Shown here: positions 1-64,000 of the stretch, piece after piece | How the letters are laid out: each line of letters begins with the position of its first letter | Numbering within the stretch: the first letter of the stretch is position 1 | From: Vitrella brassicaformis CCMP3155 | Lineage: Eukaryota > Protista > Chromerida | Assembly (NCBI GenBank): GCA_001179505.1 | Contig: CDMY01000456.1 | Location: 62,001 to 126,000 of the forward strand | Reading direction: 5' to 3' | DNA: 64,000 bases | Translations under genes and position numbers: made by a program | The notes under the pieces: generated by a model | What the model saw: only the letters and a program-made list of their open reading frames with translations | Databases searched by the model: none | Told to the model about the DNA's origin: nothing

Positions 1-320
1 AAGAAGGGCGCTAACGTCAGGATACTCAGGCCGAAACCGGGCGCAGGCAGCGAGATCGTATACATGGTCAGCCCAGCCCACACGAGAGAGAGAGAGAGAG
101 CGGCGCGAAAGAAATCCAATGGCCGCATTTGCGTGTCCTTTGCGTGTGTGTGTGTGTGCAGGGTCGGTTGCGGTCTCTGCGTCACATTAAGGAGGAGGTT
201 GGCGAGATGGAGTCAGGCCGCGAGTGCGGCATGGCCTTCGACGACTTCGAAGACATGCAGTCAGGAGACATCATTGAGTGCTATGTCGACTCCAAGTCGG
301 CAATAAGACAGCTGACGTGA
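1..320 (+). CDS. infB: Organellar translation initiation factor IF-2, last two exons (5' part outside window)
   Basis: Exons 1-66 and 162-320 (GT..AG intron) give GRLRSLRHIKEEVGEMESGRECGMAFDDFEDMQSGDIIECY, the IF-2 domain IV C-terminal signature (SL+R.K++V.E...G.ECG....F.D...GDIIE.Y). Confidence 0.85.
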
Positions 321-830
321 TGACTGACGTGTGTGAGGGTGTCAATGTGGCTATGTTGTGTTCGTATGTGTCTGTGTGAGGACCCCCGCGCTCGTGTGTC
401 ATCAGATGAGCTTGTGAGTTGCCACACAGCTTTATGTACGTGTGTGTCACTTGACAACGGCCTAAGGTTTGGCAGTCGAATCGATCGGCTGTGTCCTCTC
501 ACTCCGTTCGGTCAATGCCATCCCATCCACCATGCACAATCAGTCCACCGCTTCCACGCCTGGCTGGAGAAGGAGGTCCAGCACTCTGCGTACCACACCA
601 GTCATGGTACACACACACCAAATCCACCTAATACACAGCGGAAAACGGACTAGAAAAAGCCACCGGGTCCCAGAAAAAACGGGCCACGTGAGCAAAATAT
701 GGTACATGTCGCACACAGTGAAGAGAGAAGGCGGCCAATACACACACACACACCCACACACACCCACACACACACACACATGCACCACAGAACCAACTAC
801 GGAACAAGTCGCTCATCCACCAGCGTCCCC

Positions 831-3284
831 TCAAACAAATGTTATTGCCTCCACCACGTCTGCTTTGAATTCACACTCGCCGCCAAGCCAGGCGTGTCGA
901 TCTTCATCTCTCTTGCCACTGTATCCCTCAGGGACACAATCTCTGTGGAAAGACTGGCGGCACCAGCGTACGTCGGAGCTGTGCCAACCAAGGATCAACG
1001 ACCTTCCCTTCAAGTTGACTCTAAATTTCCACTTCTCGTTGCTTGCCTCCATTCCGAGCACTGTCACCTTTGCTGATTCTCCGTCTGTCTTGAATTCCGT
1101 GAGTTTGTCGAAGCCATGGCCGCAGAGAGAGAAGACTCGCACCGGGCGATCAACCGTCACCGTCTCCGTACGGACGGGTGGGATGGTGCCGTCAATCAAG
1201 TATGCGAATCCATAAGGGCCCTTGCGGGTGAGCAGCAGCAGGTTCTCGGCATTCTCGACTTGCTGAAGGAAGCGCGCATAATCATGGTTGTCCCTCGCCG
1301 AACTGATTGGATACACAGGCACACGCACACACACACACACACATACGTGGTGTGGTTACGTCAGTCGCTCGCGAGGCTTCGCCCTTACCTGTACACTGAT
1401 CGGAGGGCCTCGACCTTCTTGCCAGCCATGGCCGCGACCTCCGATAATTGCGCCGGCGATGCGACGTGAGAAGGACAGAGCTGGAGCGATGTCAGTGTGA
1501 CTTGGAGTGATGGCTGGAGGGCCCCAGGCACATGAGGAGGCTCGACCACACTGCCGGGGAGCGACAGGCGAATCCGACGCAGAAAGTCCACAGCGAGATG
1601 GAAGTGCTCTGGCGACGTCTTGAGTGTCGTGCCGCCCCCCACTCTACGCACACAGAAGCGTTTAATGCTGTGTGTGTGTCTTGGCAACCTCTTCTCTCCA
1701 TCTCCCTATATATGTCACTTGCCTGTCATTGAAGATCTCGCGGATGGAATCACTGCTTGTCGGCTGATCGAGCGTCACCTGCAGTGAGGCCTCTCTGTGC
1801 GATCGCACGCACACACTCTTGACAGACCCCTTATCCTCGCCAGTGCGCAGCAGACCCCCAATCTCCGTGTAGAAGCGCTCCACGTCCTCGAGTGCCTTGG
1901 CCGCATCCATGATGCCCGCCGACCCATCACCCAGCAGCCGATTCTTGATGAGCTTGTCATGGTAGAAGCGGATTGACACCTTGCTCCTCTCCTCATCAGT
2001 GAGCTCGTCGATGAATTTCCCTTCCTGCTGGGCTACAGCCACACGATCCTCGAGCCAGGTGCCGAAAATGCGCGATGCGTCGAGGAAGGGCAGCTGGCGG
2101 CCGTCCTCCATGGTGATGCGGGGGAGGGCACTCATGTGGCGCAGCAGCAGGTGGGCCAGGTAGGTGTTGGCCAGGTCAGGCAGCGCCAGGGCATCTGGTG
2201 CCAGGATGACTGTGCGGCCGCCCACATTGAGATGGATATCGCCAGCCTTGAGGACTTGCGAGGCTTCAATGTCAGTGAACAGAGTGCCGCCGTGCCGGCG
2301 GACCGTCTCGTGGATGGCATCAATCGTCGCCTGGAAGTCGCTGGCGTGCGTCTTGACGACGTGACATGGTGTCCCTTCTTCTGTTGCCGCTGTGTCCGGC
2401 GGAGTCTCCGTTGTGCTGCCCTCCGTTGACGCCTCTCGTTGGGAAGTGGGCGTATCATCGCGAGCCTGCATACACATGCAGGTTGCTGCAACTCTCCGTT
2501 TATGGAGGTGACTGAATGAATCAACTGACCTGTTGAGTAGCCTCCTCAATCTGTTGAACTTTGAGCTGCAGAGCGGCAACGGTCGTCTTCAGCTCCTCAA
2601 GAGTCCCTCGCTGGTCGCCAGGCTGCAGGAAGCAAGATGCAATAGCTGCACACGCGCGCTGGTCCAGGAGGGATTGAATGCTGTCTCGTACAGCGCCCAG
2701 CTCCTCGCGTACCTGACCCAGCTAAAACACACCCAAGCTGGTCGCTCCCCCGGTGCGCCTGAGCTGCCTACCTCTGCAGTGGTTTTGTTGAGTTTGGCAT
2801 CGGTGTCTCTGATCCTCTTCTTGAGTGATGTGATGCTGTCCGAGCTGGTGACCCTCTCGCGGTTAGCTATGCCCGCAGCTACACGGGAGGGATACGAACC
2901 ACCCTGAATGAAGAAACACACCATTGAGATGTTACTGCTTGCACAGTGGACATAACCTGCTGGGCGGCGGTTCTTGTGTCCTCGGAAGGGCCTGCCACAC
3001 GCACACGAGCGTGCAGAGGATCGTGGACCGGTTCAGCTGCTGTGGAGAGTGCTGTGCACGCCTAACGTACCTTTTGTCCCTGTGGCGATGCAGCGCACGG
3101 CCGTTTGTGTGAGGCTGCCACTCGTCAGAACGACAGAAGGCCGTACGCCAACGACTGCATGAAGCACATCTGTCTGCCTATCAGTATGCAGCTGCATTAC
3201 TGCCCGCGGTGACTTACCATGTTGCACAGCTGCCAGCCCTCCTCGGGCAAGGGCAGAGCGCAGCGCAGCAACGCGCGAGAGCAT
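831..3284 (-). CDS. Multi-exon protein: mitochondrial-type presequence, coiled coil, BTB/POZ (KCTD-like) domain, C-terminal TLDc-like domain
   Basis: Exons join in frame from MLSRVAALRSALARGG through the heptad-rich LEELKTTVAALQLKVQQIEE, then IHLNVGG (T1/BTB start motif) and VYSSARDNHDYARFL...FKADVVEAITFV (TLDc-like). Domain calls are from motif resemblance only. Confidence 0.6.
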
Positions 3285-3362
3285 CGCGGCCCCGTCCTTA
3301 GCGAAGATCTCTGCGTTTGATGACTCAGATCTGACTCAACACCAGCGAAGAACACCGTGACA

Positions 3363-3432
3363 TTGGCTCCAGGGTTTGAGATGCCAGGGTCATAGATCTC
3401 AGGGTTAGGGTCCAGGGTTAGGGTGAAGGGTT
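3363..3432. promoter_or_regulatory. Telomere-like (AGGGTT) motif cluster in a divergent promoter
   Basis: TTGGCTCCAGGGTTTG followed by AGGGTTAGGGTCCAGGGTTAGGGTGAAGGGTT, between start codons at 3284(-) and 3470(+). Confidence 0.5.
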
Positions 3433-3469
3433 CGAGGCCGCCGAATCCGGGAGCTGAGGCATTGAAAAC

Positions 3470-6400
3470 ATGTCACAGACATCAGGTGCGCTGAATTGTA
3501 CGGCCACCTTGTGTACGGCTGCACACGCGATGCCGTGGAAAAAAATCTGTGTGTGTGCGCGCCTGCGTGTGCAGCTACTCTGCCTGGCTTCGATGCGTTT
3601 CTGTCGTTCAATGCAGCATCACCTGAAAAGACTCAGCAGGTGACAGCAGACAGGAAGGCAGACAGACAGGCGGAGAAGGCCACGCTTTCGGTGAGGCTGT
3701 GTGTGTATCCGTCTACATCAGCTCGAAGCGGCAGCATCGGCTCTGCGCCAGATTCTTGAGGTGCAGGGTTTCGATATCGGTGGCGCAGGTTTTCAGAAGG
3801 AGCGCTCCAAGCCAGCAAGCGCGGAGCTCATTTGCCGCACTCTCTCCCGTACCTTGGTATCAGCAGACGGCATCAGTTGTTTGTGCGGTGATGGCGCTGA
3901 TCCAAACACGGCAGTGGCGCTGAGTGCCGGCGGAGATGAGACGGACCACCTGAGGTGGACCGATGTCCTTTCGCTGGCCATTGACGATGAGACCGACGGC
4001 AACCCCGGCGTGTGGCAGTTGGAGCCATCTGGCAAGCAGCTCAACCTCCCTCGGTGGCCCTCCCGCAAACTGCAGGCGGCCGTCCTTGAGGCACTCATCG
4101 CGGCCGGAGCCGATGCGAATGGCGGCCATGCCGATGACAAGAGAACACCGATCGCAACGGCCGTCTGTGCAGCCAACACGACGGCTGTCGAGACCCTGCT
4201 CAAGAATGGCGCTGAGCTGCAGGGGCAGGAGCTCTTGATCCTCCGTCCAACTGTAATTCCATCGCCCTCGAGCCCGCAGTATGAGGCCGCCCTGCTGAAG
4301 ATCTACGGCCGCCTGCTGCAGCACAATCCGGCGCTCGCGAGCGAGGCGAGCGTTGTTGAATGCGGACCGCTGCCCATGCACAGCTTAGGCTCTCTGTCGT
4401 ATGCGGTGTCGGAGGACTTCCAACGGGCCTATCTGGACCTCCTATCATCTCATGGCGCCGACCCCACCGCAGCAGACAACCGCGGCCGGACGCCACTCGC
4501 TTGGGCCGTGATCGGCCGCGCGCCTGTTGTGGTGGATTGGCTGTGTGGGAGGGTAGGGCAGAACCTCTATAAGAGCCACGCCGACTGGGATTCGCCACTG
4601 GGGCTCGCGGGCGAGTGTCTGAGTGAGGCCTTGAAGAGCAAGCCCCCCCGGGAGGGAGCAGTCGAGAAGCAGAAGCAGGTGATCCGGACACTGCTCGACC
4701 ACGGAGCGTCCATTGCGTCACTCCCGTCTTCCACACCAAAGGCGCGCCATACACGAAGGCTCGTGCTGGACATCCAAAAGGAGATGCAGCGCAGCCAGCC
4801 GTCGAATGCCCTTCCACCGCCACAGAAACAGCAGGATGGTCCGGAGGGTGGCAGCAGTGATGCCGCTACGGCTGCCAAGATGGCCGCTGAGCTCATCAAG
4901 GAGGAGGAGAGAGAGAAAGCCAAGAAGGCCAAAAAGGGCGGCAAGAAGGGCAGCAACCAACGCCAGCAGCACCGGCACCAGCAGCAGGTTTCGGGCTGTG
5001 AGGCGATTGAGGAAGACGACGGGCCGTCGGTGCCGTCGACAGCACCGGGCAGCAGGTGGGTGGGCTTGGTTGCATGAAGGGGGAAGCTGGGTGGGCTGTC
5101 CTTCAATTGTGCCGTCTGTGCGTGTGTCATGAATCATCAGTGTGGCCACTGGTGCCGTCAACAGCGATGCGGAAGATCAGCCGCCATCCACTTCATCTGC
5201 TGACCCTCATAGGTAGACGAAGACACACATCAACACACACGCGATGGCTGTGGTCTTTCTCAAGGCGGTTCTGTCCCCTGTGTGTGTTGTGTGTGTGTCT
5301 GCAGTGGCGGCACTTCATCATCGTGTGATCGTGGGCCAGCGACCCCCGCCCCCCTGCCGGCCGATTCCGAGAGCGATGAAGATTCGTTCCCGTCGTGAGA
5401 GCAAGGAAGAAGACCAAGAAGAAAGACATCAATACGCCCCAGCACATACCACTCACTCAAACACAGACAACCAAGTAAGTAGCTTTCACACACACACATG
5501 GCTGGCTGCTCTATTGGTGCATAATGTGTGGTCTTTGCCTTTCTGTGTCTGCGTGTGTTGTGCAGCATTGGTGTTCGGCCCTTTTCCTCGTCTGCTGCTC
5601 GGCCCCCTGCCGGCCGTGGGCTGGGGGGCAACACACCCACCCCAACACGCACACACCGGTAGACACACCGACTCACACACACAGGGGGGTGTGGTGTCGA
5701 GTGGCTGGCTGGAATCATGTAAGCCTGTCATGTGTGTGTCAGCGGGCCCCCACCCCTCGTCCCGATAGCCACTGTGCGGCCGTCAGTCAGCTGCTCTGCG
5801 CTGCCCCCCCGACCGCAGCACCCCCCCGCCCCCCGCAGGTCTGGCTTTGCGTCAGGACGCCTCTCGACCAGCAGCATCTGTCAGTGTGTCTCTGCCGTCC
5901 CCTCCCCCGCCACAGTCGACCCCTATCGCCAAACGGCCATTCCTGTCAGCCACTGGCAGCTCTCACGCACTCAATGCACAGACAGGGCGGCAGTGCGAGG
6001 GAGAGGGCGGACTGGGGAGGGGCAATCCCGCCGCTGGTGCTGCTGCTGGGCCAGACCGTGACAGCGAGCATCTGGTGGATACACTATGCCAGCAATTGGA
6101 GCAGACACAGCGAGAGGCCAGAGAGGCCAAGCGCAACGAGGAGGTGCTGACACGGCAGCTGCAAGAGGCCCAATGGAAGTGAGCTTATCGACATCGGGCC
6201 TTCACCTGTACTCATGTGTAAATGTCGTGTTACGCTTGTGCAGGCTTGCCCAGATGAGTACCCACCAGCAGCAGCGGCAGCGAGAGCAGCAGCCAGCTGG
6301 GGGAGAGGTAGGGGCTTGCGATCTCTGCTTCGACGCGCCCGCATCGGTCATGTACATGCCCTGCAAGCACCTGCGACTCTGCCTTCACTGCTACGAGGAA

Positions 6401-6649
6401 CGCAGGCACACGTGGCAGCGGGACCTCGACCAAGTGCGGACGGAGAACACACGGCGGCGTGCCGAGAACGAGGAAGCCAAGAGGAAGAACGAGAGCCGCA
6501 GCAGGGAGAAACAGATTCCTATGGCAAAGCTACTGGAGGAGCCCGAGTACCTGTGCGAGCACTGCAAGGAGAAGGTGGTGTTCGCCGGCTCGCGCGAGGA
6601 GGTGCTGCGGTGGGCGGCGGAGGCCTTCACCTCCACCACTGAGAGATAG
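3470..6649 (+). CDS. Ankyrin-repeat protein with C-terminal C3HC4 RING finger
   Basis: Large exon about 3722-5056 with ankyrin-like units (LIAAGADAN, TPIATAV..LLKNGAEL, GADPTAADNRGRTPLAWA). Last exon has CDLCFDAPASVMYMPCKHLRLCLHC...CEHC. Small intervening exons join in frame. Confidence 0.75.
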
Positions 6650-7067
6650 ATAGACGTCCGCTCAGTCAGCCGGCGGGGGCGTGGTGCGGAACAGATGGAT
6701 TGCACGTGGATGCAGGGCAGGGTGGGGGCAGGGAGGACGGACGGGTTTTAATCGTCTGCTGGCTGCATGTTGGGTCCTCTCTTGAGGTCGGACGGGGGAG
6801 GCATCTTCCCTCATTGCCGCATGGACGTGCTTAGACAAGGCACAGCGATATTTACCGTTCATACGGGCATTCATTCATTCATTTATTCATTCATGAATTC
6901 TGTCTTTCTGGTGTGTGAGGGCTGATGCATGGCATGACGGCATGACGGCATGAATGTCACTGAGCGATTGACTAGGGACTCAGCGCGTGGGCGCATGTTA
7001 TGAATGGTCGATGTCATCATATCTCATTCATAACTGCCACTCATCAGCTCCATCCTGGCCAAAGATC

Positions 7068-7137
7068 CTAAACCCTAAACCCAAAAATAGCGTTGGCTCC
7101 AGGGTTTGGGGTGACGGGTTTGCAAACCCAAAACCCT
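7068..7137. promoter_or_regulatory. Telo-box-like element (CCTAAACCCTAAACCC) plus shared 16-mer upstream of a gene
   Basis: CCTAAACCCTAAACCC at 7068-7083. TTGGCTCCAGGGTTTG at 7093-7108 is identical to 3363-3378. The next ATG is at 7164. Confidence 0.5.
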
Positions 7138-7163
7138 GCGAGGAGATGCAGGTGTCCTGACAG

Positions 7164-7368
7164 ATGCAGGTCCACAGCGATGCTACACGGCTGGTTGATC
7201 AAACAACAAAGCGTTCATTCCGTGTGCTTCTCGCCGGCGCGTCCCGGAGCCTGGAGCGATGGCGTCTGCTGATGGAGGTGTCCACCAAGGCCATGACAAA
7301 CATCGTCAACCAAAAGATCCGACAAGAGTGAGCAAACGACCAGCGCACCGTCCCTCACTCCTTCGATG

Positions 7369-7401
<33 letters not shown>

Positions 7402-8252
7402 TTGGATGCTTCAGGTTTCTGCGCAACGAGTACAGCGGCATCTTCATCTTCAGCTACACTGTACGTTACGTGTCTGGGAGATCTGCCTGCAGTGGGTATT
7501 GGCCATACACACTCACTCGTGCCTCTGTCATATATATCTTGTCACATGCAGGAGCTGTGTGCGTGCCGGGCTGCTCACGAGGATGCCCTGGCTGCCATGA
7601 TGAAGCAGGTGGAGGAACACCTGACAGACATGGTAGCAAGGGAAGAGACACACAGACGGACAGACAGCGTGCAATACAGATCTCTCGTCCGTTTTGTGTC
7701 ACAGGATGCCGCCATCAACCAGCTACGGAAGTCCCGCGATGACCTCTCTGCGCTTGTGGAAGCGGCGAGAGAGCGACGAGGTGACACATTTTGTCTTTCG
7801 TCCGGCACACACAGGCCGTTCATTGATGTACCTATCCACTTTGCTGTGCTGTCTGCTGTGCATGCAGCCAAGGATGCCTCGCGGCAGTTGCCTCAGCCCT
7901 CATCAGCGACAGCTGCTCAATCGGTTAAGTGCAGTGCAACGGATGTCTTTCTAGCTGCCACCGTCGTTGCAGATGCGTGTGTGCACACATTGTGCAGGGT
8001 ATGTCAGGGCCGTCCAGTCAGCTTTCTCAAGATGTGTCCAATGTGCCTGTACTCAGGGCCCTGACTCTCGGCGAGACCTGTAAGTCAGCGAGAGAGACAA
8101 GTACTCACTCCACCATGTATGTATGTCTGTCTGTCTGTCACGCCGCGCTCACAGGTGATTTCCTGGACGACGTCGTGGCGCAGTATGCGCGCGAGCTGAC
8201 ACTCAGGCGAAGGCTCTTCGCCCTGCTGGTCGGGAGGCGGGTCCATCAGTGA
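7164..8252 (+). CDS. Hypothetical multi-exon protein, partly coiled-coil
   Basis: Exons join in frame via GT..AG introns: MQVHSDATRL...KIRQEFLRNEYSGIFIFSYTELCACRAAHEDALAAMMKQVEEHLTDMDAAINQLRK...LFALLVGRRVHQ*. No recognised motif. Confidence 0.5.
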
Positions 8253-9556
8253 AATTGATGCCAACAATCGAATGCCTGTTCCCCTCTGTGCATGTCTGCA
8301 GCCTCACTTGAGTGGCGAGGAGGGTGTGCGTGACGGCCGTGAGGATCTGCAGCGGCTGCTGGCTGTGTGGATGGAACAGACATGTGTCCCCGACCAACAC
8401 AACGGTCAGTCAGCGGGCTCGCTCACACAGGTCGGATGTGTTGTTGTGTGATGGGCGCAGGTCGTGTGGATGGGATGCGAGAGACCATGCGGACGGAGGC
8501 GTCGCAAGTGATGACATGAGGCGAATCGGATTTGAACCGATCAAGGCGAGTCGTGCGTATTCTACCGTACATTTAGTCGGCGTCAGCCATTCACTGTGTG
8601 CGTGTCCAGGCAGGCCTCATGCATCTTCGCGCCTGGACTGAGTGAGTGACACATAGACCGTTCACAGACAGACAGACAGACAGACAGGCCGGTAGATAGA
8701 TGCATGGAACGGTCGGCAGTCGAAAAAGAACGAGCACATGACTCGCACGGGAGCTGGCATCAATGCATGCAATGCACACAGAGAGAGATATGAATTGCAT
8801 GCATGCATAAGAACGGCCATTAACGCATGTTTGCAACGACAATCCACTCACTCGAAAAACTTTGCTAGCAAGGACCACCATTCATTCGCCGCTCGTTCGA
8901 ACCCATCCGTCCGTCATATCGATAGATACTCTCACCCGGTACGCCTCCCCATCTCTCTCCACGCCTCTCTGTATCTCCATGTGCCGCTGCGTCCTGCATT
9001 CGGCTGCCGAGATGCCCCGCCCGCACCAACACACACAGATAATCTGACCTATCTGTCTGTCTGGATGCAACTTCGACATGGCAGCAACCGAAATGCAGAG
9101 ATGCATGGTATGGCACGGGTGCTTTGTCTTTCTCGAAGTTTCCTCCCTGTCGTTATCCTGCCTCATGTGCGTATCCGTGCTCATGTGCCGTCCCTTCTTG
9201 TCCCCCTGGTGGCCACGCACCCATTGCAATGACGTCATGGCACTGCAACGTTGGAGTGGCGAACGGGAGAACAAGAGGGGACGGCACAGCATCAACGAGG
9301 CGAAGCCATTGAGATACCACACCTCACCATCAATGCGAGAAGGAAAAAGAAGACAGCCACTCGTAACGACCAGCCACCCATGACAGCCACTTTTCTTGTC
9401 AGTCACAAATACACATACATCCACGTATGTATGTGACCTCGCCCGCCCGCCCTCCAGCCAGCCAGCCCACCGCCAACCACACAGAGAAATCCAATCCGCA
9501 GCTAGCCAGTTACTACCCATAAACTACGTATGGATGGAGGTGTACCTATCGGCTAG

Positions 9557-10893
9557 TTAATGCTTGAGTTTCTGCGCCTGCAGCTTCTCGGGGTCGTGCT
9601 GGTCGACGCTGCCCATCTCGTCCTGGTGGCCGCGCGCACGGGCCATGATGCGGTCGACCTTGTCTGGCAACTCCTGAGAAGAGAACGGCCACAGACACGC
9701 AGATAGCAGATGTGAGCGGCCGGTTTCGTCTGTCTGTGCCGTGTGGCCGTCATGTCGATCGTTATGTGTGTGACCTTGAGGTAGTCGGCTTGGGAGAAGT
9801 TCATGTAGAGTGAGTTCATGACAATGACCTTCTCCGTCATCGTGGGCGTCGATACCTGCAACCTGAATGTGTGACACACATACACATACACGAACACTCA
9901 GACAGACGAGCTGGTGTGATCCCGTGTGCCACACCACTCGTTGTCTGACTGACCAGTGTTCGTGTGCTTCGTAGTCGTATGATGTCTCGATGCACACGTC
10001 GGCCTTCCCGTGGGAGGTCTGCATTTCCTGGCACATGACGAAACCCCCGTCACTCTTGCTGCACACATACATCACATCAGCACGACACACACGGATCATG
10101 ACACATCGACACACGCCTCACCAGGCACCACCCCTGCAGCCCTCCCTCGCTCACCCAGTGGGGTTGATTGTCCACTCGGGGTGCCTCTCCCTGATGTAGC
10201 TGAGCACACAGGCGCTCATGGGGTCGATGTACTTGTCAGGCAGCGTCCGCTTGCCCATCGTCAGCCCCTCGAAGTCTTCAGGCACCTCCACCTCCCCTAT
10301 AGAGCTCTCGCCGAAGTTGGGGTACACCTGGCGATGCCGGGCCGGCACCCCCTGTGGGGCCTCGTCGTCCGTCTTGATCTCCCCGCCCTCCAGGTGCTCC
10401 ATCGTGCCCTCAGTCGACTCAGACACGTCGATGTTGACGGTGCGCGGCGAGACGACTGCCACCTGTGGGGCGAGTTTGGCGCCCTCTGGCGACTCCAGCG
10501 TGTCCTCAGATATCACCACACGAATGTTGCCTGTGCAGCAAGCAAAGAAAGCATCCAGCGACACACGGCATACGACAATTGATACGATCACAATGAACAA
10601 CTGATGTGTGTCTGCTCCCATCAGAGACTCACCTTGTGGCTTGATGACGACGGTCTCCGGTTCGCCATGCGACTGCAGTTACCACACAAAGGTCCGAGAG
10701 GCGTGTCCATGATCCTTCCCTGTCTTACCGATTCGGCCATGACGGGCATTCGGCCCTGCCAGCGCTTCTGCTGGCAGATGGGATGGGTCATCGGCGGCCG
10801 TAGATGGGACGACAGGCGCGACGCCAGGCTGCTCAGAGGAGCTGCCGCAAGGGCCCGAAGAGGCAATACGCCCGAACTCAAAACAAGTGACAT
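9557..10893 (-). CDS. Hypothetical protein with mitochondrial-type presequence
   Basis: Six exons join in frame: MSLVLSSGVLPLRALAAAPLSSLASRLSSHLRPP (Arg/Ser/Leu-rich, acid-free) ... YIRERHPEWTINPTGKSDGGFVMCQEMQ ... ELPDKVDRIMARARG ... KLKH*. Confidence 0.6.
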
Positions 10894-11094
10894 GGCTACA
10901 CTACCAGCGTTCACGTGTGAGCACAACGACGACGCCGTCCAGTTCTGGTTCGTTCAGAAAGGAGTTGGGTCACTCTGCAGCAGCGGTTTCAGGGAGCACC
11001 CTGAGACTTGCGAGCTAAGTTGAAGAGAAGCAGACCGCTGGTGAGAAGCAGGGCCTGTCCACCACGCCTGTCCGCATCGATTGCGCCGCATGCG

Positions 11095-14511
<3,417 letters not shown>

Positions 14512-15147
14512 AGAGAGTGAGCGAGCGGGGTTGTGTTGTGTGGGGGTGTTTGGAAAGGGGATGGGGTCATCGATGGGTAGAGAGTTTGCGGTGGATTGAG
14601 GAAGGCAGGAAGGCAAGGCCCACATGTGGGTGTACAATGAATGCAATGCATGGGCTGTGGGAGAGAGCGTGGCATGAGGTGGCCCGTGGACAAGGGAGTG
14701 GACATACCTACCATACGGCACGGCAAGAGAATGACTGTTTATTCATTGAGTGTCGTTGTCTCCTCCTTTCTATCGCATTGATTGATTGATCTGTCCGTCG
14801 GTCGAGCGCTCAGTCACCCACTCACGTATCTATGCATATCAGCTTGTTTCGCGTGACTGCACTCACCTCACTCACTCAATCCACTCGCCAACTCACTCCT
14901 GCACACCAACGGTCCTAGCTAGGCATCTCACGTCCATCATCCGTCCATCCATCCTACGGTCAGTCAGTCAAAATCAGCAGCCGGGCCGGGCCGGGCCGGG
15001 CAGCTGGCAGTCGGTCGATCCTCTCTGTGTCAGACAGATGGATGGCCCGAAAAAGCAACGGCCCGGGGAAGGGCAGGCCTGCCATCCATCTGTCTGTCTG
15101 TCTGTCTGTGTTTCTGTCCGTGAAGTGCACCATCATCGGTGGGGGAG

Positions 15148-17306
15148 TCAGTATCTTGGTCGGAAGATGGGCACGATCTCCTCAGTGTGCTCCTTGCGGC
15201 CCATGCTGATTGATGACGGACACATACACACGAGACAGGCAAACAGACAGGGGTGTCTCGTGTGTGTATGCCGCTCATCGAGTCAAGTCCCCCGCCCACA
15301 CCACACAGCCCAGCCCACCCAATGCATTGCCCACCTGATCATGTCAGCTATCCACACGATGTTCCGGATCTCCTGCTCTCGCAGCTTCACCCACGAGTAG
15401 AACACACCTGCACACACACACACATAGATGGGATGGATACTTCATGTGACTGCGATGGCAGTGCCGTGTGTGGTGTGCCATGTCCGTACCGTAGTGGAAC
15501 TGTTGTTCGAAGGCGAATTCACACAGCTCGACCTCCTTCTCGTAGATGAGGTCCTCGAGCGACTTGAGCTGCTTGATGTCAGTCACGCCAGAACGCTCCT
15601 ACATCACACACACATCCACACAGCACACCCACATCCACACACACGACCGATCGCCATCCCCCGTCCCTCTCTGCCTGCTGGTCTGGTTCCTTCCTTCGTT
15701 CCTACCTTTGAGTAGTAGGGTGCACAGAGGTCGAAGAGTGCTGCGTATGGCTTGTATGGCTCGAGTGCGGCCCTGACAGTGGTCTCGTTCCAGGCCTTGC
15801 GGATGCGGTCGGTGCCCTCGGGGTAGAGGTAACCCAAACTCGGATACAGCAGGTTGCGGTCACCCAACTGACCATAGTCATGCACAGAACACACACATGA
15901 CACACACACAGGATGGATGAATGGATGTGTGTGTGTGTGTGTGCGTGCCTGTTGCGATGATCCGAGCATGGTGTTGAGCGAGTTGAGCGTCACAGACATG
16001 ACGCGAAAATCCGAATTCGTCTGTGTGGATGCACACATTGACATGTTGGCCATAGCATATCGATGCACGCATTCATGCCACACATCTTCGTTTATATGCT
16101 GCTCATCTGTGTGTGTGTGTGTGTGTGCGTGTAAGGATGTACCTTGAGTATGTGCCCCATGACCTCAGCGGTGCTGCCGCCCAGTGTCTCGCAGAAGGCG
16201 TTGAAGTCCTCAAGCCACGCCTTCTTCAGCATGTTCTTCATCAACTCTAAGCACACATACACACATGGACGAGGGAGGGATTGTCGACCTGTGCGTGTCG
16301 CTTTCTCTCTCCCTCTCTCTGTGTGTGTACCTAGGTCCGTTTCGTTGAATATGGATGCCACCTCCTGCATCGACCGGCTCTCAGAGTCCGCGGGCGTCAC
16401 CTGCTTCAAAAACGACTCGAAATACGGCCCTGCACATGTTGACGAACACACACATTGGGGTTGTGAGACGCGTGTGTCATCGGGTGCTGGTGGGTTTGTT
16501 TACCGACTGGCGTGTCGATGAGGAGCGTTTTGTAGATCTCTTCGTATCCGCTGGTGATGTCCATGCTGGCGATGGCCTTCATCTCGGGGAACCATCCAAG
16601 CGGGTCAACGCGACCCAACAAATCCTGCAGACACAGCAGCACACCACCCATGGGTGGGCAGGTTGCTTGGTTGCTTGGTGTTCCGCCCTTCTCTCCCGCT
16701 CTGTCTGTCGCTGGCTGACCTGCGGGCTCTTCTTGTTGACAGTCCCCTGGATGAGCCCGACAACATTGTCAATCATCTTCTCCACCCTGTTGAGTCCAGT
16801 CCATCCACACACGCCACACCACATGACACCATACGTCCGTCACATGACATACGCTCCCCTTTCCCCATTCCTGTCTGTCTGTACTGTGGCTCTCCACATA
16901 CGTGAGGAAGTCGAGGAATTTGCTGAGAGGGTAGTTGGCCTGCGACCGGAGGTGCCGGAACTCGTTGGCGAGCTTCTCGCGGCACTTTTGGCCGATGACT
17001 GTGCTGGGGATGGGGCTGGGCTCGTCCTGCAGAAACATGCCGTAGTCGGTCTCCTCCAACGCCAGCTTCATGTCTGTTGATGCATCACCACACAGGCAGA
17101 CAGACAGCCCAGCAGACAAACATTGAGACAGCCAGTCGTCTTATTGCCCCCGCCCCTTCCTCTTTGTGGTCTGTTTGGTCCTTACCGTCGATAGACTCGC
17201 ATTGTGCCAGCCGGCGGTACTCATCGGCTGAGAGGAAGCCGCTCCTCAGGCCACGAACAAGGGCCTCCAGGTACCCGTCCTTCACGTTGAAGAAACTCAA
17301 CTCCAT
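15148..17306 (-). CDS. VMA6: V-type proton ATPase V0 subunit d
   Basis: [82 protein letters not shown]: canonical subunit d (AC39) motifs across about 10 exons. Confidence 0.95.
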
Positions 17307-17532
17307 ACTGTCCTCAGAATCAACGTGAAGGTGAGAAGAGGACCTCGGGAAAACTGCGAGCCGGGGTTTTGTGGCGAGCTTTAAGGCAGAATTGGATTGC
17401 GTCTTTGGGAGGCTTCTGTAAGGACAGCGCGTCAGCGGCTCGTCCTGTGTGTCAAGAAGTCCGGCTTGCAGTGAGGCTGAACGGCTATGTTTCGTTCCGC
17501 CTCTCAACTGCACTGAGAGATCAGATTCAGCG

Positions 17533-18719
17533 ATGGCTCTGCTTCTACTCCTGATCATTGCTACGACCTGTGCTGGTAAGCCACCCAAATGGCCTGCATG
17601 CACGGCGAGTGAGGCAGCCGAATCGATTTGCACCCACAATCTGTGTCTTGTGTCCTGTCTGTAGACGCCCGCAGCAAGAAGGAACGTTGGCATTATTCAT
17701 CAAGACACAAGGGGATTCTTACGGCACCGTCCAAAGCAGATGACCCCCTGATGGATGCCACTCTTGTCGAGCAGCAAATGAAAAGCCGAGGGCTATACGA
17801 GCAACAGATTCGGCCCGACCCCACCACAGGCGTGCCCCATGTCGTATGGACGTTTTGGTTTGGCAAGCCCATGGTCGGCAAGCGGCTCGAGAGCTTCCGC
17901 ATGATCCAGGAGAACATCGGGGTGCCTGTGATGCTTGTGACGGAGACGAACCTGCCGCTGTGTAACTTATCTCACTTCCCCATCCACTCGGCTTTCCCCT
18001 ACCTGTCGGGCCTTCACAAGAGCGACTACCTCAGATCCTACTTCATGCACTTTTTTGGTGGTACGGAGAAGGAGAAAAATGATTTATCATTTCGTTGGTG
18101 GCTTGATGTTCTCCTGCAGGCGGCTACCACGACATCAAGCCCGAGACGCACTCATGGGCTGACAAATTCAACGAGCTCCACGACTCGAACGTCTGGCTGT
18201 ATGGCGTTGCTGAGACAAAGGGTGGTGTAGCTTGCGATGAAGGCTTCTGCGTGAAAGAGCTGTGCACCACCACACCCGCGTCATGGTGCTCTCAAAACAA
18301 CTGCTGCCGCACTCTCACGAACGACGAATATGCGAAACTGGTCGTGAACTGCGAATGGATTATGCGCCCTCGAACTGAGATGACTCGCATCTGGATCGAG
18401 GCCGTCAAGAACGACCTCGATCAGCAAATCGACAATCTCAAAGCCCATCCAGCTCCCTTTCCGAGATGCTGCCAGCACGGAGAGAACAACTACCCTTTGG
18501 CTTGGGCGCAATTACAGGGCCAGAAGTTCCACCCGCTGCAGTACAAATTCCTGAAGCACATCAAACAAGGTGAGTGACTGGGCCTTCCCGCTGGATTGTC
18601 TGATCCCTTCTCGTCTCTCTCTACCACTCTTCATTGTAGGTCTTCTTCCCTGGGAAAAAGGCGGAGAATATTTTGGTGAGAATGAGTACGTTGCCGAGAA
18701 TGTCTCTAGATCGATGTGA
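17533..18719 (+). CDS. Secretory-pathway glycosyltransferase-like protein (capsular polysaccharide synthesis / GT32-like, DXD-type)
   Basis: Signal peptide MALLLLLIIATTCA; VWTFWFG; HSAFPYLSGLHKSDYLRSYFMHFFGGGYHDIK; MRPRT...W; YPLAWAQLQGQKFHPL. Four exons, intact frame. Confidence 0.65.
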
Positions 18720-19039
18720 TGTATTCCACGTGACATAGCGAGGGCGTGATGCATCCGGTCTCATGTGTGTGTCTCTGAATTGCTGCTCGAATGGGGGTGG
18801 GATGGCTTCGACGGGGCATGATGAGTGAGACGTAACACGAGATGGTGCATCAGTGGCCAGTCAGGTGTACATGTCTGTCCAGCAGACCTGATATGCATGC
18901 ACGCAGACACTCTGTCTCGATTCTGACCTGGTACGGTGGCTGTCTGAACAGTGAAACACACATGATTGAATTTGTTATGTATGTATGTGCCGCGTCCCTG
19001 TGGCTGCAGTGGCGAGCATGATCTAAAGGCCGGCCATCC

Positions 19040-19515
19040 ATGCCAGGCGGCGCTGTGTGTGCGGCTGTCATCGCCCTGTGGTGGTGCGCCACCTATTGGG
19101 CCGCAGATCTGACGCACGAGGGCCACAAAGGAGGACAGGTACGCATGGCAAGCGACCACCGATGAGTGCCCACTGCCAGAAACCACTGCAAACATGGCTC
19201 TCTTGTTCTCTGTGTGTTGCAGGGGTATCGAGTGGCGCTTCTAAGCCGCAGCCGCAGCAATGCCACGTACCGCAGCCATCTGCACAGCCGCCATGCCCTC
19301 AAGGTCCACAGACACGGCCTCGTGCAGACGCAGCGAGTGGCGGTGACAGACCCAGGAGTTCACTCACAGAGGGAGACGCACAGACGCGCACACCGCACAT
19401 GGCGACATGCTCGTCCACTCAGTTGATCAGCGTCACGGACGTTTGCCCACAGGAGGCTGTGTGCGCTTGCGACTTCGACACTGGTGGCGACTCGTGGTCT
19501 CGTGTCTTTGATTGA
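19040..19515 (+). CDS. Possible small secreted or membrane-anchored hypothetical protein
   Basis: MPGGAVCAAVIALWWCATYW followed by GT..AG-bounded exons (GYRVALLSRSRSNATY...). The 3' end is uncertain. Confidence 0.3.
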
Positions 19516-19891
19516 CCAAACTCGTGCATGTATTGAATTTGTCTTGGTTGAATAGTCTCTGTGGCTTGGCCAGCCCTGGTGGTGGTATTCATCATGGAGC
19601 GGAATGGGCCCATCGGCGGGGGCGGGCGTCATGAATGTGCCAAAAGGAGGGATTAGTTGAGTGATAAAGTACCACACATCTATCGGATAGAGGAACAGAC
19701 ATGTCTGTCTGTCCACACATACACACAATCGATGCACACATTTCCAACCAGCACTCAAAGCAGCCCAGCCAGCTGTCTCCCTCCCTCCCTGGCTCTCCTC
19801 CCGTCCGTCAGTCACATCATTGTCTGTCTGCCTGTCTGTCTGTCTGTCTGAGTGTCTGTGTCCATCATGGGGATTGATCAACAGTGATCAG

Positions 19892-21514
19892 TCAGTCGTC
19901 ATATTCGCAGACTTCGTCGAAGGTCAGCTTGAGGGTCACCTTCCCATCGCCATCAGGGGAACGCACACGAACCACAACCAAGTTTCTATGAGATGAATGA
20001 GAACACACACACACACAGGGGGAGGCATTATATAGGTGTTTGTTTCGCGATGTTCGGGTGCTTCTGTCCACTGTCGTCACTCACCTCCCAGAGTCCCGCT
20101 CAACCACTTCAGCCGACCGACCTGTCAGTCAATCCACACACACACGCACACACACACACACACACGCACACACACACACACACACGAGGCCATGCAATGC
20201 AATGAGTGTGGGAGTCAGGCTTGCATTCGACGTACCCATGTAGATCTTCCTTTTGTCCTCTTGGCTGACGATCTTGACCGTAGTGCAGTCCCTGCCCACC
20301 ACCGTCTCGAGCTGCTTCTCGGACGCGTCCACCTTCTTGCCGCTACCCTGCAGCTGCACCCGTGTCCACACACGACCTCCCTCCTCCCACACAGACAAAA
20401 CACGACCTGCGACACGACAAACAACAAGAGAAACGAACGAGATCAATCAATGCATCCGTCCGTCTCTCTGTCTTCCCTCGCTCACTCACTTACCCTTCTC
20501 CCGATAGTTGGGATGTTTCTGACTTGCAATTTTGACGACCAGGCCCTTGAGCAGCCAGGTGGCCAACCGCCCCTCCCCACCCTCCCCTTCGATGCCTCCG
20601 TCCCTGCTGGTCGGCACGCCGTTGGAGTCCTGCGATGGTGACGGGGATGCGGTCGGCGGCAAGGCGGGGCCGTGCACCACCTCCATCTCGCTCACCGCCT
20701 CGGCCGCTGGGGGTGGCTGATCGGCGTCCTCAGATGCCTCGAACCGCTCCTCTGATGCACCAAGCACCTGACAGAGGCAACAGTCGCCATGGACGCAGGT
20801 ATGGATTCTGTCTGTGTGTGTCTGTGTGAGGATGTGATGTGCTGACGCACTTACCTTGACCTTCTTGGCTGCTGGCGGGGCATTCTCGCCCGGCAGCCCA
20901 ATGTTGGCGCCCAGCCCCGCCTTATCGAACGCCCGTTTCTTGAGCTCCAGCGGCTTGGTCGTGTGCAGCTTGGGGTCGTAGCCCATCCCCAACAGCATGG
21001 CCATGCCGAACTGCTCTATCGGCACCGACTCATACGAGCCCAGCCGCACCTCGGGCAGCATCGCCATCTCGCGCTTCAGCTGGTCCTTCTCGGATAACCC
21101 CGCCTTCCGCAGCTCAGCAAGGTGGGTGTTGCGGGCGAGAATGGGGACGGGGAGCGACGCGTCATCAGCCGACACCTCGCCCTTGGCCTCCTTGACGAGA
21201 GCGTCGGCCGCCTCGCCAAACTCGGACTTGACCATGACAACGTCCCTCCTCTCCTGAGGCTCTTGCTTTGCAAGACCACCAGCCGTCCTCTTGGGCATCG
21301 GCCTGAGGGTGTTCTTGCAGGGGATGATCAAATGGCCGGGCACAGGCGCCTTGTCTTTGTCTTCGAACTCGCCTGAGGCGTCCACCGAGAGGATAACTCG
21401 CCTGTCGTCCTTGGCGGCGGCCTCTGGTGGCTGGACGGGCGCGGGAGGTGGACGCTCGGGCTTCTTGGACGCCTTGACCGAGAAGGAAAACTTCGGGCGA
21501 CTGCTGTCGGCCAT
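19892..21514 (-). CDS. SPP2: Spp2/MOS2/GPKOW-like G-patch and KOW spliceosomal protein
   Basis: YESVPIEQFGMAMLLGMGYDP...RAFDKAGLGA is a Spp2-type G-patch. C-terminal WLLKGLVVKI and QLETVV match the KOW region. Confidence 0.85.
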
Positions 21515-21727
21515 GTCTACCACCGAAACAAACCCTTGCGTGACTGCTGACAGTAGCGTCAAATATCTACACGAGGGAACGCTCTGTGTCCTCCTCGCTA
21601 AGCTCGCAGATGCCAAGCTCGCAGACTTCGCCACAGAGGAAGAGAAAAAGAAAAGGAGACGTCATGTGTGGACTGTGTGGACGACAATCAGTGCAGATCT
21701 TTTGATCTTTCAACCCTGAGCCGCCAT

Positions 21728-24700
21728 ATGGCAGCCCGAGCATCCAGCAGGAGCCTCGTCGCCGCTGCCCCGAGCGAGGCACCAACTAGCGCAGCCCGTT
21801 CATCCTGCCTCTTCAACGGCAATGGTTTCGCCATCTTCATTCAGACACGAGGCTTCGAGCCGCCATGTAAGTCCAGATCAGCTGCAGACAGGCTCATGCA
21901 CTGCGCTTCTTTCTCCCTTCTGTCTGTGTGTCTTTGGGTGTGTGCTGTGCAGCGAAGCGGACGTGGTCGAAGCAGCACTTCAAGATCAAGTTCCCCCGTC
22001 CCCTGGTGGATCCTTTCGCCATGCACGCGCTGCACCCCATTAAGGAGTGGTGGCGGGAGAGGAAGCTCAGGCCCGACACCTTCATGGGCTTCCCTGACGT
22101 CACCAAGATCGCCCTCAGAGGCGGCAGCATCTACCATGAGAGAATGGACCCTGTCACGCTGTCTGTGGTGAGTGAACGCACAGGAAGAAAGAAAGTGGCG
22201 TGAGTGAGGTGTGTTGGTTGGATGTCCCTTGGTCGTGGGTGTGGGCGCAGATAACGGACAAGTGTGTGCAGGAGAATCTGACGGACGAGGAGATCTGGTC
22301 CAAACTGTGCCAGCGGGCCCAGCAGATCGTCAACCAGACTTACGAGCCTGACCTGGGTAAGCCACACTGCAGCAGACTGACAGTCACACACAAACACAAC
22401 ACATCCCGAGTGAGTGCATCTGTGTGTGTGTGTGTGTCGTGACTGACAGGTTTCATCTACCGTGCCCATGCGCAGATCGACTGGTACGACCAGTACTTCG
22501 TCACGAGCTACCTGGGCCGCATCCACAGGCGGCTGCACATGTTCCAGCTCACCGACTGCGCACTCATTGTCGAGGCCATGGCAAACCCAAAATTCTACAA
22601 CGACAAGTGAGCAGATGAGACGAGATCAAGACGGTTCGGAGAGAGGAGAGCCAAGCAACTATCATATCTGTGAGTGTGTGTGTGTCGTGTGTGTGTGTGC
22701 GAAGGTATCTGGAGATGATCCTGGATCACATGGACATCTTGCTGACGCACCGGGATGACTTTCAAGTGCAACACTTGGCGACGGTCCTCCACAGCCTCAA
22801 GATATGCAACGTGCCGGAACAACGTGTCATCCATCCCATAAGTACGTCTGTCTGTCTGTCTGTTGATCCGTCAGCCAGTCCACTCAGCAACCAACGAGCA
22901 ACACGCCATGCCATCTGTTCTGTCTCTCTTTCTGTTCGTTCATCGAAAAGGCGCATGGATGCTCAAGCGTGACCTGTCATCCCTGCACCCCTCGGCCATG
23001 GCCAACACTCTCGAAGCTCTGGGCGCCCTTGTGCCACATGAGGCCGACAGAGACCTGGCGTGGTCGCTCACACGCGAGCTGCGGCCCAAGCTGGATGAGT
23101 GCTCTGCCCACGACCTCGTCAAGGTTGCCGGCGCCGTGGCGGACATGCACCTCGACAACCAGACCTTCATCGAGAACGTCATGGCCAGGTGCGTGCGGCG
23201 GCGGGCTGGAAGCACCGTGTATCATCGCATGGGTGCACAGCACAGGTGTGTGTTGGCATTTTATTGTCCACCAGGCTGATCCCTCATCGTCACAAGCTGT
23301 CCGCCGAGGAGGTGGCATCGGCCACGTATGCCTTCGCCAGGTGCAACAAAAGGTTCAGAGGGCTCTACGCGGAGCTGGCCATCGGTACGGGAGGGAGCGA
23401 GGGAGTTCCCGGCCGCCAACTTCTTTCTGGTTTTCGCAGGTGTTCGCGAGACCATCGATGACATGACCGCCACGGACCTGAGCAAAGCCACATTCGGCTT
23501 CCTTTCTGCCGACAGAGAAGCCAAAACCGTGGAGGTCAGCCAGCCCAACCAGCCAGCAAAGAGGGAGGGAAGGAAGGAAAGCAGCACCAACACACATGTG
23601 TGTAATCAGGATATGTTGGTGCCGAAGATTCGTTCGTGTCTGGGTGACTTTGAGATGGAGCACCTGACGCTGCTCTTCGACGCCTGCAGCCGTGCGAGGG
23701 AGACGGTGAGGGGCGTCGATGTGCTGGCCGGCCTGGCGCTACGACACATACACAGACAGCTGCCTACCGCCACACCCAGCCAGCTCGCCACTCTCGTGGT
23801 CAGCCAGGCAGCCAGCAAGGACGAGACGAACGCTCGGCTCCTGAAGCACACACACGCTGCTTGTTTGCATGGTGTGCGGTTTCTTTCTGTGTGCGTGTCC
23901 TGTCTGTCCACCGCAGCGAAGTGCTGCGTACCTGCAGCCGGAGGCGTCAGAGGTGCTGACGGACACCTTCACACACGCAGCCAAGGTGGGGAGGGGAGCC
24001 AGCAGGCGCCGCCCGCATACGTACACAGCCATGCATCCAGGCCAGGCCCTGGCCTGCACGTGACGTGACGTGACGTGTATCCTGTCTGTCCCGTCCTCCT
24101 CTGTCTGTCTCAGCACCTGCCAGAGTACTCAGAGTTCCAGCTGGGCAAGATGTTTCTGGGTGTGGGCGCGCAAGACCCCTCTCACCTGCCCGCCCGTGAG
24201 TCTCTGATGGACCAGCTGGTTGCCGAGGCGCCCCGTGTGCTCCAGACAGCCACCGCAGGCACTGTGCTCCAAATGGTGACAGCACTTGCCAGGTGTGGAC
24301 CTGCTGACTCCCTGCCTCCCTCCCTCCCCGCTCATAGACATCCATGTGTGTGTGTGTGTGTGCGTAGGTTTCCCCCAGAGTATGTCTCGAGGCAGCCCTC
24401 CTTCCTGACCGAGTGCACCTCTGCGCTTCGCGGGACGGTCCACAGTTTGGCGGCCCCCGGGCTGGTGGCCCTCTCCCGCGCCCTCTGGCGCCTCAACTGC
24501 ACCGACCGACCGCTGTTCGACAAAATCGGCTACCAGCTGGAAATGAAGAGGTCCGTCTGGCCGATCGTTCGTTATGTAGGGCACCTTCCTTCACATGGTG
24601 CATGTTTGTTTGTGTGTGTGTGCAGGTATGACCTGCCCGATGGCGAGTTGGAGCGTGCTGCAGAGGCTTTCGACGGGTTAGGACTCCGTCGGAGGTTTCA

Positions 24701-24881
24701 GCTTGAGCCGCCCAGGGCGGTGCAGCAGGCCAGGCAAGGCCGATATGAAAAGCAAAGAGGCAGGAAGGCCAGAATGGCTGGTGGCGAGGCGGCCACGGGT
24801 GTGATGGATGGTAGGGAGGGAGGGGAGGATAGGCAGCCAGGAGAGGGGAGGGGGGAGGGAACAACTCAGGCAGTGTTCTGA
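21728..24881 (+). CDS. Organelle-targeted alpha-helical repeat protein (HPR/RAP/FASTK-like RNA-binding type)
   Basis: Ser/Ala/Arg-rich N-terminus. About 12 exons encode degenerate roughly 35-38 aa units such as LSAEEVASATYAFAR, MTATDLSKATFGF, FEMEHLTLLFDACSR and LAAPGLVALSRALWRLNCTDRPLFDKI. Confidence 0.6.
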
Positions 24882-25752
24882 CCTATGTATGTATGTATGT
24901 GATGCGTCCATCGGCGTGATGTGAAGTGGTGTGATCTGGTTGGTGAGTATTGTGTGCACGAACCTCGTGCACAGAGTAGGCCACGCCGTGACGTTTGGCT
25001 TCATTATCTATGTGTTCAAGTAATAGAACGAACAATACAAATATGTAACTGGCGTGTACAAGGTGGCCGTTGAACAGAGCCTCTCAGTTTGCAGTGGAAT
25101 GACATCGGCCACCAGAGAGAGACCAAAGCCAACCACAGCTCACAACGCATAACACACCGACTCGCTACCCTCCCGCACATGTAGGCGGTCCATCCACCAG
25201 TCCCATCATCATGGCCCGGGCCCTCACAGAGAGCAAAAAGCGACGCAGAGTGCTGTGCAGAGTCTCACTATCAACAAGCTGTACGTCTCTCCGACGCCTT
25301 TCCCCCTTCTCAGGACTACCATCAAAAAGGCAAAAAAAATGAGGTGAGCCACGACCCATATGTGTTTGTATAGGAAGGATGACAAGACGCACGTCCACAA
25401 GCCACCATACACGGCTGTGATTGGTTGGATCATCACATATCATTACACAGTTGGATGGCAGAGAGCAAAAAGCGCCGCAGCGCGCCAGAGACCGATGGAA
25501 AGACTGCTGGCCCGTCTGGCCAAGCAGACCAAGGCATACACACATGCAAGCTCCTGTCATCCCTCACTCGCACCAAACTGTCTGTCTGTCTATCTGACGC
25601 CTCCCTCTCTAGTGCCGTCCTCATGGAAAAAGGTGTGCCAAACGTGAATACCACCAAAAACACCCGCATATGTATAGGGAAGGATGACAAACAAGAGGCC
25701 CACCCGCCCCCTCACTCACTCATGTGTGCCATCACATAAATGTGAGAACGGA

Positions 25753-26526
25753 TCAGCAGCTGCCGCAGCAACGATGTCCGCAACTGCCGCCGCCAATGCA
25801 CCCCACCTCATATTTCTGAAACAAACAAGTATCCCCACAACAGGCGGACATGGACGAATGGATTGTACGGATGGATGGGGCGTGCTCATCTGTCTGTCTG
25901 TCTGGCTGGCTGGAAGCCCCTCTCTTTTTCTTGACGTACCTGGTAGCCGCCCTCGCACCCGACGTATTCGTTCCAGTGGCCCAACAGGCAGCTGTCGCAC
26001 ATGTCGTAATCGTGGCACGTTTTTTTGCAGCCCTGAAGCTGACGGTGGTCGCCGCCAGCAGCAGAGGGCTCCTCTTCGTAGTCGGTGGTGGCAGTGTGGT
26101 TGTCGTGAAGGTAGTCGCCGTAGTAGTGTGGGCCTTGGTAGGGGGACAGCCGGCGGTAGTCACTGTTGGTGTCATTCTCCCTCTGAAGGTGGGCAGGCAG
26201 CTGCTGGAGCCGGCGGCGGCGCAATCCCTCAGAGCAGCCCGAAGCGCACTCACTCCTGCACGCGGCCGTGCACTCGTCCCCTTGGCCCAACTCAGAGCAG
26301 AAAGCCTCGCAGTAATTCTTGCAGATCTCTACGCACAGTGCCTCGCCGCCCTGCAGCTGCCTGTGGGCCTCTCTCTCCTGCACACCTGCAGCCAGAGGGA
26401 GGACAAACATACCATCGTTCGTGTGTGTGTGTGTGTGTGTGTACCTCTCATGGCGGGATTTGCTGCTGATGCGATGGCAAGGGCCATGAAGGCCATGAGG
26501 GCGACCACCGAAGTGCGAGGGGCCAT
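25753..26526 (-). CDS. Secreted 196-aa Cys-rich precursor with two disulfide modules and four RxL motifs
   Basis: Exons 26526-26445, 26385-25940 and 25815-25753 join in frame (591 nt). Signal peptide MAPRTSVVALMAFMALAIASA. Modules of 8 and 10 Cys, each preceded by HRQLQG. Confidence 0.8.
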
Positions 26527-26969
26527 TGTAGCTGCACGAGGGGCTGACCAAGTGGAGTGCTGAGGGAGTCAGACGGCGCGAAGGGAAGGTGCGAGGAGTG
26601 AACACAATTAAGCTGAGGAAGGAAGGCAGGCTGCTTGAGTGAGGTCGGTGTGCGATGAATTGTTTCCGCCTTTGAGCCCCTGCTGGTGCGGTAGACAGCA
26701 CGGGAGAGGACTCATGCTGTCTTATCGTGCGGTCTCTCGTGAAACAACTCTCCTATCCATCGGATTGGGACCAGCGAGCTCATGCGGAGAGAAAGGGGGG
26801 AGAAAGGAGAAAAGAGGACGGACAAGGAAGGCTGCCAGGCCGTTCCCAGCATCCCTCCAGACTCATTGGGTTGAGTAAATGCAGACGTACAGAGTTTCCC
26901 TTCTCACGCACACATGACGTGCGGTCCACCCACCTTTTTCACATACCCGACGGTGTTAGAGGCTGCGGG

Positions 26970-28168
26970 ATGAAGCGTAAGGCGGCGGTGGGTGCAAAAG
27001 CGAAGGGGGACGGCCCAGCGGTAGCCCCCCGCCCCAACCTCGGCCAGATCACCTTCACCACCGGTGGCCATAATGCATCTGCAGCGTCAGCGAGTAGTTC
27101 TGGTGGTGGGGAGGGCGGGGGTAGTGGGCTGCTGGCGGAGGCTAAGAGCGGGGTGATAAAGCGATGGGTAGAGGAGGAGTTTAGCAAGGCTGTGCTCCAG
27201 ATGCAGTGCACTTACAGGTACGCAGAAGGGAGGATGGATGACGCGATGGATGGATGGATGTAGGTGCTCATCTGCCGGTGCGTACGATGGGGCTGCGTTC
27301 CTCAAGTCCATCCCCCAACCTGACTTTGCCAAGAAAGCAGACGACGACAACACCGGATATGTAAGCAAGCAACTAGCTGCGGGCAAACATACATGTCTCC
27401 ATCGCTGATGGATGCATTCACGCATTGTGGGATGGATACGTTGCGTCGCGTCAGCTGTTGCTGTTGCGGCAGGGCGATGATACGGTCGGCGTGGCGAGCC
27501 GCTACGGCTTCGAGACACACCCCACATGACACCTGCCACCCGGCACGCCCGGACGGGACAACTCCTTCGGCTGCCAGGTGGGTGGGTGGGTGAGTGGGGG
27601 AGACCCCTGTGCAGACAGGCAGGGAAGGTGCGCATTTCTGGCTTCCATTGTGTGTGTGTGCATTCAGAAATATTTCCGAGAGCACGGCGCGCCGCCGTTC
27701 CTGTTCAAGCTGGACAAAGAGGGGGGCGCCGGGAGCGTCAAGAAAGTGACCAAGAACCTGTTCCTCATCGACCTCGGCGGCCTGTTCGACAACAGCACAC
27801 TCTCATTCACCGTCTGGCTGGCCGACGAGGAGGAAGAGGGCCCACCCCCCCACCTCCAGGAAGAGGATCCTCTCCTGGAGGAGACCCCATCCCTCACCCA
27901 TGAGATCGGCATCTACCTGCCGGCGCCCTTCGACGCACAGCAGGGCATCTACACCCACGTAGACTCGGAGGTGGTGGGTCTGCGGGGCGAGAGGCCGCTG
28001 CTGAGTGGGGCGGTGGCGCCGCTGCGGCCGGGGCGTGTGACGGGGCATGGGTTGAAGGTGGCGGGGGGGTGTGATGCCATAGAGGTGTGGGAGGTGGTGT
28101 TTGAGGGGGACAAGAAGGGCAAGGCTAAGGGCAAGGCTAAGGGCAAGAAGCGGGCCAAAAAGGGCTAG
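26970..28168 (+). CDS. Lineage-family TLDc-like protein with basic C-terminal tail; contains an in-frame TGA at 27527-27529 (possible pseudogene or recoding)
   Basis: MKRKAAVG ... TYRCSSAGAYDGAAFLKSI ... GYLLLLRQGDDTVG ... KYFREHGAPPFLFKL ... CDAIEVWEVV ... KGKAKGKAKGKKRAKKG*. Phase-consistent exons force the TGA into frame. Confidence 0.55.
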
Positions 28169-28635
28169 GTGGATAGGTTGGTTGGTGGGGTGGATGGATG
28201 GACATGGGAGTGAGTGACCTAGAGGGGTGTTTGGTGTAGCAGGGGAGGGAGAGGAATTAGAGGATGGATGGAGGGGGGAGGGGGGTAGTGGCAGTTGCTT
28301 GACATGGCCTGTCATGAGGTGGACGGAACAAAAGGACACAGTATGGATGGATGATAACGTACAAATGTACAGCACACCTTGCCGTTCGTTTGTTGCGGTC
28401 TCTCTCATTGTGTGTGTGTATTGTGTGTTTGCATGCCCCCTCCCCCCCCAACCCTCTCTTGTCTGTCAGCAAGCTGCAAAATCGCCCCAAACATCAGCTC
28501 AGTCAAGCACCAGTGTGATCAGATCGATCACGAAAAGATATAGATAACCTATGGCCGCTAACGCGCACACAGGCTCAGAAGCACACAGCCACAGTGAGTG
28601 ACAGCCTTAAATCTAGCCCTAGCCCTCCCCTCTGG

Positions 28636-31600
28636 CTAGAGTTCCCTGTGGTGGTGGACGCCTGTATGTTTCTTCTCACGTCTCCGGCGCAGGCCTGCGT
28701 ATCTGCCGAGCATCAGCACAGTCGCCTGCACGTTCAGCCGGGTCACCTGCACGTGCGGGTGGGAGAACAGGGGAGGCAAGGTGTGAGCTACCCCTCTTGC
28801 GTGGCATCCACTGGTCTGTTGGGCGACACCACCGGGCCGCCTAGCCTACCTGCGGGAGGACCGACGCGTCGCATATGGAGAGGGCATCGATGCCGTAGAC
28901 GCGGAAGTCGGAGTCCACCACAGTGCCCATCGCCGCCGAGCCCACCCCTGAAACGCCATCAACATGAATGAAACGGTCTCTCCCTCTTGGCCTCTGTGTC
29001 TGTCTGTCTGTCTGTCGCACAATGCCAGATGCCTGTTCCAGCGGACTTGACGAACTTGCCCAATTCCTCCGCATCCCACAAATCTGGTGGGTTGGCACAC
29101 ACAACCACCCAGCACACACACACACACACACATGATTACCGTCGCCGGCCTGCGTGGAGTCTGTGTGGCTGCGTCGGTGGCTCGCTGACCTGCTGGCAGT
29201 GGGGGCACCACTGCAAAGCGTCTTGCTGCTTCAAGCTGGGCCGCCATACAATCATGCCCATGATTATCCTTCGCGCACACGTCATCTCGCCACGACCCCA
29301 CGTCGTCCTCCTGAAGACAGGCAGACAGACACACAGACACAGACACAGAGGCCAAGAGGGAGAGACCAATTCATGTTGATGGCGTTTCCGGGGTGGCGTA
29401 CCTGTAGTGAGCGTGCCGGTGCGGTGGATCCCTTGGCCATCTCGACTTGCTCTGTCAGCCACTTGGCGACATCGGACTCTGCCCCCAGCCACCGAGAGGC
29501 CGCTTCCCCCCCCTCTCTCTGTTTCGCCTCCATCTCCATCTCCAGCCGTCTTTGGTGCACGAAATTCTCATACTCCTGTCTGTCTGGGCCAGCGGCTTCT
29601 TCGTGTGAGGCCTTCAGGTGGCGGATGCCGGCAAGGGGCCGTGTTGCGATGAGGATCATGTCCAACAGGTGGTTGAAGATCGTCCCAGGGCAGTTGAAAA
29701 TGCCTTTCTCCTGCAAGACGCCGTCAAACTCGCCGCTGCCCACCATCTGCAGCCAGCAGACACGCCGTCATGAACGCATCGTTGCTGTGCCGTGCTCTGC
29801 TCGTCCATTCCACCCACCCCACCCGTATGGATGTAGTGAGTCCCATGACGGCACTGTGGATGTCAAGCCCTTCATGGTCGCCGAAGTAGTTGCCGAAGAC
29901 GATCGGCGCGCCCCACTCGTTCACCGTGACGTGGCCCCTCGACTTGGGCACCGGCGGGAAAGACATAAACCCTACCACCTTCCTGCACTCATGGCGTTGG
30001 CAATGCATGCAGACAGCCTGCCTGCCTGCCTGTGGTGTGCGTGCGCCCGTCTGTTTGTGTGGACTAACTTACTTCAAGCAATCGAAGACCGGCCTGAGAG
30101 GGAGACACAGGAGGCTGTCCTGGTTGGCATTGCACGCCGACACAACCGACACGAGCAGGTCCGTCTCGCTGCAGCAACACAGACAGACAGACAGACAGAC
30201 AGACAACACCAACCCACAGCATCACATCACATATATCACATCCGAGCACTTGTGGGCGCGACACTCATGCCATGCGTACGTACGGTGTGGTGCGGAGTAC
30301 AGTGGGAAGGAATGCTCGTGTGGCCAGGAACAGGTCAAGCGCAGAGAACCCTGATCCCTCCTCGGAGTTGACGTACATGCAGTCCATGCTCACGTCCCCA
30401 ATGCTGCAGGCACACACACGGGCACACACATCACACACGTCCATTCCATCGTTTCCAGCACTCCACTCCACTCCACTCCATCAGTAGGTTGATTGTCTCA
30501 CCGACCCAAAGTCGGTTGGACAGTCTGCGCCCATCTTCTCGAAGCCTGTGTAGGTGCCCAGTGTAACGTTCTGATACTCTTTGTCTTCAGGAATTGTGTC
30601 ATGCTCCAGGAAGACCATCAGCGGCGTGAAGAAGCGGTCGTGCAGATTGCTCCCCAGCTGCGGTATGTCCATCACCACCTCGCCACCCTTGTTGGCCATC
30701 ACCTTGCTGACCACCTCGAAAGGGCCGACCCCACTGTTCATCAAGAGGACGGGCGTCATGATCGCTCCTGTCGACAAGAAGATCTCGCCACCGGGGTTAA
30801 TGCATGCACGCTTGACGTCATGGTGGTCTTGCGGCCATCCTTCGCTTGAGGACCCCGCACGATTCCCATAAGAGTCGATGGACTCCGGAGGTCCTGGCGA
30901 GTCGACGTACTCAATACATGTGGCACGGGGCTGCTTGCCACTGGTGTCAAAGTCGATGCGCAGGACGGTCTTCCGCAGCATGACCTCCAGGGAGGCGGGG
31001 GTGCCGGGCGGGTCAGCGAGGGGGCCCTTGAGCAGCACGTCGGCACCGAAGCGCTTGCGATAGGGGGACAGGACGCCTCCGTCGTCCTCGAAGCGGGAGT
31101 AGGTGCGGAATGAGCCGAGAGTGATGTAGGGGGACGGATCGGTGACGGGGTTGAAGCCCACGGCCTCCTGCGCCTTTCTGGCGGCGGAGCTGTATGGCTC
31201 ACTCTTGCCCATTGGCTGAGACGTTTGATCAAATATCCACGCGTACGACTGACATAGCAAAGACAGAGAGAGAGAGAGAGAGAATCCCCGACAGGCCATC
31301 ACGGCTGTCTCACGCCTCGTGGCGTGTGTGCTTCCTTCCCACCTCGTCCACAAGACACTGATCGAATTGTGCGCCAAATTCATGTTCCAGGTAGTCAAAG
31401 TACTCGGCCACCTCGGCTATCTGCAGACCGGCTGTGAGAGCCGTGCCGCCCGAGAGGACATTGCCGACGTGTGTGATGGTCCTGTCGATGGTGCGGATCT
31501 GCTGAGCGAGGTCCGGGTTGTTCAGGCCCGGCCCCCACCCCCACGGTGTGACCGCCTCGGGGTGCTCCTCGAGATTGCCGCCCCTCTCGATGAGCAGCAC

Positions 31601-32035
31601 GCGGTAGCCATCCTCAGCCAGAGTGAAGGCCAGGGGGCAACCCGCTGCACCGCCCCCCACCTGAAGACCAACTCACGGACGCAAGAAGAGCATCATTTCA
31701 TCATTTCTCTGTCTTTGTCTGTGGGGGCCGTGTCTTTGAATGCGGTTCTTTTCGTTCGTACCACAATGTAGTCGAAGTATGCGGCGTCCTTTCCACCGAT
31801 CTTCCCTGCAGGGGGCTCGTGAAGGAAGGAGCCCTGCACACAAATGGGGAACGGGGCAGCGAGGGAGATACTAGTCATGCTTGTGGTGTGCCACCATCCA
31901 TCGTGCCATCGGTTCCCTGACCTCGTGTTTGTCCGCGCAGCAGATGTGCCCACATAACATGAGAGAAACCATGACAAAAAGCCTCCAGGCAGCCCATGTG
32001 GGCAAGACAGCAGCGTGCTGCCGAGCCGACGACAT
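28636..32035 (-). CDS. Secreted GMC (glucose-methanol-choline) oxidoreductase, HOTHEAD/mandelonitrile-lyase-like C-terminus
   Basis: Signal-like N-terminus; FAD motif FDYIVVGGGAAGCPLA; GNVLSGGTALTAG; IFLSTGAIMTPVLLMNSGVGP; LGSNLHD; IWHWVGSAAMGTVVDSDFRVYGIDALSICDASVLP; NVQATVLMLGRY. Confidence 0.92.
28942..29396. repeat. About 58-bp imperfect inverted repeat in two introns of the GMC gene (arms 28942-29002 and 29339-29396)
   Basis: Arm 1 CCACCCCTG-AAACGCCATCAACATGAAT-gaaac-GGTCTCTCCCTCTTGGCCTCTGTGTCTGT versus reverse complement of arm 2 CCACCCCGG-AAACGCCATCAACATGAAT-t-GGTCTCTCCCTCTTGGCCTCTGTGTCTGT. Confidence 0.9.
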
Positions 32036-33218
32036 GACGGACGGACGACCGCTTTTTGACGAATGAGGCATCGGGGCTGTGAGTGAGGATGTCGTGTTGA
32101 TGAACGAGCGGAGAAGGATTTGGGGCCAAACACTCAAACGGCCGACCGTTTGCGATGATGACGTTGTGAGCGATGATCTCTGGAGTATCTCTTTACTCAA
32201 GAGCGCTGGCTGGTGTGTTCCCGTGTCTGTCTCTGTCTGTCTGTCTGCCATGCGTCCTTCATTCTCACGTCGGGTCTCCTTCCATCCGTCCATATGTCCA
32301 CAGCGCACACACAAAACAGCTTAAACGCACACCACCCACCGATACAAACACACACACACACACACACACAGGGGTACGTCCTTGGCCCGCATCATATCGA
32401 CACACCACAGCACAGCACGATATAGCATGGCATGGCACAGCATCGCCAGAATCGTCCTAAATACTACACCATACCCCACGGCACATACATATGTCCTTGC
32501 AGAGGGATGATATGAGCAACTTGCTACGGAAAAAGGGAATGCATCGCCTCCCGACCTCCCTAGTCATTGGACGGACGCCCAGCTTCCTGTCGCTTCGTGT
32601 GGGTTGTGCCTCGCCGTGAAATGCAGTCGATGGCGAGAAGGGTCTCCCCCTGCCACCATCGCATTCCAACCCGACCACAAACCGACACAAGGCGACGAGG
32701 AAGCCGCAAGCGCACACGTCACCAAGCAACCAGCCAGGCAGCCAGGCAGCCAGCCAGCCAGCCCACATATCTATCTCACGAGAAGACAGTGCGCTTCATG
32801 TCTGTGGTAGGTACCATCCATGTCCTCTCGGGCGCGGCGCACAACACCGACAAGGCAAGGCAAGAGCCACAACGGGTGCATGCATGATTCCCCGAAAAGC
32901 TCTCACCTTGCCTTGATTGTCTTGCACGCGCGTACAGAGGGGAGGGAGAAGCAGGCCACAACGAACGAACGAAGGAAGCACACACACCGACCGGTCCGAA
33001 AATGGTATAGATGCACACACACCCACTCAAAACTGGCACACACTCCACCTCAAGCCAGGCCAAGCCACGCCATTCCTCACGCCATTCCTCACGCCAGGCT
33101 AGGCCACGCCATTTTCTGCCTGCCTGCCAGCCTGCCTCTCTCTCTCTCTCTCTATCTCTCTCTACTCATCTATCTGGGTAGCAACTCAGTCAGTCGGTGT
33201 AGTCGTTCGTTGAGTCAG

Positions 33219-35574
33219 TTAGTTGTATATGATCTGTTCGGCCGCCTGTTTGTGGAGTGCGTAGTCCTCGTCAATGAAGAGCTTGTGCGACACCTCCCGC
33301 GGCTGCAGCCACAGGTCGATGGGCGACGGCTTCTCTACCAACTCCTGAACACACACACGCGCACACACATACAGACAGAGACAGACAGATGTGAAGTGGC
33401 GTGTTGTCTTGTGGTGTCTGTCGTGTGTTTGGCGCCGCGCCCTTCCGTACGTTAACGGCAGCGTGTGGGGCGCAGAGTTCCTTGTAGCTGCCCGTCTTGG
33501 CCAGGCGCGACTTGAACACCTCCAGTATGGTCGACAGGTGACACTTGCTGCACACCACACACGCATGTACTGCTGGCTGATCTGGTCCCATCCCATTTGT
33601 GTGTGTGGCCTGGGTGGAGGACTGCTTAGGCGTACGTCATGTCTTTGCATGCGTTTGGGGTGGCCTCCACGTCGTGGCCGGTCTGCATCAGCAGGGGGTT
33701 GTCCTTGCCTGTGGTCACAGCACAGCCACACGCGGACACACAGCCAAACAAACAAAAGACAAACAAACGATCCACACCACACCACACCACACCCCACGTC
33801 TGTCTCCCCCGCCCCGCCCACCAGTGCTCCTCTCCTTCTCGCCTCGCTCCTGCGTCGGCCACCAAATGAACGTCTTAATATGAGGCTGCACACACACACA
33901 CACACAGGCGTGAAGGCACCGCACCCATTGACGCGCTCAACACGTGTATGTGTATGTGTGTGTGCTGACCTCGGTATCTCCCTCGTCTTTGTGGAGTTCC
34001 CAGACGATAGTTGATGCGGTGGGCAGGTAGCCCTTGCGAACGCCGGTGAGGGCGATGGGGTAGTCGAAGAACTTGAGCACCGCATACAGCAGCTCGCGGT
34101 GCGCCAGGAAATACATAAACTTCACACATCAATCACACACGAGAGAGTGTTTTGCTTGTGGGTGGGTGCAGTGCACTGTGTTGTGTTGTGTGTATAATAT
34201 GGCCGACGGCAGACAGACCTTTTTGCTATCGTCCTCAGTCTGTAGCGCGGCCAGGAGTTTTCCGGGGAACTGGCCGGAGATATAGGAGATCTGAGCGGGC
34301 GTCTCGAAGAACCACCCCATCAGGTAGTCAAACGCCTAAAGACAGACACAGACAGACATGCAGACACAGAGGCAGCCCACACACACACACGGTCCCCTCT
34401 AGACATGCACTACGTCGTCTTTCTTGTTTGCTTACGATGGTGTGGTATTTCTCGAGGACGCTTTGTTCGAGCCGTCCGTCGAGGTCGGCGGGGTACCCCT
34501 CGTCCTCAGCAAACAGAAACGCATCATCCAACGTCTAAACACACACACACACACAGAGAGGGAGAGAGAGATGTGTGGTCGGACACACACATTTTTAATG
34601 GCCTCCGACCTCCTTACCCAGGCCACCCCACTCCACTGACCTTGACTAGATCAGGCAGGAGCTTGGTGCCCTCCCCCGCCCTGCTGTTGGCCACCAGGTC
34701 GTAGCCACAGGCCTGGCCCACCTCGTTGAGCACGCTCTCAAAGGCCGGCTCAGCTTGCAGGTGGTTCTCGATGGACGCCGCCGTGTGCGCGATGTCGGCG
34801 CCGAATCGTGTGCCGCACATGCCGTCGCCCACCGAGTTGAAGAGGTTGTCGTGGCCGGGGGTGGTCGTCTGGATGGGGATGATCTGAGGGCTGATCGATA
34901 CATCGACATGTATGCAGAAGAGAGACAAGACACACAGACAAGACGACAGCCATGCATGGCACACCGATGTGTGTGCATGTCATGTTTCTCTCTCCCTGAC
35001 TGACTGACTGACCGGTCAGGTAGGTATCCGGGGGGTCCGGTGCCGTCAGGGAAGAGTCCCTGTCCGAATGCGGTGGCTGACATAAGGTTGCGGTCGGCCG
35101 ACTCGGACTGCAAGAAGAACGTCCCATCGTCCACGTAGTGGTCGGGCAGGAACGTCGTGTTCACCATGTAACGCTCCCGAGTCCACCTGGTGGCATAGTA
35201 TGTCATCCATAATCATCCACACACACACATGCACGACACGAACCGCACACACATCACATCCACACTAGCTGTTGGTAGATCTGTCTGTGCACGTGTGTGT
35301 CTGCTGTCTGTGTTTCTGTGGGCTTCATTACGTACTTGCCGACTTGGTACATTTCGCAGAGGCCGACGGGTGTGAGTTCGCCCGCGGCGCCCTTGAACCG
35401 GTTCCTCGTGGAGGCATAGTTGGGGCAGATGTCCAGGATGGGCTCGTTGGCCACTCGGTTGCCGTGCCGCGACAGCACCACCACACGCTTCAGCTCACCA
35501 TGAGTCGGGTGGGACGCCAGCAGACACAACAGGCAGGCGACCAGGATGCAGCCCGTCATGGACAACGCCACCAT
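33219..35574 (-). CDS. Secreted histidine acid phosphatase (clade 2)
   Basis: Signal peptide; LKRVVVLSRHGNRVA; GELTPVG; SADRNLMSATAFGQGLFP; PIQT; FMYFLAHRELL (HD position variant). Confidence 0.85.
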
Positions 35575-35691
35575 ATTATTCGGGAATGCACGGAGAAAGA
35601 GCTCTTTGATTCTTCTCGCCAGCAATGGCGAGCTTGTAAGTGTTGGGAACGATGGCATTCGAATGAAAGGAAGCGGGGCTGTTCCCTCGTG

Positions 35692-38131
35692 ATGTCTGGT
35701 GGAGTACTGAGCACACTGATGGCACTGCTATGCTGGATCTCGCAGATCTCGGGGTCAGTGTCATTGACGAGGCTCAGGCGGCCTCGCTGGGAGGCCAAAG
35801 GGCCAGTGGACGCCTTCAGCACACACACTTCTGCATTCGCGTAAGCCCAGCCCACTTCAAACACGCACAAAGAAAAGAATGGCTGTCTACTGTGTGCTCG
35901 TGTCTGTCTGTCATGGGCTCCTTCCTTGGGCACTGCAGGCCGTCGTCAGTGATTCCCAGACGCCAGCCGAGGCCACGGGCCGTGTCCACGGGCCAACAAG
36001 AGGGCGGCAGTGACGTGCAAACAATGCTCAGCTGGCTGAGGGAATGGGGGGCGGAGTGGCACCACGACGTGAGTGAGAGAAGGAGAGAGCGAGGCGAGAG
36101 GGAAGGAGGAATCGGTCGGTCCCACACATTGTGTGGCTGCTCCCTCCCATCTGTCAGGTGTGCGTCATGGACTTTGACGGCCTGAGGGGAGTGGGGGCGA
36201 GGCGACCGATAGAGGGCAGACAAACGCTCATCAAGGTGACAGACTGGATGGATGGCTGCGTGTGCACCCCCACATGCAGCACGTGTGGCGCGGTGGTCTG
36301 GTCTCCCTCTCTCCCTTTTATTTATGTGCAGATCCCGCTATCTTGCTGCATCCGCGTGACGGAGGGCAGGCCGTCACCAATCCCCAAACGAATAATCCAC
36401 CCAAACGTGACTGACCCAAACAAACCACACACCACACCTACCCACACAGCGCAGCGCAGCACAGCACAGCACAGGAGTCATCTATCCCCCTATGTTCTTG
36501 TCGATGACTCCTGTGGTGGCAGGTGTGGTCGTCACTGCCGTCGATCTTTTTGCAGCTGGCTCTGGTGCTCCTCTACGAGCGGCGGAAGGGCAGCAGGGCA
36601 CCCCATGTGCCATACACACACCTCCTGCCACAATCCTACCATATGAGGGCCGAGAGGTGGCCGCCGGCAGTCACGGACGCACTAAACTACCCACACCTCG
36701 TCGCGGCCTCACACCAGACCAAGTGTGTGGTAGGAGGGGTATGTATGGGTGTGACGTGATGTGTGGGCCAATCATTTCACCTGTGTGTGTGTGTGTTTGT
36801 GTGTGTCTGTGTGTGGTCAGTGAGCTGATCGACTGGTTCCTCGGTGCGCATGGTGTGATGGGTGAGCTGTTCTCCAGCCGGGAGGAGCTCGAGTGGGCGG
36901 TCGACTCGGCCGTCACCAGAGCCGTGCAGATCACGGTACGCAGAGGATACACAACATAACCGCACCAAAGGTGTGCACTGACTGTTTCTTCTTTTTTTTG
37001 TTGCATGTGGTTCGTCCCACGCATGCGCTGCACAGTGCGACGACGGTGATTCGTTGTGCCTGCTACCACTGATGGATATCCTCAACCACAGCACCACACA
37101 CGGACGTACGACAGCGGCCCCGCCGGCACCCACACAGACAGACACCCACACACTCTCTCTTGGCTGCTTTGCTTTGCTTTATGCACACTGTTTATTAGAT
37201 GGTGTGGCGATAGAGTACAGCCGACGGGAGGAGGCCTATGTGGCGACGTCGCTGCCTGGCTCGCGCTGGGAGGCCGGCGAGCAGATCTGGTGGAACTATG
37301 GACAGAAGGGAAACGACGAACTGCTCTCACAGGTATGCAATGCAGCCATCCATCCAGATCCATCTATCCATGCATGCATGCCACCCGCTCTCTCCCTGGT
37401 TGTCTCTCTGACTCCCTTGTGTGTCAGTTTGGCTTTGTGGAGGCCGACAATCGCCTCGACACCCACGTCATCGACCTCTCCACTGTGACGCGCTTCGCCC
37501 CCACCACCCCCAGTGTCAGCGGCCAGCAGCCGGCCAGCGACAGTGAGTGGCGCACACTGAGGTGGCGAGGCGGTGATTCAAATGCCGCCACCATCCCCGA
37601 TGCGCTGGTGCAGACCATCAGGCGGCACAGGTACGATGTGCTGATGTGTTGGTAGACCGAGGCTTGACGGACATTTGTGTGGGCTGTGCATGTCTTGTCT
37701 TGTGTTGTGTCGCAACCGCCACGCACAGGTCGTTTGGCGGTGGCGGTGGCGATGCGGGAGTGTGGGGCGCGATAAGCGAGATACTGCGTGAAGAGCTGGC
37801 AGGGGTCAGCCGCCGGCTTGATGCGCTCAGCTCGATAAGGCAGCGTTACGGCGACCAGAGGACGGCAGATGCAGTGTGGGTGGCGTCACAATACCTCATC
37901 GAGAAGACTAAGCTGCTGCAAGCAGGTCGGTCGGTGTGTGGGGTCATGCAGACCTCATTGATGGTGCGTGTGGGCATGTGAATGGGTGCAGGGCTGCGTC
38001 ACGCAGAAGAGATGGTGAGAGGGCGGCCGCTTCTACCTCTCCCAGACAGGCCACTCCGCGCTAGTGTGGCGGCTGTTGATTCGCCGGACCATTTCGACAA
38101 GACAAGGAGCATCATCCGTGTGTTTGGATGA
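35692..38131 (+). CDS. SET-domain protein-lysine methyltransferase, Rubisco LSMT/SETD3-like; probable bipartite plastid targeting
   Basis: MLSWLREWGA, GLRGVGARRPI, LALVLLYERRKG, LLPLMDILNHS, AGEQIWWNYGQKGNDELLSQFGFV. The N-terminus is a hydrophobic signal followed by an Arg/Ser-rich stretch. Confidence 0.85.
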
Positions 38132-38720
38132 GAAGAGGTGGCACCAATAAGTAGGACATGTGTGTGTGGGGGGTTATGTATGGTGTGGTGGGGTATGATG
38201 GGTTTGGTCTTGTGCCTGCCTTGTTGATAGCGGAGAGAGAGCTGCCGGCAGCATAGCATGTGCGATGAGTGGAAGGACGGGCAAGACGCTGCAAGCAACA
38301 GTCTGACGGTCACCTAAGCTCTAAAACCTGCGTTCATTGCCTGCCTGCATTTGACGCCCCTCTCTCTCCCCGTCTCTCTCTCTGATCCATCCCACGCATC
38401 CCGTGATGTAAATGTCCTCACATATGTTTGTATGCGACAAACCTCTAGATAGACACTCCCACTAACGCTTCTCGTGTCGCTCCTGAACTCACATGTGCTC
38501 GCACGCCCGATCGCACGGTGTCCAGTCGCCCCGGTCGGTCAGGGCAACTTGAGACCATGCTCACAGGCTACACACGTGAGCTCCATCGCGACACTCACTG
38601 AAGGCGCTCCACAAACCAAAAGCGGCTGGCCGTCCCTCCCCCCCTGTGTTTCTCGGCGGATACATTCAGACAGGCGACTGTCTGGCGGCCTCTGTATATA
38701 ATGCCCCCCTGTCTGTCTGT

Positions 38721-40735
38721 CTATCTGTGGTATCCGCCCTCCTCTGAGGGCCCCCGTGAAGACCGCCACCTGTCATAGCCGCGCCGCAGGTCGGGCGGCT
38801 CGAACGTCTCATCATATCGACGCCGCTCACGCTTCCGGCCTGACGAGTGAGGAAAAGACGGAAACACACATGAGTCTTGCAGGCAGAGACGAGAAGTGTT
38901 GTCTGTCGTGTGTGTGCGATAGATGCCTGCCTACCGACTGATCGTGATCGGCTGCGGGCCCGGCGACGGCCACCGCCATCGCTGAAACACCCACACAGCA
39001 CACACCCACACACGATTGCCGTCCTCTGTCTTTTCCTTCCCACGCTCTGTTCCTTCCTTTGCCTCCTTACCCCCAGTGGCCTGGCCCTGGCATGGGTAGG
39101 GGCGGGCCCCAGTTGCCCGCCCTCCTCCTCTCGTCATCATGGTGGCTGATGGGCGACGCAGGCAGCTCCTGCCGGCTGTCCGGTGGCGGAGCCGTCATAG
39201 AGTACGGCAGCGGATGGGTGGAAGGGAGGGGCGGGGGCCGCCTGTCTCGGTCGTATGGTGGCGATGGGGGTCGGCGGCCGCGTGGCGGCGACCGTGGCGG
39301 TGATCGGGGTGGGGTGTGTGGACGCTCTGCCGCGCCAGTGCCGAGGCAGTACTCGGGGTTGCGGCCAGTTATGTACGTCTCAGACCTGAGTGAGTGAGAT
39401 GGGGTCAAATCAACACACTCGTGCCATTTCTGGGGTGTGTGTGGTTGTGTGGTGTCACACCCACCTGTTGGGGATGCCTGAAAGAGCACCCGGCTCGACC
39501 CCGAGCCTCCTTATGAACTTGCCATTGCCGCTCTGCATCTCACGCTCCCACTCAGTCACGGGCCTGACCAATCCAGGCAGGCAGGCAGGCAGCATCACAC
39601 ACACACACATCCATCCATCCATCCAGATCCATCCTTTGGTACACTTATAACATTAGGTGACCGTCTTACTTTCCGTTGATGAGGAGGATGTACTTGGCAG
39701 CCCAGTGGTGCTTTTCTGGGTTTGAGGGAGCCACGGCGTCAGCTAATATCCTGAGCGAGCAAGGAAACACGGAAACACACGACATCGAGACAAAGCCGCG
39801 AGACTGCGATTTGAGTGGGGTGGTGTCATCGCCTCTCTCTCCCTCGTGCCCACCCGTCAGCTTGCCTGTCGCCCTCCCGGAGGTCAAACTTGCGGGACTG
39901 CGTCGGCGACACATAGATCATCCCTGGCCTGACAACACAACCCAACCAAACCATCCTCCTGTCGAATGTGCCGTGTGTGTGTGGGTGTGGTGTCTTACAT
40001 GAGGAACCCCTGTCGGTTGCCCTTGTGTATCTCGAGCCGCCCGCTCGCCGCCGCCACGCCCGCCTCCTCGCGATCCTTGAAGATGATCTGCTCCAACAAA
40101 CTGTCCCGAGCCATGAGAGATGCGTTCGCAATGCCTATGTCCCGCGCCATCTCGACCAGCTTCACCGTCCCCTTGTCCACCAGCTCAGCCACGTTCAGCA
40201 GCGGCCGCGACGGGTGCCATCGGCTGTTGGCGTCCTCCTGGTTGTGGCCCGTCGCGGCGTCCGACCCATCCTGCCCGTGCTCCTCGATCTGGCCCTCCTC
40301 CTCAGCCGCTCGCCGGCCGCCTGTGTCTGCGTCGGGGCCATCTCCTTCCTCTTCCTGCTTGATGACCTCAGAATGGTCGACCGCCTCCCATTCCGCAGGG
40401 GGCGGTGGCTGGTCGTCGTGATCGTGGTCGTGGTCGTGGTCATGGTCGTGGTCGTGAGGCTCCTGCTTGACGTAGGCGTCCGAGTGGTGGTTATCTTCCG
40501 TGTACTCGGGCTGTTGGTGCTGATCGTATTCCTCCGGGTGGGCAAAGTCGCCGTTGATAGCAGCTTCCTCGTGATCTGCATCTGCATCTGCATGGCCGTG
40601 CTCGTCTGGAGCCGGCATCTGGTCAGCTGAGTCGGGCGGATGGTCTTCGTTTGTCGGCTCCTCCCCATTGTCACCCATCATGGCTGCATCGCCGCTGCCC
40701 TGAGCGGCGGCCTCCTGCTCGTCGGCAAGGTCCAT
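38721..40735 (-). CDS. Protein with Rho transcription-terminator N-terminal and RNA-binding (OB/cold-shock) domains, no ATPase, RS/Pro-rich tail
   Basis: Spliced sequence LNVAELVDKGTVKLVEMARDIGIANASLMARDSLL...GRLEIHKGNRQGFLMPGMIYVSPTQSRKFDLREGDRILADAVAP...ILLING parallels bacterial Rho residues about 1-125 (G.LEI..GFL, IYVSP.Q.R.F.LR.GD.I). Exons 40735-39999, 39928-39866 and four or five more. Confidence 0.8.
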
Positions 40736-40819
40736 GATCTGGACAGAGATACAAACACAGCAGCACCTGGCGATGTCAGCACCAACTGATCTTCGTACCT
40801 CTTCAAGTTGTCACAGTCA

Positions 40820-42106
40820 ATGAAGCTCGCAAAGAATGCGAGCTGCCCCCAGTCTCTTGCATGCATTTTTCCCCTGCCGGTTGCTGGCCAGTCAATGGCA
40901 GCCAAGCGGTGCTCGATGACCGAGAGAATCCCGGAGATGCCGTCGCGAATCATGATTCCTCGTCGTCCGTCCAGAGATTCGCCGGAGACCCACCCGCCCC
41001 GCTCCCCATGCCCTGACCTGGGCTCTGACGCAGCCGAGAGCAAGGCCGCAGCCATCATCGAAGCGGACCGATCACTGCATGGAGACAACGTTGTCCTGCG
41101 GGAGGTGCCTTTGGAGGCGGTGAAGGAGATGGTGGAGTGGGGCATTACATCGCCAGCCCTTTTCCGTGAGATGACTGTTGCAGTGTGGGACGCCTTTATC
41201 GAGGAGAGAGGCAGCAACTGCAAGGTGCCGGCTGCGATGAGGGCTATAGTGCGGGAGAGACTTATATCGCTCAACAGGGGAGACGGCGGGTGTTCGAGGC
41301 ATGTCCTGCGAGACATCAATGCGAAGCTTGACCAAATCCTGCACCGCTTCTCCGCTTTGGAGGAGAGCAGACAGACCGATGGCGACTCAACCCCTGTGGC
41401 TGAAGACCTGACTGCTTTGCTCAAGTCCATAGAGGTGGCACGAGCAGAGGATTACTGACTGACTGACTGACTGATTGACTGACTGTTGGATACACATATG
41501 TCATAGGTACTGGAGGCCACACTGGACCAGTGTGTGTCGCGCCTGCCGGCTGTCAAGCACCAGCCATTGCCTGCAGAGGCGCCTCTATTGCCCCCACTAT
41601 CCACACCTACCGTGAGTGCTGGCATCTCTTTCAAGCCCACCCCAGCCCTGTCTTCACCAAGCCGCCACACAGCCGTCTCTCCGGCTTACCAGCCACTTAC
41701 GGAGCCATCGCCCGGCCAATCCACTCGCTACGGCGCTCCGTTGCTTTCTGTGCCTTCCCTTGCACACCCTGCCCCGCCTTTAAAACCTAAAGGGACTGAT
41801 ATGCCTAAGTCGCCGGCAGCCCTGACACCGCCGTCCATTCTCGATGGCAAGAAACAGCTGTTCGACCCAGAGACATATCTGAAGGACATCCCTCTGATGG
41901 AGCCCTCGTACAATGTCATTAGCAGCCCATTCACAGTCGATCACAGCAGAGAATGGGCAGAGCCTCAGGCAGAGAGGTCTCCTGAGCGGACGTTCTTCTC
42001 TTCTTCTGCTTCTCTTTCCAAATTCGGGGCGGGGGGCGGGTTTGGGTTTGGTAGAGCAGGACGCGACAGCAGCCATGCATCGTTTTACAGAAGCATCCTT
42101 AAGTGA
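40820..42106 (+). CDS. Two-exon hypothetical protein, helical N-half and Pro/Ser-rich C-half
   Basis: ORFs 40808-41458 and 41534-42106 join through an intron (ATAGAG|GTGGCA...TCATAG|GTACTG), giving LLKSIE-VLEATLDQCVSRLP. The start codon is uncertain (40820 or 40895). Confidence 0.5.
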
Positions 42107-42313
42107 CCGACTGACGTACTCGCATGGATCTCTGGCTGGCATGATGGGCAGAAAGACAAAGTGTTTGGATACAGTATGCTCACCAGACCAGAGATCAGAG
42201 ACAGTCTGACTGACAATGGCAAGTCAGTCGATCCCATCCCACCCACCCCCTCCCAGCACAGTACACTCATCCACCCACCCACCCACACACACACGGATGG
42301 TTTGGTTGGGGAA

Positions 42314-45121
<2,808 letters not shown>

Positions 45122-45659
45122 TGGTCCTTGTCAGCTTGATTCGTTACTGGTCGGTCGTCGTCGTGGGGCCTCCCTGGAAGTGGCAGAACCTTGGGCAGAA
45201 CTGATTCGGATTATTCCGATTCAGTGGGGCTCTCTCCAGACGGCGAAGAGATTGGGAATGGGGAGGGAAGGGAGAAACAACTTGCAGACCGCAAGCTTTC
45301 AAGATCGCTTAAAGATTCGCTTTGTGCGTCTGGGTGGCGCTATTTTGTTGGCGACTTGTACGTTCATCGTACAAATGTCCCTGCCGACGAATCTGTCTCG
45401 CTTGGCGCGGCTAATGATGCAAACAGCTAACACGGCACAACGCAGCTGCAGACGCACGAGAGAAAACAGAGAAACTGCCGTTGATTGATTACACGACACC
45501 ACACTATACAGCGCGTGCCTGCCACTTGAAAAAACCTTCCTCTCGTCGCGTGCCGGCCTCTCTCAATGCATTGCCAGACGCACAATTACACACACATACG
45601 CAGAGATACACCCACACAGATCTCTCGCTGACCCACCCGAATCGACCCGTCTGCTTGGG

Positions 45660-48600
45660 CTACACAGCGTCGTATATGAGAGTGCGCTCGTCCGCCTCGA
45701 GCGGCCGCACACGCGGCAGCCTCCGAGGCGACCACTGCCCTGCCATCTGCGACCATGTGCGCGGCGACCACTGCCCACCCCGCCGTGTGGTTCCATCATG
45801 GGTGAAACGGACAGGCCGGAACCATCTGCACACATGGATGGATGGATGGATAAGCAGAGAGAGAGAGGCCCCTTGTGTGTATGTGATTGCTGTGGTCGTG
45901 TGGTGTGGTGGGTGCCACCGTTGGGTGGTACCTGAGCGACAGGGAGCATCCGACCACGATGAGCGAGCTGCAGGCCATGGCGGCGCCTGCCAGGGGAGGC
46001 GGGATGGTCAGCGGATAGAACAGCCCCGCTGCCAATGGCAGGCCGATCAGGTTGAAGATACACGCCCAGAAGAAATTGCTGCATTGCAAGCACAGACGAC
46101 CTGAGAGGTGTGGTGCTGATGCACGTCTGGTCTGTCCTTTTGTCTGTCTGTCTGTCTGTCTGACCATCTGATGACAAATATGGTGGTTCTGCAAAGCTTG
46201 AAGAACGTTGCCAGGTCGGCGAGGCCGGTGCGCATGAGCACCACGTCGGCCGCAGCGATCGTCACCTGCGCCCCCGCCCCAACCGCAATGCCCACGTCGG
46301 CCTGGGCCAACGCTGGCGAGTCGTTGATGCCGTCACCAGCCATCACAACGGTCCCTGTGGCACAACACAGCACACACCACAACACCCCACACATGAGGGA
46401 CGAAGGTGCATTATCCTTACCGCGCCGTGTTGTGCTGTGGTGTGCTGTGCTGAGTCACCTTTCTTGTCGTTTGCGAGTTTCTGCACCAGCTTGCATTTGT
46501 CCGCAGGCAGCGCGGGCGCGACGACCTTGTCGATCTCCAGCCCCACCTTGCGGCCGACCGCATGTGCGGTGCTGGCGTTGTCGCCCGAGCACATCCACAC
46601 GTCCATGTGTCCGCCCTCCGACCCCCGCAGCCACCCCAGGCACGCCGCGCTATCCTCATGCACCTCATCTCGCAACGCCACCGCCCCCAGGCACACAAAC
46701 CCCACGTGCAACACCGCCACCGTGCAGCCGTCGGCCTGCTCCCGCCCCACCCACCCCTCGAGCAAAGGCCAGTCGGGAGTGGTGTTGGTGCTGGCGGACG
46801 GCAGCAGACAGCCGCAGTTGGGGCCGTTGACCATGCACCGGCAGGGGTCGCACCGACACATGGGCGAGTTGCACTTCCCAGGGGCGCCACTCCCTTTGTC
46901 TGCTGTGTCGTCTGTTGTGGGCCGTGGGGTGCGGTTGGGGCTCCGGGCGGCAGCGAGGCTGAGGACGCCGACTTGGCGGCCGGCCACGCGGCACTCCACC
47001 CCCTTGCCCGGCAGGTTCTGGAAGTCTGTCGGCTCGGCGAAGGGCGCCAGCCCTGGCTGCTTGGCCGCGTGCTCGGCGATGGCCCGCCCCAGCGGGTGCT
47101 CGCTGAGCGACTCGACAGACCCCAGCAGCCACCAGAACCACCGCATACCCTTCTGCACCTCATCGTGTGAGCACCCCTTGCTGCTGTTGCGCAGCACGTC
47201 GGTATTCTCAATGGGAGGCGGCGGCGACACGGCGATCTCGCCCTCTGATGCGGTGGTCTCGGCCCCAGAGAAATACACCTCGCTCGACGAGCTGTTAATC
47301 GTGTCGCGGGCGGTGTCGCGGTCGCTGTGCGGGGGCGTGAGTATGCCGCCTGACGCCGTGCACAGCTTGGCGGCGGGGAAGGAGGTCGGTAAGATGGCGG
47401 CCGCGACCACGACCGGCTTTCCCTTCGTCAGAGTGCCGGTCTTGTCCAACACGAGGCTCTTTGCGTGCGCGCCCGACTCGAGAGGCGCCCCACCCTTGAT
47501 CAGTATGCCGTGCTCGGCCGCGAGCCCGGTGGCGACCATCACAGCTGTCGGGGTGGCCAGACCTGCGCGCACACAGAGGGAGAGGGAGGGTCATCTCATC
47601 AGATCGGTCAGAGGTCCGTATGGCATAGCATGGGTACCGAGGGCACATGGGCAGGCGATGGCGAGCACGGCGATGCCGAACCTGAGTGCGAACATGGCCT
47701 TGGTGGCCGTGGGGTGGGGGTCGTCTGCGGGGTCGATGCCGGGCACGCGGGGAGCGATGACGCCCGTGAACACCAGAGCGAACCACACGACCGACGTCAC
47801 AGCCGCCAGCATAGCCACACACGGCACAAAGTACCTGAATGGGAGAGGAGGAGGAGGAGGAGGAGGAAGAAGGCAGGCGGCCATGCATCCTCGGTGTGTG
47901 TCGCATGTGTGGATCGATTTGCACACCCCGCGATTCTGTCGGCCAGTTGCTGCGACTGCGTTTTGGAGGTCTGGGCCTCCTCGACCAGCTTGACAATCTG
48001 GCCAAGAGCGGTCTGGCCGCCGATCTTGGTGGTCTGCAGCAGCATCCCCCCCGACAGGCACGTGCTGCCCCCCAGCACCATGTTGCCGTGCTCCTTCTCC
48101 ACCGGCCGGCTCTCCCCCGTGATGAGGCTCTCGTCCACCGACACGATGCCGTGACTCACTTGGATGCCGTCGACGGGGATCAGCCCGCCCGGGTAGACCT
48201 TGAGAGTGTCTCCGATCTCTATCAGATCGGTGGTGATCTCTCTCTCGGTCTCGGTGCCGTCGGCTGCTTGAGGCTGGAGGAACGCTGTGGTGGGTTTGAG
48301 GGCCAGCAGATGGTCGAGAGCTGCCATGGTGCGGTGCTTGGCGTGGTGCTCCAGCAGCTTGCCAACCATCACCACCGTGATCAGGATGACCGACGTGTCG
48401 AAGAAGGTCATCGGATCCTCGACGATTCCCCCTTTTATCTGCCCATGGTCCTCCACCGCCCCCGCAACAGCCGCAAACACCAGCACACCCACCGAGTAAA
48501 GATACGCCATATTGGTCGCCAGGCTGACCAGCACGTCCATGTTGGCCGCGCCGTGCTTGAGTGCCGCGTACGCCCCCGTGTGGAACCGCCGGCCCCACCA

Positions 48601-50067
48601 CAGCTGCACGGGCGTCGCGAGCACCAGCTGCAGGGCCGCCGCGACAGAGAGAGAGACGTGAGGGATGAGAGGCCGGCGCAGGAAGGACGGCAGATTTTCT
48701 GGATCAGTGGTCGACAGGATGAACACCAGAATGGCCGGCAAGATGCTGATGGACCACACATGCAGGCAGACACACAGAAGAGTGCGTCTTTCTCTGTGCG
48801 CTTTGTGCTGCTTGGTGCAGTTGGTCGCCGACCAGCAGAAGATGTCCCCGCGTATCTGCCGCTGTGTCCGCTTCATCTTGTCGTGCTCTCCCCCATCGCT
48901 CTCGGCGCTCCACTCGGCGTCGTACCCCGCCTCGCGCAGCAGCCGCAAGATGCTTCGCGCACCAACCACATGAGGGTTGTACGACACAGTGACGCGCACG
49001 CCGTCCGGTAGAGATGACCGTGACCGGGCCGCCTTGGTCTGGCGGCTTCTGATGCAGCCGAGGATGCCGTCAGTGCCCGTCAGAAAGCTCTCCACGCCGG
49101 CGGCCTCGTCGGCGGTCGAAGCACTCTTGACATGGACTCTCAGGTGAGCAACGGCCTGACCCATCAACACGCAACATGTGTGTGTCATGTGTCTGCCCGC
49201 TCTCTCTGTTCCTCGATCGGCTCACGTCGGAGTGTCCTTCTGTCGTGTCCTCTAATGGCTGGTCGCTGGCGAGAGTGGCGTCATATCCGACCATCTCAAT
49301 GTACTCGCACAGGTCATCGGCACTCACACGCGCGCCGTCGTACTCTATGGACGCTCGGTTGCGAATCAGATTGACAGACACGCCACGGATGCCCTGCACA
49401 CACACACAGAGGGAGGGAGGCAACGTGTGCCCGTCCACCTGACACGCCCTTCCCCCCCACTCACCTGTTTCTTCTTGAGGTGTTCCTCGACGGTCTTGAC
49501 GCACGAGGCACACGTCATGCCGCCCACAGTGATCTCGGCGTGGCGCCAGCTGGCCGCGTGGGCGGGGGAGCCCCTGGACATCCGTCGGGGGCTCGCGTCC
49601 GTGTCGGCCGTCACCTGGTGATAACAAGACCATGCGTGCAGACGGTTAAGAGAGTTTGATGCTGGCTGGGCTGACTGACCTCGGCATCGAATCCGATGTC
49701 ATCAATTGCTGAGGCAAGCTCGGAGGCACTCATCTGATGTGTCACACAAAGGACAGGGAGTCGTTGCTTCTTCCCTTTTTCGGCGTGGGTCCGTTTGTGT
49801 AGCGTTCGTACTGTGGTGGGGTGGTATTTGACAGTAGCCTTCTCTGTCAGGAGGTTGACGTGTGCCGACTCCACGCCAGGAAACTGCCGCAGCCGGCCCT
49901 CCACCGCGCCAACACACGAGCCACAGGTCATCCCTGCATAGCACAGCCAACGAAGGAAACAAGTGAATGAATCACATCAGGCCGTGAACAGAAAACCTTG
50001 GACGATGCCCGGACCTACCTTGGATGCGCAGCTCGGCCCTCCGCATGGGTTTCGGCTCATCGGCCAT
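45660..50067 (-). CDS. ATP7: P1B-type heavy-metal (Cu-type) transporting ATPase
   Basis: Two HMA motifs GMTCGSC and GMTCASC plus a degenerate third; [58 protein letters not shown]. Confidence 0.95.
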
Positions 50068-50234
50068 CTGTCAGGCAGCAAACATAGGTCACACCAAAGA
50101 ACGCACCCATTTCCGCCTTTCCCCCGCCATCCTACGTGACGCACTTTCAGACTTTTGGGGCCTCTTTGCGTGGACACACGTGCACGCAAGCACGATTATC
50201 TTCACGTCAATCAGCTCCGCCTTCAGAAGAGCGG

Positions 50235-50271
50235 CAACCCAACCCTTCGCCCCAACCCTAACCCTAACCCT
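50235..50271. promoter_or_regulatory. Telomere-like (CCCTAA) motif in a divergent promoter
   Basis: CAACCCAACCCTTCGCCCCAACCCTAACCCTAACCCT between ATGs at 50067(-) and 50346(+). Confidence 0.5.
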
Positions 50272-50345
50272 TGAGTTGTCCGTCAGCAATTGGGAGTGAT
50301 CTGCCGTGAAGTTGATCGGCCCTGCAGGAACGTAGAGAGGGCAAG

Positions 50346-52642
50346 ATGGGCAACAACCATACTGCGGACAGCCATGGTGCCCTTATCGACGAACACACAC
50401 TGGATTTCCTCCACAAAGACGACAGAGATGCCCTCCACACGTATGCAAACCACACAGAAATGACATGAGGAAAGGGAAACGGCAGAGGGCAGCTGTGTGT
50501 GTCTGCGCGTGTTGGCTATCTGTGTATGTGTGCAGCCGGTCGGAGGTCGGCAGCCTCAGAGCCACGGCCCGTTTCCTCTGGGAAGTCGACTTCTCGGCCG
50601 CCGTCCTGAGCAACCGACTCAATCGCTGCCTTGCCGCCAAGGGACTGCACGCCATCATCGCCTTCGACGCTCAGCTGGACCGGCCTCTGCTGCTGAAGGC
50701 CATCTGGCTGGTGGACACGCAGCAGTGGACCGAGGTGACCAATGCGCTGAAGGTGGCGGCTCAGCTCAACTACTGCCAGCTGCCGATCACACTGGCTGTG
50801 GCGGATTGTGAGCGTCACGATAGCAAGCAGGTGGGCAGATGAGCGTGGGGCGGGGTGGGTGGGTGGCACTCATCGGTCTGTCTGTCTGTCTGTCTGTGTA
50901 GGCGTATTTGGCGGATGTGCGTGTGATTGCGCTGTGGAAGATGGTCGGCCGACACGTCAACTTTGGCGGCAACTACGGTCGTTTTGAGCTGTTCGACCAG
51001 CCGGGCGGCGGTGTGCGTGCCCTCCGCGACGAGCCGGGCTTCGAGCTGGACATCAACCCGCCCCTCCCCCCCGCCCACCCATACCACACACATCATCAAT
51101 GACAACCCGCCCGTCAGATCCACAAGCTGCCGGCAGGAGGGCGGCTGGGCGGCCGATGGTCTGGAGACCACTGATGCCTCGACGTCGTCTTTCATCATGA
51201 GTGCCCTCCTGCTCCCCACAGCGGCGAATTGGGGCAGAACTCCTTTGGTTCGAGTGGACCGGTAGGCAGGACACACCACACTCAGACACACACATGCATC
51301 CATTACGGCCTCTTCTTTGTGTCATGTGTTGGTCTCCTCAGCCATGCTCACGGCGGTGTGCTGGACGGCCTCCTGAACCACTCACCCCACCAGCCCCCCA
51401 ACCGATGCACCGCCGTCATGGCGGGCAGGGTGGTCGACGGCGATGATCGCCCTGTAGAGATTCGGACTCTGCTGCTGACGCCGTTCGATGGCCCATTCGT
51501 CGCATGGATCGTTCTATGTATCTGTCCCGACACGACCACAGGTGAGGCGTCACAGATGCTCTGTTGATTGGGCCATCCTTTGACGTGTGCTGTTTCGCTG
51601 AATGCAGTGTTAGTTCGTGTCGTCACCAGCGAGCCGCCAGTAGGTGATCCATCGGCTGCCTTCAAGGACCGCCGGCCCGCTACCGCCCCTCTGGTGGGCG
51701 GCCTGGTGGGCAGCACCATCGCAGATATGGTGGTCATCCAACAGGAGGAAGTCATTGAAGGTGAGTGTGTGAGTGTGCAGGCAGCCGCCTCCATCTCGGT
51801 AGGTCTCTCACTCGGATGTGGTTTGTGTGTGTGTGCAGACAAGGATGGCGACTCGGAGGAGGGCGAGGGCGAGGCCAAACAGCGACTCGACGAGTGAGTG
51901 ACCAGGAGAGCAGACACTCACACCCATCTATTGTGTGTTGGTGTGATGGCAACAGGGCTGAGGCATGCAAGCACCAGGGCAACACGTCCTTCCAGTCGCG
52001 GCAGTGTGAGGACGCCCTGCGACACTACACGAAGGCCGCCCGCCTCCTAGCGTTCGTAGCTTCTAGCCCCGCCATCGAGGAGGAGAGGGACCGCCTGGCT
52101 ACCAAGTGCAAAGTCAATGAGGTATGGCCGTGGGCAGGCACACGAACACCCAACACGCCACACCATGTGTGTGTCTGTTGTGTCGATTTATGAGTGCAGG
52201 CGGCGTGCTATTTGGAGTTGAAGGACTACGCCATGACGATCCGCCGGTGCACGGAGGTGCTGGCCGTGGACCCCCACGTGGTCAAGGCCCTCTACCGCCG
52301 GGCGCGTGCCCATCTGGAGTGCAAGGACTTCGGTGAGGCCAAGAGGGACGTCATCAGGGCACTAGACATCGCACCCAACGACACAGAACTCAGGTAGGTG
52401 TCTGCAGAAGGAGAGGCAGACATAGAGGGGACGAGGGGGGCCAAGGCGTAGGCGATTTCATGGTCTGTCTCTCTGCTTGTGTTGTCTGATGCAGTAAGTT
52501 GCTGCGTGAGGTCAAGAAGATGCAAGCGGACGAGGAGGCCAAGGAGAGACGCAAACTCAAGTGTGTGACAAACCACATATGATCCCGTCTCTTGTCCATT
52601 TCGCTCTCTCCCCATTGATGCAGGGCGTTCTTCGAGGCTTAG
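50346..52642 (+). pseudogene. Lineage-family domain fused to a TPR domain; apparent frameshift near 51085-51102
   Basis: Exons are in frame to PPLPPAHPYHTHHQ* (51102). Coding-like sequence continues in the +1 frame (DNPPVRS...) and splices on to TPRs (AEACKHQGN, AACYLELKDY, VKALYRRARAHL..KDFGEAKRD). Could also be an assembly error. Confidence 0.5.
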
Positions 52643-53125
52643 GCCAAGCGATCGGACCGCTCAGGAGCTGCCGCCGCCCCAGCGCCCCCCGGTGTGCAGC
52701 ATCATGACGACGACGATGGCGGGCCGCTGGTGGTGCTCACCAACACAGGCATGAGGGGGGCGGGTGAGCGGGGTGTGTCTCGTGTCCAGCCGGATATGTG
52801 TGTGCCTCCTCTGTGTGTGTGTGTGCAGATGTGGATGGCGAGTTGGGGAACGAGTGGGACGATAGCCGGCCAGTAGCAGCACCAGCGGATGACGGCTGAA
52901 GGTGAGAGTGGCGAGGGGTCAAGTTAGACCAGCTGCTTCAGATTCATTGTGGGCCATCGGTCGATGGATGGATGGCCGTGTGCATTCATGTTTCAGGTGA
53001 GGGTCGGGGAGGACGGCCACGACGAAGTGGCGGAGGACAAGTAGATAGACAGCGCAGCGCTGCCACGGTGCATCTGCGAGACCCTATAAACCCTGTTGAG
53101 TGACATTTAAGGTATGTGTCTAAGG

Positions 53126-53153
53126 TTTAGGGCTCAATATTTAGGGCTCAATA
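53126..53153. repeat. Perfect 14-bp tandem duplication containing TTTAGGG
   Basis: TTTAGGGCTCAATA x2 in an AT-richer intergenic stretch between convergent genes. Confidence 0.85.
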
Positions 53154-53421
53154 ATGGATGGCCGAGCAGCAATCATCAAAATGCATGAGTGAGAATTTTG
53201 CATTTGTATGTGCGTGTCAATTTCTCAGTATTGGTTCTCTTACAAATTCAACGACAGTCGACGAAGTCAGTGAGTCAGTCAACTTATTATGTATACAGCG
53301 ACACATACATATACACACAATCGATCCTCTCTGTCCATTCACGCACACATATACATACATGCGACATAGTGTTACTCATCCAACTCGCTCCGCACACTAC
53401 ACATCATGACCAATGAGTCGG

Positions 53422-56400
53422 TCATGACTCTCTGGCTGCTAATTGCAGCCGGAAGCGAGCGTAGAAGATTTCAGGCTCACCATCATCGCCTTCAGTCGTG
53501 TCACAAAAAACCTCTGCACCCGTCAGATAGTATGTATCTACAACTTCCTCGTAGCACTCAAAACCGAGCGCACGAGCGCAAGTGGTGCCGTGCTCGACTA
53601 TGGCCCTCTCTAGCTCATCTTCCTCTAAGTCCCCGTAGTCGTGGCTGGCTAGCTCGTCATCGTATACATCAACACCGATATCTGCCTCGTGCGGCTGCAA
53701 CCGGTGCACAAAGCGCATGATCGGCAAAGCATCTACCCTCTCGACCACCGTATAGCGGCCATCACGTGTGACGGCATCATCTGACACCTCCACAGTGAGG
53801 CGCGCGACGGCAGGCACCTTCTGGCTGAAACGCTCAGGCAATGCTCTCACGTAGGGGCCCACAGACAGCGCCAACTCATCTAGCTTACCAACGCTCATGC
53901 TTGCCAGGCACTCGCATACGATAGGAAGGCTAGCAGAGGATAGCTGCACCTCTTTGAGATGGTGCAGGCTGCCCAGCAGCTTAGTGAGTGTCCGGGGTCG
54001 GGCGGGCAGATGCCGCGCCCGCCCATCCACCGTCAGGCCAAACTTGCCGCGGAAGGTCTCGATGGATGGAAGGCGCTGTTATTGCCGTCCTGGCCGACCT
54101 CGAGCAGCCAGGTTGGGATGCTCTTGATGGTCCTGTCGATCGGCGGGTTGTCGAAGTCCTCCTCGATGCTCAGCTCATCGGCCTTGGGGAAACTCAGCAG
54201 GTGTCGCCATGTGTGGTGCAAGGAGGTGCCGCCACACTTGATTACCACCTGAATGCGTACACACCCTTCGTGATGTAAACAATCCTGTGGATCAGCTTGC
54301 TATTTGTCTCCTTACCAAGCCAGCCTGGCTCGCCAATTCCTTGACCGCGTCAGCTACGGGCCCATGGACAGCTGGGGGGGCACTCGGCACACGCTTGCTG
54401 CAGTCCAATTTGAAGACAAAACCCCGCCACTCGACGCCCACGCCGAGCCCCCTTGCCCAACAGAGGAAGGTGTGCAGGGGGCGCGCCTCGTCGGCGAAGC
54501 TGTGGCTGACGGTGGCCTCGCCGCAGTCGAGCCCGATGGTCTTCTGAACGCCTGAAAGGACAGCAAGCGAAGTGACGTCGACAGCTGGATCCTAGTCGGC
54601 CGCCATGGCGCGTTTGTCTTACCTCGCATGTCCTGTCGGCACCAGTTGGTGTTGAGGGCCTCGCTCAAGCTAGCCAGTTGGTCGAGACCAATCCCGACAC
54701 AATACTTGTCCTGGCTGATCCGCAATCCCCGTATGGTGGTCAGCCGAGTGCACTGGCCGACGGCAGTAGTGAAGTCGCGCCAATCACGCTCACCTCCAGT
54801 TGGGCTGATTTCGTCAGCGGTGAGCGTCTTGAGCAAAGGGGACGACCGCATGATGTGGGCAAGCTTAGAAAAAGCCCACGAGACGGAGCCCACTTGTAGA
54901 TGGCACAGGCTGGGGAATGACCAATTGCGTCGACTAATGATAACAGCGACACACACGCACGATTGTCTGCCTTGTGGTGCCTTCATTCTGCTAGACCCAC
55001 CTCATGTGGTCGACAAATCCATCAGAGCCTTTGTGCCACGCATCACAGCTGATGTGCATCGTCTCCAGCCTCTCAAACACGATACCGGCTGGTTCTGCCG
55101 GCTCACGTGAGACGTCGATGTGGGCGCTGATGTGGATGGCCGTGATGGTCGAGTGGGACGCCTCGATACACGAGAACGCGAACGACAGGAACGCGCCATC
55201 GCTGTGCTCAATGTGTGCTCGCCGAATCTTGGTCTGAACAAACCACAAAGCACAGGAGACCATGCCTTCTCATCTACAGGTGCTCTTGTCGTTTGGTCAC
55301 CAGTTTGCTCCTCAGCCGGGTGGGGGTGGTTCGATTGAGGCGCATCCATGTTTTGGTATCGTGTGCCATGATGGTCAGGTTGCGGTAGATGCCGCTCGTC
55401 ACGTCGTCCGCCTTGGCGTTGAGATCCTTGCTAAGTCGGCAGAGGACGGTGGCCTCAATGGTGGTGAGGAACGAGGCGATTCCGTCACACAGAAGTGGGC
55501 CCTCAATGCCATCCAAACACGGCCGATGAACACCCTGAAGCACACAGCGAGCTGCACAGCAGCGTAAGTAGTGTCCTGCTTTGCTGACTGATTGGCTGAC
55601 GAACCTGCTTCTGTTGCTGCTGTTGGTCGTTGGCCTGCCCTTCCTCCTGAGGGCCGCTCGACACACCTCCTGCACCCACGACAGACAGACGGGACAGAGA
55701 GAATTGAGTGCATCCTCCGTGTCAGTCGAGTCACGCCGTGCCGCTGCTTACCACCACCAGCGGCAGCAGGAGCTGAGTGACGCTCCAAGCATGGCCGCTT
55801 GGCCTGCGGTACAACTGCCTGCACACACACACAGCAGACGCAGTGATAGAACACACGGGTGGCAGCATCGCTACTCTGTTCGTACCGATTTCGATGCATC
55901 GAGTTCCTCGGCAGACTCGTCTATGTCCATCGGTTCGCTAAAACCCACCTGACGGCACGCCACACCTCGCAAGTCCGCCCTGTGCAGATGTGTATTTGCT
56001 GTGGGCATGAGTGCCCACCTGTGCGGGTCTATCTAAGAGGGCGTCGATATGCGCCAGGCCGCTCGCCATGGCCGACAACTCACACTGCACACAAACAAAC
56101 AGCCATACAAACCGCGTGAGATGTCAGGAGCTTGCACACCCATCCACGCGCGTTCCCCCACCTGTACATCCGGTCGGCAGCGCAGCAGCCTCTGCGCCCG
56201 CGACTCGCCATCAGCCGATAACTGAATCAACAACCAATGCGCCCAACGGTCAAGTGGCCGCCTGCATGTCAGCCTTGTGTCGTGTTACCTTTGACTGAAT
56301 CGCCTCAGTCAGTCTGTCTATGCGATGGAGCTCATCTCGCAGGTTACGTAAGCCACCATCAGCAGCAGACGCCTGCACCAAACAAATCACAGACACGTTT

Positions 56401-56446
56401 GTTGTGCGGTCATATGAATTCAATTTGCCGGTTGGCTGACCGCCAT
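53422..56446 (-). pseudogene. Lineage-family F-box/LRR-like protein with apparent 1-nt deletion near 54061-54072
   Basis: About 11 exons join in frame (MAASAADGGLRNL...IASFLTTIEATVLCRLSK...WSFPSLCHL) until NNSAF. The frame then shifts between ORF 54033-54248 and ORF 53422-54030; restoring one C gives NNSAFPSIETFRGKF. Confidence 0.5.
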
Positions 56447-56668
56447 ACTCAGAGAGGGAAGAAGCATACTGTGGGGCGAATTCGCCCCGGCCAACCATAT
56501 TGTGTGGGGCAAATCTAAGGCGGCCGAGCCGCAAACCCACTCATCTGCACAGATGACAACCGAAACCTATGAGAGGAAGCGGCCCGCCTGGTGTTTTCAC
56601 CTGATTCCATTGGTAGCCGGCGTTTTGGCGTACCTCTCCCCCACCTCTCCCTGCGAGCCGATCCGGCG

Positions 56669-56697
56669 AAACCCTTGACCCCAACCCTAGGGGTTTG
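56669..56697. promoter_or_regulatory. Telo-box-like and quasi-palindromic motif in a divergent intergenic region
   Basis: AAACCCT at 56669 and CAACCCTAGGGGTTTG at 56682-56697, between starts at 56446(-) and 57072(+). Confidence 0.4.
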
Positions 56698-57071
56698 CGA
56701 GCTATCGAAGGAGGGAAGAAAGGAGTGGAGATTAAACGACCAATGCCGACGACGATAGCCGTAGCGCCATTCGAGGACTAGAACGGATGCAGACTGCTGA
56801 AAGTGACACCGCTTCACGCTGACTGGGTGTGAATCCGGACGTGACGGAGGGTGGACGAGACGATGACGGATCATCCCATGGATAGCATTCTTCCACTCTC
56901 TGAGGTACGCATGGATGACACTGTGTGAATGCGCCATGTGTATTGCTTTGCTTCTCTCCTCCTTTGAATGCATGGCAGCGGACGGTGACTCCCCGCCGCT
57001 CGCGTCAGAGCGACTCCCCGTTCCGCACGCCACACCGACGCCCTCCCTCCTCACCAGAGTTCTTCACACCC

Positions 57072-59874
57072 ATGTCCACCATCAAGGTCGGACCTCCCAG
57101 GACCTCACAACGCGGCAGCTCAGCTGACGGCGACCAGAGTGCCAGCCATGACTCAGCTTCCGGCAACGGGACCGTCCCGTCGGCTCCAGAGAGTCCTTTG
57201 GAGGATGCTGTGTCGCCGCTTCCCAATGGCGTGGGTGCGACATCACCCAAGTCCGCAGGCGATGACGGACACGTCAGCAATGGGGACTTCGGGAGCAGCG
57301 CGTCGCGGCGGCGTTCGTCCAAGCAACCGCCGGTTGATGACCCTGTGATCGACCAGGTCGAGCGAGATTTGGGTCTGGACATCGGCGCTGACGGCCTCCC
57401 GCTGGCTGCGAGGCGGAAATCGTCGATTCCCCCTGTCATTGTCGTCCACGAGCAGGCTAGGGACACTGCCGCACCACCGGAGGCCGACGACGAGCACTAC
57501 CTGACCGTCCGCATCCCCCTGCCGCGTGACGGCGCCCCCCAGTTCTTCAATCTATCTGAAGGCCACTCACCCAGCTCTAACCCCACCCCGGACTCGCCCC
57601 ACGGCGACCCGTGCGTCTTGTCGAGGGCTGCGGCGGCGCTGGCGAGTGTGAGGGAAGAGGGGGAAGGGGAGAATGATTATGTGCAAAGGGGGGAGGACGG
57701 GAGGGGTGATGTGGAGGGTGTTGAGGGAATAATGGAGAGGGGCTCGTCAGTCGAAGGGCAGTTATCAGAGATGAGGACCTCGATGGAGGTGAGGTGGCCG
57801 TCTGACTGAGGGCTCGGCTTATGCACGGCTCGGCTTATGCACGGCTCGGCTTGTGTCGTGGTTTGTTTTGTGTCTGTCTGTGTCTGTCTTTCTCTCTGAA
57901 TGTTATGTATGTCAGCGTATGTGGAATCAGATGGAGGCGTATAAGAAGGCCAACCAGAGCCTCAGGCACTCGATACACGACCTCCTCCAGGAACGAAACC
58001 TTTTACACGTCAGTCACTCAAGACACATACACACACATACACACCACCCACTCACGTGTCCTTTCCCTCGACCTTCCCACTTGCAGAAGATCGTCCTTCA
58101 GCTGCACAGTGACTCGCCGTCCACTGTGAGTGCGCCGAGGCGTGCCAACACCATGCCCGTGACATCATCCGACGACGCAGCGCAGCCTCCGCTGCGTTCT
58201 GCCCGCTCCCATGAGGGGCCGGACCTCTCCCCGCCCATCTCGGCGAGAGTGGCCGACCTCAGCGGGCGGATCAATGCCGAACAGGTGACTGACGTAGATG
58301 AGATGAGAGGCGCATCCGTGTTGTTGCTAAACATGTCCCTTCTGCTCTTCTTCTCCTGTCTCATGTGTGGTGGGTCCCCTCCAGGGTGTGGGCAGTGGTC
58401 GTGTGGAGGACCGGGATGTGTTCGACGCTCTGGTGGAGGGTTCGCGGCAGTTCATGGCGGCATCTTCCTCGAGTGACCTTGAGGGCATCTACCGGATCGC
58501 TATGGGCGCAGCGCCGCAACAGGTACACAGACAGACAGACAGACAGTGACACATTCGTCACGACACAGTGTACCTCTGTCGTTCCATGCAGCAGTGGCTT
58601 GACATTGTGAGTGGCCCCAAACCGTCCAGAGACAAGTGAGAGAGCCCACGAGGACCCTTTTCCTCTTGTTTATCGGCCTGCACTGCATGTCACCCCCCCA
58701 CTCACTCAGGCGTGTGGTGTTTTCTTCTATTGGGGGCTACTGGCGTACCGTCGACATGGGCAGCGACACCCACCCCTCGCCCCTGCCCGCTGACGGGTCG
58801 GTGGGGCCTTACGGCAGCGGTGTGTACGTGGTCGCCTTAGAGTACAAGGGATCGACGCCAACACCGATGCACTCAGGTGGGACGATGGAGCCAGGTACAG
58901 CGCACCACATCATGTGGACGCATCCATGCCATCTGTCTGTCTGTCTGTCTGGTTCATTGCAGGCTTGTGGTTGAGTGTGCGGCCCCCTCGTCGTTCGTTG
59001 TGGCGGCGGCTGACAGGGGCAGCAGCCCTCGAGGGGCCTCAGCTCGTCGCCACGCGCAAGCGGCTCCCATCGTACAACGAGACCTTCCTGCTGGAACTGC
59101 ATAGGGACGGCACTGGTATGTGCCACACACCTGCACACACACACACAAACACACAGCACAGGGGGGCGAGAGTGGTTCTCCCTTCTGTTCTGTGTCCAGT
59201 TCGCATTCGGCACCGCGGCACGAGGGTGTTGGTGTGCCGTGGCGGGCTGACTTCTGTTGTCCAGGGGCCGCCGGATGCTGCCGGCCCTGTGTGTACCAAT
59301 GTGGATAGCGACTCTGCAGCTGATGTCCTCTCACCACATCTGCACTCACTGGACCTCACTCGCGAGCCCTCGTTGCAGGGGATCGACCCCACCCACACTC
59401 ATACGAACAGCAGATTCCAGGTGTGTCAGCACACAGGCAGGGCCGCACGACTCGACTGCCTTCATGAATATCCCTTCAAACATCACAGCGGTTTTCTGTC
59501 TGTCTGTCGACTGTGTGCAGCTGATCGCAGCCAAGGACCACCTGCTGGCCGGCGCGACTCGCCTGCTCAACCTGCTCCCCTCGACGCCCCCATCCCGCCG
59601 CTCGCCCACCCTTCCCGGCCCCTCCGTCTCGAGCACATCCGCACAGACGGGCACCACCACAACCGTCCCCACCCAAACACAGCAGCCGTCTTTATCGTGC
59701 GACAGGTGGTATGCCTTCGGGCATCTCAACATGCTGGCTGCTGTGCGGTGGGCGGGAAAGGTGCGCGAGAGGGAGGATGAGGAAGACACAGAGAGGGAGG
59801 CACACACGTGCACGACAGGCAGCGATGAGATGGAGTGGTGCGCTGTCCACTTTGGAGATGTCGCTTATCGTTAG
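57072..59874 (+). CDS. Hypothetical multi-exon protein: low-complexity N-terminus, coiled coil, small beta-type domain
   Basis: Exons join in frame: MSTIKVGPP...SME-RMWNQMEAYKKANQSLRHSIHDLLQERNLLH-KIVLQL...RVVFSSIGGYWRTV...LVATRKRLPSYNETFLLE. The 3' end is uncertain. Confidence 0.5.
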
Positions 59875-60592
59875 ACAGACAGATGGACAGAATGGAAGCC
59901 CACTACTGCCTAGCCAGGGTTTTTCTTGTGTGTGATTTATGGATGCGTGCGTGCGTGATATCGATGCGGGCAAGGGGCTGACAGACAGACAGACAGACAG
60001 ACAGACAGGAGTGCGTGAGCGCGTCACGCTATGCTATGCGTCAACCATCATATTCACAAACCAGACATACTATTGCGTCTCAGAGTTCCACAACATACAC
60101 ATACACACAGACACAAGCACATTCGCCCAGTTGCGGCGACAGCACGACAAACAAACAGGGAGGAGGATATGACACGGACGAAGGGACAGACAGCATCGCT
60201 TCCGTGTCACTCTCTCCACGCACACACACAGATAAAATACCGAAACACCCGCCCACTTGAAAAGGTCTCGTGTCAGTCAGTGTGTCTGTCTGTGTGTTTA
60301 GGTAAGCTGCCTTGACCACATGCGCTGCCAACGAGGCCGGTTCCCAGCCAGACCAGGCCAGGCCAGATGAACACATGAACAGATCTTGCTGTGTATCAAG
60401 TCGAGACGCACGAAAACCACACCAGGTATGTACGCTGCGATGTGTGTCTGCAATTGCAGAGGTATGGCCTTACACAACGCTATACAATACAAACACTGCG
60501 ATCAATATATATGCGATCACCTCTCTGGCCCGTGCGCACAAGCGGAGAGTGCCAATCGATGGTCATCCATCCACCCATCCATCCTTCATTTC

Positions 60593-64000
<3,408 letters not shown>

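Follow-up and report, generated by a model that had tools for sequence, protein, structure and literature searches.

RxLQ Motifs Ahead of Cysteine-Rich Modules as Candidate Processing Sites in an Orphan Family of Secretory Proteins of Vitrella brassicaformis

Introduction

In diatoms, secreted precursors carry RXL pro-domains after the signal peptide, which are established cut sites of a protease that is still unknown, and in the silaffin, silacidin, and cingulin precursors the RXL motif ends the repeat units, at which these proteins are cut into peptides (PMC4557024, PMC5525289). In the TEXEL system the consensus is RRLxx, and the responsible protease, ASP5, has a strong preference for Arg at P2 and cuts its substrates at both protein ends (PMC4764566), while the related plasmepsin V has a part in maturing non-exported proteins as well (PMC10900883). 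A further described system is that of the alpha-hairpinins, where precursors with a signal peptide and several modules are cut into peptides with the pattern C-X3-C-Xn-C-X3-C, holding four Cys and two disulfides (PMC7191063).

The window, that is, the whole stretch of DNA that was analysed, comprises 64,000 nucleotides, from 62,001 to 126,000, of contig CDMY01000456.1 of Vitrella brassicaformis CCMP3155. An earlier note had read one gene in it as a secreted polyprotein with two Cys-rich peptides bounded by PEXEL/TEXEL-like RxL sites, and had suggested that a free-living relative of apicomplexans may use RxL processing to release disulfide-rich peptides, potentially with pyroglutamate N-termini, that act as pheromones, antimicrobials, or wall components. 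The principle is less new than this suggests: diatoms, which are free-living, cut secreted precursors at RXL (PMC4557024, PMC5525289). In the present analysis whole-protein searches and structure predictions were run on the public protein P0001 and exon-wise searches on the exons of the window, and exons joined by script served only for the identity check with P0001 and for motif counts.

The Gene and Its Product

The gene lies on the minus strand of the window at 25753-26526 and consists of three exons with GT-AG introns of phases 1 and 0 (Table 1). The 196-aa product of the joined exons is identical to the public protein CEM14548.1 / A0A0G4FKM7 (P0001) of V. brassicaformis CCMP3155; the "MetaClust" source of this entry was rejected as an independent transcript, being a UniParc identifier. 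Reading frames and splice sites of the window copy are intact, and the locus is taken as a genuine gene, coding for a secretory pre-pro-protein. The neighbouring genes are unrelated to it and no cluster is formed.

At the N-terminus a charged R4 precedes a hydrophobic core that spans residues 7-19, and A-S-A stands ahead of residue 22, as judged by eye, by hydropathy, and by the -3/-1 rule, which agrees with the secreted product with signal peptide that had been claimed. A bipartite plastid-targeting signal was rejected on inspection, as after the signal peptide come a short stretch and then directly a Cys-rich module. The 18 Cys of the protein are spaced 3,3,3,8,3,3,3 in module 1 and, after a gap of 68, 3,5,2,10,10,5,3,0,2 in module 2. 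This count reproduces both patterns given in the earlier note, namely the symmetric C-x3-C-x3-C-x3-C-x8-C-x3-C-x3-C-x3-C of module 1 and the ten Cys of module 2 with CGHRCCGSC at the C-terminus. The spacer between the modules contains two N-x-T sequons and three of the four DY pairs of the protein. A secretory-precursor make-up with separate modules is borne out.

Table 1. Positions in the window of the exons, introns, and protein features of the gene.
Feature	Position	Strand	Description
Exon 1	26445..26526	-	M1-R27 and first base of G28; signal peptide (~1-21), start of pro-segment
Intron 1	26386..26444	-	GT..AG, phase 1, holds (AC)n microsatellite
Exon 2	25940..26385	-	Residues 28-176: pro-segment, module 1, spacer, first part of module 2
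First HRQLQG	26348..26365	-	Residues 35-40; closes conserved pro-segment; candidate cut after L38
Module 1	26234..26335	-	Residues 45-78; eight Cys, mirrored CX3C ladder, predicted helical hairpin
RRRRL-QQ	26201..26221	-	Residues 83-89; basic, after module 1, TEXEL-like RRL type
Spacer	26048..26233	-	Residues 79-140; acidic, Tyr-rich, predicted disordered
YRRL-SP	26141..26158	-	Non-conserved, inside spacer
Second HRQLQG	26030..26047	-	Residues 141-146; adjoins first Cys of module 2
Module 2, first part	25940..26029	-	Residues 147-176, five Cys
Intron 2	25816..25939	-	GTACGT..TTTCAG, phase 0
Exon 3	25753..25815	-	Residues 177-196, five Cys, ends CGHRCCGSC, and TGA stop

Predicted Structure of the Modules

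The AlphaFold model, computed from the single sequence with a mean pLDDT of 55, gives module 1 as two antiparallel helices (residues 30-60 and 64-88, pLDDT ~70-80), residues 85-150 as disordered, and module 2 as three beta strands (residues 164-195, pLDDT ~76-80). It is plausible on this model that module 1 folds as a helical hairpin carrying a mirrored CX3C ladder, in which the eight Cys may pair into four nested disulfides. Metal binding by the CX3C ladder in the style of copper-storage proteins was judged less likely for a protein of the secretory pathway. Foldseek against PDB found no match at E up to 0.001, and a laterosporulin hit at E 1.5 was disregarded. VIA wide returned generic helical hairpins only, with Z up to 6.2, and ESM Atlas gave no feature match and generic structural neighbours only, one of which, a neighbour of module 1 with a TM of 0.64, carries PF02363 (C_tripleX).

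Three known types of Cys-rich protein were compared with the modules. The likeness to alpha-hairpinins consists in CX3C motifs that, as modelled, lie on a pair of antiparallel helices with a loop between them, and in the layout of a signal peptide plus several modules. The hairpin proposed in the earlier note agrees with the AlphaFold model and remains a prediction. Module 1 is not itself an alpha-hairpinin, as its doubled ladder contains eight Cys instead of four and it shares no sequence similarity with them; it also belongs to an alveolate rather than a plant. The nematode C_tripleX family has the CX3CX3C spacing of module 1, but PF02363 remained unmatched at E up to 10. With ShKT domains the window protein shares small size, Cys richness, secretion, and strings like C-KKT-C, which resemble the ShKT end; however, the ShKT label that UniProt attaches to A0A0G4FKM7 is unsupported, because Pfam gives no ShK match (PF01549) at E up to 10, and the Cys spacing of module 2 departs from the six-Cys pattern. 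In the AlphaFold model this module consists of beta strands and not of the helical ShK fold.

The Family and Its Copies

The word-index search of 5.8 billion proteins returned P0001 and P0002 alone, and apart from P0002 and P0003 the exhaustive HMMER search over 1.84 billion representatives yielded just a spurious, unrelated repeat protein, P0004. P0002 comes from the ENA metagenome contig L012, with 82% DNA identity over the gene, and P0003, 71 aa long, is what the annotation gives for a truncated copy. With the whole protein as well as with exons 2 and 3, the sole Pfam match at E up to 10 was a sub-threshold TIL (E 0.02-0.03), and the sequence search of PDB gave nothing below E = 0.7. Altogether the family includes approximately five loci in the Vitrella genome and one metagenome relative, and, judged from these searches, it is a small orphan family of the Vitrella lineage only, whose copies appear to recombine among themselves.

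The paralogue L002 (C456:309k) is located on the same contig, 220 kb away. Its reading frame shifts between the modules and it has a 10-nt deletion; the second arm of its module 1 reads C-x2-C with Pro-Pro. Beyond the counterpart of CCGSC this paralogue has an acidic stretch, then ALRQLQEGC, and after that a third four-Cys module of a different kind, and its C-terminus is a hydrophobic tail resembling a membrane or GPI anchor signal. L004 consists of two truncated tandem copies on C382, in which a remnant of module 1 is followed by a second motif, HRELQG, right before a stop or a possible splice donor. L037 is a more distant copy on C1006 with TAA just past the signal peptide, and C261 holds a stray 3' exon of the family. 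Intron 1 with (AC)n is found also in L012, L002, and L004, the position of intron 2 is common to L002 and L037, exon 1 is 98-99% identical to the C382 copies, and exon 3 has copies at C382 and C261 with 85-86% identity.

Divergence is distributed unevenly along the gene. In comparison with the C382 copies, identity over the 300 nt upstream is 98-99%, 0 nonsynonymous changes fall in the pro-segment, and the next 20 codons contain ~13 nonsynonymous and ~2 synonymous differences; such mosaic divergence among paralogues shows gene conversion. Against L012 all 13 of the 13 aligned Cys are kept, and approximately half of the residues between Cys differ. In the same comparison dN/dS is 3.4 in module 1 (15.8 nonsynonymous and 1.2 synonymous) and 1.9 in module 2, on few changes in each, 0.9 in the spacer, and 0.44 in the pro-segment, and dN is 0.09 in the spacer and 0.24-0.30 in the modules, which makes the spacer more conserved than the modules. 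Positive selection in the modules is not claimed as established, since the counts are small, the excess is statistically indecisive, and gene conversion confounds dN/dS. The combination of a near-invariant leader, fast-changing inter-Cys residues, and complete retention of Cys, as it appears in these alignments, is a new result of this analysis.

A comparable pattern characterizes the superfamilies of cone-snail toxins and defensin-type peptides, where a near-invariant signal and pro-region precedes a hypervariable mature part with a fixed Cys framework. The window family is likewise multi-copy with some broken copies, a fixed leader, and a preserved Cys framework; the differences are the lack of homology, the two or three modules per Vitrella precursor, and the origin in a unicellular alga.

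The damaged paralogues, i.e., the C1006 copy with its TAA, L002 with its frame change and 10-nt deletion, and the truncated C382 copies, could also mean that the window gene is in decay or wrongly modelled and belongs to a fast-turnover family, in which motif conservation reflects recent duplication and 5' gene conversion. The near identity of the 5' parts between loci would fit this explanation, as would the fact that an exact search for the junction of exons 1 and 2 in metagenome contigs and an exact-product look-up for transcript support gave no match. It is nevertheless improbable, considering that in the window copy the frames are uninterrupted, the splice sites canonical, and 18 of 18 Cys present, and that relative to L012, at 14% nucleotide divergence, the aligned Cys stay while the residues between them change. 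Moreover, the homogenised 5' part does not include the second and third RxLQ, whose codons differ, and the distant C1006 copy retains RRLQ and RELQ at the same positions.

The RxL and RxLQ Motifs

The window protein has the four RxL sites that had been claimed, beginning at residues 36 (HRQL-QG), 85 (RRRRL-QQ), 105 (YRRL-SP), and 142 (HRQL-QG), and an identical HRQLQG does stand ahead of both Cys modules. In 100,000 composition-keeping shuffles of the mature sequence the mean number of RxL was 0.89 against 4 observed (P = 0.007) and that of RxLQ was 0.056 against 3 observed (P ~1e-5), both P values being indicative only, because the motif was picked post hoc. The two HRQLQG copies are written with different codons (AGG and CGT for Arg, CTG and CTT for Leu), so the match is maintained at the protein level. 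In the genome scan HRQLQG gave 19 matches versus 3 in the control; the 14 matches outside the family are chance-like and none has a following Cys module, which indicates that the exact hexapeptide is family-specific.

The likeness to PEXEL and TEXEL, as it had been proposed, applies to a part of the sites. Strict PEXEL RxLxE/Q/D is unmatched at both RQLQG sites and at RRLSP, and only RRLQQ has Q at P2'. The HRQL-QG sites, with Gly at P2' and Gln at P2, fit neither strict consensus, and TEXEL RRLxx is matched by RRRRL-QQ (in three of four copies) and by the non-conserved YRRL-SP. In L002 the motifs RELQE and RQLQE do match PEXEL RxLxE.

Table 2. Motifs around the modules in the copies of the family.
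Position	Window gene	L012	L002	C382	C1006
Before module 1	HRQLQGG	HRQLQGG	HRQLQGE	HRQLQGG	ARRLQVD
After module 1	RRRRLQQ	RRRRLQQ	RGRRLQQ	region absent	RRHRLEE
Before module 2	HRQLQGC	DRCQLGSC (motif lost)	YRELQEC	region absent	LRELQSC

Comparison of the copies (Table 2) places RxLQ ahead of module 1 in five of five copies and ahead of module 2 in three of four, and in L002 also ahead of the third, four-Cys module. The site after module 1 in C1006 is HRL and not RxL. Of the two HRQLQG that were said to precede the modules, the first is conserved and the second reads DRCQLGS in the closest relative L012. YRRL-SP does not stand as an RxL site: it is YLPLSP in L012 and is missing from the other copies. 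Two of the four RxL sites are therefore weak as judged from the family, namely YRRL, which is non-conserved, and the second HRQLQG, which the nearest relative lacks. With one exception, every copy has RxLQ ahead of its differing Cys modules, an arrangement reported here as new. As RxLQ precedes modules of distinct Cys pattern and distinct predicted fold, a shared structural role is unlikely, which argues for a module-independent function of RxLQ in processing or sorting.

A second Vitrella family uses the same kind of motif. A pattern scan located it at G000:C770:82817-83089 and its relatives on C297 and at further loci, and in this family DDxP[LV]RRL stands directly ahead of six-Cys cores of the type CCSxC..C.ANC..GC, one example of the site being RRL-QCCSSCSSPSCWANCNPGC. 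By sequence the two families are unrelated.

The motif could also serve a protein that is secreted uncut, as a two-domain Cys-rich wall, matrix, or adhesion protein in which RxLQ is a module-start cap, a docking element, or a sorting signal read without cleavage. The first AlphaFold helix passes through HRQLQ, and the motif could therefore be part of a folded element; in addition, the spacer is conserved and its N-glycosylation sequons are kept in L012, the hydrophobic tail of L002 is anchor-like, and L012 still has module 2 without the second motif. This explanation is rather unlikely, though by no means negligible, as RxLQ stands ahead of three modules with differing Cys patterns and predicted folds, the unrelated C770 family has RRL right before its cores, and the distance from motif to first Cys, 2 to 7 residues, is ill-suited to a fixed cap.

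The Candidate Protease

Among the many pepsin-type genes of the Vitrella genome, G000:C688 has a full-length match to the nepenthesin-type N-terminal model, and its best solved relative is plasmepsin V (E = 4e-39; next family 3e-7). It possesses DTG, DSG, a Cys-rich nepenthesin-type insert, and a C-terminal membrane helix, and its flap is YTEGS versus YCEGS in P. vivax plasmepsin V. The pocket residues were taken from PMC4764566 and bioRxiv 10.1101/2023.02.16.528815 and transferred by alignment; this mapping reproduces the published correspondence of ASP5 Ile554 to Val in plasmepsin V. By it G000:C688 keeps Ile, Tyr, and Phe of the S1 pocket along with Gln of S3 and Glu of the flap, and at the fourth S1 position, which is Val in plasmepsin V, it has Ile like ASP5. 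The earlier note had proposed a look for ASP5/PMV orthologues, and a complete clade-D protease with the expected pocket residues has thus been found. Judged from its predicted sequence, the Vitrella genome encodes a complete plasmepsin V/ASP5-type protease, which is reported here as new, and no paper on the substrates of a chromerid plasmepsin V was found.

Another type of cutter might be considered for the basic stretch between module 1 and the spacer, which is RRRR in two copies and RGRR and RRHR in the others, and hence basic in four of the four copies having the region. Here a subtilisin-type enzyme would cut after RRRR, with Leu and Gln being incidental, and the precursor would resemble Kex2-processed fungal repeat proteins and animal prohormones. 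Subtilisins are present in apicomplexans and their relatives, which is in accordance with this possibility. It is quite improbable, since HRQL and [Y/L]REL, the motifs nearest to the modules, contain just one Arg each and lack a dibasic pair, and the conserved positions are precisely Leu and Gln. The six-frame genome search for the P-domain of kexin/furin proprotein convertases (PF01483) gave no match, a weak argument because the exons are short and could hide one.

The Proposed Processing

The reading preferred here is that of a secretory precursor cut at RxL with release of its modules, to which a probability of about 50% is assigned. The precursor would consist of a signal peptide (~1-21), a near-invariant pro-segment of ~17 residues (22-38) ending in HRQL, the eight-Cys module with its predicted helical hairpin, RRRRL, an acidic, Tyr-rich spacer of ~60 residues that could be glycosylated and is predicted to be disordered, the second HRQL, and the ten-Cys module, predicted to be beta-rich. 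It would enter the ER, where its Cys would form disulfides, and an endoprotease, most likely the plasmepsin V/ASP5 orthologue on G000:C688, would cut after Leu of the R-x-L(-Q) motifs, which would remove the pro-segment, separate the modules, and leave Gln at their N-termini. The released modules would probably be extracellular, and their fixed Cys framework with fast-changing loops would fit defence, competition, or recognition over housekeeping. The present analysis strengthens this RxL-cut precursor reading, which is plausible at the sequence level.

Several observations on the two sides of RxL cutting should be mentioned separately. Counted for it are the RRL of the C770 family, the diatom RXL precedent, and the lack of a detected P-domain. 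Counted against it are L012 without the second motif, the variable YRRL, the HRL of C1006, and the off-consensus HRQL, as well as a spacer that outconserves the modules, which is the reverse of many prohormones.

Such cutting would parallel that in diatoms, where precursors of the cell wall are processed at RXL. The biosilica proteins of diatoms (silaffins, silacidins, cingulins, and silicanin-1) have a signal peptide followed by a short RXL-ending segment, and the window protein resembles them in its pro-segment ending RQL and in the motifs at unit starts, a likeness of layout only; diatoms are free-living too. On the other hand, diatom units are Lys/Ser-rich, unstructured, and silica-forming, the window modules are Cys-rich, and there is no sequence relation. 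To our knowledge Vitrella has no silica wall.

With the PEXEL/TEXEL system the window protein shares ER entry, an R-x-L located 13-17 residues past the predicted signal-peptide cut, further internal motifs as in ASP5 substrates, and the presence of a clade-D protease in the same genome. The differences are that Vitrella, as a free-living alga, lacks a host cell to export into, that the conserved Gln at P1' belongs to neither consensus, and that the putative cargo consists of small disulfide-rich modules instead of effectors.

Conclusions

A wider reading, to be regarded as tentative and doubtful, is that the Vitrella plasmepsin V/ASP5 orthologue is a general pro-peptide convertase that cuts R-x-L sites in unrelated secreted Cys-rich families and that the export motif of parasites descends from a normal maturation signal of secretory proteins, already present in the free-living ancestor. 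If true, this reading would cover the window family, the DDxPLRRL six-Cys family, and others, and the export motif may have a connection to RXL processing in diatoms. If the motifs are uncut, the present gene would represent one more orphan family of fast-evolving secreted Cys-rich proteins. Should the predicted hairpin prove real, the mirrored CX3C ladder with its eight Cys would be unusual as a disulfide scaffold.

The window gene, its paralogues, and the six-Cys family with RRL provide concrete candidate substrates, and a free-living relative having both the protease and natural-looking RxL substrates would offer a host-free system for the role of this pathway before parasitism.

Family Copies in Vitrella and a Metagenome Relative

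The divergent copy L037 retains the cysteine ladder of module 1 (spacings 3,3,3,8,3,3,3), within which an additional intron is found, and its modules still begin with RRLQ and RELQ. L037 is probably a young pseudogene, because a 4-nt insertion creates a TAA shortly past the signal peptide.

In L002, the paralogue on the same contig as the window gene, the reading frame differs between module 1 and module 2, 10 nt are deleted upstream of the exon 2 donor, and the gene extends to a third module and a hydrophobic tail resembling a GPI signal. This locus also carries a 15-nt repeat, (CAGCGACTCCGGCGG)n, which one frame reads as SDSGG and another as QRLRR. The L002 gene may be damaged, its repeat may be mis-assembled, or the splicing of the gene may differ.

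In the truncated L004 copies the first half of module 1 is fused to PHRELQ, followed by GTAAGT, and one downstream exon, shifted in phase, encodes WCIGGGSCGHRCCGSC. The public 71-aa model of one such copy (P0003) ends at the putative donor.

In the metagenome relative L012 (ENA ERZ893784 contig, 3913-4152 and downstream) no CCGSC exon comes after family exons 1 and 2; its place is taken by exons coding for a CAP/SCP-like domain (..LPQLAWSQ / ALSQIAAKHSRDM..). The homology with the window ends within intron 2, and the CAP homologue of the Vitrella genome (81% identity) is located on a separate contig, C356:57480-57740. Either the relative has undergone a gene fusion here, or the assembly is chimeric.

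Coordinates of family copies, other genes, and intron repeats (C###, Vitrella contigs)
Feature	Location	Strand	Remark
Divergent family copy	L037:783-1615	minus	C1006
Paralogue	L002:1353-2475		C456, about 309 kb
Two tandem truncated family copies	L004, C382:37755-40862		assembly gap between them
Plasmepsin V/ASP5-type aspartyl protease	L048:1297-2448 and 73-693	minus	C688; complete gene
Second nepenthesin-like candidate	C231:123748-124182
DDxP[LV]RRL six-Cys family	C770:82817-83089; C297:119514 and 125810		also C322, C938, C508
(AC)n microsatellite	window 26386-26444		intron 1
(GACA)n-like run	window 25880-25925		intron 2

Candidate Proteases and an Unrelated RRL Family

The C688 protease possesses an N-terminal anchor, DTG and DSG motifs, a nepenthesin-type insert, and a C-terminal membrane helix. 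In a family unrelated to that of the window gene, six-Cys cores (CCSxC..C.ANC..GC) are immediately preceded by DDxP[LV]RRL, an arrangement which occurs three times in the C770 gene.

Intron Repeats and Spacer

Both intron repeats of the window gene are present in every family copy. Short matches to these sequences at other genomic sites are repeats only.

The spacer (window 26048-26233) is more conserved than the Cys modules and contains three of the four Asp-Tyr pairs of the protein, one of them in DYEEE, together with two N-x-T sequons, both of which the relative retains. The spacer might conceivably be glycosylated or sulfated on tyrosine, and it could be a product in its own right.

Follow-up and report, generated by a model that had tools for sequence, protein, structure and literature searches.

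An expressed, spliced gene of Vitrella brassicaformis encodes a homologue of the Rho N-terminal domain that lacks the ATPase

The window analyzed here is a 64,000-nucleotide stretch of contig CDMY01000456.1 of the chromerid Vitrella brassicaformis CCMP3155, and the gene of interest occupies positions 38721-40735 on its minus strand. It comprises seven exons and six introns and encodes a product of 486 residues, the last of the 486 codons being followed by a TAG stop at 38721-38723. An earlier note on this DNA had placed the ends of the coding sequence at 38721 and 40735, which are exactly those of the stop and start codons. The peptide strings quoted in it all fall within one spliced minus-strand reading frame, namely (HD)7 at residues 94-107, QGFLM at 242-246, MIYVSPTQ at 249-256, FDLREGD at 260-266 and, in the tail, the RSPPRSPP repeats at 354-376, RRRARSRSRS at 437-446 and RKRERRRYD at 449-457. 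It had counted three introns, where six are found, introns 1-3 in the Rho-like part of the gene and introns 4-6 in the region coding for the tail. The G+C content of the gene is 0.59, as compared with 0.55-0.62 in the rest of the window.

In three public runs (X1, X6, and X7), spliced RNA contigs show all six junctions as modeled. Exon 1 begins with residues 1-175 (40211-40735), a disordered, acidic and His-rich N-terminus in which no Pfam family is matched, continues with a Rho_N-type helix bundle (40058-40198; residues 180-226, aligned to Rho 1-47) and ends with strands 1 and 2 of an OB fold (39999-40057; residues 227-246, from GRLEIH to QGFLM, aligned to Rho 48-66). Intron 1 (39929-39998; 70 nt, GT-AG, phase 2) is removed at a joint that the contigs of all three runs place at 39927/39998, with the cut at +1, and it is followed by exon 2 (39866-39928; residues 246-267), which carries the signature stretch of Rho corresponding to residues 76-95 of the Escherichia coli protein. 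Intron 2 (39751-39865; 115 nt, phase 2) has GC-AG boundaries, obtained only with the +1 placement of the RNA joint. A GT donor located 12 nt downstream and in frame, which would yield an intron of 103 nt and four additional residues, was ruled out, as the contigs of all three runs skip 115 nt. The last OB strands are encoded by exon 3 (39670-39750; residues 267-294), where E279, K280 and H281 stand opposite E108, R109 and Y110 of Rho, and K286 opposite K115. Across intron 3 (39564-39669; 106 nt, GT-AG, phase 2), the RNA pieces 39463-39562 and 39669-39749 are adjacent in the three runs. The Rho-like region ends in exon 4 (39465-39563; 99 nt, residues 294-327), with a KP pair opposite K123 and P124 of Rho, and gives way to a linker without a detectable family.

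The remainder of the gene codes for the tail. Intron 4 (39386-39464; 79 nt, GT-AG) precedes exon 5 (39071-39385; residues 327-432), which encodes a Pro/Arg/Ser-rich segment with RSPP repeats and no Pfam family at E<=0.1. Intron 5 (38982-39070; 89 nt, GT-AG) precedes the Arg-rich exon 6 (38935-38981; residues 432-448), which holds the sole RS run (RSRSRS), and intron 6 (38840-38934; 95 nt, GT-AG, phase 1) the coding part of exon 7 (38721-38839; residues 448-486), in which the basic patch RKRERRR, a candidate nuclear localization signal, precedes the stop codon; these three introns are likewise spliced out in the RNA contigs. The 5' untranslated region can be followed from 40736 to 40810, where the RNA contig ends (record 5 of X6). 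An in-frame TGA lies immediately upstream at 40811-40813, 26 codons before the ATG and with no in-frame ATG in between, and the transcript of the divergent neighbor starts about 50 nt past the 5' end of the contig. The 3' untranslated region (38300-38720) is colinear with the genome in the RNA contigs and continues into the convergent neighbor.

Residues 180-295 of the product align in register with residues 1-124 of E. coli Rho, a span that covers both the helix bundle and the OB fold. In a blastp comparison with the E. coli protein, residues 180-287 matched Rho 1-116 (39.3 bits, E 2e-7), and hhalign returned 97.7 % and E 1.6e-12 over 100 columns at 31 % identity. A profile was built from 79 Rho N-terminal domains, the comparison sequences being exclusively gammaproteobacterial and 76-98 % identical to E. 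coli Rho; it gave 30.9 bits for the whole protein and 35.9 bits for the domain, whereas none of 2000 shuffles exceeded 8.8 bits, and masking exon 2 still left 12.7 bits. A resemblance to Rho of this strength is far more than chance would give. The Pfam family Rho_RNA_bind (PF07497; gathering cut-off 27 bits) matches the spliced OB part at 30.9 bits (E 2.4e-7), from position 24 to position 71 of its 73, the latter in exon 3. The 20 residues of exon 2 reach 20.9 bits by themselves (E 3.3e-4), 13 of them being the same as in E. coli Rho 76-95 (65 % identity). Rho_N (PF07498), the sole Pfam match of the exon-1 tail, scores 18.6 bits (E 0.0019, profile 1-35 of 43) against a cut-off of 24.9 bits. 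The earlier note had named both families, of which Rho_RNA_bind is thus recovered above its threshold and Rho_N below it. Homology of the helix bundle to Rho 1-47 is likely even though the Rho_N cut-off is missed, since it aligns almost without gaps, a single one-residue gap being needed against 20 Rho sequences. An Atlas feature search with the bundle also returned Rho_N clusters, and the OB fold comes immediately after the bundle, the order and register being those of Rho from its residue 1 onward. The earlier note had considered that a cold-shock, S1 or CCAR1-type domain might fit better, which did not prove to be the case: with the spliced OB part as well as with the exon pieces, CSD (PF00313), S1 (PF00575) and the CCAR1-type S1-like family gave no match at E<=1. 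The family S1CSD-TOTE-2 was matched by the OB part at 21.4 bits, under its cut-off, and it also matches all 20 bacterial Rho proteins scanned. The claim that the exons assemble the helix bundle and OB domain of Rho is therefore upheld by the register of the alignment and by the above-threshold Rho_RNA_bind match.

Structure models cover the exon-1 tail. An AF2 model calculated with a Rho alignment has pLDDT values above 90 in the bundle and helices at model residues 7-11, 15-24, and 35-49; its 13 best PDB matches are Rho chains, with rmsd values of 1.0-1.9 A over 46-48 columns, a likeness that is circular as evidence for Rho because the model was built with the Rho alignment. A single-sequence AF2 run on the same segment produced one long helix and was uninformative.

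The ATPase of Rho is missing from this gene, as the earlier note had proposed. No Pfam family, the RecA-type ATPase PF00006 included, is matched in exons 4-7, and a tblastn search of the 64-kb window with E. coli Rho found exon 2 as the sole match below E 0.01 and no part of the ATPase. The transcript contains no additional coding exon before the stop at 38721, and none of the RNA contigs of the three runs links it to an ATPase exon. The contacts that hold the Rho ring together are mainly within the ATPase domain. The Vitrella protein, being devoid of it, is predicted to form no hexameric ring, to have no secondary RNA site and to perform no translocation.

The residues that contact a YC dinucleotide in the primary site of Rho, by stacking on it and by reading its bases, as seen in crystal structures of 1999 and 2003, are F64, R66, D78, Y80, E108, R109, and Y110, of which R66 and D78 presumably hydrogen-bond to, and so read, cytosine. 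In the alignment (Rho numbering), F64, Y80, P83, Q85, R87, F89, E108, and K115 are the same in the Vitrella protein, and S84T, R88K, R109K, and Y110H are conservative changes, so that Rho's stacking residues, as well as the greater part of its extended RNA path, are retained. Five residues are replaced (R66 and D78 by Met, F62 by Gln, R102 by Val, and K105 by Ser), nine residues that form the loop joining strands 2 and 3 of the OB fold are deleted, and the helix bundle no longer has its basic patch (R28, R30, and K31), on account of which nucleic-acid binding is not assured. The idea that the protein reads C-rich RNA as Rho does is not supported, given that both presumed cytosine contacts are now Met and F62 is Gln, and its binding specificity probably differs from that of Rho. 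The residues of the extended RNA site of Rho and the effects of the R88E and K115E substitutions have been described (PMC11018626).

Both flanks of the domain are highly charged. The N-terminal residues 1-175 contain 55 Asp and Glu for 5 Lys and Arg, as well as 19 His. The first 40 residues hold no Lys or Arg, 12 Asp or Glu and no hydrophobic stretch, and the peak 15-residue hydropathy over the first 115 residues is -0.21. By composition and hydropathy, this N-terminus thus shows no signal peptide, transit peptide or basic presequence, in keeping with the earlier description of an acidic N-terminus with an HD run and no organellar leader. The tail (residues 301-486) is 21 % Pro and 21 % Arg, and its 186 residues include 11 RS or SR dipeptides, with six residues (RSRSRS) as the longest run. 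An RS domain is by definition 50 or more residues long and has an RS content above 40 %. No RRM is matched by Pfam in any exon. To call the protein SR-like is therefore an overstatement, and by its composition this region is an Arg/Pro/Ser-rich, basic and putatively disordered tail.

Searches for relatives were conducted at several levels. The 82-residue exon-1 tail, compared exhaustively and without a profile with 1.84 billion representative sequences, gave no match at E<=0.001; the Vitrella protein itself is missing from that library, which makes the blank weak evidence and leaves uniqueness unproven. Word searches with exon 1 among proteins of 135-430 and 149-474 residues found nothing, and no match came from exact look-ups of 13 ORF and partial-product variants, from small-ORF look-ups for a transcript contig or from scanning metagenomes and viruses with patterns derived from the Vitrella protein. 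Hits of a scan with a mixed alignment, which contained gammaproteobacterial patterns, failed confirmation against the Vitrella row. Three viral contigs considered as carriers of motor-less forms all encode Rho with its ATPase, one of them (L085, of L084-L086) being cut at the contig start. No description of a eukaryotic Rho_RNA_bind protein was found in the literature searched. Most likely, the gene was transferred from a bacterium at a time remote enough for six spliceosomal introns to have been gained since. With some 110 residues that can be aligned, at about 30 % identity, a phylogeny would not resolve the donor. The LEIH and NG..P forms of Rho in Firmicutes and Thermotogae may be nearer to the Vitrella sequence than Rho of gammaproteobacteria. 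A passage of one source reports that cyanobacteria lack Rho, and on that report a plastid-endosymbiotic origin is unlikely (PMC12642595).

Several known systems share parts of this architecture. Rho itself (E. coli; PDB 1A62, 2A8V, and 1PVO) has the same helix bundle followed by an OB fold with the motifs GF.FL and IYVSPSQ.R.F.LR.GD, and the two proteins are 31-35 % identical over the OB part. In contrast with Rho, the Vitrella protein lacks the RecA-type ATPase and the nine-residue loop and carries the five replaced residues, its domain sits between some 175 acidic residues and some 185 that are basic or belong to a linker, and its gene is eukaryotic, with seven exons. The Rho_N helix-extended-helix motif has been reused elsewhere: in Arabidopsis RHON1 (At1g06190), a 40-residue Rho-N motif binds RNA (PMC3458557), and four virion proteins of Medusavirus possess such a motif (PMC6450098). 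As described in these two sources, those proteins have the short motif only, with no Rho OB fold reported. RHON1 is also chloroplast-targeted and carries its motif C-terminally, whereas in Vitrella the motif is followed by the OB primary binding domain, as in Rho. Cold-shock and S1 proteins similarly bind single strands with aromatic residues on strands 2 and 3 of a small OB fold of five strands; the Vitrella domain differs from them in that Rho_RNA_bind is its sole above-threshold family. SR and SR-like proteins likewise combine a nucleic-acid-binding fold with an adjacent basic tail that contains Arg-Ser and Ser-Pro dipeptides; they differ in having an RRM, and the Vitrella tail is far below the RS content defined above, with Pro as frequent as Arg.

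We consider that this is very probably a nuclear, expressed chromerid gene with a single folded module that is truly homologous to the Rho N-terminal domain, without the ATPase and with charged flanks. That it might instead represent bacterial contamination or a misassembled bacterial fragment, as its exclusively bacterial detectable relatives could suggest, is refuted by the removal of six spliceosomal introns in RNA; in addition, its G+C content fits that of the window, its low-complexity flanks are of a eukaryotic type, and it sits between other spliced genes. It is very unlikely that the module arose natively, from a SAP-like helix motif and a generic cold-shock or S1 OB fold without common descent with Rho. 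The sub-threshold score of Rho_N alone, which belongs to a widespread SAP-like kind of helix-extended-helix, the presence of Tho1 SAP domains among the weak structural matches (ranks 45-46) and the score of a second S1/CSD-like family would be compatible with such an origin. That second family, however, also recognizes every bacterial Rho scanned, Rho_RNA_bind is the one that passes its cut-off, 13 of 20 residues are identical in the most conserved stretch of Rho, and the order and spacing of the two domains are those of Rho.

Two further readings accept the homology and differ as to what the protein does. It is distinctly unlikely that the gene is an evolutionary remnant, the front end of a complete transferred rho gene that is still transcribed and drifts without a selected function. 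A frame of 486 codons has remained intact over seven exons, the six introns are spliced precisely, with the spliced form assembled in each of the three runs in which the gene appears, and the OB fold keeps its core hydrophobic residues and the stacking ones, which outweighs the blank searches for relatives, the long low-complexity flanks, the deleted loop and the loss of several RNA-contact residues. A true SR-type factor for splicing or 3'-end processing, in which the Rho module would replace the RRM to read C-rich RNA, is an unlikely alternative as well: the RSPP repeats and the RSRSRS run, the basic patches as possible nuclear localization signals and the lack of an organellar leader would suit it, but the paucity of RS dipeptides, the missing RRM and the Met residues at the presumed cytosine-specifying positions do not. 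Thus, the earlier observation on the gene and its Rho-like domain is confirmed, and of the interpretation given to it, a spliced, leaderless and ATPase-less Rho homologue stands, whereas the SR-like character and the C-rich target do not.

On the preferred reading of a Rho-derived module in a nuclear gene, the function of the protein is probably the binding of single-stranded RNA or DNA in the nucleus. It may act as a motor-less single-strand binder through the cleft of its OB fold, most likely in the nucleus or the cytosol in view of the basic patches of its tail and the lack of a signal peptide or presequence, and the charged, disordered flanks might regulate binding or recruit partners. A more far-reaching proposal can be put forward tentatively. 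The protein would be the first recognized nuclear protein of a eukaryote to rest on the whole primary RNA-binding domain of Rho; the terminator fragment would have been acquired by horizontal transfer and fitted with six spliceosomal introns and charged, disordered flanks, and it would now serve nuclear RNA metabolism as a motor-less reader of single-stranded RNA with a specificity unlike the C-rich rut reading of Rho. Since relatives of Rho are said to be absent from eukaryotes, such a borrowed domain is unusual; among eukaryotes and viruses, the relatives found described, RHON1 and the like, have the 40-residue helix motif only. The weight of the finding is limited by its being known from one species and by its conjectural function. 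The gene indicates that the N-terminal module of Rho can be maintained, and may even work, when separated from its motor, and it offers a natural test case for an isolated Rho primary binding site. It also adds a further case of bacterial domain capture, in a lineage adjoining the apicomplexan parasites; because the protein has neither the ATPase nor the bicyclomycin site, the drug-target argument is unaffected.

Between 38721 and 40735, on the minus strand, the earlier note had placed the RNA-binding module of the terminator Rho, separated from its ATPase. The gene model, built from reading frames and splice signals, comprises seven exons (40735-39999, 39928-39866, 39750-39670, 39563-39465, 39385-39071, 38981-38935 and 38839-38721) and six introns of 70, 115, 106, 79, 89 and 95 nt, and it encodes a product of 486 codons and ~54 kDa. 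The spliced form is found in Logan contigs of three public sequencing runs (X1, X6 and X7), all junctions agreeing with the model; X1 stems from a study other than that of X6 and X7, and the RNA status of these contigs is a guess or unrecorded. Intron 2 (39751-39865) is of the GC-AG type. The in-frame GT that follows 12 nt after the GC donor is not used, since the contigs skip 115 nt and only the GC..AG placement fits this skip within the ambiguity allowed. The contigs continue unspliced for at least 420 nt past the stop codon before entering the convergent neighbor, and the stop at 38721 is thus real in the assembled transcript.

The Rho module was borne out by several comparisons at the level of sequence, on which the case for homology rests. 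Blastp aligned residues 180-287 of the spliced protein with residues 1-116 of E. coli Rho (39.3 bits, E 2e-7), and hhalign against Rho gave 97.7 % probability over 100 columns with 31 % identity. A profile of 79 gammaproteobacterial Rho N-terminal domains gave 30.9 bits for the protein as a whole; for residues 176-305 it gave 35.9 bits, whereas 2000 shuffles of this segment yielded a maximum of 8.8 bits. With exon 2 masked 12.7 bits were left, indicating that the signal is more than the signature motif. In an exon-by-exon scan, Rho_N (exon-1 tail) and Rho_RNA_bind (exon 2 alone, 20 residues; 20.9 bits, E 3.3e-4) were the only Pfam families at Rho-like positions; exon 3 alone gave a weak, sub-threshold match to DUF2484. 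Once spliced, the OB part (78 residues) matched positions 24-71 of 73 of Rho_RNA_bind with 30.9 bits (E 2.4e-7), which clears the curated cut-off of 27 bits, whereas Rho_N on the exon-1 tail stayed below its own cut-off of 24.9 bits with 18.6 bits (E 0.0019). A generic cold-shock or S1 domain, which the earlier note had listed as refuting its reading, might have accounted for an OB fold of this kind, and the next family on the spliced OB part was indeed S1CSD-TOTE-2, at 21.4 bits. This score is below that family's own cut-off, the same family matches all 20 bacterial Rho sequences of the alignment, and CSD and S1 are absent at E<=1, so that Rho_RNA_bind is the better assignment.

Structural evidence has a supporting role. 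The 71-residue exon-1 tail was folded with and without an alignment of 20 Rho sequences. With it, three helices and a β hairpin were predicted (mean pLDDT 81.7, >90 over the bundle). The 13 best PDB matches were all Rho chains (rmsd 1.0-1.9 Å over 46-48 columns, probability 0.84-0.99), although the E-values were just 0.28-0.97, which is usual for a fragment of this size, and an Atlas shape search returned Rho clusters only. This model is circular because the alignment supplied was Rho; the other was a single long, uninformative helix.

The core-site residues of Rho are those of the Rho130 and 1PVO structures, in which R66 and D78 read cytosine. Through an alignment of the spliced OB part with 20 bacterial Rho sequences, F64 (F244 in Vitrella), Y80 (Y251), E108 (E279), P83, Q85, R87, F89 and K115 (K286) are kept, and S84T, R88K (K259), R109K and Y110H are conservative changes. 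Lost are F62 (Q), R66 (M), D78 (M), R102 (V) and K105 (S), as well as a loop of nine residues that connects strands 2 and 3 in Rho and the basic patch of the helix bundle (R28, R30, K31). From this pattern a cleft for stacking single strands is plausible, while the proposed reading of C-rich RNA as in Rho is not supported, given R66M and D78M. The extended-site residues were taken from a study in which R88E abolished rut RNA binding and K115E lowered it, and in which dC15 bound the primary site (PMC11018626). The ligand of the Vitrella domain could also be single-stranded DNA.

The RecA ATPase is absent, as the earlier note had stated: exons 4-7 hold no Pfam family, and tblastn of E. coli Rho against the whole 64 kb matches exon 2 only (E<0.01). 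The earlier observation is confirmed, and the core of its reading, that a eukaryotic gene encodes the RNA-binding domain of Rho without the motor, is supported. Both flanks of the domain are charged and of low complexity. Residues 1-175 are strongly acidic (55 D+E, 5 K+R, 19 His, pI 4.1) and include a perfect (His-Asp)7 repeat at residues 94-107 (40394-40435). Contigs assembled from the short DNA reads of run X8 leave ~40211-40574 uncovered, their breaks coinciding with this region and with a GCATCT repeat at ~40570-40595. Basic residues and hydrophobic stretches are both missing from the first 40 residues, which resemble neither a mitochondrial presequence nor a signal peptide followed by a transit peptide. 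An X6 contig extends to 40810, an in-frame TGA follows at 40811-40813 with no in-frame ATG between it and the start at 40735, and the divergent neighbor's contig begins at 40858, so that any leader exon farther upstream would have to overlap the neighbor; the claim that an organellar leader is lacking thus stands. Residues 346-486 (21 % Arg, 21 % Pro, 10 % Ser, pI 11.5) contain RSPP repeats, one RSRSRS run and an RKRERRR patch. The protein has no RRM, and its RS/SR dipeptides between residues 301 and 486 number only 11, so that it falls outside the SR proteins as usually defined; the tail is accurately described as basic and rich in Arg, Pro and Ser, and an RNA-processing role is not supported.

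The six introns, five of which have G after the acceptor AG, and the host-like composition (G+C 0.55-0.62 across the window) speak against bacterial contamination and for a long stay of the gene in the nucleus. A plastid, hence cyanobacterial, origin is unlikely, since Rho is reported to be missing from cyanobacteria (PMC12642595). Rho genes on three IMG/VR contigs filed as viral, one of them labelled GVMAG, retain the ATPase domain and share 63-74 % identity with E. coli Rho, the gene on L085 being truncated by the start of its contig, which suggests prophage flanks or mis-binned bacterial DNA rather than a viral rho. Relatives were found neither by word searches with exon 1, nor by metagenome and viral scans, nor by thirteen exact look-ups, nor by an exhaustive search of 1.84 billion representatives with the exon-1 tail. 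The last search missed the Vitrella protein itself, the query was short (71-82 residues) and an orthologue at ~35-40 % identity would be borderline, so that the lack of a eukaryotic relative is not established. A 2024 survey reported Rho homologues to be absent from eukaryotes (PMC11347177). For RHON1 (PMC3458557) and the Medusavirus proteins (PMC6450098), only the Rho-N motif is described, whereas the Vitrella protein also has Rho_RNA_bind; no description of a eukaryotic Rho_RNA_bind protein was found in the literature, though automatic database annotation may exist. The weight of the finding is limited, as it concerns a single species and a predicted function.

The gene and its divergent plus-strand neighbor, a 216-aa ORF without Pfam family (40808-41458), form a head-to-head pair (40736-40860) with a very short shared promoter region between the contig ends at 40810 and 40858. 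A (TGAC)n microsatellite (41455-41486) lies immediately 3' of that ORF's stop codon, and CA/TG-rich runs are common in introns of the region. On the other side (37000-38720), X6 and X7 contigs extend 1.7-2.6 kb past 38300 into the convergent plus-strand neighbor, two ORF pieces of which had no Pfam match; in these unstranded assemblies the two genes either overlap or meet at their 3' ends. Farther away, at 46343-49188 on the minus strand, lies a heavy-metal P-type ATPase gene (HMA, E1-E2_ATPase and Hydrolase pieces), whose pieces were called as individual ORFs on the Logan contigs ERR558200 and ERR558149 (L082, L083).
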